Assembly: GCA_965242795.1 (NCBI GenBank)
Contig: OZ251505.1
Coordinates: 1,150,173-1,214,172, forward strand
From: an uncultured Candidatus Binatia bacterium
GTDB taxonomy: Bacteria > Desulfobacterota > Binatia > Bin18
Direction: 5' to 3'
Length of the DNA: 64,000 bases
Shown piece after piece: positions 1 to 64,000 of the stretch. The translations under genes were made by a program, and so were the position numbers. Positions within the stretch are counted from its first letter, which is position 1; the number at the start of each line of letters is the position of its first letter. The notes under the pieces were generated by a model. The model did no database searches, was not told the DNA's origin, and saw only the letters and a program-made list of their open reading frames with translations.

Positions 1-167
1 CGCAACTTCCGGAGAGCATGGGGCGGCATAATTCAATCGGGTCTCCCGGGCGAAATGTCTCATGCCACGGGCCCTGGCGACGTCGCGCAAGGTCGGCAGA
101 GAAACCGCCCTGCTATCTTCGGATTCGTCTTTCTAGGACGCAGGCGGCCGGTCTCCCCGGTTTCGTG

Positions 168-313
168 CTGTCCCAACGTCTCGTTCGATAGCGTCCCGAT
201 CAGCCGGCCTTGTGCATCGTCCCCACCTGTCAGGCTCCCTTCAGGCGGTCTCACAGCGCCATCAACTCCTGAACCTTGGTGACGATGCGGCCTTGCTTGA
301 CGAGGGGCGGAAG
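168..313 (-). pseudogene. Degenerate copy of the hsdS 3' end (conserved C-terminal helix)
   Basis: Minus strand reads LPPLVKQGRIVTKVQELMAL*DRL/GSLTGGDDAQGRLIGTLSNETLGQ (one stop, one frameshift). It aligns by eye to the HsdS C-terminus LPPLAEQGRIVAKVEELMGLCDRLEESLTVGSDARGRLLEALLNEALEQ at 5950-6095. Confidence 0.8.
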
Positions 314-361
314 GTGTGCGGGTGAGATGATCTTTTGCCAAATCGTTCGAGGGGAAGCGAC

Positions 362-655
362 TCAGGCAATGGGCTGGATAGTCAGTTGGAGTCCAAGCGC
401 CCTCGCTACTTTGGCGACGGTGAAAAAAGAAGGGTTGCCCTCACTCGACAAGGCTTTGTACAACCCTTCGCGGGTCAGGCCGGTATCCCTGGCGAGCTGG
501 CTCATGTTGCGCGCGCGGGCAATCACTCCTAAGACGTGGACGATGAATGCGGGATCATCGCCCGCCTCCTCCAGGCAAGCCTCCAGGTACAGCCGGACAT
601 CTTCGTCATTCTTGAGATACTCTGCCGAGTCCCAGCGGGTTGTAGGAAGCGTCAT
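362..655 (-). CDS. Putative addiction module antidote (HI1420-like HTH antitoxin)
   Basis: 97 aa with WDSAEYL...YLEACLEE...IARARNMSQLARDTGLTREGLYKALSSEGNPSF; lies directly downstream of the toxin. Confidence 0.9.
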   Translation of the reverse strand: MTLPTTRWDSAEYLKNDEDVRLYLEACLEEAGDDPAFIVHVLGVIARARNMSQLARDTGLTREGLYKALSSEGNPSFFTVAKVARALGLQLTIQPIA

Positions 656-658
656 CGG

Positions 659-955
659 TCACCCCTCCAATTCGCCTGCCAATTCCTGAGCCTTTGAGAT
701 GTCGGCCTGCTGTGTTTTCTTCTCGCCGCCGCAGAGCAGCACGACAACTATGGAGCCGCGCTGCACGAAATACACTCGGTAGCCAGGACCGTAGTGGATA
801 CGAAGTTCCCGGACTCCCTTGCCGACTGGCCGCGTATCGCCGAAATGCCCCACTCCCATCCGATCTATTCGTGCCTGTATCCGAGCTTTCGCCCGCTTAT
901 CTCCAAGATTTTCAAACCAAGTGGCGAAGACTTCCGTTTTGCGGACCTCTATCAC
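659..955 (-). CDS. RelE/ParE-superfamily toxin (HI1419-like addiction module killer)
   Basis: 98 aa with motif GVRELRIHYGPGYRVYF...LLCGG.K..Q..DI..A; GTG start. Confidence 0.9.
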   Translation of the reverse strand: MIEVRKTEVFATWFENLGDKRAKARIQARIDRMGVGHFGDTRPVGKGVRELRIHYGPGYRVYFVQRGSIVVVLLCGGEKKTQQADISKAQELAGELEG

Positions 956-961
956 CTGTCA

Positions 962-990
962 ACTCTAGTTCTCGCATTGTGGACTGTCAA
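962..990 (-). promoter_or_regulatory. Sigma70-like promoter of the TA operon, probably leaderless
   Basis: TTGACA-N17-TAGAGT on the minus strand; the -10 box ends 6 nt before the GTG start; AGTTGACAG occurs twice. Confidence 0.6.
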
Positions 991-998
991 CTATCGGG

Positions 999-1169
999 TC
1001 AGGTCCGGTGTTGTGAAGGTCCACCAGTGTCGGCCTCATCCGGCTCCAGAACTCCGTGTAGGAGTGAACCAAACAGCCGCCCCCCACATCGTCCCCTAGG
1101 AGCCAAGCTCGCTTCCAACCGATCACACAGCCCCGTCAGTTCATCGACTTTGGCGACGATACGCCGTTC
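999..1169 (-). pseudogene. Second copy of the hsdS 3' end (5'-truncated)
   Basis: Open frame ERRIVAKVDELTGLCDRLEASLAPRGRCGGRLFGSLLHGVLEP...* with no start codon, cut off upstream by repeats. Clear nucleotide similarity to 5980-6080. Confidence 0.85.
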
Positions 1170-1173
1170 CCTC

Positions 1174-1273
1174 CGTCATTCCGGCCTCTCATACTCGTCA
1201 CATCGGCCCCTCCCACTCGTCATGCCGGTCTCTCATATTCGTCATTCCGGCGAAAGCCGGAATCCAGAGGACA
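1174..1273 (+). repeat. Three ~22-bp degenerate tandem units plus an RPE/dRS3-like palindrome (family C)
   Basis: Units such as CGTCATTCCGGCCTCTCATACT are followed by GTCATTCCGGCGAAAGCCGGAATCCAGAGGACA; the same arrangement occurs at 5826-5903. Confidence 0.8.
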
Positions 1274-1479
1274 CGTTCCTGAACGCCTGACGATGCGGAT
1301 AACCTCAATTGGAAGAAAGTGACGACAAGCCCCTGCCGGTTGCCTGCGTAGGAGTAAGGGGAAAACAGCGTCACTCGTCAACCGCGACGTTTCCGTATCT
1401 GGTCGAGTCTCTCGCTGCGGCTATCCGTTCGGGGGAAGACGGTTCCTCGATCAGGCGGTCGAGTTCTCGATCAGAAACG

Positions 1480-1511
1480 TATTGTATTGTGTCGCGCTAC
1501 ACGATACAATA
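1480..1511 (+). promoter_or_regulatory. Palindromic operator overlapping a sigma70 promoter
   Basis: TATTGTATTGTGTCGCGCTACACGATACAATA is a near-perfect 32-bp inverted repeat containing TTGTAT-N17-TACAAT; AGGAGG RBS at 1531-1536. Confidence 0.75.
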
Positions 1512-1544
1512 TAAAAAAATTCGAGAGTTCAGGAGGTCGGCCCA

Positions 1545-4500
1545 ATGGGCGAAAAACTAGAAACCCACGTACATCCGGGTAGTTACATCCGAGAGAACGT
1601 AATTCCGCCGGGTATGTCGGTGACGGGCGCCGCAAAGAGGTTGGGGGTAGGTCGGCCCGCGTTGTCGAACTTGCTGAACGGAAAGTCGTCGCTTTCCCCC
1701 GACATGGCCGTCAAGATGGAAAAGTCCTTCGGCGTTGACCGGAAGAAGCTCCTTGATCTTCAGGCAACGTTCGACCGACACAAGCAGCGCGGAAAAGAGA
1801 AGACCGTCACTGCGCGCCGCTACGTTCCTCCTTTCCTGACCATCAAAGCCGGGCAGATCAATGATTGGGCGAGCAAGATCGACGCCCGCCACAAGCTGCC
1901 GGTGCTGCTGCGCAAGCTGGTGCATTCGACCGGCCATGAACTGCGTCGGGTTGATTTCCCTGGGTACGACAACGCGGAACGGAAAGGCTGGGATGGGGCT
2001 GTCGAAGCGGATGCGGCGACACCGTGGATTCCTGAAGGCGAGTCCCGCTGGGAGTTCGGCACGAACCAGGAGCCGCGCCGCAAGGCCGAAAGCGATTACG
2101 CAGCCCGCCTTCGTTCGGTCTTTGCATCTGACAGGTCGGACTGCACCTTCGTTTTCGTCACTCCGCGCAATTGGCCCGGCAAGAACGAGTGGGCTGAGGG
2201 GAAGAACAAAACAGGGGAATGGAAATCGGTGAGGGCGTTCGACGCGAGCGACCTGGAGCAATGGCTGGAAGAATCCATTCCCGCGCAGATGTGGCTTGCC
2301 GAGCAAATCGCCATGCCGGTCAGCGGATTCGAGATGCTGGATCGGTGCTGGCAACGCTGGACGGACGCGAGTGAGCCGAAGATGACCCACAAGATATTCG
2401 AACCGTCAATCAGCACGTTTCGAGAGACTTTCAAAAAGTGGATCGATAAACCAAGCGAAAAACCGTTGGTGATCGCAGCCGATTCCAAGGATGAAGCCCT
2501 TGCGTTTCTCTCCTGCCTATTCAGACATGAGGACATTACCCCTGGCCTGGGAGACATCGCCGTCGTGTTCAATTCGGCTGAAACCCTGCGGACTCTGGCT
2601 GATTCGTCTGCGTCGTTCATCCGGATCGTTCACACCGAAGAAGCCGAACGCGAATTAGCGGGTGTCTATCGCCGGCGCCACTGCATCATCGTTCGTCCCC
2701 GCAATGCGGTTGATTCGAAGCCGGATATTGCTCTGGAGCTATTGAGCCACGAAACTTTTAAAAACGCCCTCGCCGCGATGGGAATAAACGATGACAAGGT
2801 TGAGCGGCTGGCAAGAGAGTCTGGCCGCTCTCCGACTATCTTGCGCCGGAGACTCTCGAAAATCGAGGCGATCAGAAAACCTGAATGGGCCAGGGATAAC
2901 AAGGTGGCAAGAAGTCTGATCCCGATGACGTTGATCGGTGCGTGGCATACCGCGTCGGAGGCTGATTGTGATGTTCTCGAAACCCTCGCAGGCAAAAAAC
3001 CCTATGAGCGAATTGAGAAGGGCGTAGCAGACCTTCTGCAATTCGATGACTCCCCCGTCTGGTCCACCGGTCAATATCGCGGCGTCGCCTCGAAAATCGA
3101 CGCCCTGTTTGCCGTCAATAGATATGTAATAGAACAGGACCTGATGAAGTTCTTCCGGCTCGCTGAAGACGTGCTTTCCGAAAGCGATCCTGCGCTTGAA
3201 ATTCCAGAAGACCAGAGATGGGCCGCCGGCGTATACGGTAAGGTTCGCAAGCACTCCGCTGCACTGCGCGAGGGGATTTGTGAGACACTCGTCATCCTCT
3301 CCGTCCATGGGAACATTTTGTTCAAAGATCGACTTGGGATCGACGTCGCCGGACGTGTTTCCTCGCTCATCCGAAAACTCCTCACGCCGCTGTCCGACAA
3401 ACTGCTCTCCCAAAGGGAAGACCTTCCACACTATGCCGAAGCGGCGCCGGATGAATTTCTGAGCATCATAGAAGAAGACTTGCGGCAGCCTCAGCCCGTG
3501 GTATTTGATTTATTGAAACCTGCGAAGAACTTCTTGAGTTCGCCGATGCGGTCGGGACTCCTGTGGGCGTTGGAATGCCTCGCTTGGAAGCACCTTGTCC
3601 GGGTGAGCCTGATACTTGCGCGATTATCGAAACTCGCTATCGACGACAACTGGGGCAACAGGCCCATAGGAAGTCTATCCGCAGTTTACCTCTCATGGCT
3701 GCCGCAAACCGCGGCTTCTCTCGAAGACCGGATACAGGCACTGCAGAAGGTGACAAAGGAATTCCCGGGTATCGGTTGGGAACTGTGCACCGGTCAATTC
3801 GAGACGATCTCCCAGATCGTGAGCCCGAGTTACCGCCCACATTGGCGTAATGATGCTTCGGGCAGCGGCGGTCCGGTGACTCGGAAAGAATCCAACGAGT
3901 TCAGGCGTAAGGCGCTCGACCTTGTCCTCGCATGGCCTCGGCACGACCAGAAGACACTCAGCGACCTTGTTCAGCGTCTCCCAGTACTATCCGATGAAGA
4001 CCAAAGAACAATTTGGGATTTGATTGACGCTTGGGCAGATTCGGAGTCTGATGAATCGACCAAAGCTCTCCTTTGCGAGCAGATACATACCACCACGTTC
4101 GCCCTTGGAGCGCGGCGCCGTGGGGTAACGGACGGGACGAAAAACCGAGCACGTAGAGCGTGCGAAAAGCTGCAACCGCGGAATATCGTCACCAAACACG
4201 CTCGACTTTTCGCCAGAGACTGGATCGCTCCGTCTACAGACGATGCTCAAGACGAAAATCTCGACTACCCTCAACATGAAGAGAGAATAAACCAACTCCG
4301 CGCCGCGGCAATGAAGGAGATATGGCAAGAGCACGGGTTTGAAGGGATGAAGTCTCTCTTGTCCCGAAGCGCTGCACCGAATGCCGTCGGACGTTCTTTG
4401 GAGTCATGTATCGAAGATCCGCAGGTGCGGATCGAACTGTTACAGAAATGCTTTTCCGTTACTGGTGACATGAAGAAAAAATTTGACGGCTGTGTCCAAG

Positions 4501-5624
4501 GATTCCTCCTAGCCTCTGCGGACGAAGTGCGCGCTGTGGTTCTCTCGGCCGTTGCTGGGGGGATGGACGCGAATCAGATCGTACGGTTGTTTTGCCGGGC
4601 GCCATTCAAGCAGCATACATGGCGTCTGCTTGACGACTACGGAGAAAGGGTCAAGGATGAATACTGGAGAGAAGCCCAGCCTCACTTGGGACGCTACAGC
4701 GAGGCGGAAATAATCGAACTCATAGATCGTCTGCTTGAAGCAGGGCGTCCGCGTGCTGCCTTCGCCGCTGTAAACATCAAGTGTGACCAAGTTGAGACAG
4801 CGAGCCTAAAACGTCTCATCTTCGCTCTCGCCAACGTCAGCAACGAGTCCGAAGATCACTACCGATTTGAGCCTTGGGACATCTCGATGGTATTGGATTC
4901 ACTGGATGGCCGTCCTGGCGTCACCTCGTATGAAATGGCACAGATCGAGTTCGCGTTCATAGCTGCCCTTAAAGACAGTGGGCACGGAATTCCCAATTTG
5001 GAGCGAGCAATCGCCGAATCCCCGGCTCTCTTCGTTTATGCCTTAGCTCTGGCAGTCACGCGAAGAGACAAGAACGACGAGCAGGATCCGCCCGAATGGC
5101 AGATCGAAAATCCTGAGCGACGCGCTAATCTATCCCTTGCAGCTTGGGGTCTCCTTAATCGAATCGGACGGACTCCGGGCACTGGTCCAGGTGGCGAGAT
5201 TGATACCGATGCCCTGCTCGGTTGGATAATTGAGGTGCGGCGGCTTTGTACCGAGCATGATCGTGCGGTGATCGGGGATCAGATGATTGGACAACTTCTT
5301 TCCAAGGCTCCTGCGGAGAATGGTGACGGTTGGCCCTGCATCCCAGTCTGCGAGTCAATGGAAAAGATTGCTTCTCGTGAGATCGGTAAGGGGTTTGCGA
5401 TTGGCGTCTATAACAGTCGCGGCATACACTCACGAGGTATAGACGAGGGGGGCGATCAGGAGCGTGAGCTTGCCGCGAAATACCACGGCTGGGCAAAGTT
5501 ACGCGCCTTCGACTATCCCTACGTCAGCAGGGTGCTCGAAAATATCGCGGCTGGCTATGATCGAGATGCAGAGCAAGAGGACAACGAGAGACTCCTCGAG
5601 AAGAGGCTAGGCATTCATCATTAG
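1545..5624 (+). CDS. Large HigA/XRE-HTH fusion protein with putative PD-(D/E)xK-like domain and helical repeats; candidate defence protein
   Basis: 1359 aa, good RBS, lower GC than the hsdR/hsdM flank. N-terminus HPGSYIRE...AAKRLGVGRPALSNLLNGK is HigA-like, followed by a GWDG...WEFG...FVFVTPR segment. Domain calls beyond the HTH are inference. Confidence 0.75.
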   Translation: MGEKLETHVHPGSYIRENVIPPGMSVTGAAKRLGVGRPALSNLLNGKSSLSPDMAVKMEKSFGVDRKKLLDLQATFDRHKQRGKEKTVTARRYVPPFLTIKAGQINDWASKIDARHKLPVLLRKLVHSTGHELRRVDFPGYDNAERKGWDGAVEADAATPWIPEGESRWEFGTNQEPRRKAESDYAARLRSVFASDRSDCTFVFVTPRNWPGKNEWAEGKNKTGEWKSVRAFDASDLEQWLEESIPAQMWLAEQIAMPVSGFEMLDRCWQRWTDASEPKMTHKIFEPSISTFRETFKKWIDKPSEKPLVIAADSKDEALAFLSCLFRHEDITPGLGDIAVVFNSAETLRTLADSSASFIRIVHTEEAERELAGVYRRRHCIIVRPRNAVDSKPDIALELLSHETFKNALAAMGINDDKVERLARESGRSPTILRRRLSKIEAIRKPEWARDNKVARSLIPMTLIGAWHTASEADCDVLETLAGKKPYERIEKGVADLLQFDDSPVWSTGQYRGVASKIDALFAVNRYVIEQDLMKFFRLAEDVLSESDPALEIPEDQRWAAGVYGKVRKHSAALREGICETLVILSVHGNILFKDRLGIDVAGRVSSLIRKLLTPLSDKLLSQREDLPHYAEAAPDEFLSIIEEDLRQPQPVVFDLLKPAKNFLSSPMRSGLLWALECLAWKHLVRVSLILARLSKLAIDDNWGNRPIGSLSAVYLSWLPQTAASLEDRIQALQKVTKEFPGIGWELCTGQFETISQIVSPSYRPHWRNDASGSGGPVTRKESNEFRRKALDLVLAWPRHDQKTLSDLVQRLPVLSDEDQRTIWDLIDAWADSESDESTKALLCEQIHTTTFALGARRRGVTDGTKNRARRACEKLQPRNIVTKHARLFARDWIAPSTDDAQDENLDYPQHEERINQLRAAAMKEIWQEHGFEGMKSLLSRSAAPNAVGRSLESCIEDPQVRIELLQKCFSVTGDMKKKFDGCVQGFLLASADEVRAVVLSAVAGGMDANQIVRLFCRAPFKQHTWRLLDDYGERVKDEYWREAQPHLGRYSEAEIIELIDRLLEAGRPRAAFAAVNIKCDQVETASLKRLIFALANVSNESEDHYRFEPWDISMVLDSLDGRPGVTSYEMAQIEFAFIAALKDSGHGIPNLERAIAESPALFVYALALAVTRRDKNDEQDPPEWQIENPERRANLSLAAWGLLNRIGRTPGTGPGGEIDTDALLGWIIEVRRLCTEHDRAVIGDQMIGQLLSKAPAENGDGWPCIPVCESMEKIASREIGKGFAIGVYNSRGIHSRGIDEGGDQERELAAKYHGWAKLRAFDYPYVSRVLENIAAGYDRDAEQEDNERLLEKRLGIHH

Positions 5625-5670
5625 TCGTCAGTCGTCGTTCTTGTGGAAGTGATGAGCGAGACACGACGGG

Positions 5671-5704
5671 GTGTCCTCTGGATACCGGCTTTCGCCGGTA
5701 TGAC
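5671..5704 (-). repeat. Family C palindrome, inverted copy
   Basis: TGTCCTCTGGATACCGGCTTTCGCCGGTATGACG is the reverse complement of the 1241/5871 element with 2 mismatches. Confidence 0.8.
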
Positions 5705-5825
5705 GCAACAAAGGATGGGTATGATGGAGATGTGTGCCCAGTTGCCACTACGAAAAGTCAACGGGAGACGTGAACAGGGTTGGCGTCCCGCTCCAATGAC
5801 TCACGCCCGTTCAGGTGTCTGCCGT

Positions 5826-5903
5826 CATCATTCCAGCGTCTCATGCGCGTCACTCTGGCGTCTCATCCTCGTCATTCCGGCGAAAGCCGGAATCCAGAGG
5901 ACA
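5826..5903 (+). repeat. 22-bp tandem units plus family C palindrome
   Basis: The 33-bp core is identical to 1241-1273. Confidence 0.8.
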
Positions 5904-5924
5904 GCCCCCGCGTCCGGACTCCCG

Positions 5925-6794
5925 CTAGTCAATATCCCCCATCCCGCCCTGCTCCAATGCCTCGTTCAACAGAGCCTCTAACAGGCGGCCACGGGCGTCG
6001 CTGCCAACGGTAAGGCTCTCTTCCAGCCGGTCACACAACCCCATCAGTTCCTCGACTTTGGCGACGATGCGACCCTGTTCGGCCAAAGGTGGAAGAGGGA
6101 GGGGTATTCCGGCGACAATCTTCGCCGAGACTTCTTTGAAGGTCGTTCCTGGGGCTCTCGCGTTAATTTCGGGAGCAAAAGTTTTCATGGAAAGTGCAAT
6201 GAAGCGTGAACAATCGGGAATATAGGGAACTATAGATTTGAAGCCTTGGTTGGTTGAGACAGGATTAGCTGCGATTGCGACGTAACCTATTGGAGCCCGG
6301 CTTGTGAAAAGCACAGTTCCGACTGGCATCAGACTCGCTGACGAATTTTGAAACCCCTTCTCCGAAAGATCACGCGCTCCATGTGAGATGAACAATCCTG
6401 AGAATCCTCCCAGGTCAGCGGGAGTCAGCCAGGGAATACCCGTTCCTGGGTCCTTAAAGTTGTCGGCCTCGTTGGCAGATGGGGTACCTCCTCCAACAAT
6501 GGCACCGACGGCATCGAGCCTGACCCATTGCCAACACGTGGGAATCTCGAAAGGAGAAGAAATATCCTCACCATCGGCAATGAGACGGGGCCTTCTTATT
6601 TTTTTCGTCTTCACCAACCGCGCCTTCTCCTTCGCAATCCGCTTCAGCAACGCCGCCGCGGGTTCGTCCGCCGGGTCTTGCGGCACGAGCTTGCCCCGCA
6701 CGGCGAGGTCGAGAATGAACCGCCGCAGCCGGTGCACGGACGCCGGCGACTGCATCAGCCGGTCGAAGTCGCTGAACAAAGCCTCGATGCTCAT
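5925..6794 (-). CDS. hsdS: Type I R-M specificity subunit, half-length (single TRD)
   Basis: 289 aa: LRRFILDLAVRGKLVPQDP.DEPA, FEIP..WQW, one TRD (GGGTPS...SRAPIGY...TNQGFKS), then PLPPLAEQ.RIVAKVEELM.LCDRLE. Confidence 0.9.
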   Translation of the reverse strand: MSIEALFSDFDRLMQSPASVHRLRRFILDLAVRGKLVPQDPADEPAAALLKRIAKEKARLVKTKKIRRPRLIADGEDISSPFEIPTCWQWVRLDAVGAIVGGGTPSANEADNFKDPGTGIPWLTPADLGGFSGLFISHGARDLSEKGFQNSSASLMPVGTVLFTSRAPIGYVAIAANPVSTNQGFKSIVPYIPDCSRFIALSMKTFAPEINARAPGTTFKEVSAKIVAGIPLPLPPLAEQGRIVAKVEELMGLCDRLEESLTVGSDARGRLLEALLNEALEQGGMGDID

Positions 6795-7012
6795 CGTATC
6801 AGCGATTTGCGCACTTCGGTGGTCGAATAGACCGGTTCCGTCCCGGTGCGGACGCGCTCCAGAACGTCTATCGCAAGATAATAATCTTCCACGTCTTCAA
6901 GGCCGCGTTCGATCATCGCACGCAGATGAAAGGCTTTGCTGTGGCCGGTCTGCGAGACCAGCACGTCGAGCCGGTGCTCGGTGTCGGGCGTCGGTCGAAT
7001 CGAGGTCGCCAT
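6791..7012 (-). CDS. CopG/RelB-like ribbon-helix-helix protein (orphan antitoxin-like)
   Basis: 73 aa MATSIR...RLDVLVSQTGHSKAFHLRAMIERGLEDVEDYYLA; GGAGG RBS; stop overlaps the hsdS ATG (ATGA). Confidence 0.75.
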   Translation of the reverse strand: MATSIRPTPDTEHRLDVLVSQTGHSKAFHLRAMIERGLEDVEDYYLAIDVLERVRTGTEPVYSTTEVRKSLIR

Positions 7013-7154
7013 GTCGTCCTCCCTATTCGGGAATTTCATCCTGGACGGTCCGGGGACCGTTTCGACAAGCTCAACGGGCTTTCCTCGACCGTGTCGCAAC
7101 GGGTCCGGCCTTGCCGAGTTCCTCTCGTCCGTCGTTTCTCTCCATGTCGTGCAC

Positions 7155-8612
7155 TCATCGCAACAGCGCCTCCGCCAGGAGCGCCTTCAATTGCCGGCGC
7201 ACGGCCGCGGTCTCGGCCTCCGCGGCGGCCAGTTGCGCCAGCAGGGCCGCGGGGTCGCCGTGGTCGGCCGCGGCGGTGTGCGGGTTCTTGACGTCCAGGT
7301 TCCAGCCGCGCGCCGCAACGTCGTCCGCGGTCACCTTCCAGGCGCGGTCGGTCGGCGTGCGGCCCGTGCGGTCCGGCCCGCCCCACCAGTCGATGCAGTC
7401 TTGCAGGTGCTCCAGCCTGATCGGCTTGGTCATGGAATAGGCTTTGCGGTCCGCGGGCACGCGGTGCTCGTAGAACCAGAGGGCGCGGGTCGGCCCGGGC
7501 TTCTCGAAGAACAACAGGTTGGTGCCGATGGAGGCGTAGGGTTTGAAGACGGAGTTGGGCAAGCGCACGATGGTGTGCAGGTCGCACTCCTCCAGCAGGT
7601 GTTGCTTGAGCCGCGTCTTCACGCCCTCGCCGAACAGCGAGCCGTCGGGCAGCACGACCGCGGCGCGTCCACCCGGCTTGAGCAGCCGCACGATCAGGGC
7701 CAGGAACAGGTCCGCGGTCTCCTTGGTGCGGAAGTGCGGGGGAAAGTTGCTCTCGATGCCGTCTTCCTCCTTGCCGCCGAAGGGCGGGTTGGTCAGCACC
7801 ACGTCCACGCGGTCCTTGCGCCCCCAACCGACGTAGGGGCGCGCCAGGGTGTTGTCGTGGCGGACGAAGCCGGGGTCCTCGACGTTGTGCAGCAGCATGT
7901 TGGTGACGCACAGCATGTGCGGCAACTGTTTCTTTTCCACGGCGCGCAGGCCGGCCTGCATGCGGCGTTCGTCCCCGGGCCGCTTGACGTAGCGTTCGCG
8001 CATGTGGCGCAGCGCGCTGGTCAGGAAGCCGCCGGTGCCGCAGGCCGGGTCGAACAGGGTCTCGCCCGGCTTGGGATCGATGCGGTCGGCCATGAACGCG
8101 GTGACGGCGCGCGGGGTGTAGTATTCGCCGGCGTTGCCGGCGGATTGCAGGTCGTTCAGCAGTTGTTCGTAGATGTCGCCGAAGTGTTGGCGCTCGGTCA
8201 GGTCGTTGAAGTCCACGGCGTCGATGGTGTTGACGACTTGGCGCATGAGTTGGCCGGACTTCATGTAGTTGAAGGCGTCCTCGAACACGTCGCGCACTAC
8301 GCGCCCGCGGCGGTCGGCCCGCCCGTCGGTGGGCAGGTGCTTCAGGCCGGGGAACAGCACGTCGTTGACGAAGGCGAGCAGGGCCTCGCCGGTCGGGCCT
8401 TCGGGGTCCGCGGCCCAGGCGCGCCAGCGGAGCCGCGGCGGAATCGGGGAGGCGTAGCCGGGCTGCAGGAGTTCGAGTTCGCGGTCCTGGTCGTCGATGA
8501 TCTTGAGGAAGAACATCCAGCACAACTGGCTGATGCGTTGGGCGTCGCCGTCCACGCCCACGTCCTGGCGCATGACGTTCTGGATGGATTTGACGAGGGT
8601 ACGCACGGACAT
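7155..8612 (-). CDS. hsdM: Type I R-M methyltransferase subunit
   Basis: 485 aa with GEYYTPR, motif I FDPACGTGGFL and motif IV NPPF. Confidence 0.95.
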   Translation of the reverse strand: MSVRTLVKSIQNVMRQDVGVDGDAQRISQLCWMFFLKIIDDQDRELELLQPGYASPIPPRLRWRAWAADPEGPTGEALLAFVNDVLFPGLKHLPTDGRADRRGRVVRDVFEDAFNYMKSGQLMRQVVNTIDAVDFNDLTERQHFGDIYEQLLNDLQSAGNAGEYYTPRAVTAFMADRIDPKPGETLFDPACGTGGFLTSALRHMRERYVKRPGDERRMQAGLRAVEKKQLPHMLCVTNMLLHNVEDPGFVRHDNTLARPYVGWGRKDRVDVVLTNPPFGGKEEDGIESNFPPHFRTKETADLFLALIVRLLKPGGRAAVVLPDGSLFGEGVKTRLKQHLLEECDLHTIVRLPNSVFKPYASIGTNLLFFEKPGPTRALWFYEHRVPADRKAYSMTKPIRLEHLQDCIDWWGGPDRTGRTPTDRAWKVTADDVAARGWNLDVKNPHTAAADHGDPAALLAQLAAAEAETAAVRRQLKALLAEALLR

Positions 8613-8705
8613 GGGGGGAATCTCCGGGGGGTGTGTGGGTGTCTTACCTTCGGTCGGATCTTCGCCCTAGGAACAGTCCGGCAATTGCGTGCTGATACGC
8701 GCCCA

Positions 8706-9150
8706 AGGGCAACCACCCTTCGACAAGCTCAGGGACCGCAGGGGGCTGCCCCTATGACACTAACGGACGGTGCGGAATTCATACAGAGACACCATTCGGA
8801 CGGCGGTTCGGGGGTTCCTCTCCGCGGGGTGCTTCCCGGCGGGACCCCCCTCCCTAGCCCTCCCCCTCAAGGGGGGAGGGAACTGTGTGCGGAGCCCTCC
8901 CCCTTCGACCTTTCGACAGGCTCAGGCACCAGGAGGAGGGAATTTTCTTTATGAGGTTGGAATTTTCATCCTATCACTCCCCCCTTGAGGGGGAGTCGGC
9001 GAGCCATAGGCGAGCCGGTGGGGGGTCCTCCGAAGACATCTCCCCCGCCCCATCACTTCTCCCAACAGATTCTCTCTGAGATAAGCTCGTCAGGGCAAGC
9101 TCTGCGGAAGCAGGTATCCATCCCCTGGATTCCCGCTTCCGCGGGAATGA
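8706..9150. repeat. Cluster of REP-like palindromes (families A, B, C, D) between hsdM and hsdR
   Basis: CCCTTCGACAAGCTCAGGG, CCCCCTCCCTAGCCCTCCCCCTCAAGGGGGGAGGG and CTGGATTCCCGCTTCCGCGGGAATGACG are all present and recur elsewhere in the window. Confidence 0.8.
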
Positions 9151-9302
9151 CGACCGAGTGGGATCTTCAAGTATCTAATTCCCCTTCAGATCGAGACCGT
9201 CACCGCGTCGCAGCCTGAAATTTCCGAGCCGATTCGCTGCGGCGACCGGACTCTCTCCCAAAGGGAGAGGGGATGGGAACTTCGGGGCGGGACGGGACGC
9301 GG

Positions 9303-11714
9303 TCAGGCGGTCTCCCGGTAGAGGGCGGCTTGCAGGTCGCGTGCCGCGGCGACGAAGGCGTCCCGGCCGCCGAACGCCCGGATCAACTGTACGGGCGTGC
9401 CGAGTGCGTCGAGCGGCGGAATGCGCAGCACGTCGGCGTCGTCGAGTGCGAGCACGCCCTCGTCCGCGTACTTGGCGAGCAGGGCGTCGAGCACGGCGCG
9501 CGCCTGGGCGCCGTATTTGGCGAAGACGTCGCGCCGCTGCACGCGGTAGGCGCGCTCGCGGCGGGTCAGCGGCTTGGCGTCGAACGCCACGTGGCAGATG
9601 AGGTCGAAGGGGTCCAACTCCTTGCCGAGTTCCGCGGCGATCGTGTCGAGTGCCAGCCCCTCGGCGTCCAGTTCGTCGAGGATCGCCTGCTTGCGCTCAG
9701 CGGCCTTCCAGCGGCGCAGGAAGTCGTCGAGGCTGGCGAAGCGCTTCCGCAACGCCCGCTTGGTGAAATCGCGCAGGGACTCGGTGACGAGCCGGCCGTG
9801 TTCGTCGAGATACTCCACCCGCTGGGCGACGATCGTCGCGCTGACGTCGTCCACATAGACCTTGCGCCGGCGGTCCGGCGGGGGCGGCGCGCCGGCCAGG
9901 ATGGTTTCGTCCGCATCGGGGACGGGCGGAATCCGGTCGTCCAGGGGCGGCGCGTCCTCGGGCGGGGTCATGGGGTCGTTTGCGCCCGGTTCGTAGATCT
10001 GGACGGGTTCGCCGTCGAAGTCCGGGTCGGCGAAGAGATTCGTCGCCCCCCGGAAATCCATCAGCGTGAAGTAGAACTTGCGCGTGTCCTCGTGCACGCG
10101 GGTGCCGCGGCCGACGATCTGCTTGAACTCGGTCATGGAACCGACCGGGCGGTCGAGCACGATCAGCCGGCAGGTCTGCACGTCCACGCCCGTGGACAGC
10201 AGCCGCGAGGTGGTGACCAGCACCGGGCAGCGGGATTCCGGGTCGGTGAAGTTGCCGAGTTGCGCCACGCCCTCGGGGTCGTCGCCGGTGATGCGCATGA
10301 CGTAGCGCGGGTCGGTCGCCACCAGGTCGGCGTTGGCGTTGACGAGCGCCTGGCGCATGCGGCCGGCGTGCTCGCGGTCCACGCAGAAGACGATGGTTTT
10401 CTGGAAGCGGTCGCCGCTCTGCCGCAGGAACTCGGTGACCTTACGGGCGACCAGTGCGGTGCGCTCGGCCAGCACCAGGGTCCGGTCGAAGTCCTTGGTA
10501 TTGTAGAGGCGGTCTTCGACCTCCTCGCCCGCGCGGTCGCGCTGGCCCCGTTCCGGGCGGTAGCCGGCCACGTCGCGATCGACGTGCACCTTGACGACCT
10601 TGTACGGCGCGAGAAAGCCGTCGCGGATGCCCTGTTTCAGCGAATAGGAATACACCGGCGCGCCGAAGTACTGGATGTTGGAGGCGTAGCGGGTCTCCTT
10701 GGGCGTGGCGGTCAGGCCGACCTGCGTGGCCGCGGAGAAGTATTCGAGAATTTCGCGCCACGCCGAATCCTCCGCGGCGCTGCCGCGGTGGCACTCGTCG
10801 ATCACGATCAGATCGAAGAAGCCGGGCGAGAATTCGCGGAAGATCTTCCGGCTTTCCTCCGGCCCGGTGATGGCCTGATAGAGCCCCAGGTAGATTTCGT
10901 AGGCCGTGTCGATGCGGCGGGGTGCACCGGCGCGGGGGGCCCCGTCTGCGCGCCGGATGGTGCCGGCCGCGGTGGACAGCTTCGCCATGGCCGAACCGAA
11001 GGGCCGGAAGTCGTTGACCAGGGTCTGATCGACCAGCACGTTGCGGTCGGCCAGGAACAGGATGCGCCGCTTGCGGCCGGCCTTCCACAGCCGCCAGACG
11101 ATCTGGAAGGCGGTATAGGTCTTGCCGGTGCCCGTGGCCATGACGAGCAGGATTCGGTCGCGGCCCGCGGCAATCGCCTCGACCGCGGCATTGACGGCGT
11201 TGACCTGATAGTAGCGGGGCGTCTTGCCGCTGCCGTCGTCGCCATACTCCTGCAGCACGACGGCCTCGGCGGCGGGCGTCAGCCCCTTCCAGGCCCGGTA
11301 GCGCGCCCACAGGTCGTCCGGCGACGGAAAGGCGTCGAGTGCGAGCGTCGTTTCCCTTGCGGGGCCGGCGGCGGTCCGGTCGTGGAACACGAAGCCGGTG
11401 CCGTTGGACGAAAACACGAACGGCACGTGCAGCGCTTCGGCATAGTCGAGCGCCTGTTGCATGCCGTCGCCGACCGCGTGGGTCGCGTCCTTGGCCTCGA
11501 TCAGGGCAATGGGCAGGTTGGGTCGGTAGGACAGCACGTAGTCGGCGCGTTTGGCCCGGCCCCGGCTGACCAGGGTGCCGCGCACGATGATGCGGCCCTT
11601 GGTGAACGAGACTTCTTCGCGGATCTGCGTCATCGCGTCCCAGCCGGCGCGTTGCAGGGCGGGCGTGATGAACTTGGTACAGACGTCGCGTTCGCTCAGG
11701 CGTTTCTTGTCCAT
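9303..11714 (-). CDS. hsdR: Type I restriction subunit R, EcoEI/EcoAI-like
   Basis: 803 aa; nuclease motif ADY...IEAK, Walker A MATGTGKT, DECHRG, LTATP, QIVGRGTR; EcoEI-R-like C-terminus (DPFDLICHVAFD). Confidence 0.95.
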   Translation of the reverse strand: MDKKRLSERDVCTKFITPALQRAGWDAMTQIREEVSFTKGRIIVRGTLVSRGRAKRADYVLSYRPNLPIALIEAKDATHAVGDGMQQALDYAEALHVPFVFSSNGTGFVFHDRTAAGPARETTLALDAFPSPDDLWARYRAWKGLTPAAEAVVLQEYGDDGSGKTPRYYQVNAVNAAVEAIAAGRDRILLVMATGTGKTYTAFQIVWRLWKAGRKRRILFLADRNVLVDQTLVNDFRPFGSAMAKLSTAAGTIRRADGAPRAGAPRRIDTAYEIYLGLYQAITGPEESRKIFREFSPGFFDLIVIDECHRGSAAEDSAWREILEYFSAATQVGLTATPKETRYASNIQYFGAPVYSYSLKQGIRDGFLAPYKVVKVHVDRDVAGYRPERGQRDRAGEEVEDRLYNTKDFDRTLVLAERTALVARKVTEFLRQSGDRFQKTIVFCVDREHAGRMRQALVNANADLVATDPRYVMRITGDDPEGVAQLGNFTDPESRCPVLVTTSRLLSTGVDVQTCRLIVLDRPVGSMTEFKQIVGRGTRVHEDTRKFYFTLMDFRGATNLFADPDFDGEPVQIYEPGANDPMTPPEDAPPLDDRIPPVPDADETILAGAPPPPDRRRKVYVDDVSATIVAQRVEYLDEHGRLVTESLRDFTKRALRKRFASLDDFLRRWKAAERKQAILDELDAEGLALDTIAAELGKELDPFDLICHVAFDAKPLTRRERAYRVQRRDVFAKYGAQARAVLDALLAKYADEGVLALDDADVLRIPPLDALGTPVQLIRAFGGRDAFVAAARDLQAALYRETA

Positions 11715-11831
11715 GCGCGCCCGACTGTATATGTGGGGTTGGGTACGGACAATGCGCGGGGAGTGTGCGGCGTGAACAGCGATGAAGCGGGGATCCTCTC
11801 CCCAGCCCCGAATGCTTCAACGGGGCCCCGG

Positions 11832-11999
11832 ATGTGGCATATCGAGCAAGCGTTGGATGCGTCCCTCGACCTTCAGGCATGGCAGATCGCCCAGGTCGAA
11901 CGATCCATGGCCGAGATGGATGCCGGTAAGGGTGTTCCGCACGAGGCCATCGAAAAGGAACTGCGCAACTGGGGAGCGCGAAAGTGGCCGGAAGAATGA
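11832..11999 (+). pseudogene. C-terminal fragment of a CopG-family antitoxin
   Basis: WHIEQALDASLDLQAWQIAQVERSMAEMDAGKGVPHEAI resembles RHH antitoxin C-termini; the N-terminal strand/helix and any toxin are absent. Confidence 0.55.
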
Positions 12000-12012
12000 A
12001 TCTGGAGGACCT

Positions 12013-13428
12013 ATGTTGCACCCCGCTTCGCCTTCTCGTCTGCCCCTGCTTCGCTCCGCCGCGGCCCTGCTGCTGCCCCTTCTCTTATCGTTCCCCGCCG
12101 CGGCGCAGACGGATTGGGAGGCGGTGGAACGCGAGGCCGTCGGGCTGCTCGAACGCTACGTCTCCATCGATACCACGAACCCGCCGGGCAACGAGGCCGC
12201 CGCGGCGCGGTTCTGGCAGGAGGTGCTGACCGCGGAGGGGATCGCGGCGCAGGTCTTCGAACCGCAGCCGGGCCGCGGAGTCGTGTACGCCCGTCTGAAG
12301 GGCAGCGGGCGGAAGAAACCGCTCGTCCTGCTCCACCACATGGACGTGGTGTCGGCACGGGCCGAAAACTGGCGGACCGAGCCGTTCACCGCCACGCTCC
12401 GGGACGGCCATCTGCACGGCCGGGGCGCGATCGACTGCAAGGGCGTCGCCGTCGTGCAATTTCTGGCGTTGGCGCTGCTCAAGCGGCAGGGCGTCGTGCC
12501 GGAGCGCGACGTGATCTTTCTGGGCACCGGCGACGAGGAGACCGGTGGGAGGCTCGGTGCCGGCTGGTTCGTCGAACATCATTCCGAGTTGATACGGGAC
12601 GCCGGGTTTCTGCTGACCGAGGGCGGCGGCATCCGCCGCGGGGAGGGCGGCACGTCCTATACGGTCAGCGTGGCCGAAAAGGCGCCGTGCTGGATCAAGC
12701 TGACGGTCGAGGGTGAGCCGGGCCACGGCTCGACCCCGCGGCCCGGCAACGCGGTCGCGCGGCTGCTGCGCGCCCTGGACAACGTGCGGCAATACGCGAC
12801 GCCGCTCAAGGTCGTGCCCGCGGCGCAGGCGTATTTCACGGCGCTGGCCGCACACGAAGACGACGCCGCACAGGCGGACCGCTATCGCAATCTCGAACGG
12901 GCGCTGGCCGACCCGGATTTCCGGCGCACGTTCACGGCCGACCCGCGGCACAACGCGCTGGTGCGCAACACGATCGCGCCCACGGTGCTGCGCGGCAGTG
13001 ACAAGACCAACGTCATCCCCGGCCGGGCCGAGGCGGAACTGGACTGCCGGCTGTTGCCCGGAGAAGACCCCGCGCGGTTCGTGGCGACGCTCACCGAGAT
13101 TGTGGACGACCCGCAGGTCGAAGTCTCGGTGCTGTTGAATTTCCCGGCGGCCGCGTCCGAGGCGGACACCCCGTTGTTCCGCGCGATTGCCGCGGTCGCC
13201 GCACGGCGCGAACCGGAAGCGCGCGTGCTGCCGAGCATGTTGACCGGCTTCACGGACGCGCACTATTTCCGCGAACAGGGGATCGTGAGCTACGGCTTCT
13301 CGGGTATCGCCCTGCGGGCCGACGAAAGTTACGGCGTGCACGGCCACGACGAGCGCGTGCCGCTGGCCGGCCTGCGCGAGGGGGTGCAGGTCCTGGTCGA
13401 GGTGATTCGGGAACTGGACGCGCGGTAG
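12013..13428 (+). CDS. M20/M25/M40 family metallopeptidase, secreted
   Basis: GGAGGA RBS, signal peptide, HHMDVV, GRGAIDCKG, DEETGG, GFTDA, HGHDER. Confidence 0.9.
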   Translation: MLHPASPSRLPLLRSAAALLLPLLLSFPAAAQTDWEAVEREAVGLLERYVSIDTTNPPGNEAAAARFWQEVLTAEGIAAQVFEPQPGRGVVYARLKGSGRKKPLVLLHHMDVVSARAENWRTEPFTATLRDGHLHGRGAIDCKGVAVVQFLALALLKRQGVVPERDVIFLGTGDEETGGRLGAGWFVEHHSELIRDAGFLLTEGGGIRRGEGGTSYTVSVAEKAPCWIKLTVEGEPGHGSTPRPGNAVARLLRALDNVRQYATPLKVVPAAQAYFTALAAHEDDAAQADRYRNLERALADPDFRRTFTADPRHNALVRNTIAPTVLRGSDKTNVIPGRAEAELDCRLLPGEDPARFVATLTEIVDDPQVEVSVLLNFPAAASEADTPLFRAIAAVAARREPEARVLPSMLTGFTDAHYFREQGIVSYGFSGIALRADESYGVHGHDERVPLAGLREGVQVLVEVIRELDAR

Positions 13429-13512
13429 CGCCGGGTTGCGGGTACGCGGGGACCCCCACCGCGGTGATCCGGGATTTGTCGTCCTGTCGGTCGGGTTGTG
13501 CGGACGCGGGGA

Positions 13513-13555
13513 CCCCCCTCCCTAGCCCTCCCCCTCAAGGGGGGAGGGAATAAGA
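13513..13555 (+). repeat. Family B palindrome
   Basis: CCCCCCTCCCTAGCCCTCCCCCTCAAGGGGGGAGGGAATAAGA; copies at 8845, 14496, 16030 and 16276 (inverted), variant at 36540. Confidence 0.85.
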
Positions 13556-13645
13556 ACAAGACCTTCTAACTTTGGGAGGGGCGAGCCACGCCCTTGAATC
13601 GGCCTTCGCGCTGGGAACCCGCCGAACTCCGAGGGTCCGCGCGGG

Positions 13646-14422
13646 CTAGACCTGCGGTTTGCGCTGTTCGCGGTAAACGCGCATGGACTCGGCGAAGGCC
13701 GCGTCGTCGAGTGCCGCGGCCCGGGCGCGGGTAATTTCCCGCTGCCAGTCTTCGCCGTGCATGTCCCAGGCGCGATGCAATAACTGCTTGGCAAGCCCCG
13801 CGGATGGGCCGCCGACCTGTCGGCAGCGCTCGACCAGTTTGGTCGTCTCGCCTTCGAGGTCGGCTTTGGGGACGACTTTGGTGACGAGTCCCCAGTGTTC
13901 GGCTTGCGCGGCGTCGAAGCGTTCGCCGAGGATCATGATCTGCTTGGCCCGCGCCAAGCCGACGAGGTGGGCGAGCCGATAACTCTGGCTGGTATCCGGC
14001 GGCGAGCCGTAGAGGATCTGCGGCAGGGAGAAGAATGCGTTGTCCGCGGCAATGCGAAAGTCGCAACTCAAGGCGATCTCGCAGCCCGCGCCCAGACAGG
14101 CGCCGTGAACGGAGGCGACCGTCAGCGCGTTCAACTGTTCCAGCGTATCCAAGGCGCGCTGGAACGGCGCCCAGGCCGCGGCAATCGCCTCGCTGGTGGA
14201 GGGGCGCGCTGCCGCGGCCTTGAGGTCCATGCCCGCGCAGAACGCGCGGCCCTCGCCGCGCACGACGACCACGCGCAGGGCGGCGTCCGTGTCCAACGCG
14301 TGGCTGGCGGCCTCCAGGTCGGCGCCGAATTGGTCGTTGACCGCGTTGAGCGATGCGGCCCGGTCGAGGGTGAGCACCGCGGTATCGTCGGTTTTTTCGA
14401 TGTACAGGGTGGACCACTCCAT
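13646..14422 (-). CDS. Enoyl-CoA hydratase/isomerase family protein
   Basis: 258 aa with FCAGMDL and VHGACLGAGCEIALSCDFRIA. Confidence 0.9.
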   Translation of the reverse strand: MEWSTLYIEKTDDTAVLTLDRAASLNAVNDQFGADLEAASHALDTDAALRVVVVRGEGRAFCAGMDLKAAAARPSTSEAIAAAWAPFQRALDTLEQLNALTVASVHGACLGAGCEIALSCDFRIAADNAFFSLPQILYGSPPDTSQSYRLAHLVGLARAKQIMILGERFDAAQAEHWGLVTKVVPKADLEGETTKLVERCRQVGGPSAGLAKQLLHRAWDMHGEDWQREITRARAAALDDAAFAESMRVYREQRKPQV

Positions 14423-14495
14423 GCCGTTCTCCCGTGGTGTGTGGTTCGTTCGAGGTGATGTCGGCGTTCAGCGGTCGTGCGGGGTGCGCCGGGGG

Positions 14496-14770
14496 CCCCC
14501 CGCCCTAACCCTCCCCCTCAAGGGGGGAGGGAATAAGACAGAAGATGTGATCCAGTGACCGTTTCGATAGGCTCAACGGGCTGGCCCCTGAGCTTGCGCT
14601 GCCTCGAGTGGGCCGAAAGACCGGAGAGTTTTCTACTAGGTGTAGATGTATGTAAGCTGAAACATGTTCCAGGATCATCGTATTTCTCATTCCCGATAAA
14701 GAGCAGATCCCCTCCCCCCGGTCCCTGAGCCTGTCGAAGGGTGAGGGGGAGGGCTAGGGAGAGGGGTTCC
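14496..14770. repeat. Family B pair with family A units, one of them nested
   Basis: B copy at 14496-14537; the inverted B copy at 14709-14766 is interrupted by GGTCCCTGAGCCTGTCGAAGGG. Confidence 0.8.
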
Positions 14771-14963
14771 CGGCCCGCCGCAACGAATCACCCCGGAAAT
14801 CACAAACCGACACACACCCGACCCGACGCATGATCCGTTCCCCCCGCCGCCGCGACGCCGCGGGCGGCAACATACCAAGCTGTCCTGACTTTGCCAGCCG
14901 CTTGGGATATACAGGCGCCCCGACGAGTCCACGTCTCCGAGACGGCCTCGAACGAACGGATAC

Positions 14964-15983
14964 ATGGCACGACATACGCTGGAAGACCTGTTGGAAAAGA
15001 CGTGGAACGGGGAGCGGGCGGCGCTCGCCCGCCTGATGTCGCACGTGGAACGCGAGGGCGCAGTCGTCGGGCGCATTCTGGAGGCGGTCGGCCCGCGGCA
15101 GGGGCGGGCGTTCACGATCGGCGTCACCGGGCCGCCGGGGGCCGGCAAGTCGAGTCTGGTGGACGGCCTCGCGACGCTGATGCGCGAGGCCGGCAAGACG
15201 GTCGGCATCGTCGCCATCGACCCGTCGAGTCCGTTCAGCGGCGGGGCGCTGCTGGGCGACCGGATTCGGATGACCAAGCATTACCTGGACCCCGGCGTGT
15301 TCATCCGCAGCATGGCGACGCGCGGCAGCCACGGCGGGCTGGCACGCGCGACCAAGGACGTCATCAAGCTGCTGGACGCCGCGGGCTACGCGTACGTGCT
15401 GGTGGAGACGGTCGGCGTCGGGCAGACGGAACTGGACGTGATGGGCACGACGGACACGGTGCTGGTCACGCTGGTGCCGGAAGCCGGCGACGGAGTGCAG
15501 GTCATGAAGGCCGGCCTGATGGAGATCGCCGACGTGTTCGTGGTGAACAAGGCCGACCGGGACGGCGCCCAGCGCATGATGACCGAGTTGAGCCTGATGC
15601 TGGAGTTGAAGTACAGCAGCCCGCCACCGGCCGGGACCGGGGAGGAAGCCGCGGGCACGCGCTGGCGGATTCCGGTGCTGGCGACCCAGGCGTTCAACGG
15701 CACCGGGCTGCCCGAGCTGTTCCAGGCCGTGCAGGAGCACCACCGTTCGGCGGCCGAGTCCGGCGCCCTGGCGCGCCGCCGGGCGCAACGCCGGCGCGAA
15801 GAGTTGATCGCGCGCGTCGAATACGAGGTGCGCCGCCGGCTGACCGCGCGTGCGCGGATCGACCCGGAAGTGGCGGGCTGCTTCGACGCGGTTGGCGAGG
15901 GGCGGCTCGACCCCCATTCGGCGGCGCACCGGATTCTGCAGGGCTCGGCTCTCCGGGACGCGGTGGAAACCGCGCGGTCGTAG
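14964..15983 (+). CDS. meaB: Methylmalonyl-CoA mutase-associated GTPase (MeaB/ArgK)
   Basis: GVTGPPGAGKSS, DPSSPFSGGALLGDRIRM, ETVGVGQ, NKAD. Confidence 0.9.
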   Translation: MARHTLEDLLEKTWNGERAALARLMSHVEREGAVVGRILEAVGPRQGRAFTIGVTGPPGAGKSSLVDGLATLMREAGKTVGIVAIDPSSPFSGGALLGDRIRMTKHYLDPGVFIRSMATRGSHGGLARATKDVIKLLDAAGYAYVLVETVGVGQTELDVMGTTDTVLVTLVPEAGDGVQVMKAGLMEIADVFVVNKADRDGAQRMMTELSLMLELKYSSPPPAGTGEEAAGTRWRIPVLATQAFNGTGLPELFQAVQEHHRSAAESGALARRRAQRRREELIARVEYEVRRRLTARARIDPEVAGCFDAVGEGRLDPHSAAHRILQGSALRDAVETARS

Positions 15984-16029
15984 TGGTTTCCGTTGCGGGA
16001 CTGGAAGCAACTGTCTGAGCCTCTTTCTT

Positions 16030-16318
16030 CCCCCTCTCCCTAGCCCTCCCCCTCAAGGGGGGAGGGGATAGGAAAAAAGGGGCCCCGTAGCTCCGTAGGT
16101 CGGATTAGCCGAAGGCGTAATCCGACATCCCCGCGACTCACGCCCGCCCTGTTGGATTACGCTTCGCTAATCCAACCTACAGGAATTGTCTTTCCCTTCC
16201 CCCATGTCCAACGGAATGGGAGAAGGACGAAATCGGGAAAGAAATAGAAAAGAGGCGATCTCCCACCTCCTTCCTATCCCCTCCCCCCTTGAGGGGGAGG
16301 GTTAGGGAGAGGGGGAGA
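16030..16318. repeat. Inverted family B pair enclosing a GTAG-type REP doublet (family E)
   Basis: GTAGGTCGGATTAGCCGAAGGCGTAATCCGACA (16095-16127) and its inverted partner (16150-16180) lie between B copies, between convergent meaB and xerD. Confidence 0.85.
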
Positions 16319-16329
16319 AAGAGAGAACG

Positions 16330-17325
16330 CTACCCGCGCGGGTGGTATTTGCGGTGGACTTCGCGCAGACGCGCGCCGGCGACGTGGGTGTAAACCTGGG
16401 TGGTGGCGATGTCCACGTGTCCGAGCATAGATTGGACCGCGCGCAGGTCGGCGCCGCCGTCCAGCAGGTGCGTGGCGAATGCGTGGCGGAAGGAGTGCGG
16501 ATAGAGCGAACCGCCCGCGTCCGGGTTCTGCTCGGCGTAGCGTTTGACGACGTGCCAGAACATCTGGCGGGTGAGCGGTTTGCCCGACCGGGAGACGAAG
16601 GCGTATGGGCTGCTCCGTTCGCCGAGCAGGACGGGGCGGACGGTGTCGAAATAATTTTGCAGGCGGGCCAGGGCCGGGCGCCCGAGCGGGACGAGACGCT
16701 CCTTGTTGCCCTTGCCGCGCACGCGCACGAAGCCGGCTTCGCGGTTGATCCGGGCGACTTCCAGCTTCACCAGTTCGGAGACGCGCAGCCCGGTCGCGTA
16801 CAGCACCTCCAGCATGGTCCGGTTGCGCACTTCGAGGGGGGCGTCTTCTTTCGGTGTGGCGAGCAAGGCATCCACCCGCTGGCGGGAGGGGACGCGTGGC
16901 AGCGGGCGGCCGAATTTCGGCAGGCGCAGCAGCGCGGTCGGGTCGGTGCCGCCAAGTTCGTTTTCGCGTTGCAGAAAGCCGTACAGGCCGCGCAACGCGG
17001 TCAGTACGCGCGACTGGCTGCGCCCGGACATGCCCTGTTCGTGCAGACGGCCCAGAAAGCGGATCACGTGAACGGACTGTGCGCGGCGCAGGTCGTGGAC
17101 GTCCTGGTCGGCCAAGTGCGCGCGGAAGCGGTGCAGGTCGCGGCTGTACACCTCGACCGTGCGCGGCGACAGGCCCTTCTCCACGGTCAGATAGACCAGA
17201 TACGCGTCCAGCAGCGCATCCTCGGCCGCAGGTTCCGCCGGATTCCCCCTTTCAGGGGAATGACGGGGGAGGGGCGCCGGGGAGTGTGCGGTCTCGCCCG
17301 AAGGTTCCGACGGTGTCGCGCTCAT
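16330..17325 (-). CDS. xerD: Tyrosine recombinase XerD
   Basis: LYATGLRVSEL, GKGNKER, HSFRHAFATHLL, LGHVDIATTQVYTHV...HPRG; translationally coupled to glnD. Confidence 0.93.
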   Translation of the reverse strand: MSATPSEPSGETAHSPAPLPRHSPERGNPAEPAAEDALLDAYLVYLTVEKGLSPRTVEVYSRDLHRFRAHLADQDVHDLRRAQSVHVIRFLGRLHEQGMSGRSQSRVLTALRGLYGFLQRENELGGTDPTALLRLPKFGRPLPRVPSRQRVDALLATPKEDAPLEVRNRTMLEVLYATGLRVSELVKLEVARINREAGFVRVRGKGNKERLVPLGRPALARLQNYFDTVRPVLLGERSSPYAFVSRSGKPLTRQMFWHVVKRYAEQNPDAGGSLYPHSFRHAFATHLLDGGADLRAVQSMLGHVDIATTQVYTHVAGARLREVHRKYHPRG

Positions 17326-20039
17326 GTCGCGTCCTCCGCGTTGCTTAAGCGGGCGGACAATACGTCGGCCACCCGGTCCGGGTCGGCCACTTTCGCGCCC
17401 GCCAAGTCCGTGACGTAGAACACGTCCAGGACCTGGTCGACGTTGGTCGTGATCTTCGCCAAGTGGATCACTAGCCCGAGTTGGAACAGCGTGTAGGTGA
17501 CGTCGAACAGCAGGCCGCCGCGGTCCAGGGCGCTCACGTCGACCAGGGTGTAGTGCGCCGACGTGGCGTTATCCAACGTGACCTCGGTTCGCAGGCGGGC
17601 AGGGGTGCGCTTGCGGTACGGCGGCCGCCGCACGCCCTGCAACAGGTCGTCCACGGTCCGCTCGCCGGATAGGACGGAGTCCAGGCGCTGGTAGAAACGC
17701 GCCCACGTGTCGGGCGACAGGGTGGCGTCCTGGCGGTCGAAGTGCGACAGGCGGAAGACGTCCAGCGCGATGCCGGTGCGGCTGGTGGCGATGTGCGCGC
17801 GCGAGACGTTCAGCCGGCCGGTCGCGAACACGCCGGCCAGCATGGAGAACAGCCCGGGCCGGTCGCGCGTGACCAGGGTCAACTCGCTGTACTCCTGTTC
17901 GGGCACGTGGGTCAGGTCGGCGCGGTACGTCTCGCCCGCGGCGTCGGCCAACGCCCGTTCGTAGCCGGCCATGAGACGGAAATGCCCGGGCGCCGCGTCC
18001 TCGGGCGTGGTCAGAAAGTAGCGGTCCGGCATGTCGTGCAGGAACCGGGTGACGTCCGCCTCGGACGCCGCGGGGGCCAGCGCGACGCGGATCCGGTCTT
18101 TGCGGCGGCGCAGCCGCGTGGCCTGCTCCTCCTCTTCCGCCGCGCCGCGCTCGAAGCGTTCCAGCGTGTAGAGATACAGTTCGCCCAGCAACCCGGCCTT
18201 CCAACTGTTCCAGACCTTCGGGCCGACGGCCTTCATGTCCCCGAAAGTCAGCAGGTACAGGCGTTTCAGGCAGTCGGGATTCTCCACGACGCGGGCGAAA
18301 TCCGCGATCTGGGCGGCGTCCGACAGGTCGCGGCGCTGGGCGATGTACGACATCAGCAGGTGGTGTTCGACGAGGAGTCGCCACTCGTGGGCGTCGTCCG
18401 GCGGGAGTCGCCAGCGCCGCGCCGCGGCGTCCACCAGTTCGGCGCTGCGTGCGGAGTGCTCGACCCCGTACCCCTTGCCCACGTCGTGGTAGAGCAGGGC
18501 CAGGAACAGCAGGTCGACGCGGTCGATCTCGCGCATGACCTGGGTCAGCAGCGGCAGCGATTCCTTGTAGGCGCCGTCGCGCAGGCGTTCGAGTTCGGCC
18601 ACGCCGTGCAGCGTGTGCTCGTCGATGGCATAGACGTGGTACAGGTCGCGCTGCGTGCGCCAGCGCAGATGCCCGAACTCGGGCAACAGCCATTCCAGCA
18701 GGCCGGCTTCGTGCATGGCGCGCAGCGTGGGCGCGACGCGCTGCTTCCACGACAGAACCGCCAGCAACGCGTCGCGCAGCTCCGCTCCCGCGGCCGTGTC
18801 CGCGGGCAGGCGGGCCACGGCGCCGCGGACGGCCTGCTTGGTTTCCCTGGACACCGCGACGGCGTGCCGCTGGGCGTCGTGGAACACGGTCACGAGGGTG
18901 CGCGGGTCGCGGACGAGGATGCCGGGGTCGGTCACGTGCAGCGTCCGATCGACGATGCGGACGCCCGCGCGGATGTTGCGGCCACGCGGGCGCTGCCAGA
19001 AATTGACGAGCCGCGACGGCGTGACGCAGCGCTCGAACATCCACGTCGTGAACTCGTGGACCGCGGTGACGTGCCGGTAGTAGGTGCGCATGAGGTCGGT
19101 CGCGTCCGCGAACCCCAGCGCGGGGGCGAGCCGGTCCTGGTGCTCGAAGCTCAGCAGGTCGTGTTCCGTGCCTTCCATCAGGTGGAGCCCGTTGCGGACC
19201 CGCCACAGGAAGTCGCGCGCCGCGTCCACGTCGGCCAAGCCGGTCTCCGGCACGATGCCTTTGACGATGAGGTCGCGCAGGTCGGTGAGCTTGAACTTGA
19301 CCTTGGCCAGCCACCAGGCCGTATGCAGGTCGCGCAGCCCGCCGCAGCCGTCCTTGACGTCGGGCTCCAGCAGATACAGCGAGTCGCCGTGCTGCCCGTG
19401 GCGGGCGCGGCTCTCCCGGGCCTTGGCCTCGAAGAACGCGGCGCTGCGTTTGCCGACCACGTCACGCGCGACCGCGGCGCGAAACTCCTCGGCCAGGGAC
19501 GCATCCCCGCAGACGAACCGGCTGTCGAGCAGCGAGGTGCGGATTTCGAAGTCGCGGTTGGCGTGCCGCAGACACTCGCGGACGTTCCGCACCGCGTGGC
19601 CGACCTTCCAGCCCGCGTCCATCAGGCCGTAGTACAGGCGCTCCCAGATCGTCTCCGCGTACGGCGTGATCTTCCAGTCGTACAGGAACAACAGGTCGAT
19701 GTCCGAGTGCGGACTCAGTTCCCGGCGCCCGTAGCCGCCCAGTGCGAAGACGCTGCAGCGCTGGTGCAGACTCATGTGGCGGCGCGTGTACAGGCGGGTC
19801 GCCGCAGTGAAGACGTATTCCACGAAACGGTCCATGAGCGTCGTATGCAGATGCACGACGTCCCGTCCGCTGTCGCCGCCGGCGTGCCGCTCGGCCAGCG
19901 CCCGCCCGACTTCTTCCCGGTAACGTTTGGCGATCCGGCCCAGGTCCCAGTCGGGGTCGATGGCCGACTCGGGATCCGCGGAGGGGAGCGGCGGCAGCTC
20001 CGGCAGCGGCGGGTCGGACGGCGCGGCAGCGGGAGGCAT
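17322..20039 (-). CDS. glnD: [Protein-PII] uridylyltransferase
   Basis: 905 aa; ALGGYGRRELSPHSDIDLL, GGLRD, HD domain (YHDVGKG), two ACT domains. Confidence 0.95.
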   Translation of the reverse strand: MPPAAAPSDPPLPELPPLPSADPESAIDPDWDLGRIAKRYREEVGRALAERHAGGDSGRDVVHLHTTLMDRFVEYVFTAATRLYTRRHMSLHQRCSVFALGGYGRRELSPHSDIDLLFLYDWKITPYAETIWERLYYGLMDAGWKVGHAVRNVRECLRHANRDFEIRTSLLDSRFVCGDASLAEEFRAAVARDVVGKRSAAFFEAKARESRARHGQHGDSLYLLEPDVKDGCGGLRDLHTAWWLAKVKFKLTDLRDLIVKGIVPETGLADVDAARDFLWRVRNGLHLMEGTEHDLLSFEHQDRLAPALGFADATDLMRTYYRHVTAVHEFTTWMFERCVTPSRLVNFWQRPRGRNIRAGVRIVDRTLHVTDPGILVRDPRTLVTVFHDAQRHAVAVSRETKQAVRGAVARLPADTAAGAELRDALLAVLSWKQRVAPTLRAMHEAGLLEWLLPEFGHLRWRTQRDLYHVYAIDEHTLHGVAELERLRDGAYKESLPLLTQVMREIDRVDLLFLALLYHDVGKGYGVEHSARSAELVDAAARRWRLPPDDAHEWRLLVEHHLLMSYIAQRRDLSDAAQIADFARVVENPDCLKRLYLLTFGDMKAVGPKVWNSWKAGLLGELYLYTLERFERGAAEEEEQATRLRRRKDRIRVALAPAASEADVTRFLHDMPDRYFLTTPEDAAPGHFRLMAGYERALADAAGETYRADLTHVPEQEYSELTLVTRDRPGLFSMLAGVFATGRLNVSRAHIATSRTGIALDVFRLSHFDRQDATLSPDTWARFYQRLDSVLSGERTVDDLLQGVRRPPYRKRTPARLRTEVTLDNATSAHYTLVDVSALDRGGLLFDVTYTLFQLGLVIHLAKITTNVDQVLDVFYVTDLAGAKVADPDRVADVLSARLSNAEDAT

Positions 20040-20066
20040 GGCGGTCTCGGTCGGGTCCGGGCGGGC

Positions 20067-21287
20067 CTACAAGGTGCCCAGCCCCTGCCGGTCCTGGCGG
20101 ATGAATTGCGCCACGCCCTGGAAGATGCCCTCGGCAATCGCCTCGCGGTAGTCCGCGGAGCGCAGCAGCTTGCCCTGGACGCGGTGGGTCAGGAACGACA
20201 CCTCGACCAGCACGCACGGCATATGGGCGCCGACCAGCACGTAGAACGGCCCCTTCTTGACGCCCAGGTTGCGGACTTGGCGGTGGCGGCGGGAGACCTG
20301 CGGGACGAGGGACGTCTGGATGGCGTTGGCCAGCGCGATCGAGCCGTCCACCTTCTGGTTCTGGACCATGTCGCTGAGCAGCAGGGACAACGTCGGGTCC
20401 TCGTGCATCACGGCCTGCATCGGCCCCAAGCCGTTCTCCATGCGGGCCAGCCGGATGGTGGCGCGGTCGTTGGTGTTGTTCAGATAGTACGTCTCCACGC
20501 CCTGGGCGTGCGCGTTCTCGCTGGCGTTGGCGTGGATGGACAGGAACAGGTTGACGTTCGCGGCGTTGGCGCGCGCGGTGCGTTCGGGCAGAGGGACGAA
20601 GACGTCGGATGTGCGCGTGAACAGCACGTCGACGGGCAGGCGCGCTTCCAGCTTGCGGCCCAGCTTGCGGCTGACGTCCAGCACGACGGTCTTCTCCTTG
20701 AGCCCGCCTACGCCGACCGCGCCCGGGTCGCGTCCGCCGTGTCCCGGGTCGATCATGACGCGGTATTTCGGCTCCGCGGCGACCGCGCGGGCCGGCTGCA
20801 CTGCGGGTTCGGGCCGCGGTTCCGGTGTGCGTTCCGTTTCACGAACTTGGCCGGCCTTCGCTTGCACGTCGACGATCAGCCGGTAGGGCGAGTAGAGCGG
20901 GAACGCCGTATAGCTGCCGGCCCGCTCCAGGTCGAGCACGACGCGCGCCGTGTCCGCGGCGAACTGGCCGGTCCGAATGTCCTTCAGCAGACCGTCACCG
21001 ACCGGCGTGGGCGCTCGCGCAGCCGCCCCGATCCGCGCCGGCGAGAAATCGACGACGATGCGGGACGGTCGAGTGCGGTCGGCCGCAAGCTGAAAGTGCT
21101 TGTAGTCGGCCTTGGCCGACAGGGTGACGATGACGCGGGTGTAACCCGGCACCGAGACGTGCCGGATGTCCTCGATCGCAGGATCGGAAGATTCGTCAGC
21201 CGCCGCGGGGGCGACCGTACCGACGCCCGCGGCCCAGAACAGGGCGAGAAAGACCCTCAGCCTCCACCGCAACACCCCACCACACAT
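20067..21287 (-). CDS. N-acetylmuramoyl-L-alanine amidase with AMIN domain
   Basis: Signal peptide, AMIN-like region, IDPGHGGRDPGA, SIHANA, LVEVSF. Confidence 0.92.
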   Translation of the reverse strand: MCGGVLRWRLRVFLALFWAAGVGTVAPAAADESSDPAIEDIRHVSVPGYTRVIVTLSAKADYKHFQLAADRTRPSRIVVDFSPARIGAAARAPTPVGDGLLKDIRTGQFAADTARVVLDLERAGSYTAFPLYSPYRLIVDVQAKAGQVRETERTPEPRPEPAVQPARAVAAEPKYRVMIDPGHGGRDPGAVGVGGLKEKTVVLDVSRKLGRKLEARLPVDVLFTRTSDVFVPLPERTARANAANVNLFLSIHANASENAHAQGVETYYLNNTNDRATIRLARMENGLGPMQAVMHEDPTLSLLLSDMVQNQKVDGSIALANAIQTSLVPQVSRRHRQVRNLGVKKGPFYVLVGAHMPCVLVEVSFLTHRVQGKLLRSADYREAIAEGIFQGVAQFIRQDRQGLGTL

Positions 21288-21296
21288 GCCTCAAGA

Positions 21297-22571
21297 CTAC
21301 GTTCCGAACTCCCAGGATGCAAGATAGCGTTTCTGTTCCGGGGTCAGCCGGTCGAGTTGAATGTCCATGCTGGCCAGCTTCAGCCCGGCGACCTGGTCTT
21401 CGATCTCCTTGGGGACGTCGTGCACCTGGGGCGTCAGCCGCTTCTGATGTTCGACCGCCCAGCGCACCGTGAGCGCCTGGGTGGCGAAGCTCATGTCCAT
21501 GACGGCCGGCGGATGCCCCTCGGCCGCGGCCAGATTCACCAGCCGGCCCTCGCCGATCACGTAGAGGCAGCGTCCGTTGGGCAGGTGGTAACTGTCCACG
21601 TTGGTGCGGACCTGACGCTGCACGCTCTCGGCGATCTTGCCCAGCGTCTTCAGGTCGATCTCCACGTCGAAGTGGCCGGAATTGGCCAGGATGGCGCCGT
21701 CCTTCATGCGCAGGAAGTGTTCCTTGCGCAGCACGCTGGTATCGCCGGTGACCGACACGAACAGGTCGCCCTCGCGCGCCGCGTTGCGCATCGGCATGAC
21801 CCGGAACCCGTCCATGGCCGCTTCGAGCCCGCGGATGGGATCGATCTCGGTCACGATGACCTGCGCGCCCAACCCCCGCGCGCGCATGGCGACGCCCTTG
21901 CCGCACCAGCCGTACCCGGCGACCACCACGGTCTTCCCGGCCAGCAGGATGTTGGTGGCGCGCAGCACGCCGTCCAGCGTGGACTGACCGGTGCCGTAGC
22001 GGTTGTCGAACAGGTGCTTGGTGGTGGCGTCGTTCACCGCGATGACCGGCAGTTTGAGCACGCCGCGCTGCTGCATGGCCCGCAAACGGATGACGCCGGT
22101 CGTGGTCTCCTCCATGCTGGCGCACATCTGCCCGACGCGGTCGGCATAGCGCTGGTCGGTATGCAGCAGCGAGACGAGGTCCGCGCCGTCGTCCAGCGTG
22201 ACCGTCGGGTCGTGTGCCAATGCTTGGTGCAGGTGCTGATAATAGACCTTGTTGTTCTCCCCGCGCACCGCGAACGTCGGAATGTTCTCGTATCGGACCA
22301 GTCCCGCGGCGACGTCGTCCTGGGTGGACAGCGGGTTGGAGGCGCACAGGGTCACGTCCGCGCCGCCGGCCTTGAGCGTGCGCATCAGGTTGGCGGTCTC
22401 GGCCGTCACGTGCAGGCAGGCGGCGAGGCGCGTGCCCTTGAGCGGTTTGGTGCGCGCGAAGATTTCCGCGACGCGGCGCAGGGCCGGCATGTGCTGGTCG
22501 GCCCACTCGTAGCGTTTGCGCCCGTCCTTGGCGAGGCCGGGGTCTTTTACGTCACCTTGGCGTTTGGGCAT
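21297..22571 (-). CDS. ahcY: Adenosylhomocysteinase
   Basis: [47 protein letters not shown]. Confidence 0.97.
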
Positions 22572-22625
22572 ACGTCCTCTTCGTCGTGCGGGTGTCGGGG
22601 CCGCCGGGATGGAGAGAAGAAACGG

Positions 22626-23795
22626 CTAGGCGGCGCGCTTGAGCGCGTCCACGCGGTCGGTCCGCTCCCACGGAAAATAGCCGTCCTGCGCCGGCCGGCC
22701 GAAGTGGCCGTAGGCCGCGGTGCGCAGATAGATGGGGCGTTTCAGGTCGAAGGTGTCGATGATGGCCGCCGGCCGCAGGTCGAAGTGGCCGGCGACGATT
22801 TCCCCGAGGCGCACGTCGGGCAGGGCGCCGGTGCCGAAGGTATCGACGTACACGCCGACCGGCTCGGCCACGCCGATCGCGTACGCGAGCTGCACCTCGC
22901 AGCGTTCGGCCAGATCCGCGGCGACCAGATTCTTGGCGATGTAGCGGGCCATGTACGCCGCGGAACGGTCCACCTTGCTGGGATCCTTGCCCGAGAAGGC
23001 GCCGCCGCCGTGGCGACCGTAGCCGCCGTACGTATCGACGATGATCTTGCGCCCGGTCAGCCCACAGTCCGCGTACGGCCCGCCGTTCACGAACCGTCCG
23101 GTCGGATTCACCAGGAATTTGGTCTCGCCGTCCAGGAATTCGGGCGGAATCACGCGCTTGACGACGTCCTCGACGACGGCCTCCTTGATGGTGTCGTACG
23201 CGGCGTCCGGGTCGTGCTGGGTGGAGATGAGCACGGTATCGGCGCGGACCGGCTTGGCATCGCGGTATTCGACCGTGACCTGCGACTTGCTGTCCGGCCG
23301 CAGGAACGGCAACTGCCCCTGTTTGCGGATCGTGGCCATTTCCTGCATGAGGCGGTGGGCGGTGTAGATCGGAAACGGCATGTACGCCTTGGTCTCGTTG
23401 CAGGCGAAGCCGAACATCATGCCCTGGTCGCCGGCGCCCTGCTCCTTGAACAATCCCTGCCCCTCGCTGACGCCCTGGTCGATGTCGGGCGACTGGGCGC
23501 TGAGCGCGGTCAGCACCGCGCACGTATCCGCGTCGAAGCCGAGCGACGAGTCGGTGAAGCCGATGTCGCGCACGACGCGGCGCGCGACGTCCATGTAGCT
23601 GATCTGCGCGGATGTGGTGATCTCGCCCGCGACCACGACCATGCCGGTCTTGACCAGGGTTTCGCAGGCGACCCGGCTATTGGGGTCTTGTTCGAGCAGC
23701 GCGTCCAGGATGCCGTCCGAGATCTGGTCGCACATCTTGTCGGGGTGTCCCTCGGACACGGATTCGGACGTGAACAGATATTCTTTCGCAGTCAT
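22626..23795 (-). CDS. metK: S-adenosylmethionine synthetase
   Basis: [35 protein letters not shown]; start placed at the ATG after the GGAG RBS. Confidence 0.97.
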
Positions 23796-23846
23796 GTCGG
23801 TGTTCTCCCCGGCTGGACGCCGCACGCGCCCCGAAAAGATCGGCGC

Positions 23847-23875
23847 ATATAATAGAATCCATTTTTGAGCGTCAA
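23847..23875 (-). promoter_or_regulatory. Possible sigma70 promoter for metK
   Basis: TTGACG followed by an AT-rich TATTATAT about 15-17 nt later, in otherwise GC-rich DNA. Confidence 0.45.
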
Positions 23876-23980
23876 GGGGAGCCCGTAGGCAGGGGCAGTT
23901 CGAAATTCGCGTGCCGTCCGTGGCCTGCGTCGGCCCCTCTCCCAGAGGGAGAGGGGATAAAAAGTAGGTTCAACGTAGCG

Positions 23981-24015
23981 CAATCAAAAATCCGCAATCC
24001 AAAATCCACAATTCC
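23981..24015. repeat. Short heptamer tandem repeat
   Basis: AATCAAA AATCCGC AATCCAA AATCCAC AATTCC. Confidence 0.6.
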
Positions 24016-24019
24016 TTCC

Positions 24020-24301
24020 CTACTCCTCCCCGAACCGGTCGGCCACCAGCCGGCGCAGCGCCTCCAACGCCCGCTCCGCGTCCGCGCCGTCGAGCCGCAC
24101 TTCCAGGACGCTGCCCTGCGGGGCGCCCAGCGTCAGCAGATCCAGCACGCTGCGCCCGTTCGCGGTCCGGCCCCGCCAGCCCACGGCGACCGAGACGTCC
24201 ATCCCCTGAATGGCCTGCACGAAGGCCGCCGCGGCGCGGGCGTGCAGGCCCAGCGTGTTGACGAGGGTGAGCCGGGCCTCGGCGTGCGGCGTGTGCGTCA
24301 T
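24020..24301 (-). CDS. ptsH: Phosphocarrier protein HPr/NPr
   Basis: GLHARAA (His15) and NGRSVLDLLTLG (Ser46). Confidence 0.92.
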   Translation of the reverse strand: MTHTPHAEARLTLVNTLGLHARAAAAFVQAIQGMDVSVAVGWRGRTANGRSVLDLLTLGAPQGSVLEVRLDGADAERALEALRRLVADRFGEE

Positions 24302-25164
24302 GCCGGCGGGTCCGCGCGCTGCACGTCGCGGTGGTGGACGCGGACCGCATAATCCCAGGCGCGCAGCCGCCGGCCCACCTCTTCGGCGACCGCGACCGAA
24401 CGGTGCCGGCCGCCCGTGCAGCCGACGGCCAGCATCAGATAACTCTTGCCCTCGCGCACGTACAGCGGCATGAGCGTTTCCAGCAACGCCGACAGCCGGT
24501 CCAGAAACGGTGCGGCCTCGGGCTGGCCCAGCACGAACTCGACGACCTGCCGGTCGGTCCCGCGCTGGTCGCGCAGCGCATCGACGAAGAACGGGTTCGG
24601 CAGGAAGCGGACGTCCAGCATCAGGTCGGCGTCTATCGGCACGCCGTATTTGTAGCCGAACGACTGGACCGTGACCCGCAGCGTGCGCTGCACGTCGGCC
24701 TCGACCTGCCGGGCGAGCACGTCGCGCAGGGCGTGAACGGTATAAGAGGACGTGTCGATGACCAGGTCGGCCGACTCGCGCAGGCCGGCGAGTTGCCGCT
24801 CCTCGGTCCGAATGCCGTCCAATACGCCCTGCTCGCCGGCGGCGGGATGTGGCCGGCGCGTCTCGCTGAAGCGGCGCAACAGGACGTTTTCGGGCGCCTC
24901 GAAATACAGCACCTTGACGGCGTGGCCGCTTTTGCGCAGCCCCGCGAGCACGGCCGGATAGGCGTCCAGAAAGCCGCCCTCGCGCCCGTCGATGCCCAGC
25001 GCGACGCGGCCGATGGGCTCCTTGGCGTTGCCACTCAGCGTCAGAAAATGGGGGATGAGCGCGACCGGCAGGTTGTCGATGCAGTAGAAGCCCAGATCCT
25101 CCAGGGCGCGGATGGCGGTGCTTTTGCCCGAACCCGACAGTCCCGTGACGATGACGACGTGCAT
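24298..25164 (-). CDS. rapZ: RNase adapter RapZ
   Basis: GLSGSGKS, IDNLP, SFGYKYG, RFLPNP, GCTGGRHRSV. Confidence 0.95.
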   Translation of the reverse strand: MHVVIVTGLSGSGKSTAIRALEDLGFYCIDNLPVALIPHFLTLSGNAKEPIGRVALGIDGREGGFLDAYPAVLAGLRKSGHAVKVLYFEAPENVLLRRFSETRRPHPAAGEQGVLDGIRTEERQLAGLRESADLVIDTSSYTVHALRDVLARQVEADVQRTLRVTVQSFGYKYGVPIDADLMLDVRFLPNPFFVDALRDQRGTDRQVVEFVLGQPEAAPFLDRLSALLETLMPLYVREGKSYLMLAVGCTGGRHRSVAVAEEVGRRLRAWDYAVRVHHRDVQRADPPA

Positions 25165-25192
25165 GACGGCGGGCAGCGTCGGCCGGACGCGG

Positions 25193-25654
25193 CTACAGGG
25201 CGCTGTCTTCCTCGCAGATGAGGCGGTGGAGGTCCGCGGCGCTGCCGCCTTGCAGCAGGCGTTCGCGGAACGCCTTGTCCTTCAGCAGGCGCGACACGCG
25301 GGCCAGGGCTTTCAGGTGGACGCCGGCCGAGTCCTCCGGCGCCACCAGCAGAAAGAACAGCTTCGTCGGCCCGCCGTCCAGCGAGCCGCAGTCCACCCCG
25401 TGCGGACTCAGGCCGAACACGGCCGTCACCCGGGTGAGGCCGGGCAGCTTGCCGTGCGGAATCGCGATGCCCTCGCCGATGGCGGTGGTGCCCAGCCGCT
25501 CGCGGTCGAGGAGGACGCCGACAAGGTGCTCGGCGTCCACGCCGGGGGTGTGGCGGGCGAGGTGGTGGGCCAGTTCGCGCAGCACGTCGGTCTTGGTGCT
25601 GCCGGCCAGTTCCGGGACGACGAGTTCGCTGCTGAGAATGTCGGCGACGCGCAT
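25193..25654 (-). CDS. ptsN: PTS IIA (nitrogen regulatory) protein
   Basis: RERLGTTAIGEGIAIPHGK, HLKALARVSRLL; start at MRVADIL. Confidence 0.9.
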   Translation of the reverse strand: MRVADILSSELVVPELAGSTKTDVLRELAHHLARHTPGVDAEHLVGVLLDRERLGTTAIGEGIAIPHGKLPGLTRVTAVFGLSPHGVDCGSLDGGPTKLFFLLVAPEDSAGVHLKALARVSRLLKDKAFRERLLQGGSAADLHRLICEEDSAL

Positions 25655-25665
25655 GGCGGGATTCC

Positions 25666-27150
25666 TCATTCCGCAAGGGCGGTGACCCGTTTGCGTTTGG
25701 CGGACGGGAGGATGCGGAGGCTCTCCCGGTATTTGGCGACCGTGCGGCGGGCGATGGGGACGTCGCTGCGCGCCAGCCGTTTGGCGATGGCGTCGTCGCT
25801 GAGCGGACGGCGCGGGTCTTCCGCGGCGATCATCTCGCGGATGCGGACCTTGACGCTCTCCGCGGAGACGTCGTCCCCGAAGCGGCGCTTGAGGCCGGTG
25901 GCGAAGAATTTCTTGAGCGGGTACAGCCCGCGCGGCGTGGCGATGTATTTGTCGGCGATGGCGCGGCTGACGGTCGATTCGTGGGCGCCGACGTCGTCGG
26001 CCACGTCGCGCAGCACCAGCGGCCGCAGGTGCGCAACCCCGCGGTCCAGAAAGTCCCGTTGGAATCTGACCAGGCTCTGCGCCACGCCGAGCAGCGTGCG
26101 CTGGCGCTGGTGGATGCTGCGGATCAGCCATGCCGCGGCGCGCAGCTTGTCCTGGACGTACGCCTTGGCCTCGCCGCCGTCGGCCAGCAGGTTCCGATAG
26201 GCCGCGTTGACCTTGAGGCGCGGCAACCCCTCTTCGTTCAACGTGACGAGGTATTCCTCGCCGACCCGGTGCACGGACACGTCGGGCGTCACGTAGCGGA
26301 CGTCGCCGGTTCCGTATTGCCGGCCGGGTTTGGGTTCCAGGCCGGCGATGAGCTTGCGCGCGCGCTGGACGGCCGCGGGTTCCACCCCGAGCCGCTCGGC
26401 GAGTCGGGCGTAGCGACGCGCCTCCAGGTCGGGCAGGTGATCGCGCACGACCGCGGCCGCCAACGTGCGCAGCATCTCGTCCCGGCCGGCCTCATCCGGC
26501 TCGTGCGCCGCGTCGAGTTGGAGCAGCAGGCATTCCTTCAGGTCGCGTGCGCCGACGCCCCGCGGGTCGCAGGACTGGACGACGCGCAACACGGCTTCCA
26601 CCTCGGCCGGGCCGACGCCGGCCGCCGCGGCGAGTTCTTCGACTCCGGTCTCCAGGTAGCCGTCCACGTCCAGGTTGCCGATGACGAGCGAGGCGAGCCG
26701 CTCGTCTTCCGCACTCAGGGCGCGGAAGCGGAGTTGCCAAGCCAGGTGCTCGGCCAGCGATTCGGTTCGGGGGAACCGGTCTTCGGGCGCGGTCGCGCGG
26801 TCGTCGTCATCCGCGTCGTAGCGCGTGCGCGGCAGCAGCGGCAGGTCGGCGTTGTCGTTGTACGTGCGAAGATAGGTCTGCCAGTCGATCTCGTCGTGGC
26901 GTGGCGAGTCGTCCGCTCCGCTGTCGAGCCGGTTCGCGGAGTCCGGCGCTTCGCCGTTCGCGCGCCCGTCGTCGAAGATCGGCTCGTCGTCGGTCACCCG
27001 TTCGAGGACCGGGTTTTCCGCTAACTCCTGGTCGATCAGGGTATCCAACTCCCCGCGCGGCAGTTGCAGGATCTTGACGGCCTGCTGCAACTGCGGGGTC
27101 ATGACCGGCCGCTGGCCGAGCCTGGTCGTCAGTCGCAGGTCGAGTCCCAT
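25666..27150 (-). CDS. rpoN: RNA polymerase sigma-54 factor
   Basis: TPQLQQAVKILQL, HESTVSRA and RpoN box ARRTVAKYRE. Confidence 0.96.
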   Translation of the reverse strand: MGLDLRLTTRLGQRPVMTPQLQQAVKILQLPRGELDTLIDQELAENPVLERVTDDEPIFDDGRANGEAPDSANRLDSGADDSPRHDEIDWQTYLRTYNDNADLPLLPRTRYDADDDDRATAPEDRFPRTESLAEHLAWQLRFRALSAEDERLASLVIGNLDVDGYLETGVEELAAAAGVGPAEVEAVLRVVQSCDPRGVGARDLKECLLLQLDAAHEPDEAGRDEMLRTLAAAVVRDHLPDLEARRYARLAERLGVEPAAVQRARKLIAGLEPKPGRQYGTGDVRYVTPDVSVHRVGEEYLVTLNEEGLPRLKVNAAYRNLLADGGEAKAYVQDKLRAAAWLIRSIHQRQRTLLGVAQSLVRFQRDFLDRGVAHLRPLVLRDVADDVGAHESTVSRAIADKYIATPRGLYPLKKFFATGLKRRFGDDVSAESVKVRIREMIAAEDPRRPLSDDAIAKRLARSDVPIARRTVAKYRESLRILPSAKRKRVTALAE

Positions 27151-27192
27151 GCCCGTGTCACCCGTTCGCGCCGCACGTCGCAAAGCAGCCGG

Positions 27193-27966
27193 CTAGAGGC
27201 GGAAGCGCTCGCCGAGATACAGTTCCCGGGCGCGCCGGCTGGACGTGATCTCCTCGGGCGTGCCTTCCTCGAACACGCTGCCGTCGCTGATGATGTACGC
27301 CCGGTCGCAGATGCTGAGCGTTTCGCGCACGTTGTGGTCGGTCACCAGCACGCCGATGCCGCGCTCGCGCAACTGCCGGATGATGTCCTGAATGTCCCCC
27401 ACCGACAGCGGGTCGATGCCCGCGAACGGCTCGTCCAGCAGCATGAAGGACGGCGCCATGACGAGCGCCCGGGTGATTTCCACGCGCCGCCGCTCGCCCC
27501 CGGACAGCGAGTCGGCCCGGTTGCCGGCTAGGTGGCCGATGCTCAACTCGTCGAGCAACTCGGCCAGCCGGGCTTCGCGGCGGCGCTTCGGCAGCCCGGT
27601 CGTCTCCAGAATGGCCATCACGTTTTCGGCCACGGTCAGCTTACGGAAGACCGACGGCTCCTGCGGCAGATAGGTCACGCCCTTGCGCGCCCGCTTGTGC
27701 ATCGGCAGGCCGCTGATGTCTTCGTCATTGTAGCGCACCTCGCCCTTGTCCGGCCGGAGCAGGCCGACGATGATGGAGAAGGTCGTGGTCTTGCCGGCGC
27801 CGTTCGGTCCCAGCAGCCCGACCACCTCGCCGCCCCGCACGTGCACGCTGACGTCGCGCACGACCGGACGTCTCCTGTACGTCTTCCACAAGCCTCGCGC
27901 TTGCAGCAGCGGCGTCTCATTCACGGCGGCGCACCTTGCGGGGACCGAGGAACGCGGGCGCGTCAC
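27193..27966 (-). CDS. lptB: LPS export ABC ATPase
   Basis: GPNGAGKTT, LSGGERRRVEI, LLDEPFAGIDP, YLGE.F; the start may instead be GTG at 27924. Confidence 0.95.
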   Translation of the reverse strand: MTRPRSSVPARCAAVNETPLLQARGLWKTYRRRPVVRDVSVHVRGGEVVGLLGPNGAGKTTTFSIIVGLLRPDKGEVRYNDEDISGLPMHKRARKGVTYLPQEPSVFRKLTVAENVMAILETTGLPKRRREARLAELLDELSIGHLAGNRADSLSGGERRRVEITRALVMAPSFMLLDEPFAGIDPLSVGDIQDIIRQLRERGIGVLVTDHNVRETLSICDRAYIISDGSVFEEGTPEEITSSRRARELYLGERFRL

Positions 27967-28559
27967 TCGGGGGTGAGGAACATCTGCGCGCGGCGCTTGC
28001 CCCGGCCGCCTTTGACGACGCTGCGCTGCTCGTCCAGGAACACGGTGACCACGTCGCCCGTGACCCGGTTGACCCCCTCCTGCAGGACGACGTTGCCGCG
28101 CAGCGTGACGGTGCGCTTCCGTTCGTTGAAGACGGCCGTGTTGCTGGTCGCCCGCCGGCCGTTGGACGTGATTTCGACGCCGCCCTCGGCCGTGATGCTC
28201 CTGAGCCGCTGGCGGCTCGACGCGCCGGTCCCGGAGACCGGGGCGTGGTTGGCCGCGCCGTTTTCGTACAGCACGGTCAGCCGGTCGCTCTTGATGCTCA
28301 TGTCGCCCTGGGTGACGAGCACGTCCCCGAGATAGCGGACGCGCTGTTCTTCGTGGAGAAACTCCAGCCCGTTCGAGCGGATGTGGATCGGGTCGTCCCG
28401 GGACGACAGCGAAAACGAATCGGCGAGCGTACCGTTCGACTCCGCGGCGGACGCGGGCGGGTCTTCGGCGGTGGGCGCAGGGGGTTGGCCGAAGGCCGGC
28501 ACGGCCAGCACCAGCGCCGCGGCCGCCACTGTTCCGCGGCCTTCGCGTCCCGGGCGCAT
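27963..28559 (-). CDS. lptA: LPS transport periplasmic protein LptA
   Basis: Signal peptide, OstA-like beta-jellyroll pattern (PIHIRSN...GDVLVTQG...GNVVLQEG) and synteny. Confidence 0.85.
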   Translation of the reverse strand: MRPGREGRGTVAAAALVLAVPAFGQPPAPTAEDPPASAAESNGTLADSFSLSSRDDPIHIRSNGLEFLHEEQRVRYLGDVLVTQGDMSIKSDRLTVLYENGAANHAPVSGTGASSRQRLRSITAEGGVEITSNGRRATSNTAVFNERKRTVTLRGNVVLQEGVNRVTGDVVTVFLDEQRSVVKGGRGKRRAQMFLTPE

Positions 28560-29143
28560 CAGCCGACCTTTCGGGTGACCGTCGTGCGGACGTCCGCGTC
28601 GAGGACCAGCCGTTTGGTGTCCACGGCCACGGAATAGCCGCGGCCCGCGGCCGTGAAGCCCTCGCCGACCACGTTCAACGTGCCGTCCGACACGATGGTG
28701 TTGTCGTGATGGTCGTACACGGCCCGGTTCGTGGTGAACGACACGTCGCCGACCTGCATGCGCAGGTCGCCGTCCAGCTCGATGCGGACCAGGTCCTGGG
28801 TTTCCTCGTGCAGATGGATCGTCCCCTCGCGGCAGTGCAACTCGACGGTCTCGCCGTCCTGGAAGTAGAGCGAGATTTCGGGGGAGTCGATGACCACGGT
28901 ATTGGAGTCGGTCAGATAGCGGGCCTGCCGGGCGGCGATCTCCCAGACTTTCTTGCCGTCCTTCATCTTGATGCGGCGGAACTCGGACATGCGCTGGGTG
29001 ACGGCCCCGTCCGGCCCGGCGATTTCGTCGAGGAGTTGGCGGGTTTCCGCGTCGTGCCGCAGCCGCGCGCCGAGATAGCCGAGCACGACGATGACGACGA
29101 GCACGCTGATGCCCAGCACGAAACGGATCTGATTGCGGCCCAC
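28559..29143 (-). CDS. lptC: LPS export protein LptC
   Basis: N-terminal TM helix, KKVWEIAARQARY, synteny; GTG start after GGGAGG. Confidence 0.8.
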   Translation of the reverse strand: MGRNQIRFVLGISVLVVIVVLGYLGARLRHDAETRQLLDEIAGPDGAVTQRMSEFRRIKMKDGKKVWEIAARQARYLTDSNTVVIDSPEISLYFQDGETVELHCREGTIHLHEETQDLVRIELDGDLRMQVGDVSFTTNRAVYDHHDNTIVSDGTLNVVGEGFTAAGRGYSVAVDTKRLVLDADVRTTVTRKVG

Positions 29144-29304
29144 GCGCGCCTCCCTGAACGACGCAAAACAATCTAACACTTCTCGACCGGACGAACCACA
29201 ATATGCGCAAACGGCGCGGACAGGAAGCGGGGGCGGGGATGGAGAGTGCGCCGATTCCGAAATTCCTGGAAATTACATACGAGAGTTCCCGTGTACGTTA
29301 TGAT

Positions 29305-29525
29305 CCCCTTCGACCTTATCGACACCCTTCGACAAGCTCAGGGAACAATATCGAGGCACCGCAAGCCCAGGGACCTTCCCATCCCCAAGTTCGTCGAGCC
29401 TGCGATGTGTGTCGAGCTTGCGGTGTCCTGAGCTTGTCGAAGGATCGAAACTTCGAAACGAACCCCGATGTCATCTCGACCTTCACACCCTATCCGTGGC
29501 CCTTCGACTCTTCGACAAGCTCGGA
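29305..29525 (+). repeat. Composite ~200-bp family A MITE-like element
   Basis: CCCTTCGACAAGCTCAGG...CCCATCCCCAAGTTCGT.GAGC...TCGAAACGAACCCCGA; homologous blocks at 33125-33275, 35340-35530 (inverted) and 50140-50410. Confidence 0.8.
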
Positions 29526-29625
29526 GTCCAGTCCGTCAGCTCGTCGAAACGGGCGAGGGATCAAGAGTGTAATTCCCGAATTTTTCCCCGCCGGGGAATG
29601 GTCTCCGCGCGTAGGGGCAGGTTAT

Positions 29626-32174
<2,549 letters not shown>

Positions 32175-32256
32175 TCACGCTCCTTGCGCCATAAGCGTTG
32201 CTTCGCTCGGCCTGCCGCAAGTCGTCGAAGTCCTACTAGTCACTAGCCACAAACCA

Positions 32257-32994
32257 CTATCCACCAGCCATCGCCTCCTCCGCCCGCCGCAGATCCTGTG
32301 GGGTATCGACTTCGACCGTCGGCCGCTCCGTATCGGTCACGCAGATCTTGTACCCCCATTCCAGGGCGCGGAGTTGCTCCAGCTTTTCCGCCCGTTCGAG
32401 GGGGGTGGGCGGCAGTTCCGTGAACCGGAGCAGGAAGTCCTTGCGATAGACGTACAGGCCGACGTGACGCTGCCCCAGCACGCCGTCCGCGGCGGGGTCT
32501 CCATCGCGGCGGCACGGCAGCGGGCTGCGCGAAAAATACAGCGCGAATCCGCGCCGGTCGGTGACGACCTTGACCACGTTCGGATTCCGCCACTCCCCTT
32601 CGTCGGAGACCGGCGTCTGGACCGTCGCCATGTCGGCTTCGGGCGACTGCTGCAAGCGTCGCACGGCATCGCCGATCATATCCGGCGGAAAGAACGGCAG
32701 GTCGCCCTGCACGTTTACCACGATGTCCGCGGCGAGCGGTTCGGCCGCCTCGGCCAGCCGGTCCGTACCGGTCGCATGGTCGGGGCTAGTCATGACGGCT
32801 TCGCCCCCGAAGCCCCGCACCGTCCGCACGATGCGGTCGTCGTCCGTAGCGACCAGGATGCGGCTCAACCCCGGCACGCGCCGGGTCTGCTCATAGACGT
32901 GCCGGATCATGGGTTTGCCGCGCAGCCGGGCGAGCGGTTTACCCGGGAAGCGCGTCGAGCCGTAACGGGCGGGGATGATGGCGATAACCGACAC
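32257..32994 (-). CDS. kdsB: CMP-KDO synthetase
   Basis: IIPARYGSTRFPGKPL, TGTDR, NVQGD, EKLEQLRALE; GTG start inferred. Confidence 0.95.
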   Translation of the reverse strand: MSVIAIIPARYGSTRFPGKPLARLRGKPMIRHVYEQTRRVPGLSRILVATDDDRIVRTVRGFGGEAVMTSPDHATGTDRLAEAAEPLAADIVVNVQGDLPFFPPDMIGDAVRRLQQSPEADMATVQTPVSDEGEWRNPNVVKVVTDRRGFALYFSRSPLPCRRDGDPAADGVLGQRHVGLYVYRKDFLLRFTELPPTPLERAEKLEQLRALEWGYKICVTDTERPTVEVDTPQDLRRAEEAMAGG

Positions 32995-33124
32995 GAGGGG
33001 GAACCCTTGCAACCGTGGCAGGCCGGCGGCTGGTCGGGAAGGGACTATACGGCACGGCCCGCACACCGTCAAACCAACGCCTCTGCCGGTAGTACGTCGG
33101 CCTCCTTGTTTCCCTCCCCTTCGC

Positions 33125-33585
33125 CCTTTCGACCCCCTTCGACAAGCTCAGGACAAGGCACCGCAGGTTTAGGGACCCTCCCATCCCCAAGTTCGTTGAG
33201 CTTGTCGAAACGAACCCCGATGACACCTCGGCCTTCGCACCCACTCCTGGCTCCTTGATAAGCTCAAGGCATCGCAGGGGCCTGTCCCTACGCACAGACC
33301 CGCTCCGTCTCCCTCATCAATTCCTCCTTACCCTATTCCGTCGCCTCGTCGGTCCCCTATCCCCCATTCCCGCCCCCTTCCGTCGTTCCCGTGAAAACGG
33401 GAATCCAGGGGAAACATGTCCCTTTCCGGCTCCGCAACGGATGCCGTAGGGGCGACCGGCCGGTCGCCCCTACTCCGAATCCGGGCGGTGAGCCAGCCGA
33501 AGAATGTCGATAGGTAGATAAAGGGAGCCGGGAAGAGGTGAATCAGACGACGACGGGAGGGGCGACGCATGCGTCGCCCCTACGA
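33125..33585. repeat. Repeat cluster (families A, C, D)
   Basis: Family A composite, CGTCGTTCCCGTGAAAACGGGAATCCAG, GTAGGGGCGACCGGCCGGTCGCCCCTAC and GGGGCGACGCATGCGTCGCCCCTAC. Confidence 0.8.
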
Positions 33586-33773
33586 TGACGACCGTCTGTC
33601 AGGGCAGGAACGCCGCGGGGTGGTCCAGTGGTACGTAGATGTTCTGAGCCACATTGACGGTGAAGAATCCACCGAGGGTGTGGAGGAAGCTACGACGGTC
33701 CGAATCTGGGCGTGGCCGCCGCGCTCTGGCGACGAAGACGACCGCGACGCCGTTGGGAGTAGCTGTCGGTCCG

Positions 33774-34265
33774 TCAATCCGTCCCTTCGGATTGTGTTGG
33801 GTGCGAACCGTCCGGTTTCTTCTCTTCGGAGGCGACATCTCCGGCCCCCGAGTCGGATTCGGTCCGATGAACTATTTGTGCGTCATGTTCGATCGGATCG
33901 GGGCCTTCTTCTATGATGTGGAAGATCCTCTCTCGAAGAGGAGCGGTGTCGATGACCCCGGTTTCTTCTACGGTCGTGAAAAATGACTTCACACCCTCAG
34001 TTTGGGTTTCTATCACGTCGGTAATGGTCTCGGAATCTATTTTGCCGATGATCCTCTGGATGGCATCGGAGATCATGAAGCCGACGCTGGCCTTGTTGGG
34101 CACGGCGAGGATCGAGAGGATGGCCGACAAGACCGTATCTTGATACTGCCTGAGTTCGTCGTTACCGAAGATTTGCGGAAGATACCGAAACCCGACGTAA
34201 GCCGAAAGTACTGTTTGGAAAAGGAGAATGCAGGCGAGGGCAAACGTCTCGTCATCCCCGTTCAT
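33774..34265 (-). CDS. Hypothetical protein, probably 5'-truncated
   Basis: Lower-GC ORF whose frame stays open ~70 codons upstream of the ATG without a canonical start. Confidence 0.45.
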   Translation of the reverse strand: MNGDDETFALACILLFQTVLSAYVGFRYLPQIFGNDELRQYQDTVLSAILSILAVPNKASVGFMISDAIQRIIGKIDSETITDVIETQTEGVKSFFTTVEETGVIDTAPLRERIFHIIEEGPDPIEHDAQIVHRTESDSGAGDVASEEKKPDGSHPTQSEGTD

Positions 34266-34496
34266 GTCTAAGGCGTTCGAAAGAGCTTCGAGAAAAGCGA
34301 TGAGGACCCGATGAAGATGCTCTTGGCCACGGCAGCTTTTCTCGATTTTCCTCGCCGCTTCTTCTTTTTCTCGGCTATAGTTTCGATTCCTTTCCTGAAA
34401 AAGACTGCTGAGATCTGCGTCAACACCCGCTGTTCCAAAGGCCCATAACCGTATCTGTCGACCCCCAGGGGGTCCCGGCTACGATTGCCCTACTCC

Positions 34497-35066
34497 CTAA
34501 AACAACTCGTCCTTCCCCCCGGAAAGTTTGATGGCGTGAGTCAGGGCTTTTTGTACTCTTTCCGCATCACCTGGAGATACACGAAGTACGATTTCCCCCT
34601 GCCTCGTAGTCGTACTGGAATTCCGACCTCCAACACTCTTTGATACACACGTCCCGCGAGCGCAAGTTGCTCTAACCCTCAATACGCTAGCGGAATGAGG
34701 AATCCCTACAAAAGGATCCCATAGTAAACTAGTCTCTTGCTCCGTCTTTACTGTAGTTGACAAATCGCTTAATTGAAATGTGTATTCATACCGATCCCCC
34801 GAAAGATGCTTCCCCACCTGCGTAATATAATTAACAGTTCGCCCATTCAATCTGAATATGGTATAGTCATACATAGCGTCGACGGCTTCATTGTTTAGTT
34901 TTGCCTCTATGTATTCAATAGTCTCTGCCAACGATGGTTCCGCAGCAAGAATCGGGGGGAACAAAAAAGGAACGATCAAAACCCAGAATGGGTTCACCAG
35001 ATGCCGTTTCGTCAACTTGGTTGCGTGCTGCTCGACGTTCTCGGTTGCCGGTGTGTCGAGATGCAT
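34497..35066 (-). CDS. Hypothetical exported protein (low GC)
   Basis: 189 aa; AGGAGG RBS; hydrophobic signal-like segment then AEPSLAETIEYIEAKL...AERVQKALTHAIKLSGGKDELF. Confidence 0.7.
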   Translation of the reverse strand: MHLDTPATENVEQHATKLTKRHLVNPFWVLIVPFLFPPILAAEPSLAETIEYIEAKLNNEAVDAMYDYTIFRLNGRTVNYITQVGKHLSGDRYEYTFQLSDLSTTVKTEQETSLLWDPFVGIPHSASVLRVRATCARGTCVSKSVGGRNSSTTTRQGEIVLRVSPGDAERVQKALTHAIKLSGGKDELF

Positions 35067-35220
35067 GGTCCCTCCTATTCGAGATTGCCTTCTTCTTTGA
35101 CCGTGCTCGTGCAGGGTCGCCGAGACCGGTGCCGTAGCCCCTCCACCACCCGATTCGGTATGGAACCTTCTTCCCTATCCTCAGCGGCGAACCTTCTCCC
35201 GCCGGCTCCCCGAGCCCGAT

Positions 35221-35656
35221 CCTACACACCGACCCGCTCCATCTCCCTCATCACTTTTCCCCATATTTTCCATCATTTCCGTGAAAACGGGAATCCAGGG
35301 GAAAATATGCCCCCTTATCCGGTCCCGCAATAGGCGTAGGGGCGAAGGGCGATGTGACATCGGGTTCGTTTCGATGTTTCGATCCTTCGACAAGCTCAGG
35401 ACACCGCAAGCTCAACACATCGCGGGCTCAACGAACTTAGGGATGGGAAGATCTCTGAGCTTGCAGGGCGTTGAGCTTGGTCCCTGAACCCGGTTGGTGA
35501 GCCTGCGGTCCCTGAGCTTGTCGAAGGGAGGAACGGATATAAATAAAAATCGCGGGAAGACAATCTCGAACCGAGACATTCCCGGGTGTTGTGTAGGGGC
35601 AGGCCCCCGTGCCTGCCCTTCCCCGGCTAGGGCAACCACAGGGGGTTGCCCCTACA
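35221..35656. repeat. Repeat cluster (direct repeat of 33286-33450, inverted family A composite, family D doublet)
   Basis: GACCCGCTCC.TCTCCCTCATCA...CCGTGAAAACGGGAATCCAGGGGAAA is shared with 33297-33415; TGTAGGGGCAGGCCCCCGTGCCTGCCC...GGGCAACCACAGGGGGTTGCCCCTACA at 35592-35655. Confidence 0.8.
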
Positions 35657-35755
35657 CTTGACGCCGGGCACAGGTCCCATCCCGCCGAAGTTCCTCCCCG
35701 GCCAACCGGCATGTCCCCGTCCCGCAATCTCTGGCTTGTCGTCAGAATCGCGGCG

Positions 35756-36487
35756 TCAAACTACGCTGCTTCCCTCGGCCCGACCGACGCTGCGGCAGAC
35801 CGGGCGCAGCGGACAGCTTTTACAACGTGGTTTGCGGGCAACGCAGATGGTCGCGCCCACGTCCATGATCGCCTGGTTGAACAGGTGGGCGCGGCCCTTG
35901 GGCGTGACGTGACGGGCGACCTTCCACAGTGCCGCGGGCGTCCGCTGCTCCCGCGGCAGGCCGAACACACGCCGCAGTACGCGCGCGGCGTTGGTGTCGA
36001 GAATGGCCTCGTCCCGGCGGAACGCGAGGCTGGACACCGCGCCCGCGGTATAAGGGCCGATGCCGGGCAGCTTGGCGAGTTCTTCGGCTTTGCGCGGAAA
36101 CTTGCCCCGCCGTTCCTCGACGATGTGACGGCTGGCCTTGTGCAGGTTGCGCGCCCGGGCGTAGTAGCCGAGCCCTTCCCAGGCTTCGCGCACCTGCGGT
36201 TCCTCGGCTTTGGCAAGCTCCTCCGCGGTCGGGTATCGTTTCAAGAATTTGTCGTAGTAGAGCGTGACACGCCGAACCTGCGTCTGTTGCAGCATGACCT
36301 CGGACACCAGAATGGAGTACGGGTCGCGCGTCCGCCGCCAGGGCAGGTCACGGCCATGCCGGCGATACCAGTCGATCAGCCGGCGCTGGACCGCGCGGAC
36401 CGTGGCCGGATGGGCGAAGCGGGGTGCGGGCGCCTCGGACGCTTTCACGCGGGGTCTGGCGGGCGGAGGGTCTTTCCGGCGGGGCAC
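35756..36487 (-). CDS. mutY: A/G-specific adenine glycosylase (short MutY-like, HhH-GPD)
   Basis: RDLPWR, SEVMLQQT, WEGLGYYARARNL, LPGIGPYTA and FeS motif C-x6-C-x2-C-x5-C. Confidence 0.85.
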   Translation of the reverse strand: MPRRKDPPPARPRVKASEAPAPRFAHPATVRAVQRRLIDWYRRHGRDLPWRRTRDPYSILVSEVMLQQTQVRRVTLYYDKFLKRYPTAEELAKAEEPQVREAWEGLGYYARARNLHKASRHIVEERRGKFPRKAEELAKLPGIGPYTAGAVSSLAFRRDEAILDTNAARVLRRVFGLPREQRTPAALWKVARHVTPKGRAHLFNQAIMDVGATICVARKPRCKSCPLRPVCRSVGRAEGSSVV

Positions 36488-36707
36488 GGTGCCGCCCTAT
36501 CTGACAGAAACCGGCGCGCGGGGGAAGGGACCGCTCACCTCCCCCTCTCCCTGGCCCTCTCCCACAAGGGGAGAGGGGATGGAAAGACGATGGAGATGAT
36601 TTCGAACTGATCACTCCCCGCAGCGGCTCGCCTTGACTGAAAATCGGAGAGTCACGTAAGCTACCGGCGCATTTCATACCGGAAGCAGGAACGGCGGGAT
36701 TGTGGTC

Positions 36708-36977
36708 ATGGTGGGGCAGGAAAATCTGGAGAAGATGATTGCCAAGATCCTCCACCGGCACTGCGAGTTCGGCTGGGCCCACTATTACATCCCGAGCGAA
36801 AAATTCCCCAAGCTGGTCGACGAGTTGCTCAAGGTCGTGCAGCCCGCAGACGAGGCGGGCGAGGACGAACTGGTCAGGCTGTTCCTCGATCTGCGCCGCC
36901 ATACCTCCGAGCAGGAACGCGTGGAACGCTTGCTGGCCGACTATCGCGTCCTGCGCCGCGGCGGCGCGACATCCTAG
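36708..36977 (+). CDS. Hypothetical protein
   Basis: 89 aa, host-like codon usage, directly upstream of the ArnT pair. Confidence 0.6.
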   Translation: MVGQENLEKMIAKILHRHCEFGWAHYYIPSEKFPKLVDELLKVVQPADEAGEDELVRLFLDLRRHTSEQERVERLLADYRVLRRGGATS

Positions 36978-37036
36978 GCCGGTTTCCCGCCCGCGGCACG
37001 GACCCCGCGGTGCGGCGTCGTTCGTAGGCGGAATCC

Positions 37037-38839
37037 ATGCGGCGAGTTCCCATGAGCGAGACGCGGCGGACCCGCCTGATCGCCGCCGGGCTGCTGGCGT
37101 TGTGCGTGCTGCTGTACGTTGCCGACCTCGGCCGGATTCCGCTGTACAACTACGAGGAGTCCAAGGAAGCGCTGCTGGTCTGGGAGATGGTGAACGGCGG
37201 CGGCTGGATTCTGCCGCTGCGGAACGGGGTGGAACAGCCGGTCAAGCCGCCGCTGTTCCACTGGCTGGGCGCCCTGGTTGCGCTCGCCGGAGGCGGGCTG
37301 GGCGAGTTCGCGGTGCGCTTCCCTTCCGCGCTGGCTGCGACCGCGGCGGTGCTGGTGACGTTCCTGTTCGGACGCGCGGTCTGGAGCTGGCGCGTCGGAC
37401 TGCTGGCTGCGCTGATGTTGGCGACCTGCCCGGAATGGATGCGCTGGGCGGTCCGCGCGCGCAGCGACATGCTGCTGGTGTTCTTCGTCACCGCGGCGCA
37501 ATTCCTGTTCTTCCGCGTATTCGAGGAACGGGCTACCCGACCGCGCACCCTATATATGCTCTATGCCGCGATCGGCTTGGCGGTGCTGGCCAAGGGACCG
37601 CAGGGCGCGCTGCTGCCAGGTCTGGTCGCGTTGGTCTTTCTGTGGCGCGCGGGAGACCTGGGGCTGTTGAGACACCTGCGGCTCGGGCACGGGGCGGCGA
37701 TCGTCGCCGGTATTGCGCTGTCGTGGTATCTGCCGGCCCTGGTGCAGGGTGGCGGCGAGTTCTTCCAGCGCCAGATTCTGGACGAGAACGTGTTCCGGTT
37801 CTTCTCCTCGGACGCGGGCGGACCGAGCCGCCGTCACAGCCTGTTCTATTACCTGCCGACCGTCTTCGTCGGGACGTTGCCCTGGAGCCTGTTCTTTCCC
37901 GCGGTCGCGGTGTTCGCCTTCCGCAGCACGGCGTCGGACGACCGGCAGCGCTATCTGGTGTGCTGGCTGGCGGTGGAATTCCTCTTCTTCACCCTCGCCT
38001 CGGGCAAGCGCAGCAACTACATCCTGCCCGCGTATCCCGCGTTGGCGTTGTTGGCCGCGTTGTGGTGGCAGGCGGCGGTGGATCGGCTGCCCGCGGTGTC
38101 GCCGCGGGTCAGGCGCGCATGTCGGCGGGGTGCGCTCGGGCTGGGCGGTTGCGCCGGGATAGCGGTCGCGGCCCTGCTGGCGCACGCAACCGGGGTCTTC
38201 GACCTCGCCGCGGCGATTGCGCCGATGCTGCATCCGCGCGACCGTGCCAACCTGCCGCTGATCTCGCAGAACGTGCAGACCATGTTTCCGGCCGTGGCGA
38301 TATTGCTCGGGTTGCTGGCCGTGGGGACAGGCTGGTTCGTCCGCGCGGCGGGGCGCGACGCCTGGCTGCACGCATTTGGCGCGCTCGCGGTTTCGAGTGC
38401 GGCCATCCTATATTTCACGAACGCGATGTTTCATCCGTTGTTGGCCGGTGAGCGGACGTACAAGCCGTTCATGCTCGGCGTGCGTGCGACCGTCCGGGAC
38501 GCGCCGTTGTATTTCTATGGGGACGCATCGGACTACGGCGCCATCTTCTATGCCGACCGCCGCGTCCCGGATCTGCCCGAGCCCGGCCTCCTCGAGCCCG
38601 GTGACGACGGCGTCTATCTCCTGGTGCGCGAGGGGGATTGGCCGCAATTTTCCGAACGTCATCCGCACGCCCGACGGCTGGGAATCAGCCGGGGTAAAGG
38701 CCCGCACAAGCGGCACCGGCTCGTCCTGGCCGCGGCGCTACGTCCGCCGGCGGGGTCGGGCGACGGCACGGCAGCCGTGGCGTCCGACCTGCCGCCTTCC
38801 GGCCCGGTCCGGCAATCCGGCGTGGACGGCGCAATCTAG
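37037..38839 (+). CDS. ArnT/PMT-family (GT-C) glycosyltransferase
   Basis: KPPLFHWL, RFPSAL, LAKGP, FYYLP, KRSNYILP; many TM helices. Confidence 0.9.
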   Translation: MRRVPMSETRRTRLIAAGLLALCVLLYVADLGRIPLYNYEESKEALLVWEMVNGGGWILPLRNGVEQPVKPPLFHWLGALVALAGGGLGEFAVRFPSALAATAAVLVTFLFGRAVWSWRVGLLAALMLATCPEWMRWAVRARSDMLLVFFVTAAQFLFFRVFEERATRPRTLYMLYAAIGLAVLAKGPQGALLPGLVALVFLWRAGDLGLLRHLRLGHGAAIVAGIALSWYLPALVQGGGEFFQRQILDENVFRFFSSDAGGPSRRHSLFYYLPTVFVGTLPWSLFFPAVAVFAFRSTASDDRQRYLVCWLAVEFLFFTLASGKRSNYILPAYPALALLAALWWQAAVDRLPAVSPRVRRACRRGALGLGGCAGIAVAALLAHATGVFDLAAAIAPMLHPRDRANLPLISQNVQTMFPAVAILLGLLAVGTGWFVRAAGRDAWLHAFGALAVSSAAILYFTNAMFHPLLAGERTYKPFMLGVRATVRDAPLYFYGDASDYGAIFYADRRVPDLPEPGLLEPGDDGVYLLVREGDWPQFSERHPHARRLGISRGKGPHKRHRLVLAAALRPPAGSGDGTAAVASDLPPSGPVRQSGVDGAI

Positions 38840-38866
38840 CCGCACCGGCGTTTCACGGGGCTTCTC

Positions 38867-40672
38867 TTGCAATCACACGAACGTATCGCCGGCGTCGGCG
38901 TAGTGCTGTTCTGCGCTCTGCTGTTCGTGTGGGGTCTGGGCGACGTGCCCTTCTACACCAAGGGCCAGCCGCGTGAAGCGACCGTGGTGTGGGAGATGTA
39001 CCACACGGGCGAGTGGGTGCTGCCGCTGCGCAACGGCCACATCATCCCGTCGAAACCGCCGTTGTTCCACTGGCTGGGTGCGCTGGCGTCCATCGCCGCG
39101 GGCCGGCTCGACGAGTTCACGATCCGTCTGCCTTCCGCGCTCTTGGCCCTGCTGGGCGTCTTCCTGACCTATCGCGCCGCGGCCGCGGTGTGGGGCGTCG
39201 AGGCGGGGCTGGTCGCCGGGCTGATTCTGGCGACGAGTTTCGAGTGGGTCCGCGCCGCAACCGGGGCGCGCGTGGACATGACGCTGGCGTTCTTCATGGT
39301 CGCCGCGCTGCTGGCCTTCTGGTCGGGCTACCGCGGCAAGGGCTTCGACTGGCCGCACGTCTTCGGTTTCTTCGGTTTGGCCGGCTTGGCGACCCTGACC
39401 AAAGGCCCGGTGGGCGGCGTGCTGCCCGGACTGGTCGTCGGCGTCTTTCTGCTGGTCAGAAGAGATCTGGGATTCCTGGGCCGCATGCGGCCGTTCAGCG
39501 GCGGCTTGCTGTACCTGTGCGTGGCAGGCTCGTGGTACGCGCTGGCGTTGTGGCAGGGCGGCGAGGCGTTCTTCGAGAAGCAGATCATGAAGGAGAACGT
39601 GCTGCGGTTCGTGGCGAGCGAGTCGGGCGGCGCCGGCCACGTCCACCCCTTCTATTACTTCCTGCCCAACCTGTTCATGGGTATGGCGCCGTGGAGCTTC
39701 TTCTTTCCGCCGCTGGTCTATTTTCTGTATCGGTTCCGCGGACGCTGGGCACGGCAGGAGTTCCTGTTTCCGATCGTGTGGTTCGCAACGGTTCTGGTGT
39801 TCTATTCGGCCTCCGACAGCAAGCGCAGCGTGTACATCCTGCCGCTGTATCCGGCCGCGGCCCTGCTGCTCGGGGCGTGGTGGCAGGCGTTGCGGCAGGG
39901 CGAAATCGCATTGCCGCGCGGCTTCGTCCGGCTCATTCGCACGGCGGGGTACGTCAGCGCCGCCGTCATCGGTCTCGCCATGCTCGGCGTCGCGGCCCAG
40001 GCCGGCGGCCTCGATCCGCTCGGTACGGTCCGACCGTTCCTGCACCCCAAGGATCAGAGCAATCTGCCCTTCTTCACCAGTGTCGTATCCGACCATTCCA
40101 CAGCGTTCGCGAGTTGGTTCCTCGGCGTCGGCGGCGCCATGATCGCCTTGATCCACGGGCTGCGCGTACAGGCGTGGGGCCGTGTATTCGGCGCGCTGGT
40201 GATCTTCACGACGAGTATGTTCCTGCTCGTGAACCACGTCATCCAGCCGACCATCGCCGCGGCGCGCACGTATCGGCCATTCATGGCGCGCGTCGTCGAG
40301 ACGGTCGGCTCGGAACCGCTGTTCTTCTACCGCTGTTTCGACAGCGGCGCGTTGTACTACGCCGACCGGCGCATTCCGTTCTACTCGCCTGCGATCACCC
40401 CGACGGAGCCGTATTACGTCCTAGCCTGGGAACAAGAGTGGGAGCGCCTGCGCCGCCTCGACGAGGAGACCAAGCCAACGGCTGCCCAAGAGAACGGAAC
40501 GAAAACCGATTCCTACGGTGCCTATGAAGCACGCTTGCAACTGCTCGACACCAGTGAAGGGACGGGGCCGAAAGGGCGTAAGCGACTCACGCTGATCGAA
40601 GTCCCGGCCGGCCGAGCCTTGCCGCCCTGGTCGGACGATGAGCAGGGGCGCATCAAGCGGGACGCGATGTGA
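38867..40672 (+). CDS. ArnT/PMT-family (GT-C) glycosyltransferase, paralogue
   Basis: KPPLFHWL, RLPSAL, LTKGP, KRSVYILP; TTG start. Confidence 0.9.
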   Translation: MQSHERIAGVGVVLFCALLFVWGLGDVPFYTKGQPREATVVWEMYHTGEWVLPLRNGHIIPSKPPLFHWLGALASIAAGRLDEFTIRLPSALLALLGVFLTYRAAAAVWGVEAGLVAGLILATSFEWVRAATGARVDMTLAFFMVAALLAFWSGYRGKGFDWPHVFGFFGLAGLATLTKGPVGGVLPGLVVGVFLLVRRDLGFLGRMRPFSGGLLYLCVAGSWYALALWQGGEAFFEKQIMKENVLRFVASESGGAGHVHPFYYFLPNLFMGMAPWSFFFPPLVYFLYRFRGRWARQEFLFPIVWFATVLVFYSASDSKRSVYILPLYPAAALLLGAWWQALRQGEIALPRGFVRLIRTAGYVSAAVIGLAMLGVAAQAGGLDPLGTVRPFLHPKDQSNLPFFTSVVSDHSTAFASWFLGVGGAMIALIHGLRVQAWGRVFGALVIFTTSMFLLVNHVIQPTIAAARTYRPFMARVVETVGSEPLFFYRCFDSGALYYADRRIPFYSPAITPTEPYYVLAWEQEWERLRRLDEETKPTAAQENGTKTDSYGAYEARLQLLDTSEGTGPKGRKRLTLIEVPAGRALPPWSDDEQGRIKRDAM

Positions 40673-40717
40673 CGGGAGATGCAAAACCGTCCGAGGATAA
40701 TGTCGGGTTAGATTCTA

Positions 40718-41128
40718 CTAGTCGGGTCTCCGTGACCGAACAAGCTCGATTGTCGTCCGATGGCCGGGCACCGCGGCCAACCGAGCGTCACAAGTCAGCA
40801 GCGACGCGGAAAGCGCCTCGGCAAGTGCAATATAGGCAGCATCATAAGCGGTAGCATTGTGGCGAAGTGTCCAAATACGCGGCAGAAAAAGGTCATGCGG
40901 ATAACGAACGATCGGAAAATCGCCCAAGTCGGCCACTGCCTGTCTTCCCCGTAGCGGTGTCATCTCGCCGACGGAGACGTACCGCCGCAGAGTTTGTACG
41001 ACCTCGAGATCGAGCAGATGGGGCGCGTGCAGAGACTCCCCCATCCCAAGAAGCCGGTCTTCGATATGGGATGCCCCAAGCTCCCCCAAAAGCACGGGGA
41101 GGATTGCCGAAGCATCGACGACGATCAC
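40718..41128 (-). CDS. vapC: VapC PIN-domain toxin
   Basis: VVDASA...APHLLDLEV...HNATAYDAAYIALAEAL...TCDARL; GTG start overlaps the antitoxin stop. Confidence 0.88.
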   Translation of the reverse strand: MIVVDASAILPVLLGELGASHIEDRLLGMGESLHAPHLLDLEVVQTLRRYVSVGEMTPLRGRQAVADLGDFPIVRYPHDLFLPRIWTLRHNATAYDAAYIALAEALSASLLTCDARLAAVPGHRTTIELVRSRRPD

Positions 41129-41355
41129 AATGCGTCCCGTTCTTCCCGGACCATTCGGGCAGACGAACGAGTCGGACGGACCGAAGTTCGAGAGCGGAGT
41201 CGACGGCGCAATTCTTCGACGGTCGGATACTCGGCGCAGCGACGTAATTCCGCGATCAGATAGTCGGATAACGACTTCTCCGCCAGAACGGCCCTGGACT
41301 TGAGCACTTTGTGAAGCTCGTCGGGAACGTTCCGCAACTGGATCATTTTCGGCAT
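41125..41355 (-). CDS. FitA-like RHH antitoxin
   Basis: MPKMIQLRNVPDELHKVLKSRA...SLSDYL; AGGAGG RBS. Confidence 0.85.
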   Translation of the reverse strand: MPKMIQLRNVPDELHKVLKSRAVLAEKSLSDYLIAELRRCAEYPTVEELRRRLRSRTSVRPTRSSARMVREERDAL

Positions 41356-41446
41356 GTAAGCGCCCTCCTTTTGTCCTCTGGCCGCATATCGGGTCGTAGG
41401 AACACTCCACACGGAATCCATGGTGCAACGTTCATCGGAAACCGTT

Positions 41447-41772
41447 TCATGCGTCGAGCAAACGCGGGCTCAAAAGGGTCCGCATGTCCCTACGACCATC
41501 TGCAATCAGATATATGTATATTCTCTCGCCCCTGACGCGATACACGATGCGGTACGGTTTTAAGGATGATCTCTCTGAATTCCCGGACGCCGAGTCGCAA
41601 AAGTTTCTTCGGGTATGAACCGCGCTCCGGCATGTCGCAGAGACTGAGAAACCCATCTTCTATTTTGCCGAGAATACGTTGGCCGTTTGTGCAGAGTCCG
41701 TCGCCGTAAGATAATCGTCAATCTCCTCAAGGTCACGCAGGGCAGCATTCGTCAGAGAGATTTTTAGCTCAT
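41447..41772 (-). pseudogene. Disrupted RelE/ParE toxin
   Basis: ATG AGC TAA, then ISLTNAALRDLEEIDDY..., further stop/frameshifts, ending KPYRIVYRV...IADGRRDMRTLL. Confidence 0.8.
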
Positions 41773-42047
41773 GTTCGCCGCTTCCGCCGCTGCTGGACAT
41801 GACGGATTGCCGATTCCGCGGATGTCACCTTTCCTTGTTCGATTTCGCGATCACCGAGTGCCAGAATTTTGAGCAGGGCGAGCGTTCCCTCGGTCAGTTC
41901 GTAACTCTCGATGTCCTGCACTACGATTTCGGCTTCGCCGTTTTGGGTGATAATCATAGGTTGCTTTTGCTCATTCAATTGGCGAATCACCTCCGCAGCA
42001 TGTGCCTTGAGATAGCTGATAGGTTTTATCTGAGAAGCAAGTTTCAT
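41769..42047 (-). CDS. Phd/YefM antitoxin
   Basis: IKPISYLKAHAAEVIRQL...PMIITQNGEA...LALLKILALG. Confidence 0.9.
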   Translation of the reverse strand: MKLASQIKPISYLKAHAAEVIRQLNEQKQPMIITQNGEAEIVVQDIESYELTEGTLALLKILALGDREIEQGKVTSAESAIRHVQQRRKRRT

Positions 42048-42163
42048 GGCGGAATCCTTTGCGGCAAAACTTTGGAAACGGCTGAATGTGGTCCTGATTC
42101 AGTCCGATTGTCAAGTCTGTGAACGATTCGACGCCGTTCCCCAGTTCCGGGGCTTCGAGTGAC

Positions 42164-42195
42164 AAAAAAGGGCGGGTCGCTTCGGACCCACCCTT
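42164..42195 (-). terminator. Intrinsic terminator after hppA
   Basis: GGGTGGGTC-CGAAGC-GACCCGCCC followed by T6 on the minus strand. Confidence 0.8.
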
Positions 42196-42219
42196 GGAAT
42201 AGAACAGTGAAAAGAACCG

Positions 42220-44295
<2,076 letters not shown>

Positions 44296-44537
44296 GTTGC
44301 TGTCTGCCCTCCTGGTTAGAAGTCCTGGACGGTGGCCCGTGAGGGGCCGGGAACGTGCGGGGGAACCCCCGTCACGGCACGCGGGAAAATAAACGCTTCA
44401 CCCACAAGAGTAAAGCGCCGCCCCTCTCCTGCCCATCGACAGGCTGAGGGGGTCGGAGGAAAAAAGAGCCTTCCTTTTGGCGCCCTCTCCCCATCCTTGA
44501 GCCTGTCGAAAGGCCGGGAGAGGCGGACGGAACGGGG

Positions 44538-45329
44538 CTACATCCTTCGCAACCGGCCGCCGGGATCTACGCGCGTGCGCAGCACGTGCAGTTCCTCGTC
44601 CGTCGGCGCTTCGATGACGGGCGTCTCCGGCAGCCGCCGGAGGGGAAAACCGGTCCGCGCCTGCACTTCGTCCGGGGTCACGCCCGGATGGATGGAACGC
44701 AGGCGGAGGTGTTTGTCCTCGTCGTCGAAGTCCATGACGCCCAGTGGGGTGACGCAATACTTCGGTCCGCCCCCGGGCAGGCCCAGCTTCTTGCGTGCAT
44801 CCGCGCCGCCGTCACCCCAGCCGACCGTGCTCCGGTAATCGCAGCGTTCGACGAAGATGCGCGGCGTGTGCGAATTCAGCACGATGTAGTAACGGCCGAC
44901 GTGCGTGCTAAGCGTCGGCGTGCCGACCGAACCCGGACCGCGGAAACGCAGCTTGGCGTAGTCCGATCCGACTCCTATCAGGTTGGTGTTCCCGTGCGGG
45001 TCCACCTGCACCCCGCCGATGAAGAAGACCCGCTTCCGCCAGTGCCTGACGTCCGTGAAACGGTGCCCCGTGTCGCTGTACGACTCGGCCCAGCGCACGA
45101 CGCGGTGGTCCCAGGCGAACGCCGGCAGCGGCAGGTTGTGCAGGTGCGCCACGTTCATGCGCGTGCCGAAGAAGATCAGGTCCATGTTCGGGCCGTGCAT
45201 GAGATGAGCTAGGCGCACCGCCGCCTCAACGACCGGCATGGCGACGCCAACCATCAGGTGTTCCTCGTCCTTCAGGTCGCGTGCCAGGAAGACGGCCATC
45301 AGTTCCTGGGCGGAAACGTCGCTAGGCAT
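44538..45329 (-). CDS. Class I CoA-transferase-fold beta subunit (GctB-like)
   Basis: FFIGGVQVDPHGNTN...GPGSVG, CVTPLGVMDF, SIHPGVT. Confidence 0.85.
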   Translation of the reverse strand: MPSDVSAQELMAVFLARDLKDEEHLMVGVAMPVVEAAVRLAHLMHGPNMDLIFFGTRMNVAHLHNLPLPAFAWDHRVVRWAESYSDTGHRFTDVRHWRKRVFFIGGVQVDPHGNTNLIGVGSDYAKLRFRGPGSVGTPTLSTHVGRYYIVLNSHTPRIFVERCDYRSTVGWGDGGADARKKLGLPGGGPKYCVTPLGVMDFDDEDKHLRLRSIHPGVTPDEVQARTGFPLRRLPETPVIEAPTDEELHVLRTRVDPGGRLRRM

Positions 45330-45355
45330 GGGTGCGTCTTTCGCAATGCGTGCAG

Positions 45356-46237
45356 CTAGTATTCGTGCAGTTCCAGCAGTCGGCGGATGCCGACGCGTTC
45401 CAGATAATCAGCATGGGTGGCGGGTTCGCGGCAGTAGCGGGCGAGGTAGGCGTCGAGCGCCGTAGCATCACCCCCTGCCGCGGCCGTTGAGGCGTCCAGA
45501 TACGTCTTGAGGTGGGCGTTGTCCTGTACGTAGTAACCGCGGCTGTAGAATGGATGCGCGCCGTACGGAACGCGCACGACCGCGTCCGCCCCGGCAATCG
45601 TCGTGGCCCACGGGTCCTTGCGGATTTCCTCGTTGGCGACCACTTTTTCCACCTGGACGATGGTGCGGTCCGCGGCGCGCTGCATGAACAGGTCGAGCCA
45701 GCCGGGGCCGCCGACGTGCTGTACGTTGCCGTACGCGTCGGACGCCGCGGCGTGCAGAATCGCCACGTCCGGTTTGGTCGGCGGCACGGCCAGCAGGGTT
45801 TCGCCGCTGATCGGGTCCTGAAAGACCTTGAGGTCGGGATTCACGTCCGGCAGCGACGTGCCGACCCCACCCCGCCACGGCAGGAACGGGAGCCCCTGCG
45901 CCGCGGCGTCGAGACTCGAAGTCACGATCCCTTCCTCGCATTCCCAGACCTGGATGTCGCCGCGCTGAGCCGCGGCACGGAACGCGGGCGCGACCGGCAC
46001 GCCGAACCCGCCACCGGCGTAATAGCTGACGACTTTCCTGACACAGCCGGCCGCGATCAGCATGTCGAGCGACAGCCCGACGTCGACGACGGTCAGGTCC
46101 TTCACTCCGCGGCGGATGATCTGGCGCAGCAACGCCATAGGCGTCGGCGAACCGACGGCCAGTGTCAAGCCGTCTTCGATCCAGCCCGCGGCCGCGACTT
46201 CGTCGATGACGCGCGACTCGCGCTGTCCCGGTTCCAC
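45356..46237 (-). CDS. Class I CoA-transferase-fold alpha subunit (GctA/IpdA-like)
   Basis: IEDGLTLAVG, AAAQGLPFLP, PDVAILHA..SD.YGN, VPYGAHP. Confidence 0.85.
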   Translation of the reverse strand: MEPGQRESRVIDEVAAAGWIEDGLTLAVGSPTPMALLRQIIRRGVKDLTVVDVGLSLDMLIAAGCVRKVVSYYAGGGFGVPVAPAFRAAAQRGDIQVWECEEGIVTSSLDAAAQGLPFLPWRGGVGTSLPDVNPDLKVFQDPISGETLLAVPPTKPDVAILHAAASDAYGNVQHVGGPGWLDLFMQRAADRTIVQVEKVVANEEIRKDPWATTIAGADAVVRVPYGAHPFYSRGYYVQDNAHLKTYLDASTAAAGGDATALDAYLARYCREPATHADYLERVGIRRLLELHEY

Positions 46238-46297
46238 GGCGGCCCCTTGCGTATCGGCCCTCTGGAAGGAAGAACGAACCGAAAAATTATGGGGGGA

Positions 46298-46600
46298 TTA
46301 GGCGGCGCGGCGGCCCGTAATGGACTCGCGCAGCCCTTCGAGCAAGCCCTCGAGCTTCGCCATCCGTTCACGAAGCTCGGACGACTGGGTGTTCATGTGG
46401 GTCTCGACATCGGAGAACCTCGTCTCCATGCGGGTTTCGACCTCAGAGATACGGGTCTCAACCCTAGATATGCGCGCCTCGACATCGGAGAGCCTACCGT
46501 CAATCCGGGTCTCAAGACGATTGATGTCCTGACGCAGCCAAGCGAACAGACCCACGATCAAGGCCGCCAATCCTATGAAACCACCGATTTCGATTGTCAT
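46298..46600 (-). CDS. Small TM-anchored coiled-coil protein, copy 1 (100 aa)
   Basis: N-terminal TM helix, 7/11-residue repeats, C-terminus LRERMAKLEGLLEGLRESITGRRAA. Confidence 0.75.
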   Translation of the reverse strand: MTIEIGGFIGLAALIVGLFAWLRQDINRLETRIDGRLSDVEARISRVETRISEVETRMETRFSDVETHMNTQSSELRERMAKLEGLLEGLRESITGRRAA

Positions 46601-46701
46601 GTTCCCCCCTGTGCCATGTTGTCCGATGGCGCGCAAGCTGCCTCTGCTACTGCATGGAGCTATATCTCCAACCCCTGACGACGGACACAGTGGAAGAAAG
46701 C

Positions 46702-46950
46702 CTAGGCGGCACGGCGGCCCGTGATGGACTCGCGCAGCCCTTCGAGCAACCCTTCCAGCTTCGCCATCCGCTCCCGAAGTTCGGACGACTGGGTGTTCAT
46801 CTGGGTCTCGACCTCGGAGATACGGGTTTCAACGTCGGAGAACCTCGTGTCCATCCGGGTCTCAAGACGATTGATGTCCTGACGCAGCCACGCGAACAAG
46901 CCCACGATCAAGGCCGCTAACACGAGGAACCCGCCGATTTCGATTGTCAT
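46702..46950 (-). CDS. Small TM-anchored coiled-coil protein, copy 2 (82 aa)
   Basis: Tandem paralogue of 46298-46600 with the same termini and fewer repeats. Confidence 0.75.
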   Translation of the reverse strand: MTIEIGGFLVLAALIVGLFAWLRQDINRLETRMDTRFSDVETRISEVETQMNTQSSELRERMAKLEGLLEGLRESITGRRAA

Positions 46951-47000
46951 GTTTCCCCCTATGCCATGCCGCCTGATGACGTGCAAGCCGCGGCAGGCTG

Positions 47001-48290
47001 CTACCCTACCAATCGCATGACGACGTACACCGCGGTAAAGGCGGACAGAAAGACGATGCCGACCCGGCTCAGCCAGCGCAACCAACCGGGCGGTCGGGCG
47101 GTGTCCGGCACGTGCGGGCTCAGGACCAAGCGGTGATTGGCGACCGCGATGACGGGCGCGATCAGGAACGAGACCACGGTCGCCAGATCGACGAGAGTCG
47201 TGAAGCTGGTCAGAAATTGGGCGATGATCAGGTAGCCGCCGACCGCGCTGATGAGCAGCCAAGCGTTGTACACGGTGCGGCTGTCCGGCGCAGCGCGGCG
47301 GCGCGAAAACAGCAGCGTCCACGTGCGGTCCATGGCCCGGGCGTAGCCGTCGAAGATGACCAGCGTGGTGCCGAACATGACCGAAAACGCCGACGAGGCG
47401 ATGATGAGGTAACTCCAGTCCCCCAGCGAGGCGGTGTAGAGCCGGATGACCGCGTGGGTGAACTGCGTGCTGCTCTGGTCCGAGAACGATTGGCCGGAGC
47501 CGTACATGATGTAGGCGCCCAGCGTCATGAAGCAGACGGCCAGCCCGGCGGTCATGACGTAGGCTACGTTGAAATCCAGCAGCGTCTCGCGTAACGCCGG
47601 CGTATAGCGCGTCTGTTTGAAGCGCTCCAGCGTCCACAGGCTGTTGATCGCCGACAGGTCCAGGGGCGCCGGCATCCAGCCCATCAGCGCGATCAGAAAC
47701 GCGAAGCCAGCCGCGGTCCACACCTCCAGGGCGGAGAAGACCACCGGCGCCACGGGCCCCCGCCAGAGCGTCAGGCAGAACGCAGCGAGTGTGGAGACGA
47801 GCAGCACGCTGCATATGAGTTTGACGAGGCTGTCCAGCGCACCGTAACGCCCCACCAACAGCAGCGCCACGCACCCGACGATGAGGAACAGCGAGGTGTG
47901 GATCACCGGCAGGTCCAGGCCGAGCAGGTTGTTCAGCAGCCCCGCGGTGGTGAAACAGACCGCCGCGATGACGATCGACATCGGGCTCGCGGTGATGAAC
48001 AGATAGCCGTACAGCGCCCAGTTGCCGAACCGTGCGTAGCCGTCGATCAGGCTTTCGCCGGTCGCGTTGGCATAGCGCGACCCGAACTCGAACGCCGGAT
48101 ACTTGAAGAGGTTGGCGATCACGACCGCCCACAGCAGCGCATAGCTGTAGTCGGCCCCCGCCCGCGTGGACTGCACAAGATGCGACACGCCGATCGCGGT
48201 GCTGGCGAACAGCAGACCCGGCCCCAGCGTCTTGAGAAGGCGGGTCCACCGGTCGTCAGCAGGCGCGCCGCCGGGCGAAATGCTTGACAT
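47001..48290 (-). CDS. NRAMP-like divalent metal transporter
   Basis: LGPGLLFASTAIGVSHLVQSTRAGA, ALMGWMPAP; about 11 TM helices. Confidence 0.8.
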   Translation of the reverse strand: MSSISPGGAPADDRWTRLLKTLGPGLLFASTAIGVSHLVQSTRAGADYSYALLWAVVIANLFKYPAFEFGSRYANATGESLIDGYARFGNWALYGYLFITASPMSIVIAAVCFTTAGLLNNLLGLDLPVIHTSLFLIVGCVALLLVGRYGALDSLVKLICSVLLVSTLAAFCLTLWRGPVAPVVFSALEVWTAAGFAFLIALMGWMPAPLDLSAINSLWTLERFKQTRYTPALRETLLDFNVAYVMTAGLAVCFMTLGAYIMYGSGQSFSDQSSTQFTHAVIRLYTASLGDWSYLIIASSAFSVMFGTTLVIFDGYARAMDRTWTLLFSRRRAAPDSRTVYNAWLLISAVGGYLIIAQFLTSFTTLVDLATVVSFLIAPVIAVANHRLVLSPHVPDTARPPGWLRWLSRVGIVFLSAFTAVYVVMRLVG

Positions 48291-48399
48291 GTGTCGGGTG
48301 AGGAACGGGCTTCAGAAGTCGGGCGGAATGGCGGGCGCCCGCTTACGGCATCGGAGCAGAGAAATACGAGTCCCCGCGGTCTGTCAAGCGAAGCCACAG

Positions 48400-48460
48400 T
48401 CCGGCCCCTGAGCTTGCGTTGTCCTGAGCTTGTCGAAGGGTGTCGAAAGGTCGAAGGGAC
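48400..48460 (-). repeat. Family A repeat (inverted, self-nested)
   Basis: CCTGAGCTTGCGTTGTCCTGAGCTTGTCGAAGGGTGTCGAAAGGTCGAAGGG. Confidence 0.75.
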
Positions 48461-48820
48461 GCGCACTTCCATGCTTCAGCATTGACATCGTCCTCACCGT
48501 TCGGCATCGTCCCTCTTCGTCAACTTCTAACAGCGAACCCGTCGGTCGGGTCGCTTGCTGAATAGAAGAGCCGCGCACAGGCATGGGAGTAGCTACCCAC
48601 GCTGTGGCGAACAAGCAGGACCTCACTCCGTTCGTTGTTGTGAAGTTGACACGGCCCGGCACTCTCAAGGCCGAGTCGAAGAACTGAATAACGGAGGAGG
48701 ACGACCATGTGGAACGATTCAACGGATACCGGGGCGAAGTACAGGGCCGCTCGCCCAAGCCGTGCTTCTACGGGTTGGCGCAACGGAGGCGAACTAGAGA
48801 GGCAAGTAAGGAGGTTCAGC

Positions 48821-49735
48821 ATGAAGAAGCTCACATTGGCGACCATAGTATTGTATGTCCTGCTCGGAATTGCGGGCATGGTGTCTGCTCAATCCGACCC
48901 TGACCCGGTAGAACCCGACACGCCCGGAAGCTGCGGGGACGGCGACGTCGGTGACTCGCTTGCCACGGCCTATGACCTCGGCAACGCAGAGGCTTGGCCC
49001 GAGAGCGAGAGGTATGATCTGCCGAGCGAGAAGAAAAGAACCGTTGTGTCCGACTTTGAATGCAGCGGGGACCTGGACGTTTATCGGTTTGAGGTTTCAT
49101 CTCTAGTTCGTATTTCCCACTCGATTTACGACAAGAGCCCTCTTCCTCAAACAATGGAATTATACGACAGTGGTGGAAATTTTGTCGGTTCCAACAATGG
49201 CGCGGTACAACATGCCAGTTTATTCCCGGGAATTTATTACGTTGCGGTGGCGACTCAGCCACTAGCTGAACATAGGACAGAAACCGGACGGTACGAATTT
49301 TCTCTATTCTACGAACCGTTGATCCCGGAAATTCAGCCGACGACAGCCCGATCTCCTGGTGGTCCGGCCGCTGTTCTCCTGAATCTCTCTCCGTGGCAAG
49401 CGTGGGTGCATCTCTACTGCCAGAAAGACCGGCCTGCCTCCGACGATGATCCCGCGGCTCCGTGTACGGTCCGATTCGAATGCAACGGCATGTCCGGGGA
49501 GCCTGCCTCATGGACAGTGGACGTTGCGCCGAAGACCATCTTCTCCTACTGGCCGAACAAAATGGCGAATGGAACGAGCGCCAACCTGCAAGCGGCCCTG
49601 ATGGCAGCGGGCAAGACGGAGGACGAAGCCCGGCGCCGGACCACGTGCGAAGTGTTCAGCCCGGACCCGCTCGCCGTGCGGGGCTATACGTTGTTCGGCG
49701 GCCAACCGACGCTCGTTCCCGTCGCGGTGTACTGA
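48821..49735 (+). CDS. Secreted protein with a pre-peptidase C-terminal (PPC)-like domain and a Cys-containing C-terminal domain
   Basis: TAAGGAGG RBS, signal peptide MKKLTLATIV..., GD...TA..L / DLDVYRF / LYDS.G / PG.YYVAV / G.Y.F pattern. Confidence 0.7.
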   Translation: MKKLTLATIVLYVLLGIAGMVSAQSDPDPVEPDTPGSCGDGDVGDSLATAYDLGNAEAWPESERYDLPSEKKRTVVSDFECSGDLDVYRFEVSSLVRISHSIYDKSPLPQTMELYDSGGNFVGSNNGAVQHASLFPGIYYVAVATQPLAEHRTETGRYEFSLFYEPLIPEIQPTTARSPGGPAAVLLNLSPWQAWVHLYCQKDRPASDDDPAAPCTVRFECNGMSGEPASWTVDVAPKTIFSYWPNKMANGTSANLQAALMAAGKTEDEARRRTTCEVFSPDPLAVRGYTLFGGQPTLVPVAVY

Positions 49736-49877
49736 AAAGGTCGAAGCGGCCGGCAAGGGTGATGAACGAACGACGCTTGCCATACAGGTCACGTGGGATG
49801 AGAGAGGGGCGGGTGCGCTTCGTGCACCCGCCCCACGGCCCTTACGGCTATAAGAATTAAGGGAGGAGGGTTCTGTC

Positions 49878-50093
49878 ATGAGAAACGAGTTTACAGCCGT
49901 TATTGAACAGGACGAGCGCTGGTTTATCGCCTATTGCCCGGAGATTCCCGGGGCGAACGGTCAAGGAAGAACCAAGGACGAAGCCCGCAAAAGCCTAGCC
50001 GAAGCCATAGCACTCATCCTTGATGACCGCCGGGAGGAAGGATTGCGCGGAGTTCCACCCGAGGCAACTCGGGGGACGGTCACCCTCCCATGA
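49878..50093 (+). CDS. hicB: HicB-family antitoxin
   Basis: FTAVIEQDERWFIAYCPEIPGANGQGRTKDEARKSLAEAI; GGAGG RBS. Confidence 0.85.
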   Translation: MRNEFTAVIEQDERWFIAYCPEIPGANGQGRTKDEARKSLAEAIALILDDRREEGLRGVPPEATRGTVTLP

Positions 50094-50140
50094 AACGAAG
50101 AGGAATTACATACAAGAGGATCCGGTGCTCGTTGCGACAG
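50090..50140 (+). pseudogene. Possible HicA toxin 5' remnant
   Basis: ATG overlaps the hicB stop and begins MKRR like HicA, then runs into a family A repeat. Confidence 0.4.
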
Positions 50141-50410
50141 CCTTTGGCAGGCTCAGGGACCGGGCTCAAGGCACCGCAAGCTCAGGGACTTTCCCAATCC
50201 TCAATTCGTTGAGTCTGCGCTGTCCGGAGCTTGTCCAAGGATCGAAGGATCGAAACGAACCCCGAAGGGACTACCGCTCTCCCACACTGCCCCCGCCCCC
50301 GGCCTTTCGACAGGCTCAAGGACCTTCCCTGCCGCCTCCCTCAGTTCGTTGAGCCTGTCGAAACGAACCCCGAGGTCACCTCGACCTTCGCCCCCCACCC
50401 CCGGCCCTTT
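50140..50410 (+). repeat. Family A composite element (about 1.5 copies)
   Basis: Two occurrences of TTCGTTGAG...TCGAAACGAACCCCGA, homologous to 29305-29525. Confidence 0.8.
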
Positions 50411-50488
50411 GACCATGAGGACCCCCTTGTATGTAATTCCCAAATGAAGCAGCCTCCTTCGACATCTCTGGAGGTACGGATGTTCTCT

Positions 50489-50856
50489 TTAAGGGAATGA
50501 TAGGCTTGACAATTCCACTCGATCGTCATTCCTGCGGAAACAGGAATCCAGACAGAAACGCCGGTTCCCAGAGTTACCCCCCGCCGGCCGGACTTGTTTG
50601 GCTATTTCTTCTCCACGGTCTCGTTCGACCACGGCAAGATCGTACTGACTCTGGAGGGCGAGCCAAAACCGCGGACGGTTGCCGAAATAACGGCCCAACC
50701 GAACCGCGGTGTCCGCAGTGATCAACCGGCGGCCGTTCAGGATGTCCGAGATGCGGCCGGAAGGCACGCTGAGAGCCAAGGCGAGGCGATTCGCACTGAG
50801 GTCCCGCGCCTCGATCTCGCACTTCAACAGTCTGCCGGGGGTACGGTGGGAGGCAT
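50489..50856 (-). pseudogene. higA: HigA-family antitoxin, frameshifted, no toxin
   Basis: PGRLLKCEIEARDLSANRLALAL...ITADTAVRLGRYFGN..RFWLALQSQYDL. The ATG at 50856 is out of frame and the C-terminus reads through a family C repeat. Confidence 0.7.
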
Positions 50857-51267
50857 GGCTTTCTACGCGAACCGATGAACGACAACGAGAGTTCTGTCAA
50901 CCGGGTAGTATATCAGTTTGAAAGCGTCTCTGCATGATATTTCTATCCCCTTTCCCCTGGAGGGAGAGGGGGAAGGTAAAAGCTCCGCCCTGACTGGTAT
51001 GTCGTTGTGGGGAGGGTGGTCTCCGCTGGATTCCCGACGCCTGCCCCAGCCTGCCCCGGACTTGATCCGGGGTTCGCCGGAATGACAGAGGGGCGACAAA
51101 CTATTCAAGGCAATCTCGAACTGATGCACTATCGTCAACCGTTGATGAAAGACTTGCTTTTCGGTTTCGGTAGCCGCGCCTGTTCGTGCGGACCAGAGAC
51201 TCGCATTCCTAGGATCGGGCGGCCCGAGTGGTTGGAACGCTGACTGGCTTTGGAGTAGAACCCCTCC

Positions 51268-52662
51268 ATGCCGCCCGCCCCCGATGCTTGGCTCGCGTCC
51301 GTGCTGGACACGGTGCCGGACTACCAGGAGTTTCTGACTCCCGCGGAACTGCACCGGAGTTCCATTCGGCTCGTCAAGGAGTTTCCCGATCTCGCCAGCC
51401 TGCGGACCGTGGGCCGTTCCACCGACGGACGGCCGATCGAACTGCTGACCGTCGGCCGGGGCAGGCGAACCGCGCTGTGGCTCGGCGTCCCGCACCCCAA
51501 CGAGCCCATCGGCAGCTTGAGCGTGCAGTTCTTGAGCCGCGCGCTGTGCGAACGGGCGGAATTGCGCGAGCGGCTGGATACCCGATTCCTGTTCGTCAAG
51601 GCCATCGACGCGGACGGCCTCGCGCTCAACCAAGGCTGGCTCAAGGGCACGTTCTCTCCGCTGCGATACGCCCTCAACTACTACCGATGCAGCGCCGCGG
51701 AACAGGTCGAGTGGGGATTCCCGATTGCCTACAAGACGCTGCGGTTTTCCGAGCCGCCGGCCGAGACGCGGATCGTCATGCAACTCGTGCGCGACCATCG
51801 GCCCGCCTTCTACTACTCGCTGCACAACGCCAGCTTTTGCGGCATCTACTACTATCTGTCGCAGCGCCGCAGCGGGCTGTTCGCCGAACTGCACGACCTC
51901 GTCGCCGCGCACGGCCTGCCGTTGCACCGCGGCGAACCCGAAGTGCCGTTCATCGACACGTGGGCGCCGGCGGTCTTTCCGTTCTTCGGCATCCGCGCCG
52001 CCTACGACTACATGGCCGAGCATCTCGAAGGTGACCCCGGGCGCGTCATTACGACGGGCACCTGCTCCGCGGACTACGTGCGCGACCACGTCTCCGATGC
52101 GCTGTGCATGGTGTGCGAGTTGCCCTATTTCACCGACCCGGCGATTACCGACCAGCGTCCGGCAGACATGTCCCGCGGCGCGGCGTTGGCCGAAGGACTG
52201 GATCGGACCGCGTCCGTCCTGAAGGTCATGGACCCCCATTTTTCGGCTTTGCAGGCCCGCCGGCCCGCGGTGCAGGACTCCTGCGCCCGGCTGTCCCGGT
52301 CGGTCGCCGACTACCTGCATCGCACGCCCACCCGCTTGGCCGCCCAGCGCCGCCAACTCGAAACCGACGCGACCTTCCGCCAGCCGGCGACCCGCGCCCA
52401 GGCGTTCGACGCACTGGTCTGCAAGCCGTTCCAGGCCGTCTTGCAGTTGGGCGAGGTCTATCGCCTCGTGCAAGAGGCCGGCGAGGCCAGCCGAGCGGAC
52501 GAGATCCGCGCCGAAGTGCAACGCCGTATCGAGCGGCTGGAAGCCGACAGCAACATCGAGGTCCTGCCTCTCAAAAAGTTGGTCGCCGTCCAGGTCGGGA
52601 GCGGACTGTTGGCCATGCTGCACGCCCAAGGCGGCGGGCCGGACGAAACCGGGGAGTGCTGA
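51268..52662 (+). CDS. M14 family zinc carboxypeptidase-like protein
   Basis: VGRSTDGRPI, HPNE (HxxE), SLHNA, VCELP. Confidence 0.8.
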   Translation: MPPAPDAWLASVLDTVPDYQEFLTPAELHRSSIRLVKEFPDLASLRTVGRSTDGRPIELLTVGRGRRTALWLGVPHPNEPIGSLSVQFLSRALCERAELRERLDTRFLFVKAIDADGLALNQGWLKGTFSPLRYALNYYRCSAAEQVEWGFPIAYKTLRFSEPPAETRIVMQLVRDHRPAFYYSLHNASFCGIYYYLSQRRSGLFAELHDLVAAHGLPLHRGEPEVPFIDTWAPAVFPFFGIRAAYDYMAEHLEGDPGRVITTGTCSADYVRDHVSDALCMVCELPYFTDPAITDQRPADMSRGAALAEGLDRTASVLKVMDPHFSALQARRPAVQDSCARLSRSVADYLHRTPTRLAAQRRQLETDATFRQPATRAQAFDALVCKPFQAVLQLGEVYRLVQEAGEASRADEIRAEVQRRIERLEADSNIEVLPLKKLVAVQVGSGLLAMLHAQGGGPDETGEC

Positions 52663-52705
52663 AATCGGCGGAGCCGCGTCGTCCGGTGAGAGGAAGGAAA
52701 GCCGC

Positions 52706-53842
52706 ATGGCGGAAGCACGGGGCCGGTTCGGAGCCGAAACGGAGCGAGTCGAGAACAGCCTGCTGGCGTTTCTGCGCGGGACCGAAGCCCATCTGGAACA
52801 CTTGCAGATGGCACGTCTGGACGCGCAAAACCGGGCGCTCGAAGAAAAACTCGGGCCGACCGTCGCCGTACTGCGGAGTGCCGCGGCCGACTTGGCCGTC
52901 GGTCGAGTGGACGCGAACGAATCTCGCGCCACGCTGCGCCGGGCGCTCGACCATTGCAGCGAGGCGTACACCTTCCTGCTGCGGTTCAGGGGCATGGAGT
53001 CCGCCCTGGACCTGCTCAAAGGGCGCCACGAGTTGTGTCTGGGAAAACTTCTCCTCTACGAATTGCGGGTGGATCTGCCCGCCCTGCAGGAGTATTGGGT
53101 GTTGCCGGCCAGCATGGCGAAGCTGCCCGCGTTGGAGACGCGCGAAGTCGGTGTCGACGTTCCGGTGGGCATCCGGCGCGTGGAGCGCGAATCCGGGCGT
53201 TCGGCCTATTCCCTGTACGTCCCCGAAAACTATTCGGCCCGCCGGGAGTGGCCGCTCATCGTGTGTCTGCACGGCGGCTACAGCCGCGACGACGATTATC
53301 TGCTCACGTGGCTGCGCGCGGCCAAGAGCCGCGGCTTCATGCTGCTCGCCCCGAAATCCGTCCGCGAAACCTGGTCCGCCATCCGCCTGCCCGGCATTCC
53401 GCCCGAACCGAGCCTGGACCGTCGCTCCATCCGCGCCATGCTGGAGGAGGTGTGGAGCCGCTACGCCGTGGACCGCCGGCGCGTGTATCTGACCGGATTT
53501 TCCGACGGCGGGATCTTCACCTACGTGCTGGGGCTGGCGTACGCCGACCTGTTCGCCGGCATCGCGCCCGTCGCCGGCCGCATCCATCCCGCGGTCGAGC
53601 CTATTATCGAACGCGGACAAGGCAAGGACCTGCCCATCCTGATGGTGCACGGCGCCCGCGATCCGATCTTCGCCGTCGAGCAGACCCGCCGCACCCACGC
53701 CGCGTTACGGAATCGCGGCTACGACGTGCACTATACCGAGCTACCCGACTGGGGCCACGCCTACCCGTACTCAATCAACGAGACGATCGTCCTGCCGTGG
53801 TTCGAGGGACTTCCGCCCAAGTCGCCGCCTCCCGCGGCCTGA
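52706..53842 (+). CDS. Phospholipase/carboxylesterase (alpha/beta hydrolase) with helical N-terminal extension
   Basis: LHGG, GFSDGG nucleophile elbow, HGARD, GH. Confidence 0.8.
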   Translation: MAEARGRFGAETERVENSLLAFLRGTEAHLEHLQMARLDAQNRALEEKLGPTVAVLRSAAADLAVGRVDANESRATLRRALDHCSEAYTFLLRFRGMESALDLLKGRHELCLGKLLLYELRVDLPALQEYWVLPASMAKLPALETREVGVDVPVGIRRVERESGRSAYSLYVPENYSARREWPLIVCLHGGYSRDDDYLLTWLRAAKSRGFMLLAPKSVRETWSAIRLPGIPPEPSLDRRSIRAMLEEVWSRYAVDRRRVYLTGFSDGGIFTYVLGLAYADLFAGIAPVAGRIHPAVEPIIERGQGKDLPILMVHGARDPIFAVEQTRRTHAALRNRGYDVHYTELPDWGHAYPYSINETIVLPWFEGLPPKSPPPAA

Positions 53843-53922
53843 CCTTCGGACAGCCCGTGAACGGCAACACGGTCCGGGCACTCGCTGAGCTGGAGGGGAA
53901 ACGGTTTCGCCCGCGGCGTGGA

Positions 53923-54432
53923 TCACCCCGCCCAGCGAGAAAAGAGATTGAACAATCGCTGGCCGACGATCCCGATGAGCGGCGGGAAGACCAGGCTGGG
54001 CAAGGCTCGTGCGGCCGTGAACGGCCAGCCCAGAAACGGGATCTCCCAGGTGAACAGCCGCGTCGGAGACAGCAGCGTCTTGGCCGTGATGAACGCCAGC
54101 AGCGGGCCGACGGCCACACCCTGCTTCATGAGCGCCGCGGCCACGGGAAAGACCACGTACGGGCCGCCCGGCATCAACAGCCCGATCAGCCAGCCGATCA
54201 GGACACCCTTGACCCCGGACTGCGCGCCCATCCAGGCCACGAGCGTTTCGCGCGGCAGCAGTACGTTGAAGAACCCGGCAAAGCAGAAGCCCAACAGCAG
54301 CGGCAGCCAGACGTCGTGCAGCAGCCCCGCGGCCGACTGGAACCCCTTGAGCGGGAGCGCCGGACTCTTGAGAAAAGCCAGAACGATCAGCCCCAGAGTG
54401 AGGCCGGCCATGATAAGCACGCCGGTGTTCAT
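53923..54432 (-). CDS. Predicted permease (DUF318-like, short)
   Basis: Hydrophobic; G.L.PGGPYVVFPVAAAL..QG motif. Confidence 0.7.
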   Translation of the reverse strand: MNTGVLIMAGLTLGLIVLAFLKSPALPLKGFQSAAGLLHDVWLPLLLGFCFAGFFNVLLPRETLVAWMGAQSGVKGVLIGWLIGLLMPGGPYVVFPVAAALMKQGVAVGPLLAFITAKTLLSPTRLFTWEIPFLGWPFTAARALPSLVFPPLIGIVGQRLFNLFSRWAG

Positions 54433-54582
54433 GGTGCGGTTCCTGGATGCGGTTCCACGCCGCGGCGCGGAAGGGCCGGAAGGTGACGTCGGCGGTGAGC
54501 CGGAAACGGACGAAGCCCCCGGGCCGTTCGGCGTGACGCTGCCCGGGCTGGGCGGATCGGTCATGTGCACGGCGCCACCGGC

Positions 54583-55734
54583 CTACCCGTGCCGCGGCGC
54601 CGTGGGTTGGGCGGCCGGCGCAAGGCGTCGGCTGGTACGCAGGTCGCGGTACACCAGGGCGACGTCGGGCTGCGCTGTCGGGGCCGATGCAGGGTCGTCG
54701 GCGTCGCGCGCCGCGTCGAGCACGATCTGGTGATGGGGCGACAGTCCGCAGACCGGATCGGTCGCCGCGGCATCGCCGGTCAGCAGAAACGCCTGGCAGC
54801 GGCAGCCGCCGAAATCCTTCGTGCGGTGTTCGCAGCTTCGGCACGGCTCCTGCATCCAGTCCTCGCCGCGATAGGCGTTGAGGCCGGGCGAGTCGTACCA
54901 GATGTCGGCCAGCGGCTTGTCCTTGACGCTCTCGAAGCGGAGCGAGGCGATCGCGTGCGCGGCGTGACAGGGCAGCACTTGGCCGGTCGGCGTGATGCAC
55001 ATGTAGCTGCGCGCCCAGCCGCCCGAGCAGGCTTTGGGCCGATCCTCGAAATAGTCGATCTTGACGAACGCGATCTCCAGTGTGCCCTGATAGCGCCGGC
55101 GGGCGTCGCGCGCCGTCTGTTCCGCGGCTTCATATTGCGCGCGGGTCGGGAGTAAAGCGGCACGGTTCTCGAACGCCCAGGCGTAGTATTGGGTGTTGGC
55201 GAGTTCCAGCCGCCCGGCACCGAGCGCGACGGCTTGCTCGATCAATTCCGGCACCCGCTCGATGTTGAGGCGATGCAGGTTGACGTTCAGCGTAAGCGGA
55301 AAACCGGCCGTGCGAATGGCCTCGGCCACGGCCAGTTTCTTCGCGTACGACGGCATACCGGCGATCCGGTCCGCGGTGTCCGCGTCGGTATCCTGAATGC
55401 TGAGTTGGACGTGTTCGAGGCCGGCTGCCTTGAGTTCGGCGAGTAAGGCCGCGTCCAAGAGCGTGCCGCCGGTAATCAGGTTGGTGTACAGGTCGCAGGT
55501 TCGGGCGTGGCGCACGAGGGCGACGACGTCGTTGCGCACCAGCGGTTCGCCGCCCGACAGATGCACCTGCACCACGCCGAGTTCCGCGGCCTGGGAGAAC
55601 GTTCGGCACCACTGCTCGGTCGTGAGTTCGGCGAGTTGGGTATGGAAATCGACCGGGTTGGAGCAGTACACGCATTTGAGCGGGCAGCGGTAGGACAACT
55701 CGGCAACGACGGTGTAGGGCCGCGGTGCGCTCAT
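54583..55734 (-). CDS. pqqE: PqqA peptide cyclase, radical SAM/SPASM
   Basis: AELSYRCPLKCVYCSNP, ELANTQYY.WA, PCH, C..C.....DFGGCRCQA. Confidence 0.95.
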   Translation of the reverse strand: MSAPRPYTVVAELSYRCPLKCVYCSNPVDFHTQLAELTTEQWCRTFSQAAELGVVQVHLSGGEPLVRNDVVALVRHARTCDLYTNLITGGTLLDAALLAELKAAGLEHVQLSIQDTDADTADRIAGMPSYAKKLAVAEAIRTAGFPLTLNVNLHRLNIERVPELIEQAVALGAGRLELANTQYYAWAFENRAALLPTRAQYEAAEQTARDARRRYQGTLEIAFVKIDYFEDRPKACSGGWARSYMCITPTGQVLPCHAAHAIASLRFESVKDKPLADIWYDSPGLNAYRGEDWMQEPCRSCEHRTKDFGGCRCQAFLLTGDAAATDPVCGLSPHHQIVLDAARDADDPASAPTAQPDVALVYRDLRTSRRLAPAAQPTAPRHG

Positions 55735-56054
55735 GCCTCCTCCGATTCCCGCGGCGTCGCGTCGTCCAGCCCGGTCTCCAACAGGCCGCGGGCGTGAATC
55801 CGGGTCAGCAGTTCGTGGACGTGCGCGGCGATCTGCGCACGGTCGGCGTCTGCGAACCGTTCGTCCAGGCCCGCGACGATGTCGGCCACGCTGCGTTGCC
55901 CGTCGCACAGCTTGAGCACCTCGGCCGCGGTCGGGTTGAGCATGAGCGCGGCTTCGGGGAAGACCAGCATGTACCGCTCGTCCACCTTGTCCCAACGCAA
56001 GCGCGCCTTGGCGGCGAGACGCGGTTTCCAGTCCGACAGAGGCGGGGCGGCCAT
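55731..56054 (-). CDS. pqqD: PqqA-binding chaperone
   Basis: RWDKV...LVFPE..L.LNPTAAEVLKLCDG; operon position. Confidence 0.92.
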   Translation of the reverse strand: MAAPPLSDWKPRLAAKARLRWDKVDERYMLVFPEAALMLNPTAAEVLKLCDGQRSVADIVAGLDERFADADRAQIAAHVHELLTRIHARGLLETGLDDATPRESEEA

Positions 56055-56105
56055 GTGTGAGTCCCGATGGAGAAGACGTTGTCGACAGCCGAAGTACCCT
56101 TCGTG

Positions 56106-56855
56106 CTAGTCGTCCCAGAACGGCGGTTTGAGCCCGGGACTGACGTGGGCATGGTGCACCGCGTCCAGCAAACTCCACAAGATGTGACATTTGGTCCGCA
56201 GCGCGGTCATGGCGCGTTCCTGATCGTCGCGTGTCGGGCAGTGGGAGATCACGTAGTCGAGGCCGTATTCCACGTCGCGCGGGGCCTGTTCGAGCCGGGC
56301 GCGGAAGTATTCCAGGCCGCGCGCTTCGACCCACGGATAGTGGGTGTCGAACGCGGGCAGCCTGCGCGCCATGAGCGTCGGGGCGAACAGTTCGGTGAGC
56401 GACGAGGCGACCGCTTCCATCAGGGAATGGGTCTGGACGAAGGCCAGATAGGCGTCCACCGCAAAGCGGACCCCGGGCAGCACGTGGCGAAACGCGATCA
56501 TGTCGTCGCGCGACAGGCCGGCCGCCTCCCCGAGCACCAGCCATTTGTGGATGCCGCCGGCGTCGTCGCCGCGACCGTCATGGTCGAGGATGCGCTGAAT
56601 CCAGGCGCGGCGCATGGCCGGGTCGTTGACGCGCGCCATGATCGCCGCGTCTTTGCGCGGGATCATGCACTGATAGTAGAAGCGGTTCTCGATCCAGGCT
56701 TGCAGTTGGCGTTGGGTCAGTTCGCCGGCGTGCATCAACACGTGGAAGGGATGCTTGTCGTGATACCCCTGCGCGCCGATCTCGCGCAGCCGCGCCGTAA
56801 ACGCTTCGGGGCTCAGAACCGTGGCATCCGCATGCGCCGTTTCACTGCCCGCCAT
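56106..56855 (-). CDS. pqqC: PQQ synthase
   Basis: YHDKHPFH, NRFYYQ..IP.KDA, RILDHDG, SSLTELFAP, KC.ILW..LD. Confidence 0.95.
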   Translation of the reverse strand: MAGSETAHADATVLSPEAFTARLREIGAQGYHDKHPFHVLMHAGELTQRQLQAWIENRFYYQCMIPRKDAAIMARVNDPAMRRAWIQRILDHDGRGDDAGGIHKWLVLGEAAGLSRDDMIAFRHVLPGVRFAVDAYLAFVQTHSLMEAVASSLTELFAPTLMARRLPAFDTHYPWVEARGLEYFRARLEQAPRDVEYGLDYVISHCPTRDDQERAMTALRTKCHILWSLLDAVHHAHVSPGLKPPFWDD

Positions 56856-56971
56856 GTCGGAACGCTCCCCTGCGGATTCCGCTCGTCCTTTGTCGGCGCC
56901 TTGCCGGTTTCTCCGACTTTCTCCAACCGCGGGAGAGTACCGGAAGCAGTCGCCGCGGTTCAGCCTTTTTC

Positions 56972-57904
56972 TTAAACCCGGAAGTCCATTCCGTCAAAAG
57001 CGATTTCCCACCCCGCGGCCTGCGCGGCGCGGCGCTCGGCCGAATCCTCGACCAGCAGCGGGTTGGTATTGTTCAAATGGGTGTAGATCTTCCGCACGCC
57101 CGTCAGGTCGGCGAGTCGGGCCAGACTGCCGTTCGGCCCGCTGACCGGCACGTGGCCCATGGAAAACGACGTCTTCTGCGCCAGCCCGACGCCGATCATC
57201 TCGTCGTCTGTCCAGCACGTTCCGTCGATGAAGAAGACGTCGCAGCCGCGCAACCGCTCTTTCACCGCGTCGTCCACCTCGCGCACGCCGGGCAGATAGA
57301 CCAGCGCGCGCCCGGAGCCCGCGTCTGTGAACCGATAACCTATGGATGCCTGACTCCAATCGTCCACCTTGCCCACGAGATACGCAGGTGCCCGGCCGGG
57401 GACGCAGAACGCCTGATAGCGGATGCCGCTGGCCCGGTCGTCCACGCCGCTCAAGTCCTGCATATCCTCCGGGTCGTTGCCGAGGTGCACGGTCTGCCAA
57501 GTACAGCGGGGTGGGCCGCACACGGCGCGGAAGACCGAGTTGCCGTCCATGATCCAACCGCGCACCTGCGCGGTCGCGTACAGGGTGAGCGGCTGGGATT
57601 CGCGCAGCGTCAACAGGCCGGCGATGTGGTCCACCTCGGCGTTGGTCAGGAGTACCGCCTGAATGGGGCTGTGCCGCGGGCTAGCCTGGGGCGACAGGGC
57701 GTCGAAGCCGGCGATCTGCTGGCGGACGTCCGGCCCGGCGTTGACCAGATACCAGCGCCGGTCGTCGGCGCTGACGGCAATGGCGGACTGGGTCCGCGCC
57801 GCGGCGTGCAGCGTGCCCGCGCGCAATCCGCGACACTGCGGACAGTTGCAGTTCCATTGCGGAAACCCGCCGCCCGCCCCGGAACCCAGGACACGGACCC
57901 GCAT
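56972..57904 (-). CDS. pqqB: PQQ biosynthesis protein B
   Basis: VLGSGAGGGFPQWNCNC..C, RTQS, DHIAGLL.LRE, HLNNTNP. Confidence 0.95.
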   Translation of the reverse strand: MRVRVLGSGAGGGFPQWNCNCPQCRGLRAGTLHAAARTQSAIAVSADDRRWYLVNAGPDVRQQIAGFDALSPQASPRHSPIQAVLLTNAEVDHIAGLLTLRESQPLTLYATAQVRGWIMDGNSVFRAVCGPPRCTWQTVHLGNDPEDMQDLSGVDDRASGIRYQAFCVPGRAPAYLVGKVDDWSQASIGYRFTDAGSGRALVYLPGVREVDDAVKERLRGCDVFFIDGTCWTDDEMIGVGLAQKTSFSMGHVPVSGPNGSLARLADLTGVRKIYTHLNNTNPLLVEDSAERRAAQAAGWEIAFDGMDFRV

Positions 57905-57956
57905 GTCGTTCCCCTGTTTTCCCCCGACCGGCGCGGACGGAACCTCCGGCGCCGGC

Positions 57957-57994
57957 AAAAAAACGGGCTTCTCCCAGAAGGTGGGGAAGCCCGT
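57957..57994 (-). terminator. Hairpin/terminator between pqqA and pqqB
   Basis: ACGGGCTTCCCC-loop-GGAGAAGCCCGT followed by T7 on the minus strand. Confidence 0.8.
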
Positions 57995-58017
57995 GAAGCG
58001 TACTCCCGTAGAAGGAG

Positions 58018-58095
58018 TTACTCGGAGACGAGAATGTACATGCTGACTTCGGCGTCCATTCTCACTTCCGTGAATTCAGGTTTTTCCCACGCCAT
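58018..58095 (-). CDS. pqqA: PQQ precursor peptide
   Basis: MAWEKPEFTEVRMDAEVSMYILVSE: W.KP.F plus E-x-x-x-Y; AGGAGG RBS; directly upstream of pqqB. Confidence 0.92.
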   Translation of the reverse strand: MAWEKPEFTEVRMDAEVSMYILVSE

Positions 58096-58314
58096 GAGAC
58101 TACCTCCTTGTTTGATCCTCGGCACGCTACCCGATGGCTGCGGGCTTGTCCAGACATCGTTCCGGCAGCCGGCCTTCCGTCCGGTCCCGCGGCCTGCCCT
58201 CGATTTTCGGGACACTATGCAGAGATTTGACTTTTTTGCAAGAAGCGAAAAGAATTTCTCTTCGGCCCCGCTGTCGATAGGTCTCAACTTGAATCCTGGG
58301 GCATGACTGGTTGT

Positions 58315-58403
58315 GTAGGGGCAACCCCCTGTGGTCCCTGAGCCCGTCGAAGGGTGGTTGCCCTTGGGGCGGGGATGGGCAGGCACAGGGGCCTGCCCCT
58401 ACA
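58315..58403. repeat. Family D REP doublet with nested family A hairpin
   Basis: Reverse-complement homologue of 35592-35655 carrying an extra CCCTGAGCCCGTCGAAGGG flanked by TGGT. Confidence 0.85.
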
Positions 58404-58497
58404 CTCGGGGGCCGCCATTCGCCGAAAGAGAAATTTCAACCTGAGACGCTACCCCGCAAACCGCCTCTCCACCCCACCGGGACCGAGCGCCGCAGGC

Positions 58498-58839
58498 ATG
58501 AACATCCAGATTTTCGGCTTGAAGAAATGCGCCGACACCCGCAAGGCGCAGCGGTTCTTCAAGGAGCGCGGAATCCGCTTCCAATTCATTGACCTGAGCC
58601 GGAAGGGCCTTTCCAAAGGCGAGTTGCGTTCCGTCGCCGTGCGCGTGCCGCTGGCATCCCTGCTGGACCGGACGGGCAATCGCTTCCTTGAAAAGGGCTT
58701 GGCTCATGCGTCCCTGACCCAGTCGCGCATCGAGAGTCTGCTGCTCGACGACCCGTTGCTGACGCGCACCCCGGTCGTCCGCAACGGCAAGGAAGCGACC
58801 GTCGGCCATTGCCCGGAGGTCTGGAAGACCTGGTCCTGA
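58498..58839 (+). CDS. ArsC/Spx/MgsR family protein
   Basis: MNIQIFG.KKC.DTRKAQRFFKERGI...P.L.RTPVVRNGK.ATVG. Confidence 0.85.
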   Translation: MNIQIFGLKKCADTRKAQRFFKERGIRFQFIDLSRKGLSKGELRSVAVRVPLASLLDRTGNRFLEKGLAHASLTQSRIESLLLDDPLLTRTPVVRNGKEATVGHCPEVWKTWS

Positions 58840-58846
58840 ACTTTCC

Positions 58847-59935
58847 ATGCCGGACGTGCCCACGCGCCTGATCCCTGCGGTCGAGACCTATTTCGCCGTG
58901 CTGCATCGGGTGCGCGCATCCGGCGGCGCCACGGGGGAACGGTCGCACTATACGGCGCTCGACAATCTGCTCACTGCGGTCGGCACCACGCTCAGGCCCA
59001 AGGTGTTCTGCGTGCCGGAGTTGGCCGATCAGGGCGCCGGCCATCCCGACTTCAGCTTGTACGCCGCAAAGCAGGGGCAGCGGGGTCAGCCGAAGCAGGG
59101 CCAGACGCCGGAACGCGGCGTGGTCGAAGTGAAGGGTGAGGATGACGATGCGTTCCTGACCGCGACCGGGGAGCAGATCAGTCGCTATTGGACTCGTTAC
59201 CGGCTGGTGCTGGTCACCAATACGCGCGACTTCGGGCTCGTCGGCGAAGACCCGAACGGAAAGCCGGCCAAGCGCGAAACGTTCCAGCTAGAGGAGAGTG
59301 CGGAGGACTTTGCCCGTGGGCTGGAAACGCCGCGCGCTTTCGCTTGGAAGATGGGAGCCGGGCAGGGCGAATATCTGAGATGGACGTTGTCGCATCGCGC
59401 GGTCCTGACCGATCCGAAAGACGTGGTGGGGCTGCTCGCCTCGTATGCCCGCGACGCGTTGCACCGAGTGGAAGCCGCAGGCGACGCCCCGTCGTTGAAT
59501 GCGGTCCGATCCGCTCTGGAAGAGGCGCTCGGCATTCGGTTCGAGGGAGAACGTGGGGAGCGGTTCTTCCGTTCGACGTTGGTGCAGACCCTTTTCTACG
59601 GCGTATTCTCCGCCTGGGTTCTGTGGGCACGATCCGGCAGTCTGAACGTCCCAACAAACGGTTCGCCTGGGAACGCGGGCGTCCCGCCCGCCTCCTTCGA
59701 TTGGCGTACTGCGGTTTGGCATCTCTGCACGCCGGTACTACGGGCACTGTTCCAGCAGATCTCCGACCCCGGCCGCCTGCAACCGCTCGGCCTCGTCGAA
59801 GTCCTGGACTGGACCGCCGCTCGACCGGGTGGACCACGCTGCGTTCTTCACGCGCTTCAACGCGGGTGACGCCGTTCCCTACTTCTACGAACCCTTCCTG
59901 GAAGCGTTCGATCCCGCCCTGCGCAAGCAGCGCGG
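58847..59935 (+). pseudogene. N-terminal fragment of a type ISP/IIG-like restriction-modification enzyme
   Basis: ATGERSHY, GHPDF, VVEVK, LVTN, STLVQTLFYG.FSAW; frameshift near 59820, then DAVPYFYEPFLEAFDPALRKQ; ends before the methylase motifs. Confidence 0.75.
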
Positions 59936-59969
59936 TGGGGTTGGTGCGGTCTAACGATCTCGCCGAGGA

Positions 59970-60002
59970 TGTCGGATTACGCCTCCGGCTAATCCGACCT
60001 AC
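59970..60002 (-). repeat. Family E REP
   Basis: TGTCGGATTACGCCTCCGGCTAATCCGACCTAC is nearly the exact reverse complement of 16095-16127. Confidence 0.85.
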
Positions 60003-60184
60003 GGGTTCTGCCCAAGCATTTTATCCGCCTCCCCCGGGCAAAGATGGATGCTTCCCGCGCCCACGACATATGAGTCCCGTCCCGCGATACCTGTAATCTC
60101 CTTCTTGATCTATACGTTCTCCGGGAAAGAAGGCGGGGGCGGAGTTCGCAGGCGGTACGCAGTTTCAGTCGTTGGCGCTGGGCA

Positions 60185-60955
60185 CTAGGCCAACGCCTCG
60201 GGGGCGTGTCGGATTTGCTGCCACTGGTTGGGGTCGTGGCCGTAGATGATGGTCGCGCCCTGCTTGTCGCGCAGGTCGCGTAAGGTGTCGAGGGAACGGT
60301 ACATCTCGTCCGTGTCGTAGGCGATCGACGGCAGCACGTGCTCGTCCATGTTGCGTTTGGTGTAACAGGCGTCGGCCGTCACCACGATGTCGGTGCCCTT
60401 GGTGACCCGAATCCGCATGGACTGGTGGCCGGGCGTGTGGCCGTGGGTCGGGAACAGCACCAGGGCGCCATCTCCGAAGATGTCCAGTTCGCCGTCCACG
60501 GCTTGGTAGTCGAGTCGGTGATCGTAGTCCTGCGGGTCGAAGAACGCCTTTTCCGCTACCGCCGGATCCTTGCTGGCTTCCAGTTCGTTCTTCTGCACCA
60601 GGAAGGTGGAGTTGGGGAAGAATTCGTTGCCGCCGGCGTGATCGAAGTGGAAGTGGGAGTTCACGACGTAGGTGACGTCGTCCGGCGTCAGCTTGAACTT
60701 CGCCAACTGGCTGACGATTTCTTCGCCCGGCTTGGCGCGCGGCACGAAGGTGTCGGCGATGTCGCCCAGCCGGCCCTTAGCATCGTCGATGCACGAGCAG
60801 TGGACGCCCGTGTCGAACACGACGTTCCCCTTGGGGTGCGTGACCAGATAGCTCGGCACCGGGATGGTCATCTGCTCGCCCTGCTTGTCGTGCGGAAAGA
60901 ACAGGCGGCTGTCGAATTCCAGAAACCCGACCGGCATGGAAAAAACTTGCGGCAT
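60185..60955 (-). CDS. N-acyl homoserine lactonase family metallo-beta-lactamase
   Basis: SHFHFDHAGG (HxHxDH), HGHTPGHQS, ADACY, GHD. Confidence 0.85.
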   Translation of the reverse strand: MPQVFSMPVGFLEFDSRLFFPHDKQGEQMTIPVPSYLVTHPKGNVVFDTGVHCSCIDDAKGRLGDIADTFVPRAKPGEEIVSQLAKFKLTPDDVTYVVNSHFHFDHAGGNEFFPNSTFLVQKNELEASKDPAVAEKAFFDPQDYDHRLDYQAVDGELDIFGDGALVLFPTHGHTPGHQSMRIRVTKGTDIVVTADACYTKRNMDEHVLPSIAYDTDEMYRSLDTLRDLRDKQGATIIYGHDPNQWQQIRHAPEALA

Positions 60956-61184
60956 GGTGCCCCCTTTATCTGGTCGTGCGTGGGTTGGAGTCCAACAACC
61001 CTGCGGTCTTTCTTCCTCCGCCCATTCTCTCGATACGGTTCGGCAGACTCGGGGACCGGCGAGGGTGAAAAGGAACCACGATCGGTTGCGCCCACTTTTA
61101 GCCCTCTCTCCTGTTGGGAGTCCAGACCGGCCGAGCCGGGAATTCGCCGGCGTCTTCGTCATTTTTCCGGGAGATTTGACGGAG

Positions 61185-62381
61185 TCACCGACGTCTCGGA
61201 GAAAGGGCGTTTTCGTCCGGCGCCGTGAACCCCGCAGCCCGGTGAGCCATGCGGAACAAGAGCACGAACAGCGCCGCGAAGCCGCCCAGGACGCCAAGCT
61301 CCAGCCAGCCCAGCGGCAGCCACGTTTCGTGCCAGACGGACGGCACGACCAGCACGTAACGCTCCAGCCACATGCCCGCCACGACGGACGCGCCCACGGC
61401 GGCCAAGGCCCGCGGCGTGCGTTTGGTCCATTGCAGCAACAAGAGCGGGAACGGCAACAGGAAGTTGAGCAACAGGACCGCCCGACTCACGCCCCGCCAA
61501 GGCGCGGTGTGCAGTCGGACGATCAGAAAGCCGGTTTCTTCGGGCAGGTTGGCGTACCAGATAGGCAGGTAGTGGCACCAGAACAGATACGTCCACAGGA
61601 TGCAGAACCCGAACAGCAGTTTTCCCAGGTCGTGACTGACGCCACTCCACTCGACCCCAGAGTCGACCGGGGCCGGCAAGAGCCAGCCGAGGACCGCCAA
61701 CAGGCCCAGCCCGGCGTACAGATTGCCGATGCAGACGTAGGCGCCGAACAGAGTGCTGATCCAGTGCGGGTCGAGCGACATCACCAGATCGAAGGCGAGC
61801 AGGCTGCCGACAACCGCGTAGAGCACGAGGAACAGCACGGACAGGGCCGTCAACCGCGCCGCGGACGGTTCGCTTGGATTGCCGGCCGTGGATCGGCTGG
61901 AAGCGGGTTCACGATCTCGGCGTGCGGCGCGGAACAGGCAGAAGCCGACGCCGTACAGGACGATCAGGCCGACCACGTCGCGGGCGATCAGGAACGGGGT
62001 ATCGAGCCAAGCGGCTTTGGCCGGGATCGGATGAGTTATCCAGGAAAACAGGTGTTCGCGGCCCAGGAACAGCGGCCCGAACAAGAGCAGGGAGACCGGA
62101 AGAAACCCGGCCAGCGCCTCTGCGGTTCCGCGGAGCGGCCCGGCCCACTCGGCTTTGGTCAGCCGCAGCATGGCAGTGAATGCGAGCCCGCTCAGCGCCA
62201 GCCCCGACCAGAACAGCCAGTTCACGAGATAGGCCAGCCAGGCGCGCTGAGGATACGGCCCACTGACGCCGACCAGAAAGACGCCCGTGCCGAGCGCGGC
62301 CAGCAGCCATAGGCCGGCGGTTGCGTGACCGGAGCGCGCGGCCGCGGGCGGATCGGGCTGGGCATCGAGCCGGGGGCTCAT
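61185..62381 (-). CDS. actF: Alternative complex III membrane subunit ActF-like
   Basis: AWL..PF..R, FDLVMSLDPHW.STLFG, HDLGKLLFGF, LPIWYANLPEET. Confidence 0.85.
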   Translation of the reverse strand: MSPRLDAQPDPPAAARSGHATAGLWLLAALGTGVFLVGVSGPYPQRAWLAYLVNWLFWSGLALSGLAFTAMLRLTKAEWAGPLRGTAEALAGFLPVSLLLFGPLFLGREHLFSWITHPIPAKAAWLDTPFLIARDVVGLIVLYGVGFCLFRAARRDREPASSRSTAGNPSEPSAARLTALSVLFLVLYAVVGSLLAFDLVMSLDPHWISTLFGAYVCIGNLYAGLGLLAVLGWLLPAPVDSGVEWSGVSHDLGKLLFGFCILWTYLFWCHYLPIWYANLPEETGFLIVRLHTAPWRGVSRAVLLLNFLLPFPLLLLQWTKRTPRALAAVGASVVAGMWLERYVLVVPSVWHETWLPLGWLELGVLGGFAALFVLLFRMAHRAAGFTAPDENALSPRRR

Positions 62382-62391
62382 TCCGACCGGC

Positions 62392-63015
62392 CTATTCCGA
62401 ACGTGGACGCGAGGCCGTGCCGGCGCTCCGCGGTTCGTCCGCGGGCAACGCACGCTGGAGCGCCCGCAGATAGTTCACGACGTCCCACCGTTCTTCGACC
62501 GACAAGGCGTGTGCGTAGGCCGGCATCACCAAGCCGCCGCTGCGGACCGTGGCGTAGAGATAGCCGTCGCGCTGGTTGCGAAGCCGGGCGGTGTGCAGAT
62601 CGGACGACGGCATGACTTTGCCGACCATCGGGCCGTCGCCGCGTCCGTGGGGTCCGTGGCACGTCGCGCAATACGTTCCGAACAGTATCTTGCCGTTGCG
62701 AATCGACTCCGGGGTCGCGGCAACCGGGTTGTGCAACCGCATGCCGGCGCGCATGCGTGCGCCGATACGGGCCGAGCCGGGCGGCTCGACCCCGTCGGTC
62801 GGGACGCTGCGGACCGCGGGCGGACGCCCCGCGGTGCCCGCTTCGAGTTCGGGTTGCCAATACATGTCGTCGTTCCAGGGCAGCGCATAGACCCACGGCG
62901 AGCGAACCAGCCCGACCAGACAAATCAGCACGACGAGCCGCCGCCTCCCTGGCCTCCGCCGGTTTACTGACCACTGACCACCAACCACTAGCCACTGTTC
63001 ACCCGGCCTGCTCAT
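62392..63015 (-). CDS. actE: Monoheme cytochrome c, ActE-like
   Basis: DMYWQP, NP...T..SI..G..LF..YCATCHG, MPAY...LS.EERW.VV.Y; start uncertain. Confidence 0.8.
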   Translation of the reverse strand: MSRPGEQWLVVGGQWSVNRRRPGRRRLVVLICLVGLVRSPWVYALPWNDDMYWQPELEAGTAGRPPAVRSVPTDGVEPPGSARIGARMRAGMRLHNPVAATPESIRNGKILFGTYCATCHGPHGRGDGPMVGKVMPSSDLHTARLRNQRDGYLYATVRSGGLVMPAYAHALSVEERWDVVNYLRALQRALPADEPRSAGTASRPRSE

Positions 63016-64000
63016 ACACCTCCTCGGCCCCTCCGGCGCTGAGTGTCGTGCGTACCGCGTCGCTTTCCCCGGCATCGCACGCCACGAACAGTCCGAAGCG
63101 GTCTTCCGAAAATCGGGCGTCGTGCCGCACCGCGGGCGACCGTGCTGGCAGCCGCGCGTTGACGAACAGCCCGATCAGTGTGGCCGCGGCGCCGAACAAA
63201 ATGGTCAACTCGAACGCGATGACGGCGAACGCGGGCAACGCCACGATCGGCTTGGCGCCGGTCTGGAGCGGCCAGTCCAACGCCGTATAGGTCGGCAGGG
63301 CGAACCCGGCCACACAGCCCAGCAGACCGCCCGCTAAAGTGAAGTAGCGAACCGGGCTCTTGCGCTTCGGCAGCGCGGTTTCGATCGTGTGGCTCGGAAA
63401 CGGTGCCGCTATCTGCAGCGCGGAATGGCCGTCCCGGCGCAGCGTTTGGATTACATCGGTCAGTGCGTCGGCACGGCGAAAGACGCCGACCAAGCCGGCC
63501 GCGGCCGGTCTTTTCTTATCTTGCTCGCCCCTCGCTTCCCTTTCGCCGCGGCCGGCCGCGTCCCCAAGTTGGGGAATGTCTGCGGCCGCGGCATGGGCCG
63601 CAGTGGGGTCTTCAGGCGAGAGTTGCTCCTTGACCTCGGCCAGCGACACCAGCGGCAGGAATCTGACGAACAGCAGGAAGAACAGGAAGAACCAGGCGAA
63701 GCTGCCCAGCGTCATGCCTATCTCGACCCAGGAAGGAAGGTAGCCGCCCCACGCCGACGGGTCGAACTCGTGTGCCAGCGAACTGACGATGATGACGAAA
63801 CGCTCCAACCACATGCCGACGTTGACCAGCAACGAAAGGCCGAACAGCCAGCCGGTGTGCGTGCGTATCGCTCTGCGGAGCAGCAGCAGGGGCAGGGCGC
63901 AGTTGCAGGCGACCATCAGCCAGAACAGCGGGGCGTAGTCGCCGGCCGCACGGAACCAGAAGATGCTGCGCTCGTACGGGTTGGCGCTGTACCAGGCGAT
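62999..64000 (-). CDS. ActC (NrfD-like) C-terminus fused in frame to ActD (DUF3341-like); 5' end lies outside the window
   Basis: IAWYSANPYE...NVGMWLERFVIIV...P.WVE...LP.VS.AEVKE continues without a stop into PFP...S.VR.FTL.GG..G...DWPL..G.KP...FELTILFG. Confidence 0.85.
   Translation of the reverse strand: MAWYSANPYERSIFWFRAAGDYAPLFWLMVACNCALPLLLLRRAIRTHTGWLFGLSLLVNVGMWLERFVIIVSSLAHEFDPSAWGGYLPSWVEIGMTLGSFAWFFLFFLLFVRFLPLVSLAEVKEQLSPEDPTAAHAAAADIPQLGDAAGRGEREARGEQDKKRPAAAGLVGVFRRADALTDVIQTLRRDGHSALQIAAPFPSHTIETALPKRKSPVRYFTLAGGLLGCVAGFALPTYTALDWPLQTGAKPIVALPAFAVIAFELTILFGAAATLIGLFVNARLPARSPAVRHDARFSEDRFGLFVACDAGESDAVRTTLSAGGAEEVYEQAG

Follow-up and report, generated by a model that had tools for sequence, protein, structure and literature searches.

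Downstream of a live hsdS gene in an uncultured Candidatus Binatia bacterium, two relic copies of the hsdS 3' end follow in the same orientation, with unrelated cargo genes between the successive copies, and these relics are probably the ends of earlier resident hsdS genes that were displaced by ordinary recombination without a dedicated enzyme. With the same good probability, the whole locus would be the variable end of an EcoEI-like type I R-M island that has been transferred widely and has the layout hsdR, hsdM, small ribbon-helix-helix (RHH) gene, hsdS and cargo slot. In the window, which is the whole stretch of 64,000 nucleotides that was analysed, the locus comprises the following features.

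153 to 322, minus strand: relic 3 (C3), terminal conserved region of hsdS, dead and distal (tblastn, HMM, translation)
362 to 655, minus strand: higA-like antitoxin, 97 aa, dnstrm_HI1420 family, HTH (PF21716, 3e-25; TIGR02684, 120.6 bits)
659 to 955, minus strand: higB-like toxin, 98 aa, Gp49 / upstrm_HI1419, RelE/ParE family (PF05973; TIGR02683, 133 bits)
962 to 990, minus strand: promoter-like site of higBA, TTGACA-17-TAGAGT, 10/12 (motif)
1032 to 1184, minus strand: relic 2 (C2), terminal conserved region of hsdS with an open frame but no start (tblastn, HMM, translation)
1170 to 1275, no strand: REP/MITE-like repeat, core 1239-1273 (repeat search)
1545 to 5624, plus strand: big cargo gene, 1359 aa, convergent with hsdS (domain and family searches)
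5671 to 5903, no strand: two further REP copies, 5671-5705 inverted and 5869-5903 direct (repeat search)
5925 to 6794, minus strand: live half-size hsdS, 289 aa, with N conserved region, one TRD and terminal conserved region C1 (Pfam, PADLOC, HMM)
6791 to 7099, minus strand: RelB-like RHH gene, 102 aa (NF048017, 71.2 bits)
7155 to 8612, minus strand: hsdM (domain search)
9303 to 11714, minus strand: hsdR with EcoEI-type C-terminal domain (domain search)

The live gene is recognised as hsdS by its Methylase_S TRD (Pfam PF01420, 4.6e-20) and by the adjoining hsdM and hsdR, and it matches the PADLOC model Specificity_I (2.4e-67) at half length, over positions 37-294 of 589. Its start is overlapped by the RelB-like gene, which has no toxin partner, and an RHH gene is found between hsdM and hsdS also in several relatives. 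The HsdM of this system is 76-86% identical across at least ten phyla, and the exchange pool is therefore very wide. The GC content of cargo and TRD is 51-58%, below the 65% of the whole genome and the 68% of hsdM/hsdR.

The earlier note had claimed three hsdS 3' ends in the same orientation, one intact, one open but start-less, and one disrupted by a stop codon plus a frameshift, and this was borne out by tblastn, by an HMM and by the translations. The terminal conserved region (CR) is present at 5946-6110 (C1, in the live gene), 1032-1184 and 153-322, always on the minus strand. When the 289-aa HsdS (window 5925-6794, minus strand) was used as the query in tblastn against its own genome, C2 was matched on the minus strand at window 1184-1044 (53% identity over 47 aa, E 5e-6), and C3 in two frames of the minus strand at 322-218 and 242-153 (60% over 35 aa and 53% over 30 aa, joint E 2.3e-8), so that the areas 168-313 and 999-1169 align significantly to hsdS. 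An HMM of 60 positions, trained on the terminal CR of 63 canonical relatives and scanned against six frames of the 4.2-Mb genome, matches just C1 (90.4 bits, E 1e-25), C2 (56.8 bits, E 7e-15) and C3 (29.5 bits, E 3e-6), all of the terminal and none of the central type; a weaker match (E 0.006) is an unrelated hsdS elsewhere. This genome-wide scan covers the sequence to the left of window position 1, where no further copy was detected. In translation, C1 is intact. C2 enters the HMM at position 11 of 60, and a REP element overwrites its 5' part. C3 begins about 8 codons ahead of the LPPL motif, 40 bp past the higA stop, has an in-frame stop (...ELMAL*DRLKG) with a frameshift after it, and adjoins the chromosomal flank with its GSDH-like gene. 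Both relics match HsdS in the terminal CR only. A decay that rises with the distance from the live gene is thus seen at this locus, but it is no rule, because the relics of G002, the only other locus with two of them, score alike (39 and 36 bits).

A single recent local duplication as the source of the copies is countered by the nucleotide identity of C1 and C2 (88.9%), which is limited to 54 nt, and by the lack of any nucleotide-level match of C3 to C1 or C2. To judge by their sequences, C1, C2 and C3 are old, diverged hsdS 3' ends of different alleles, and a recent duplication is excluded. A tree of the copies (57 columns, long branches) clusters C1 and C3 with an orphan CR of the sister species G016 (support 93/84; C1 and C3 together 99/64), and because of this cluster C3 may still descend from the C1 lineage by an old local origin.

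The comparison with relatives revealed that the cargo at the same chromosomal site is not fixed. Synteny of G016 with the window (85-94% nt) ends at the start of the GSDH gene (window -61) and restarts exactly at the border of hsdS N-region and TRD (window 6606, 91%), and the interval is filled in G016 by a full-length hsdS, an ATPase of 651 aa, an orphan CR of its own as a relic, ImmA-PIN and another higBA. C2 and higBA are homologous to a live hsdS end and higBA in L039, where window 1163..1038 (C2) corresponds to 12904-13029 (71.5%) and window 995..328 (higBA) to 13332-13999 (81%). The promoter-like site of higBA, which comes straight after C2, is kept in L039. An orphan CR and a 299-aa gene in L039 resemble the live hsdS end of G002 and the same gene (77.7%, 1074 nt), and orphan 1 of G002 is 93% identical to the live CR of G015, which is the level of the orthologous flanks (92-94%), whereas its identity to the live CR of G002 itself is only 85.5%. 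Because relics and their neighbours match live ends with the same neighbour elsewhere, it is likely that older ends and cargo have been pushed outward by incoming ends, as the earlier note had proposed, but there is no sign of a repeated, dedicated, integron-like process, and relics are confined to 6 of the 89 related loci. The 8 relics of these loci are all located downstream of the live hsdS on the same strand, have no TRD, start at HMM positions 2, 2, 3, 7, 8, 11, 20 and 22 (of 60), and have a cargo gene or repeat upstream within about 210 bp. In L039 the modules follow in another order, hsdS-higBA-big gene-orphan, and higA and the big gene have no relic between them, which suggests that some additions leave no relic or that some relics are later deleted. 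The higA-C3 junction is common to G025:C36 and co-inherited with the upstream gene, which does not fit a simple rule that a relic travels with its downstream neighbour, and the junction of the 299-aa gene and orphan 1 in G002 is an illegitimate join with 2-nt microhomology, at which both partners are truncated.

Between the copies, the 1359-aa HTH gene and the toxin-antitoxin (TA) pair have the positions that had been given for them. The REP/MITE-like repeat has about 85-95 copies in the genome, and its 35-bp core at 1239-1273 is an identical direct repeat of 5869-5903, both cores flanking the big gene within similar composite repeats of about 100 bp. These identical direct copies around the big gene could have aided its placement. 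Contigs of public runs break at the REP 1170-1275, where the depth is very high.

By the displacement considered probable here, each arriving piece would consist of the specificity part of an hsdS, its own 3' end and whatever followed. The left join would be made via the long, well-conserved stretch of hsdR, hsdM and hsdS N-region in a RecA-type recombination, and the right join at or slightly inside the terminal CR of the resident hsdS, by homeologous or illegitimate recombination. The resident 3' end with its attached downstream neighbour would thereby be severed from its gene and shifted one step outward, and the severed end, no longer under selection, would decay. The older layer in the window would be C2-higBA-C3, the newer one TRD-C1-big HTH gene, and the REP elements would be a decoration acquired after the newer layer had arrived. 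We infer the sequence of events and the way the DNA recombined from diverged relatives (72-93% nucleotide identity), because no two near-identical genomes were found that represent the states before and after a single step. The displacement model does not account for the cargo ends that lie exactly at the CR start in several independent junctions.

The concentration of relic starts at the CR border would agree with cassette circles, in which CR and cargo loop out between direct CRs and one crossover then puts them back into the CR of any related hsdS. This corresponds to the integrase-free, integron-like reading of the earlier note. Direct CR copies bracket cargo here as well as in G002, L097 and G016, a TA cassette of G002 is located between repeats of CR tail and REP whose common tail is missing from the live CR of G015, the window and L039 hold the same two modules in reverse order, and circular intermediates have been proposed for rhs (Jackson et al., PMC2935791, in the part available). 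Such circles are nevertheless unlikely. The repeats bounding the cargo are gene fragments with 0-89% nucleotide identity, which appears to be too low for easy and efficient homologous excision now, the G002 junction with its 2-nt microhomology is illegitimate, relics occur in few loci, and a transfer route for non-replicating circles is not known here. These rare relics, the illegitimate junction and the low copy identity likewise speak against an integron-like array. The deletion variants joining the copies that had been anticipated did not appear: no reliable excision or deletion variant was present in the assembled contigs of public runs, whose joints all have 22-31-nt sides within REP copies and are unusable. 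A passive erosion, in which two or three tandem complete hsdS genes or type I operons were deleted down to their conserved ends, is about as improbable. Type I loci with several hsdS are common (PMC7394358, in the portion accessible), and L037 has a 1.78-kb tandem duplication of hsdR-3'/hsdM/hsdS-N (99.1%), and local duplication therefore occurs in this family; the pairing of C1 and C3 in the tree would also agree with an erosion. However, none of the 8 relics retains an N-region or TRD remnant beside the neighbouring cargo or repeat, 6 of the 8 start at the CR border, where random deletions would not stop, none of the 89 loci has another complete hsdS behind the first, and units of relic and neighbour are alive elsewhere.

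Tandem accretion at the 3' ends of tRNAs or genes produces a gene with a restored end, followed by cargo and a displaced end, and this order is repeated. The locus has the same geometry, and the relics could stem from islands that targeted the hsdS 3' end, brought a replacement end, accumulated in tandem and lost their integrases later, but this is very improbable, as there is no integrase, integrase fragment or resolvase near the locus. Three matches to PF00589 (Phage_integrase) exist in the genome, at window 16330-17325 and at genome positions 928670 and 1988251, and the nearest tyrosine recombinase, at 16330-17325, is the housekeeping XerD (TIGR02225, 331.2 bits; cut-off 329.6), separated from the locus by the core genes M20, crotonase and MeaB, while serine recombinases (PF00239) are absent from the genome. 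The description as integrase-free is thus supported. Also an identical core common to the repeats is lacking, C3 having no nucleotide match to the other two, the cargo is just one or two genes, and no tRNA gene lies within window 1-30000 or the 18 kb to its left. In a non-systematic look at the 89 loci, no element with an integrase came to light at an hsdS CR. A tandem 3'-end integrative island, for which neither an integrase nor an identical att-like core was detected, and an integron with IntI, given XerD as the nearest PF00589 match and no PF00239 match, are not supported. There is similarly little to be said for a placement by the REP elements, whose recombination may have moved the big gene in or keep it movable without involvement of hsdS ends. 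The identical 35-bp direct cores, the left repeat that overwrites the 5' part of C2, and a contig joint 1271->5867 in run X9 point in this direction, but with so many genome copies every assembly contig breaks here, the X9 joint has a 28-nt side that is indistinguishable from other REP loci, and homologues of the big gene, compared by gene position, are found behind hsdS in L013, L036 and L039.

Exchange of TRDs through the conserved regions of hsdS is known from the shuffling of lactococcal plasmid hsdS and from the 'domain movement' in Helicobacter. The conserved regions flanking the TRDs are the crossover sites, like the N-region/TRD border at which the window and G016 part, but in classical TRD exchange the specificity is swapped alone, without relic and without cargo. 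The earlier note had not recognised the arrangement as described, but it has a parallel in the C-terminal displacement of rhs, where, according to the part of the paper available, acquired alternatives displace the existing end, possibly by circular intermediates (Jackson et al. 2009, PMC2935791). As far as that part goes, both systems have a conserved gene part as the recombination point, displaced ends that form a polar relic array of the same orientation downstream, and no dedicated recombinase. The 8 relics, with their starts at HMM positions 2-22, are arranged accordingly, and the displaced units live elsewhere (C2 and higBA in L039, the L039 orphan and 299-aa gene in G002, G002 orphan 1 in G015). 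The rhs unit, as described there, is a variable toxic tip with an immunity gene, and its conserved core is 5' of the tip, whereas in hsdS it is the 3' end itself that is conserved, the riders are unrelated genes (TA pair, 1359-aa HTH protein), and the arrays are rare and short (1-2 relics). Defence genes in or beside type I R-M operons have been described as 'guilt-by-embedding' (Payne et al. 2024, preprint 10.1101/2024.01.29.577857) and for DarTG2 in the EPEC RRDM island (PMC12255303), and one of these two sources names the hsdS-hsdR site as a potential recombination hotspot. In the parts of them that were accessible, accessory or defence-type genes occupy fixed slots of type I operons as here, but between hsd genes and not downstream of hsdS at the operon end, and relic hsdS ends are not mentioned; the words 'hsdS', 'recombination' and 'remnant' do not occur in the main text of Payne et al. 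A paper that describes stacked relic hsdS ends with cargo was not found in the literature. With integrons and CALINs the locus shares a polar array of small cassettes with a repeated element between them, but it has no intI and, with the big gene convergent, no common promoter for the cassettes, the repeated element is a decaying gene fragment, and the contigs contain no signs of excision. Phase-variable multi-hsdS loci of the SpnD39III type also have several partial hsdS beside the live one, but their silent copies, in the portion of the source at hand, bear TRDs, have an inverted orientation and are rearranged by a recombinase encoded next to them. A shufflon-like locus was ruled out, as the copies here are direct, TRD-less and partly broken by decay, and a recombinase is absent.

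It is a rather doubtful but far-reaching idea that the terminal CR of HsdS is a portable recombination anchor, so that DNA ending in a CR may be captured behind related type I systems in any phylum. If so, a change of specificity and the gain of accessory genes would be one event, the modules higBA, the 1359-aa HTH gene, the 299-aa gene and VapBC could change places among operons with no enzyme of a mobile element, and type I R-M operons would form the centre of a general network for cassette exchange without integrases. Should relic ends reliably mark seams, they would be a cheap signature for accessory or candidate defence genes behind type I systems, would permit acquisition events in a locus to be ordered, and would offer a testable route by which defence islands grow through host recombination only, without mobile-element enzymes. 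None of the PADLOC 2.0 families matches the 1359-aa protein, the higB-like toxin or the higA-like antitoxin at E ≤ 0.01, and the 'defence cargo' of the earlier note is accordingly a presumptive label. The 1359-aa protein has a HigA-like HTH at its N-terminus, followed by about 1270 residues without a known family, and belongs to a large, uncharacterised family with more than 3000 relatives, which is a reasonable pick for functional testing, because its homologues are encoded convergently behind hsdS in every locus examined (L013, L014/L030, L036 and L039).

The window opens in a minus-strand locus for type I restriction-modification, the genes of which are arranged with their neighbours as follows.

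9303-11714, minus strand: hsdR, with an EcoEI-type C-terminal domain
7155-8612, minus strand: hsdM
6791-7099, minus strand: RelB-like RHH gene, 102 aa, in ATGA overlap with the hsdS start, toxin partner absent
5925-6794, minus strand: hsdS, 289 aa; the PADLOC match spans only half of the 589-position specificity model
1545-5624, plus strand: 1359-aa HTH cargo gene (the big gene), convergent with hsdS, REP-like repeats on both sides
659-955 and 362-655: toxin-antitoxin pair (higBA) of the HI1419/HI1420 type, a standard module
about 90, leftward: start of a GSDH-like gene, the first gene of the chromosomal flank

As only half of the specificity model is matched, the hsdS of the window is a half-size gene with one target-recognition part (TRD), and downstream of it follow REP-like repeats, the big gene, further REP sequence and the toxin-antitoxin pair. 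If the half-size HsdS works as a dimer, its methylation motif would be expected to be palindromic and bipartite. Homologues of the RHH gene also lie between hsdM and hsdS in L027, L033, L035, L038, L039 and L059, and the gene may be an operon regulator instead of an antitoxin. A PIF1-like helicase-WYL fusion of 532 aa is encoded amid metabolic genes about 5 kb beyond the left end of the window (L001 11595-13193, minus strand).

The last ~55 residues of HsdS have two additional, significant copies in the 4.2-Mb genome, which were found by tblastn at window positions 1184-1044 (E 5e-6) and 322-153 (two frames, joint E 2.3e-8). HMMs for the terminal, central and N-terminal conserved regions (CRs) were built from 63 canonical relatives, and in a six-frame scan of the whole genome the terminal model matched at three places only (90.4, 56.8 and 29.5 bits), with no further copy beyond the window's left end. 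The three places are the end of the live gene (C1, 5946-6110) and two relics, CR copies without a gene (C2, 1032-1184; C3, 153-322), all on the minus strand. In translation, C1 is intact, C2 is open and start-less, and C3 is broken by a stop and a frameshift, so that tblastn, the HMM scan and the translations together confirm the three hsdS 3' ends, and their states, that the earlier note had described. Each of them is of the terminal type, C1 scoring 90.4 bits with the terminal versus 62.8 bits with the central model, and the half gene and C2 are therefore not the halves of one interrupted full-length hsdS; such a single gene, split by the big gene, had been considered and was rejected also because C1 has its own stop. 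In a tree of the CR segments, C1, C3 and an orphan CR of the sister species G016 cluster together (93/84), on long branches and from few columns that do not place the copies firmly, and going by this clustering C1 and C3 may share an old common origin.

That cargo has changed at this chromosomal site is seen in G016, the flanks of which are 85-94% identical to those of the window at the nucleotide level. The homology ends at the GSDH start (window -61) and restarts exactly at the border of the hsdS N region and the TRD (window 6606, 91%), breaks a second time between hsdS and hsdM, where the window has the RHH gene and G016 has VapBC, and then runs on through hsdM, hsdR and an M20 peptidase gene. 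The interval in G016 contains a full-length hsdS, a 651-aa ABC/OLD-like ATPase gene the start of which overlaps the hsdS stop, an orphan CR of its own, an ImmA-HTH/PIN pair and a different higBA. As the cargo differs at the same site, identical fixed cargo among relatives is excluded.

Relics can also be matched to live hsdS ends elsewhere. L039, a locus labelled Terriglobia, has a live half hsdS followed by the same higBA as in the window; C2 (window 1163..1038) is 71.5% identical to the end of this live gene, the ...LEPD tail included, and window 995..328 is 81% identical to its higBA. The orphan CR of L039 itself is located behind the big gene, and together with the 299-aa gene that follows it is 77.7% identical over 1074 nt to the live hsdS end and 299-aa gene of the related genome G002. 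In G002, in turn, orphan 1 and the live CR of another relative, G015, have 93% identity, which is the level of the orthologous flanks (92-94%), whereas the present live CR of G002 reaches only 85.5%. On sequence comparison, the relic and its downstream neighbour are in these three cases what had once been a resident gene's live end, and the three correspondences support the central idea of the earlier note, that older ends and their cargo are displaced outwards. An 'RRER' junction that C2 and the L039 orphan seemed to have in common was rejected, as it is REP sequence on the window side.

How often such relics occur was assessed with a scan of one-genome-per-species contigs for HsdM, which returned 80 loci with HsdM 76-86% identical from Binatia, Nitrospirota, Tectimicrobiota, Acidobacteriota, several Pseudomonadota and other phyla; such identity across many phyla means that the restriction-modification system is highly mobile. 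The usual hsdS of the relatives is full length and consists of an N region, TRD1, a central CR fused to a second N-like region, TRD2 and the terminal CR. This form is present in 64 of the 80 loci and a true half hsdS in six (L026, L029, L036, L037, L039 and L092); five have no CR owing to a contig end, and the remaining ones are cut or interrupted. In 61 of the survey loci the sequence behind the live hsdS is 3 kb or longer, and orphan terminal CRs were found in 3 of these (one each in L039 and L097, two in L059, which is G002) and in 4 of 15 loci from the own genus plus the related genome G025 (two in the own locus, one in G016, one in G025:C36 and two in G002), which after removal of six duplicates gives eight relics in 6 of 89 loci. 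The relics' first positions in the 60-position model are 2, 2, 3, 7, 8, 11, 20 and 22, with the end of the upstream cargo gene or repeat at most ~210 bp away. Six of the eight thus start no more than ~10 codons from the TRD/CR border despite differing upstream neighbours, which is hard to get by random illegitimate joins and points to CR homology as the usual guide of the right-hand join, which might come from a donor that already has a CR behind its cargo or from a circular intermediate.

Other parts of hsdS have been rearranged in this family as well. In L037 (8165-11715), the last 60 bp of hsdR, the whole hsdM and the hsdS N region have been duplicated in tandem over 1.78 kb (99.1%), which leaves an N region orphaned between the two copies of hsdM, and another orphan N region adjoins hsdM in L044. 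The distance from the N region to the central CR is 4.6 kb in L055 (15068-19665) and 1.8 kb in L064 (11649-13482), where ~0.45 kb would be expected for a TRD, and either TRD1 has received an insertion or cargo stands in its place.

The earlier note had gone beyond outward displacement and read the locus as an integrase-free, integron-like array in which hsdS ends and cargo are stacked stepwise. The displacement is borne out by the matches between relics and live ends, but a dedicated cassette device at hsdS ends is not supported. Nucleotide identity among the copies in the window is almost nil (C1 and C2 88.9% over 54 nt, C3 none), so that recombination between them would be rare today, and the single junction resolved to the base, in G002, is illegitimate, with the 299-aa gene fused into the middle of an old CR at 2 nt of microhomology and with the loss of ~5 codons of this gene and of the CR's first third. 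In L039, the same two modules, higBA and the big gene, occur in reverse order with no relic in between; the higA-C3 junction in G025:C36 is co-inherited with the upstream gene; and relics are rare overall. The genome has three tyrosine-recombinase matches, the nearest of which is the housekeeping XerD past core genes, and no serine recombinase. Public sequencing runs were examined as Logan contigs, which break at REPs, and every contig joint near the locus has a 22-31-nt side inside a REP copy, which makes the joints indistinct for deletion variants either way. In the metagenome of another study (run X1), a related strain is ~94-97% identical over C3, higBA, C2 and the big gene; its contigs are absent over the hsdS TRD (6001-6600) and C1, the stretch concerned being 5925-6608, and one contig begins exactly at the N/TRD border (6609). 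The strain could carry a different specificity allele, although the hole in the contigs alone proves nothing.

Exchange of TRDs by recombination within the conserved regions of hsdS is classical. In the literature on partial, orphan or remnant hsdS and on hsdS hotspots, supplementary files aside, no description was found of relic hsdS ends between cargo genes. The closest described process is the C-terminal displacement of rhs genes, in which laterally acquired tips take the place of resident ones through homologous recombination, the dissociated tips remaining as arrays (PMC2935791). That type I operons have accessory genes embedded in them is likewise well known (PMC12255303; preprint 10.1101/2024.01.29.577857). 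The locus is a recombination scar array of an already known kind in a variant form. Its main value is that the relic ends mark the seams of modules, and it also points to an uncharacterised protein family that is associated with type I systems.

This family is that of the big protein, which has more than 3000 relatives, none of them named past 'HigA family'. The sole recognisable part is the N-terminal HigA-like HTH; a PDB profile search matches this domain at residues 1-86 only, with no solved structure beyond it, and PADLOC has no model for the protein. The big gene lies convergent directly behind hsdS in all five loci concerned (own, L013, L014/L030, L036 and L039), but these were retrieved through HsdM, and the association with hsdS is therefore not independently established. 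Among 401 sampled genomes of the phylum, four have the gene, three of them with only 27-31% identity and with no hsdS CR in the 1.5-kb flanks, and a metagenome scan gave one small locus. Relatives down to 27% identity share D142, G148, D150, G151, W169, E170, G172 and K180, which give the impression of a PD-(D/E)xK-type nuclease motif. It is from position that we infer that the cargo is defence cargo. The GC content of cargo and TRD is 51-58%, versus 65% for the genome.

The repeats belong to a REP/MITE-like family with the core GTCATTCCGGCGAAAGCCGGAATCCAGAGGACA, which has ~85-95 copies in the genome and lies in the window at 1170-1275, 5671-5705 and 5800-5905, and the big gene has an identical 35-bp direct copy on either side; the same REP is found in G016 and, oddly, within the hsd island of L039. 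The 299-aa protein (L059 15436-16335, L039 18677-19579), the start of which overlaps the hsdS stop in G002, has no NCBIfam match, and its C-terminal part, judged by eye alone, resembles a TIR or nucleoside-deoxyribosyltransferase-like fold. A module that encodes a 362-aa ImmA/IrrE-HTH protein (spr1629-family repressor/antitoxin) and a 166-aa PIN protein is absent from the window's own locus and occurs at 13 loci of several phyla (e.g. L012 7088-8682). A hidden relic upstream of this module was considered and rejected, as an alignment of the 13 loci conserves only an ~80-bp operator-like promoter. The module is 68-80% identical among the loci, lies 1.5-7 kb behind hsdS and has the appearance of a conserved end module in the hsd island.
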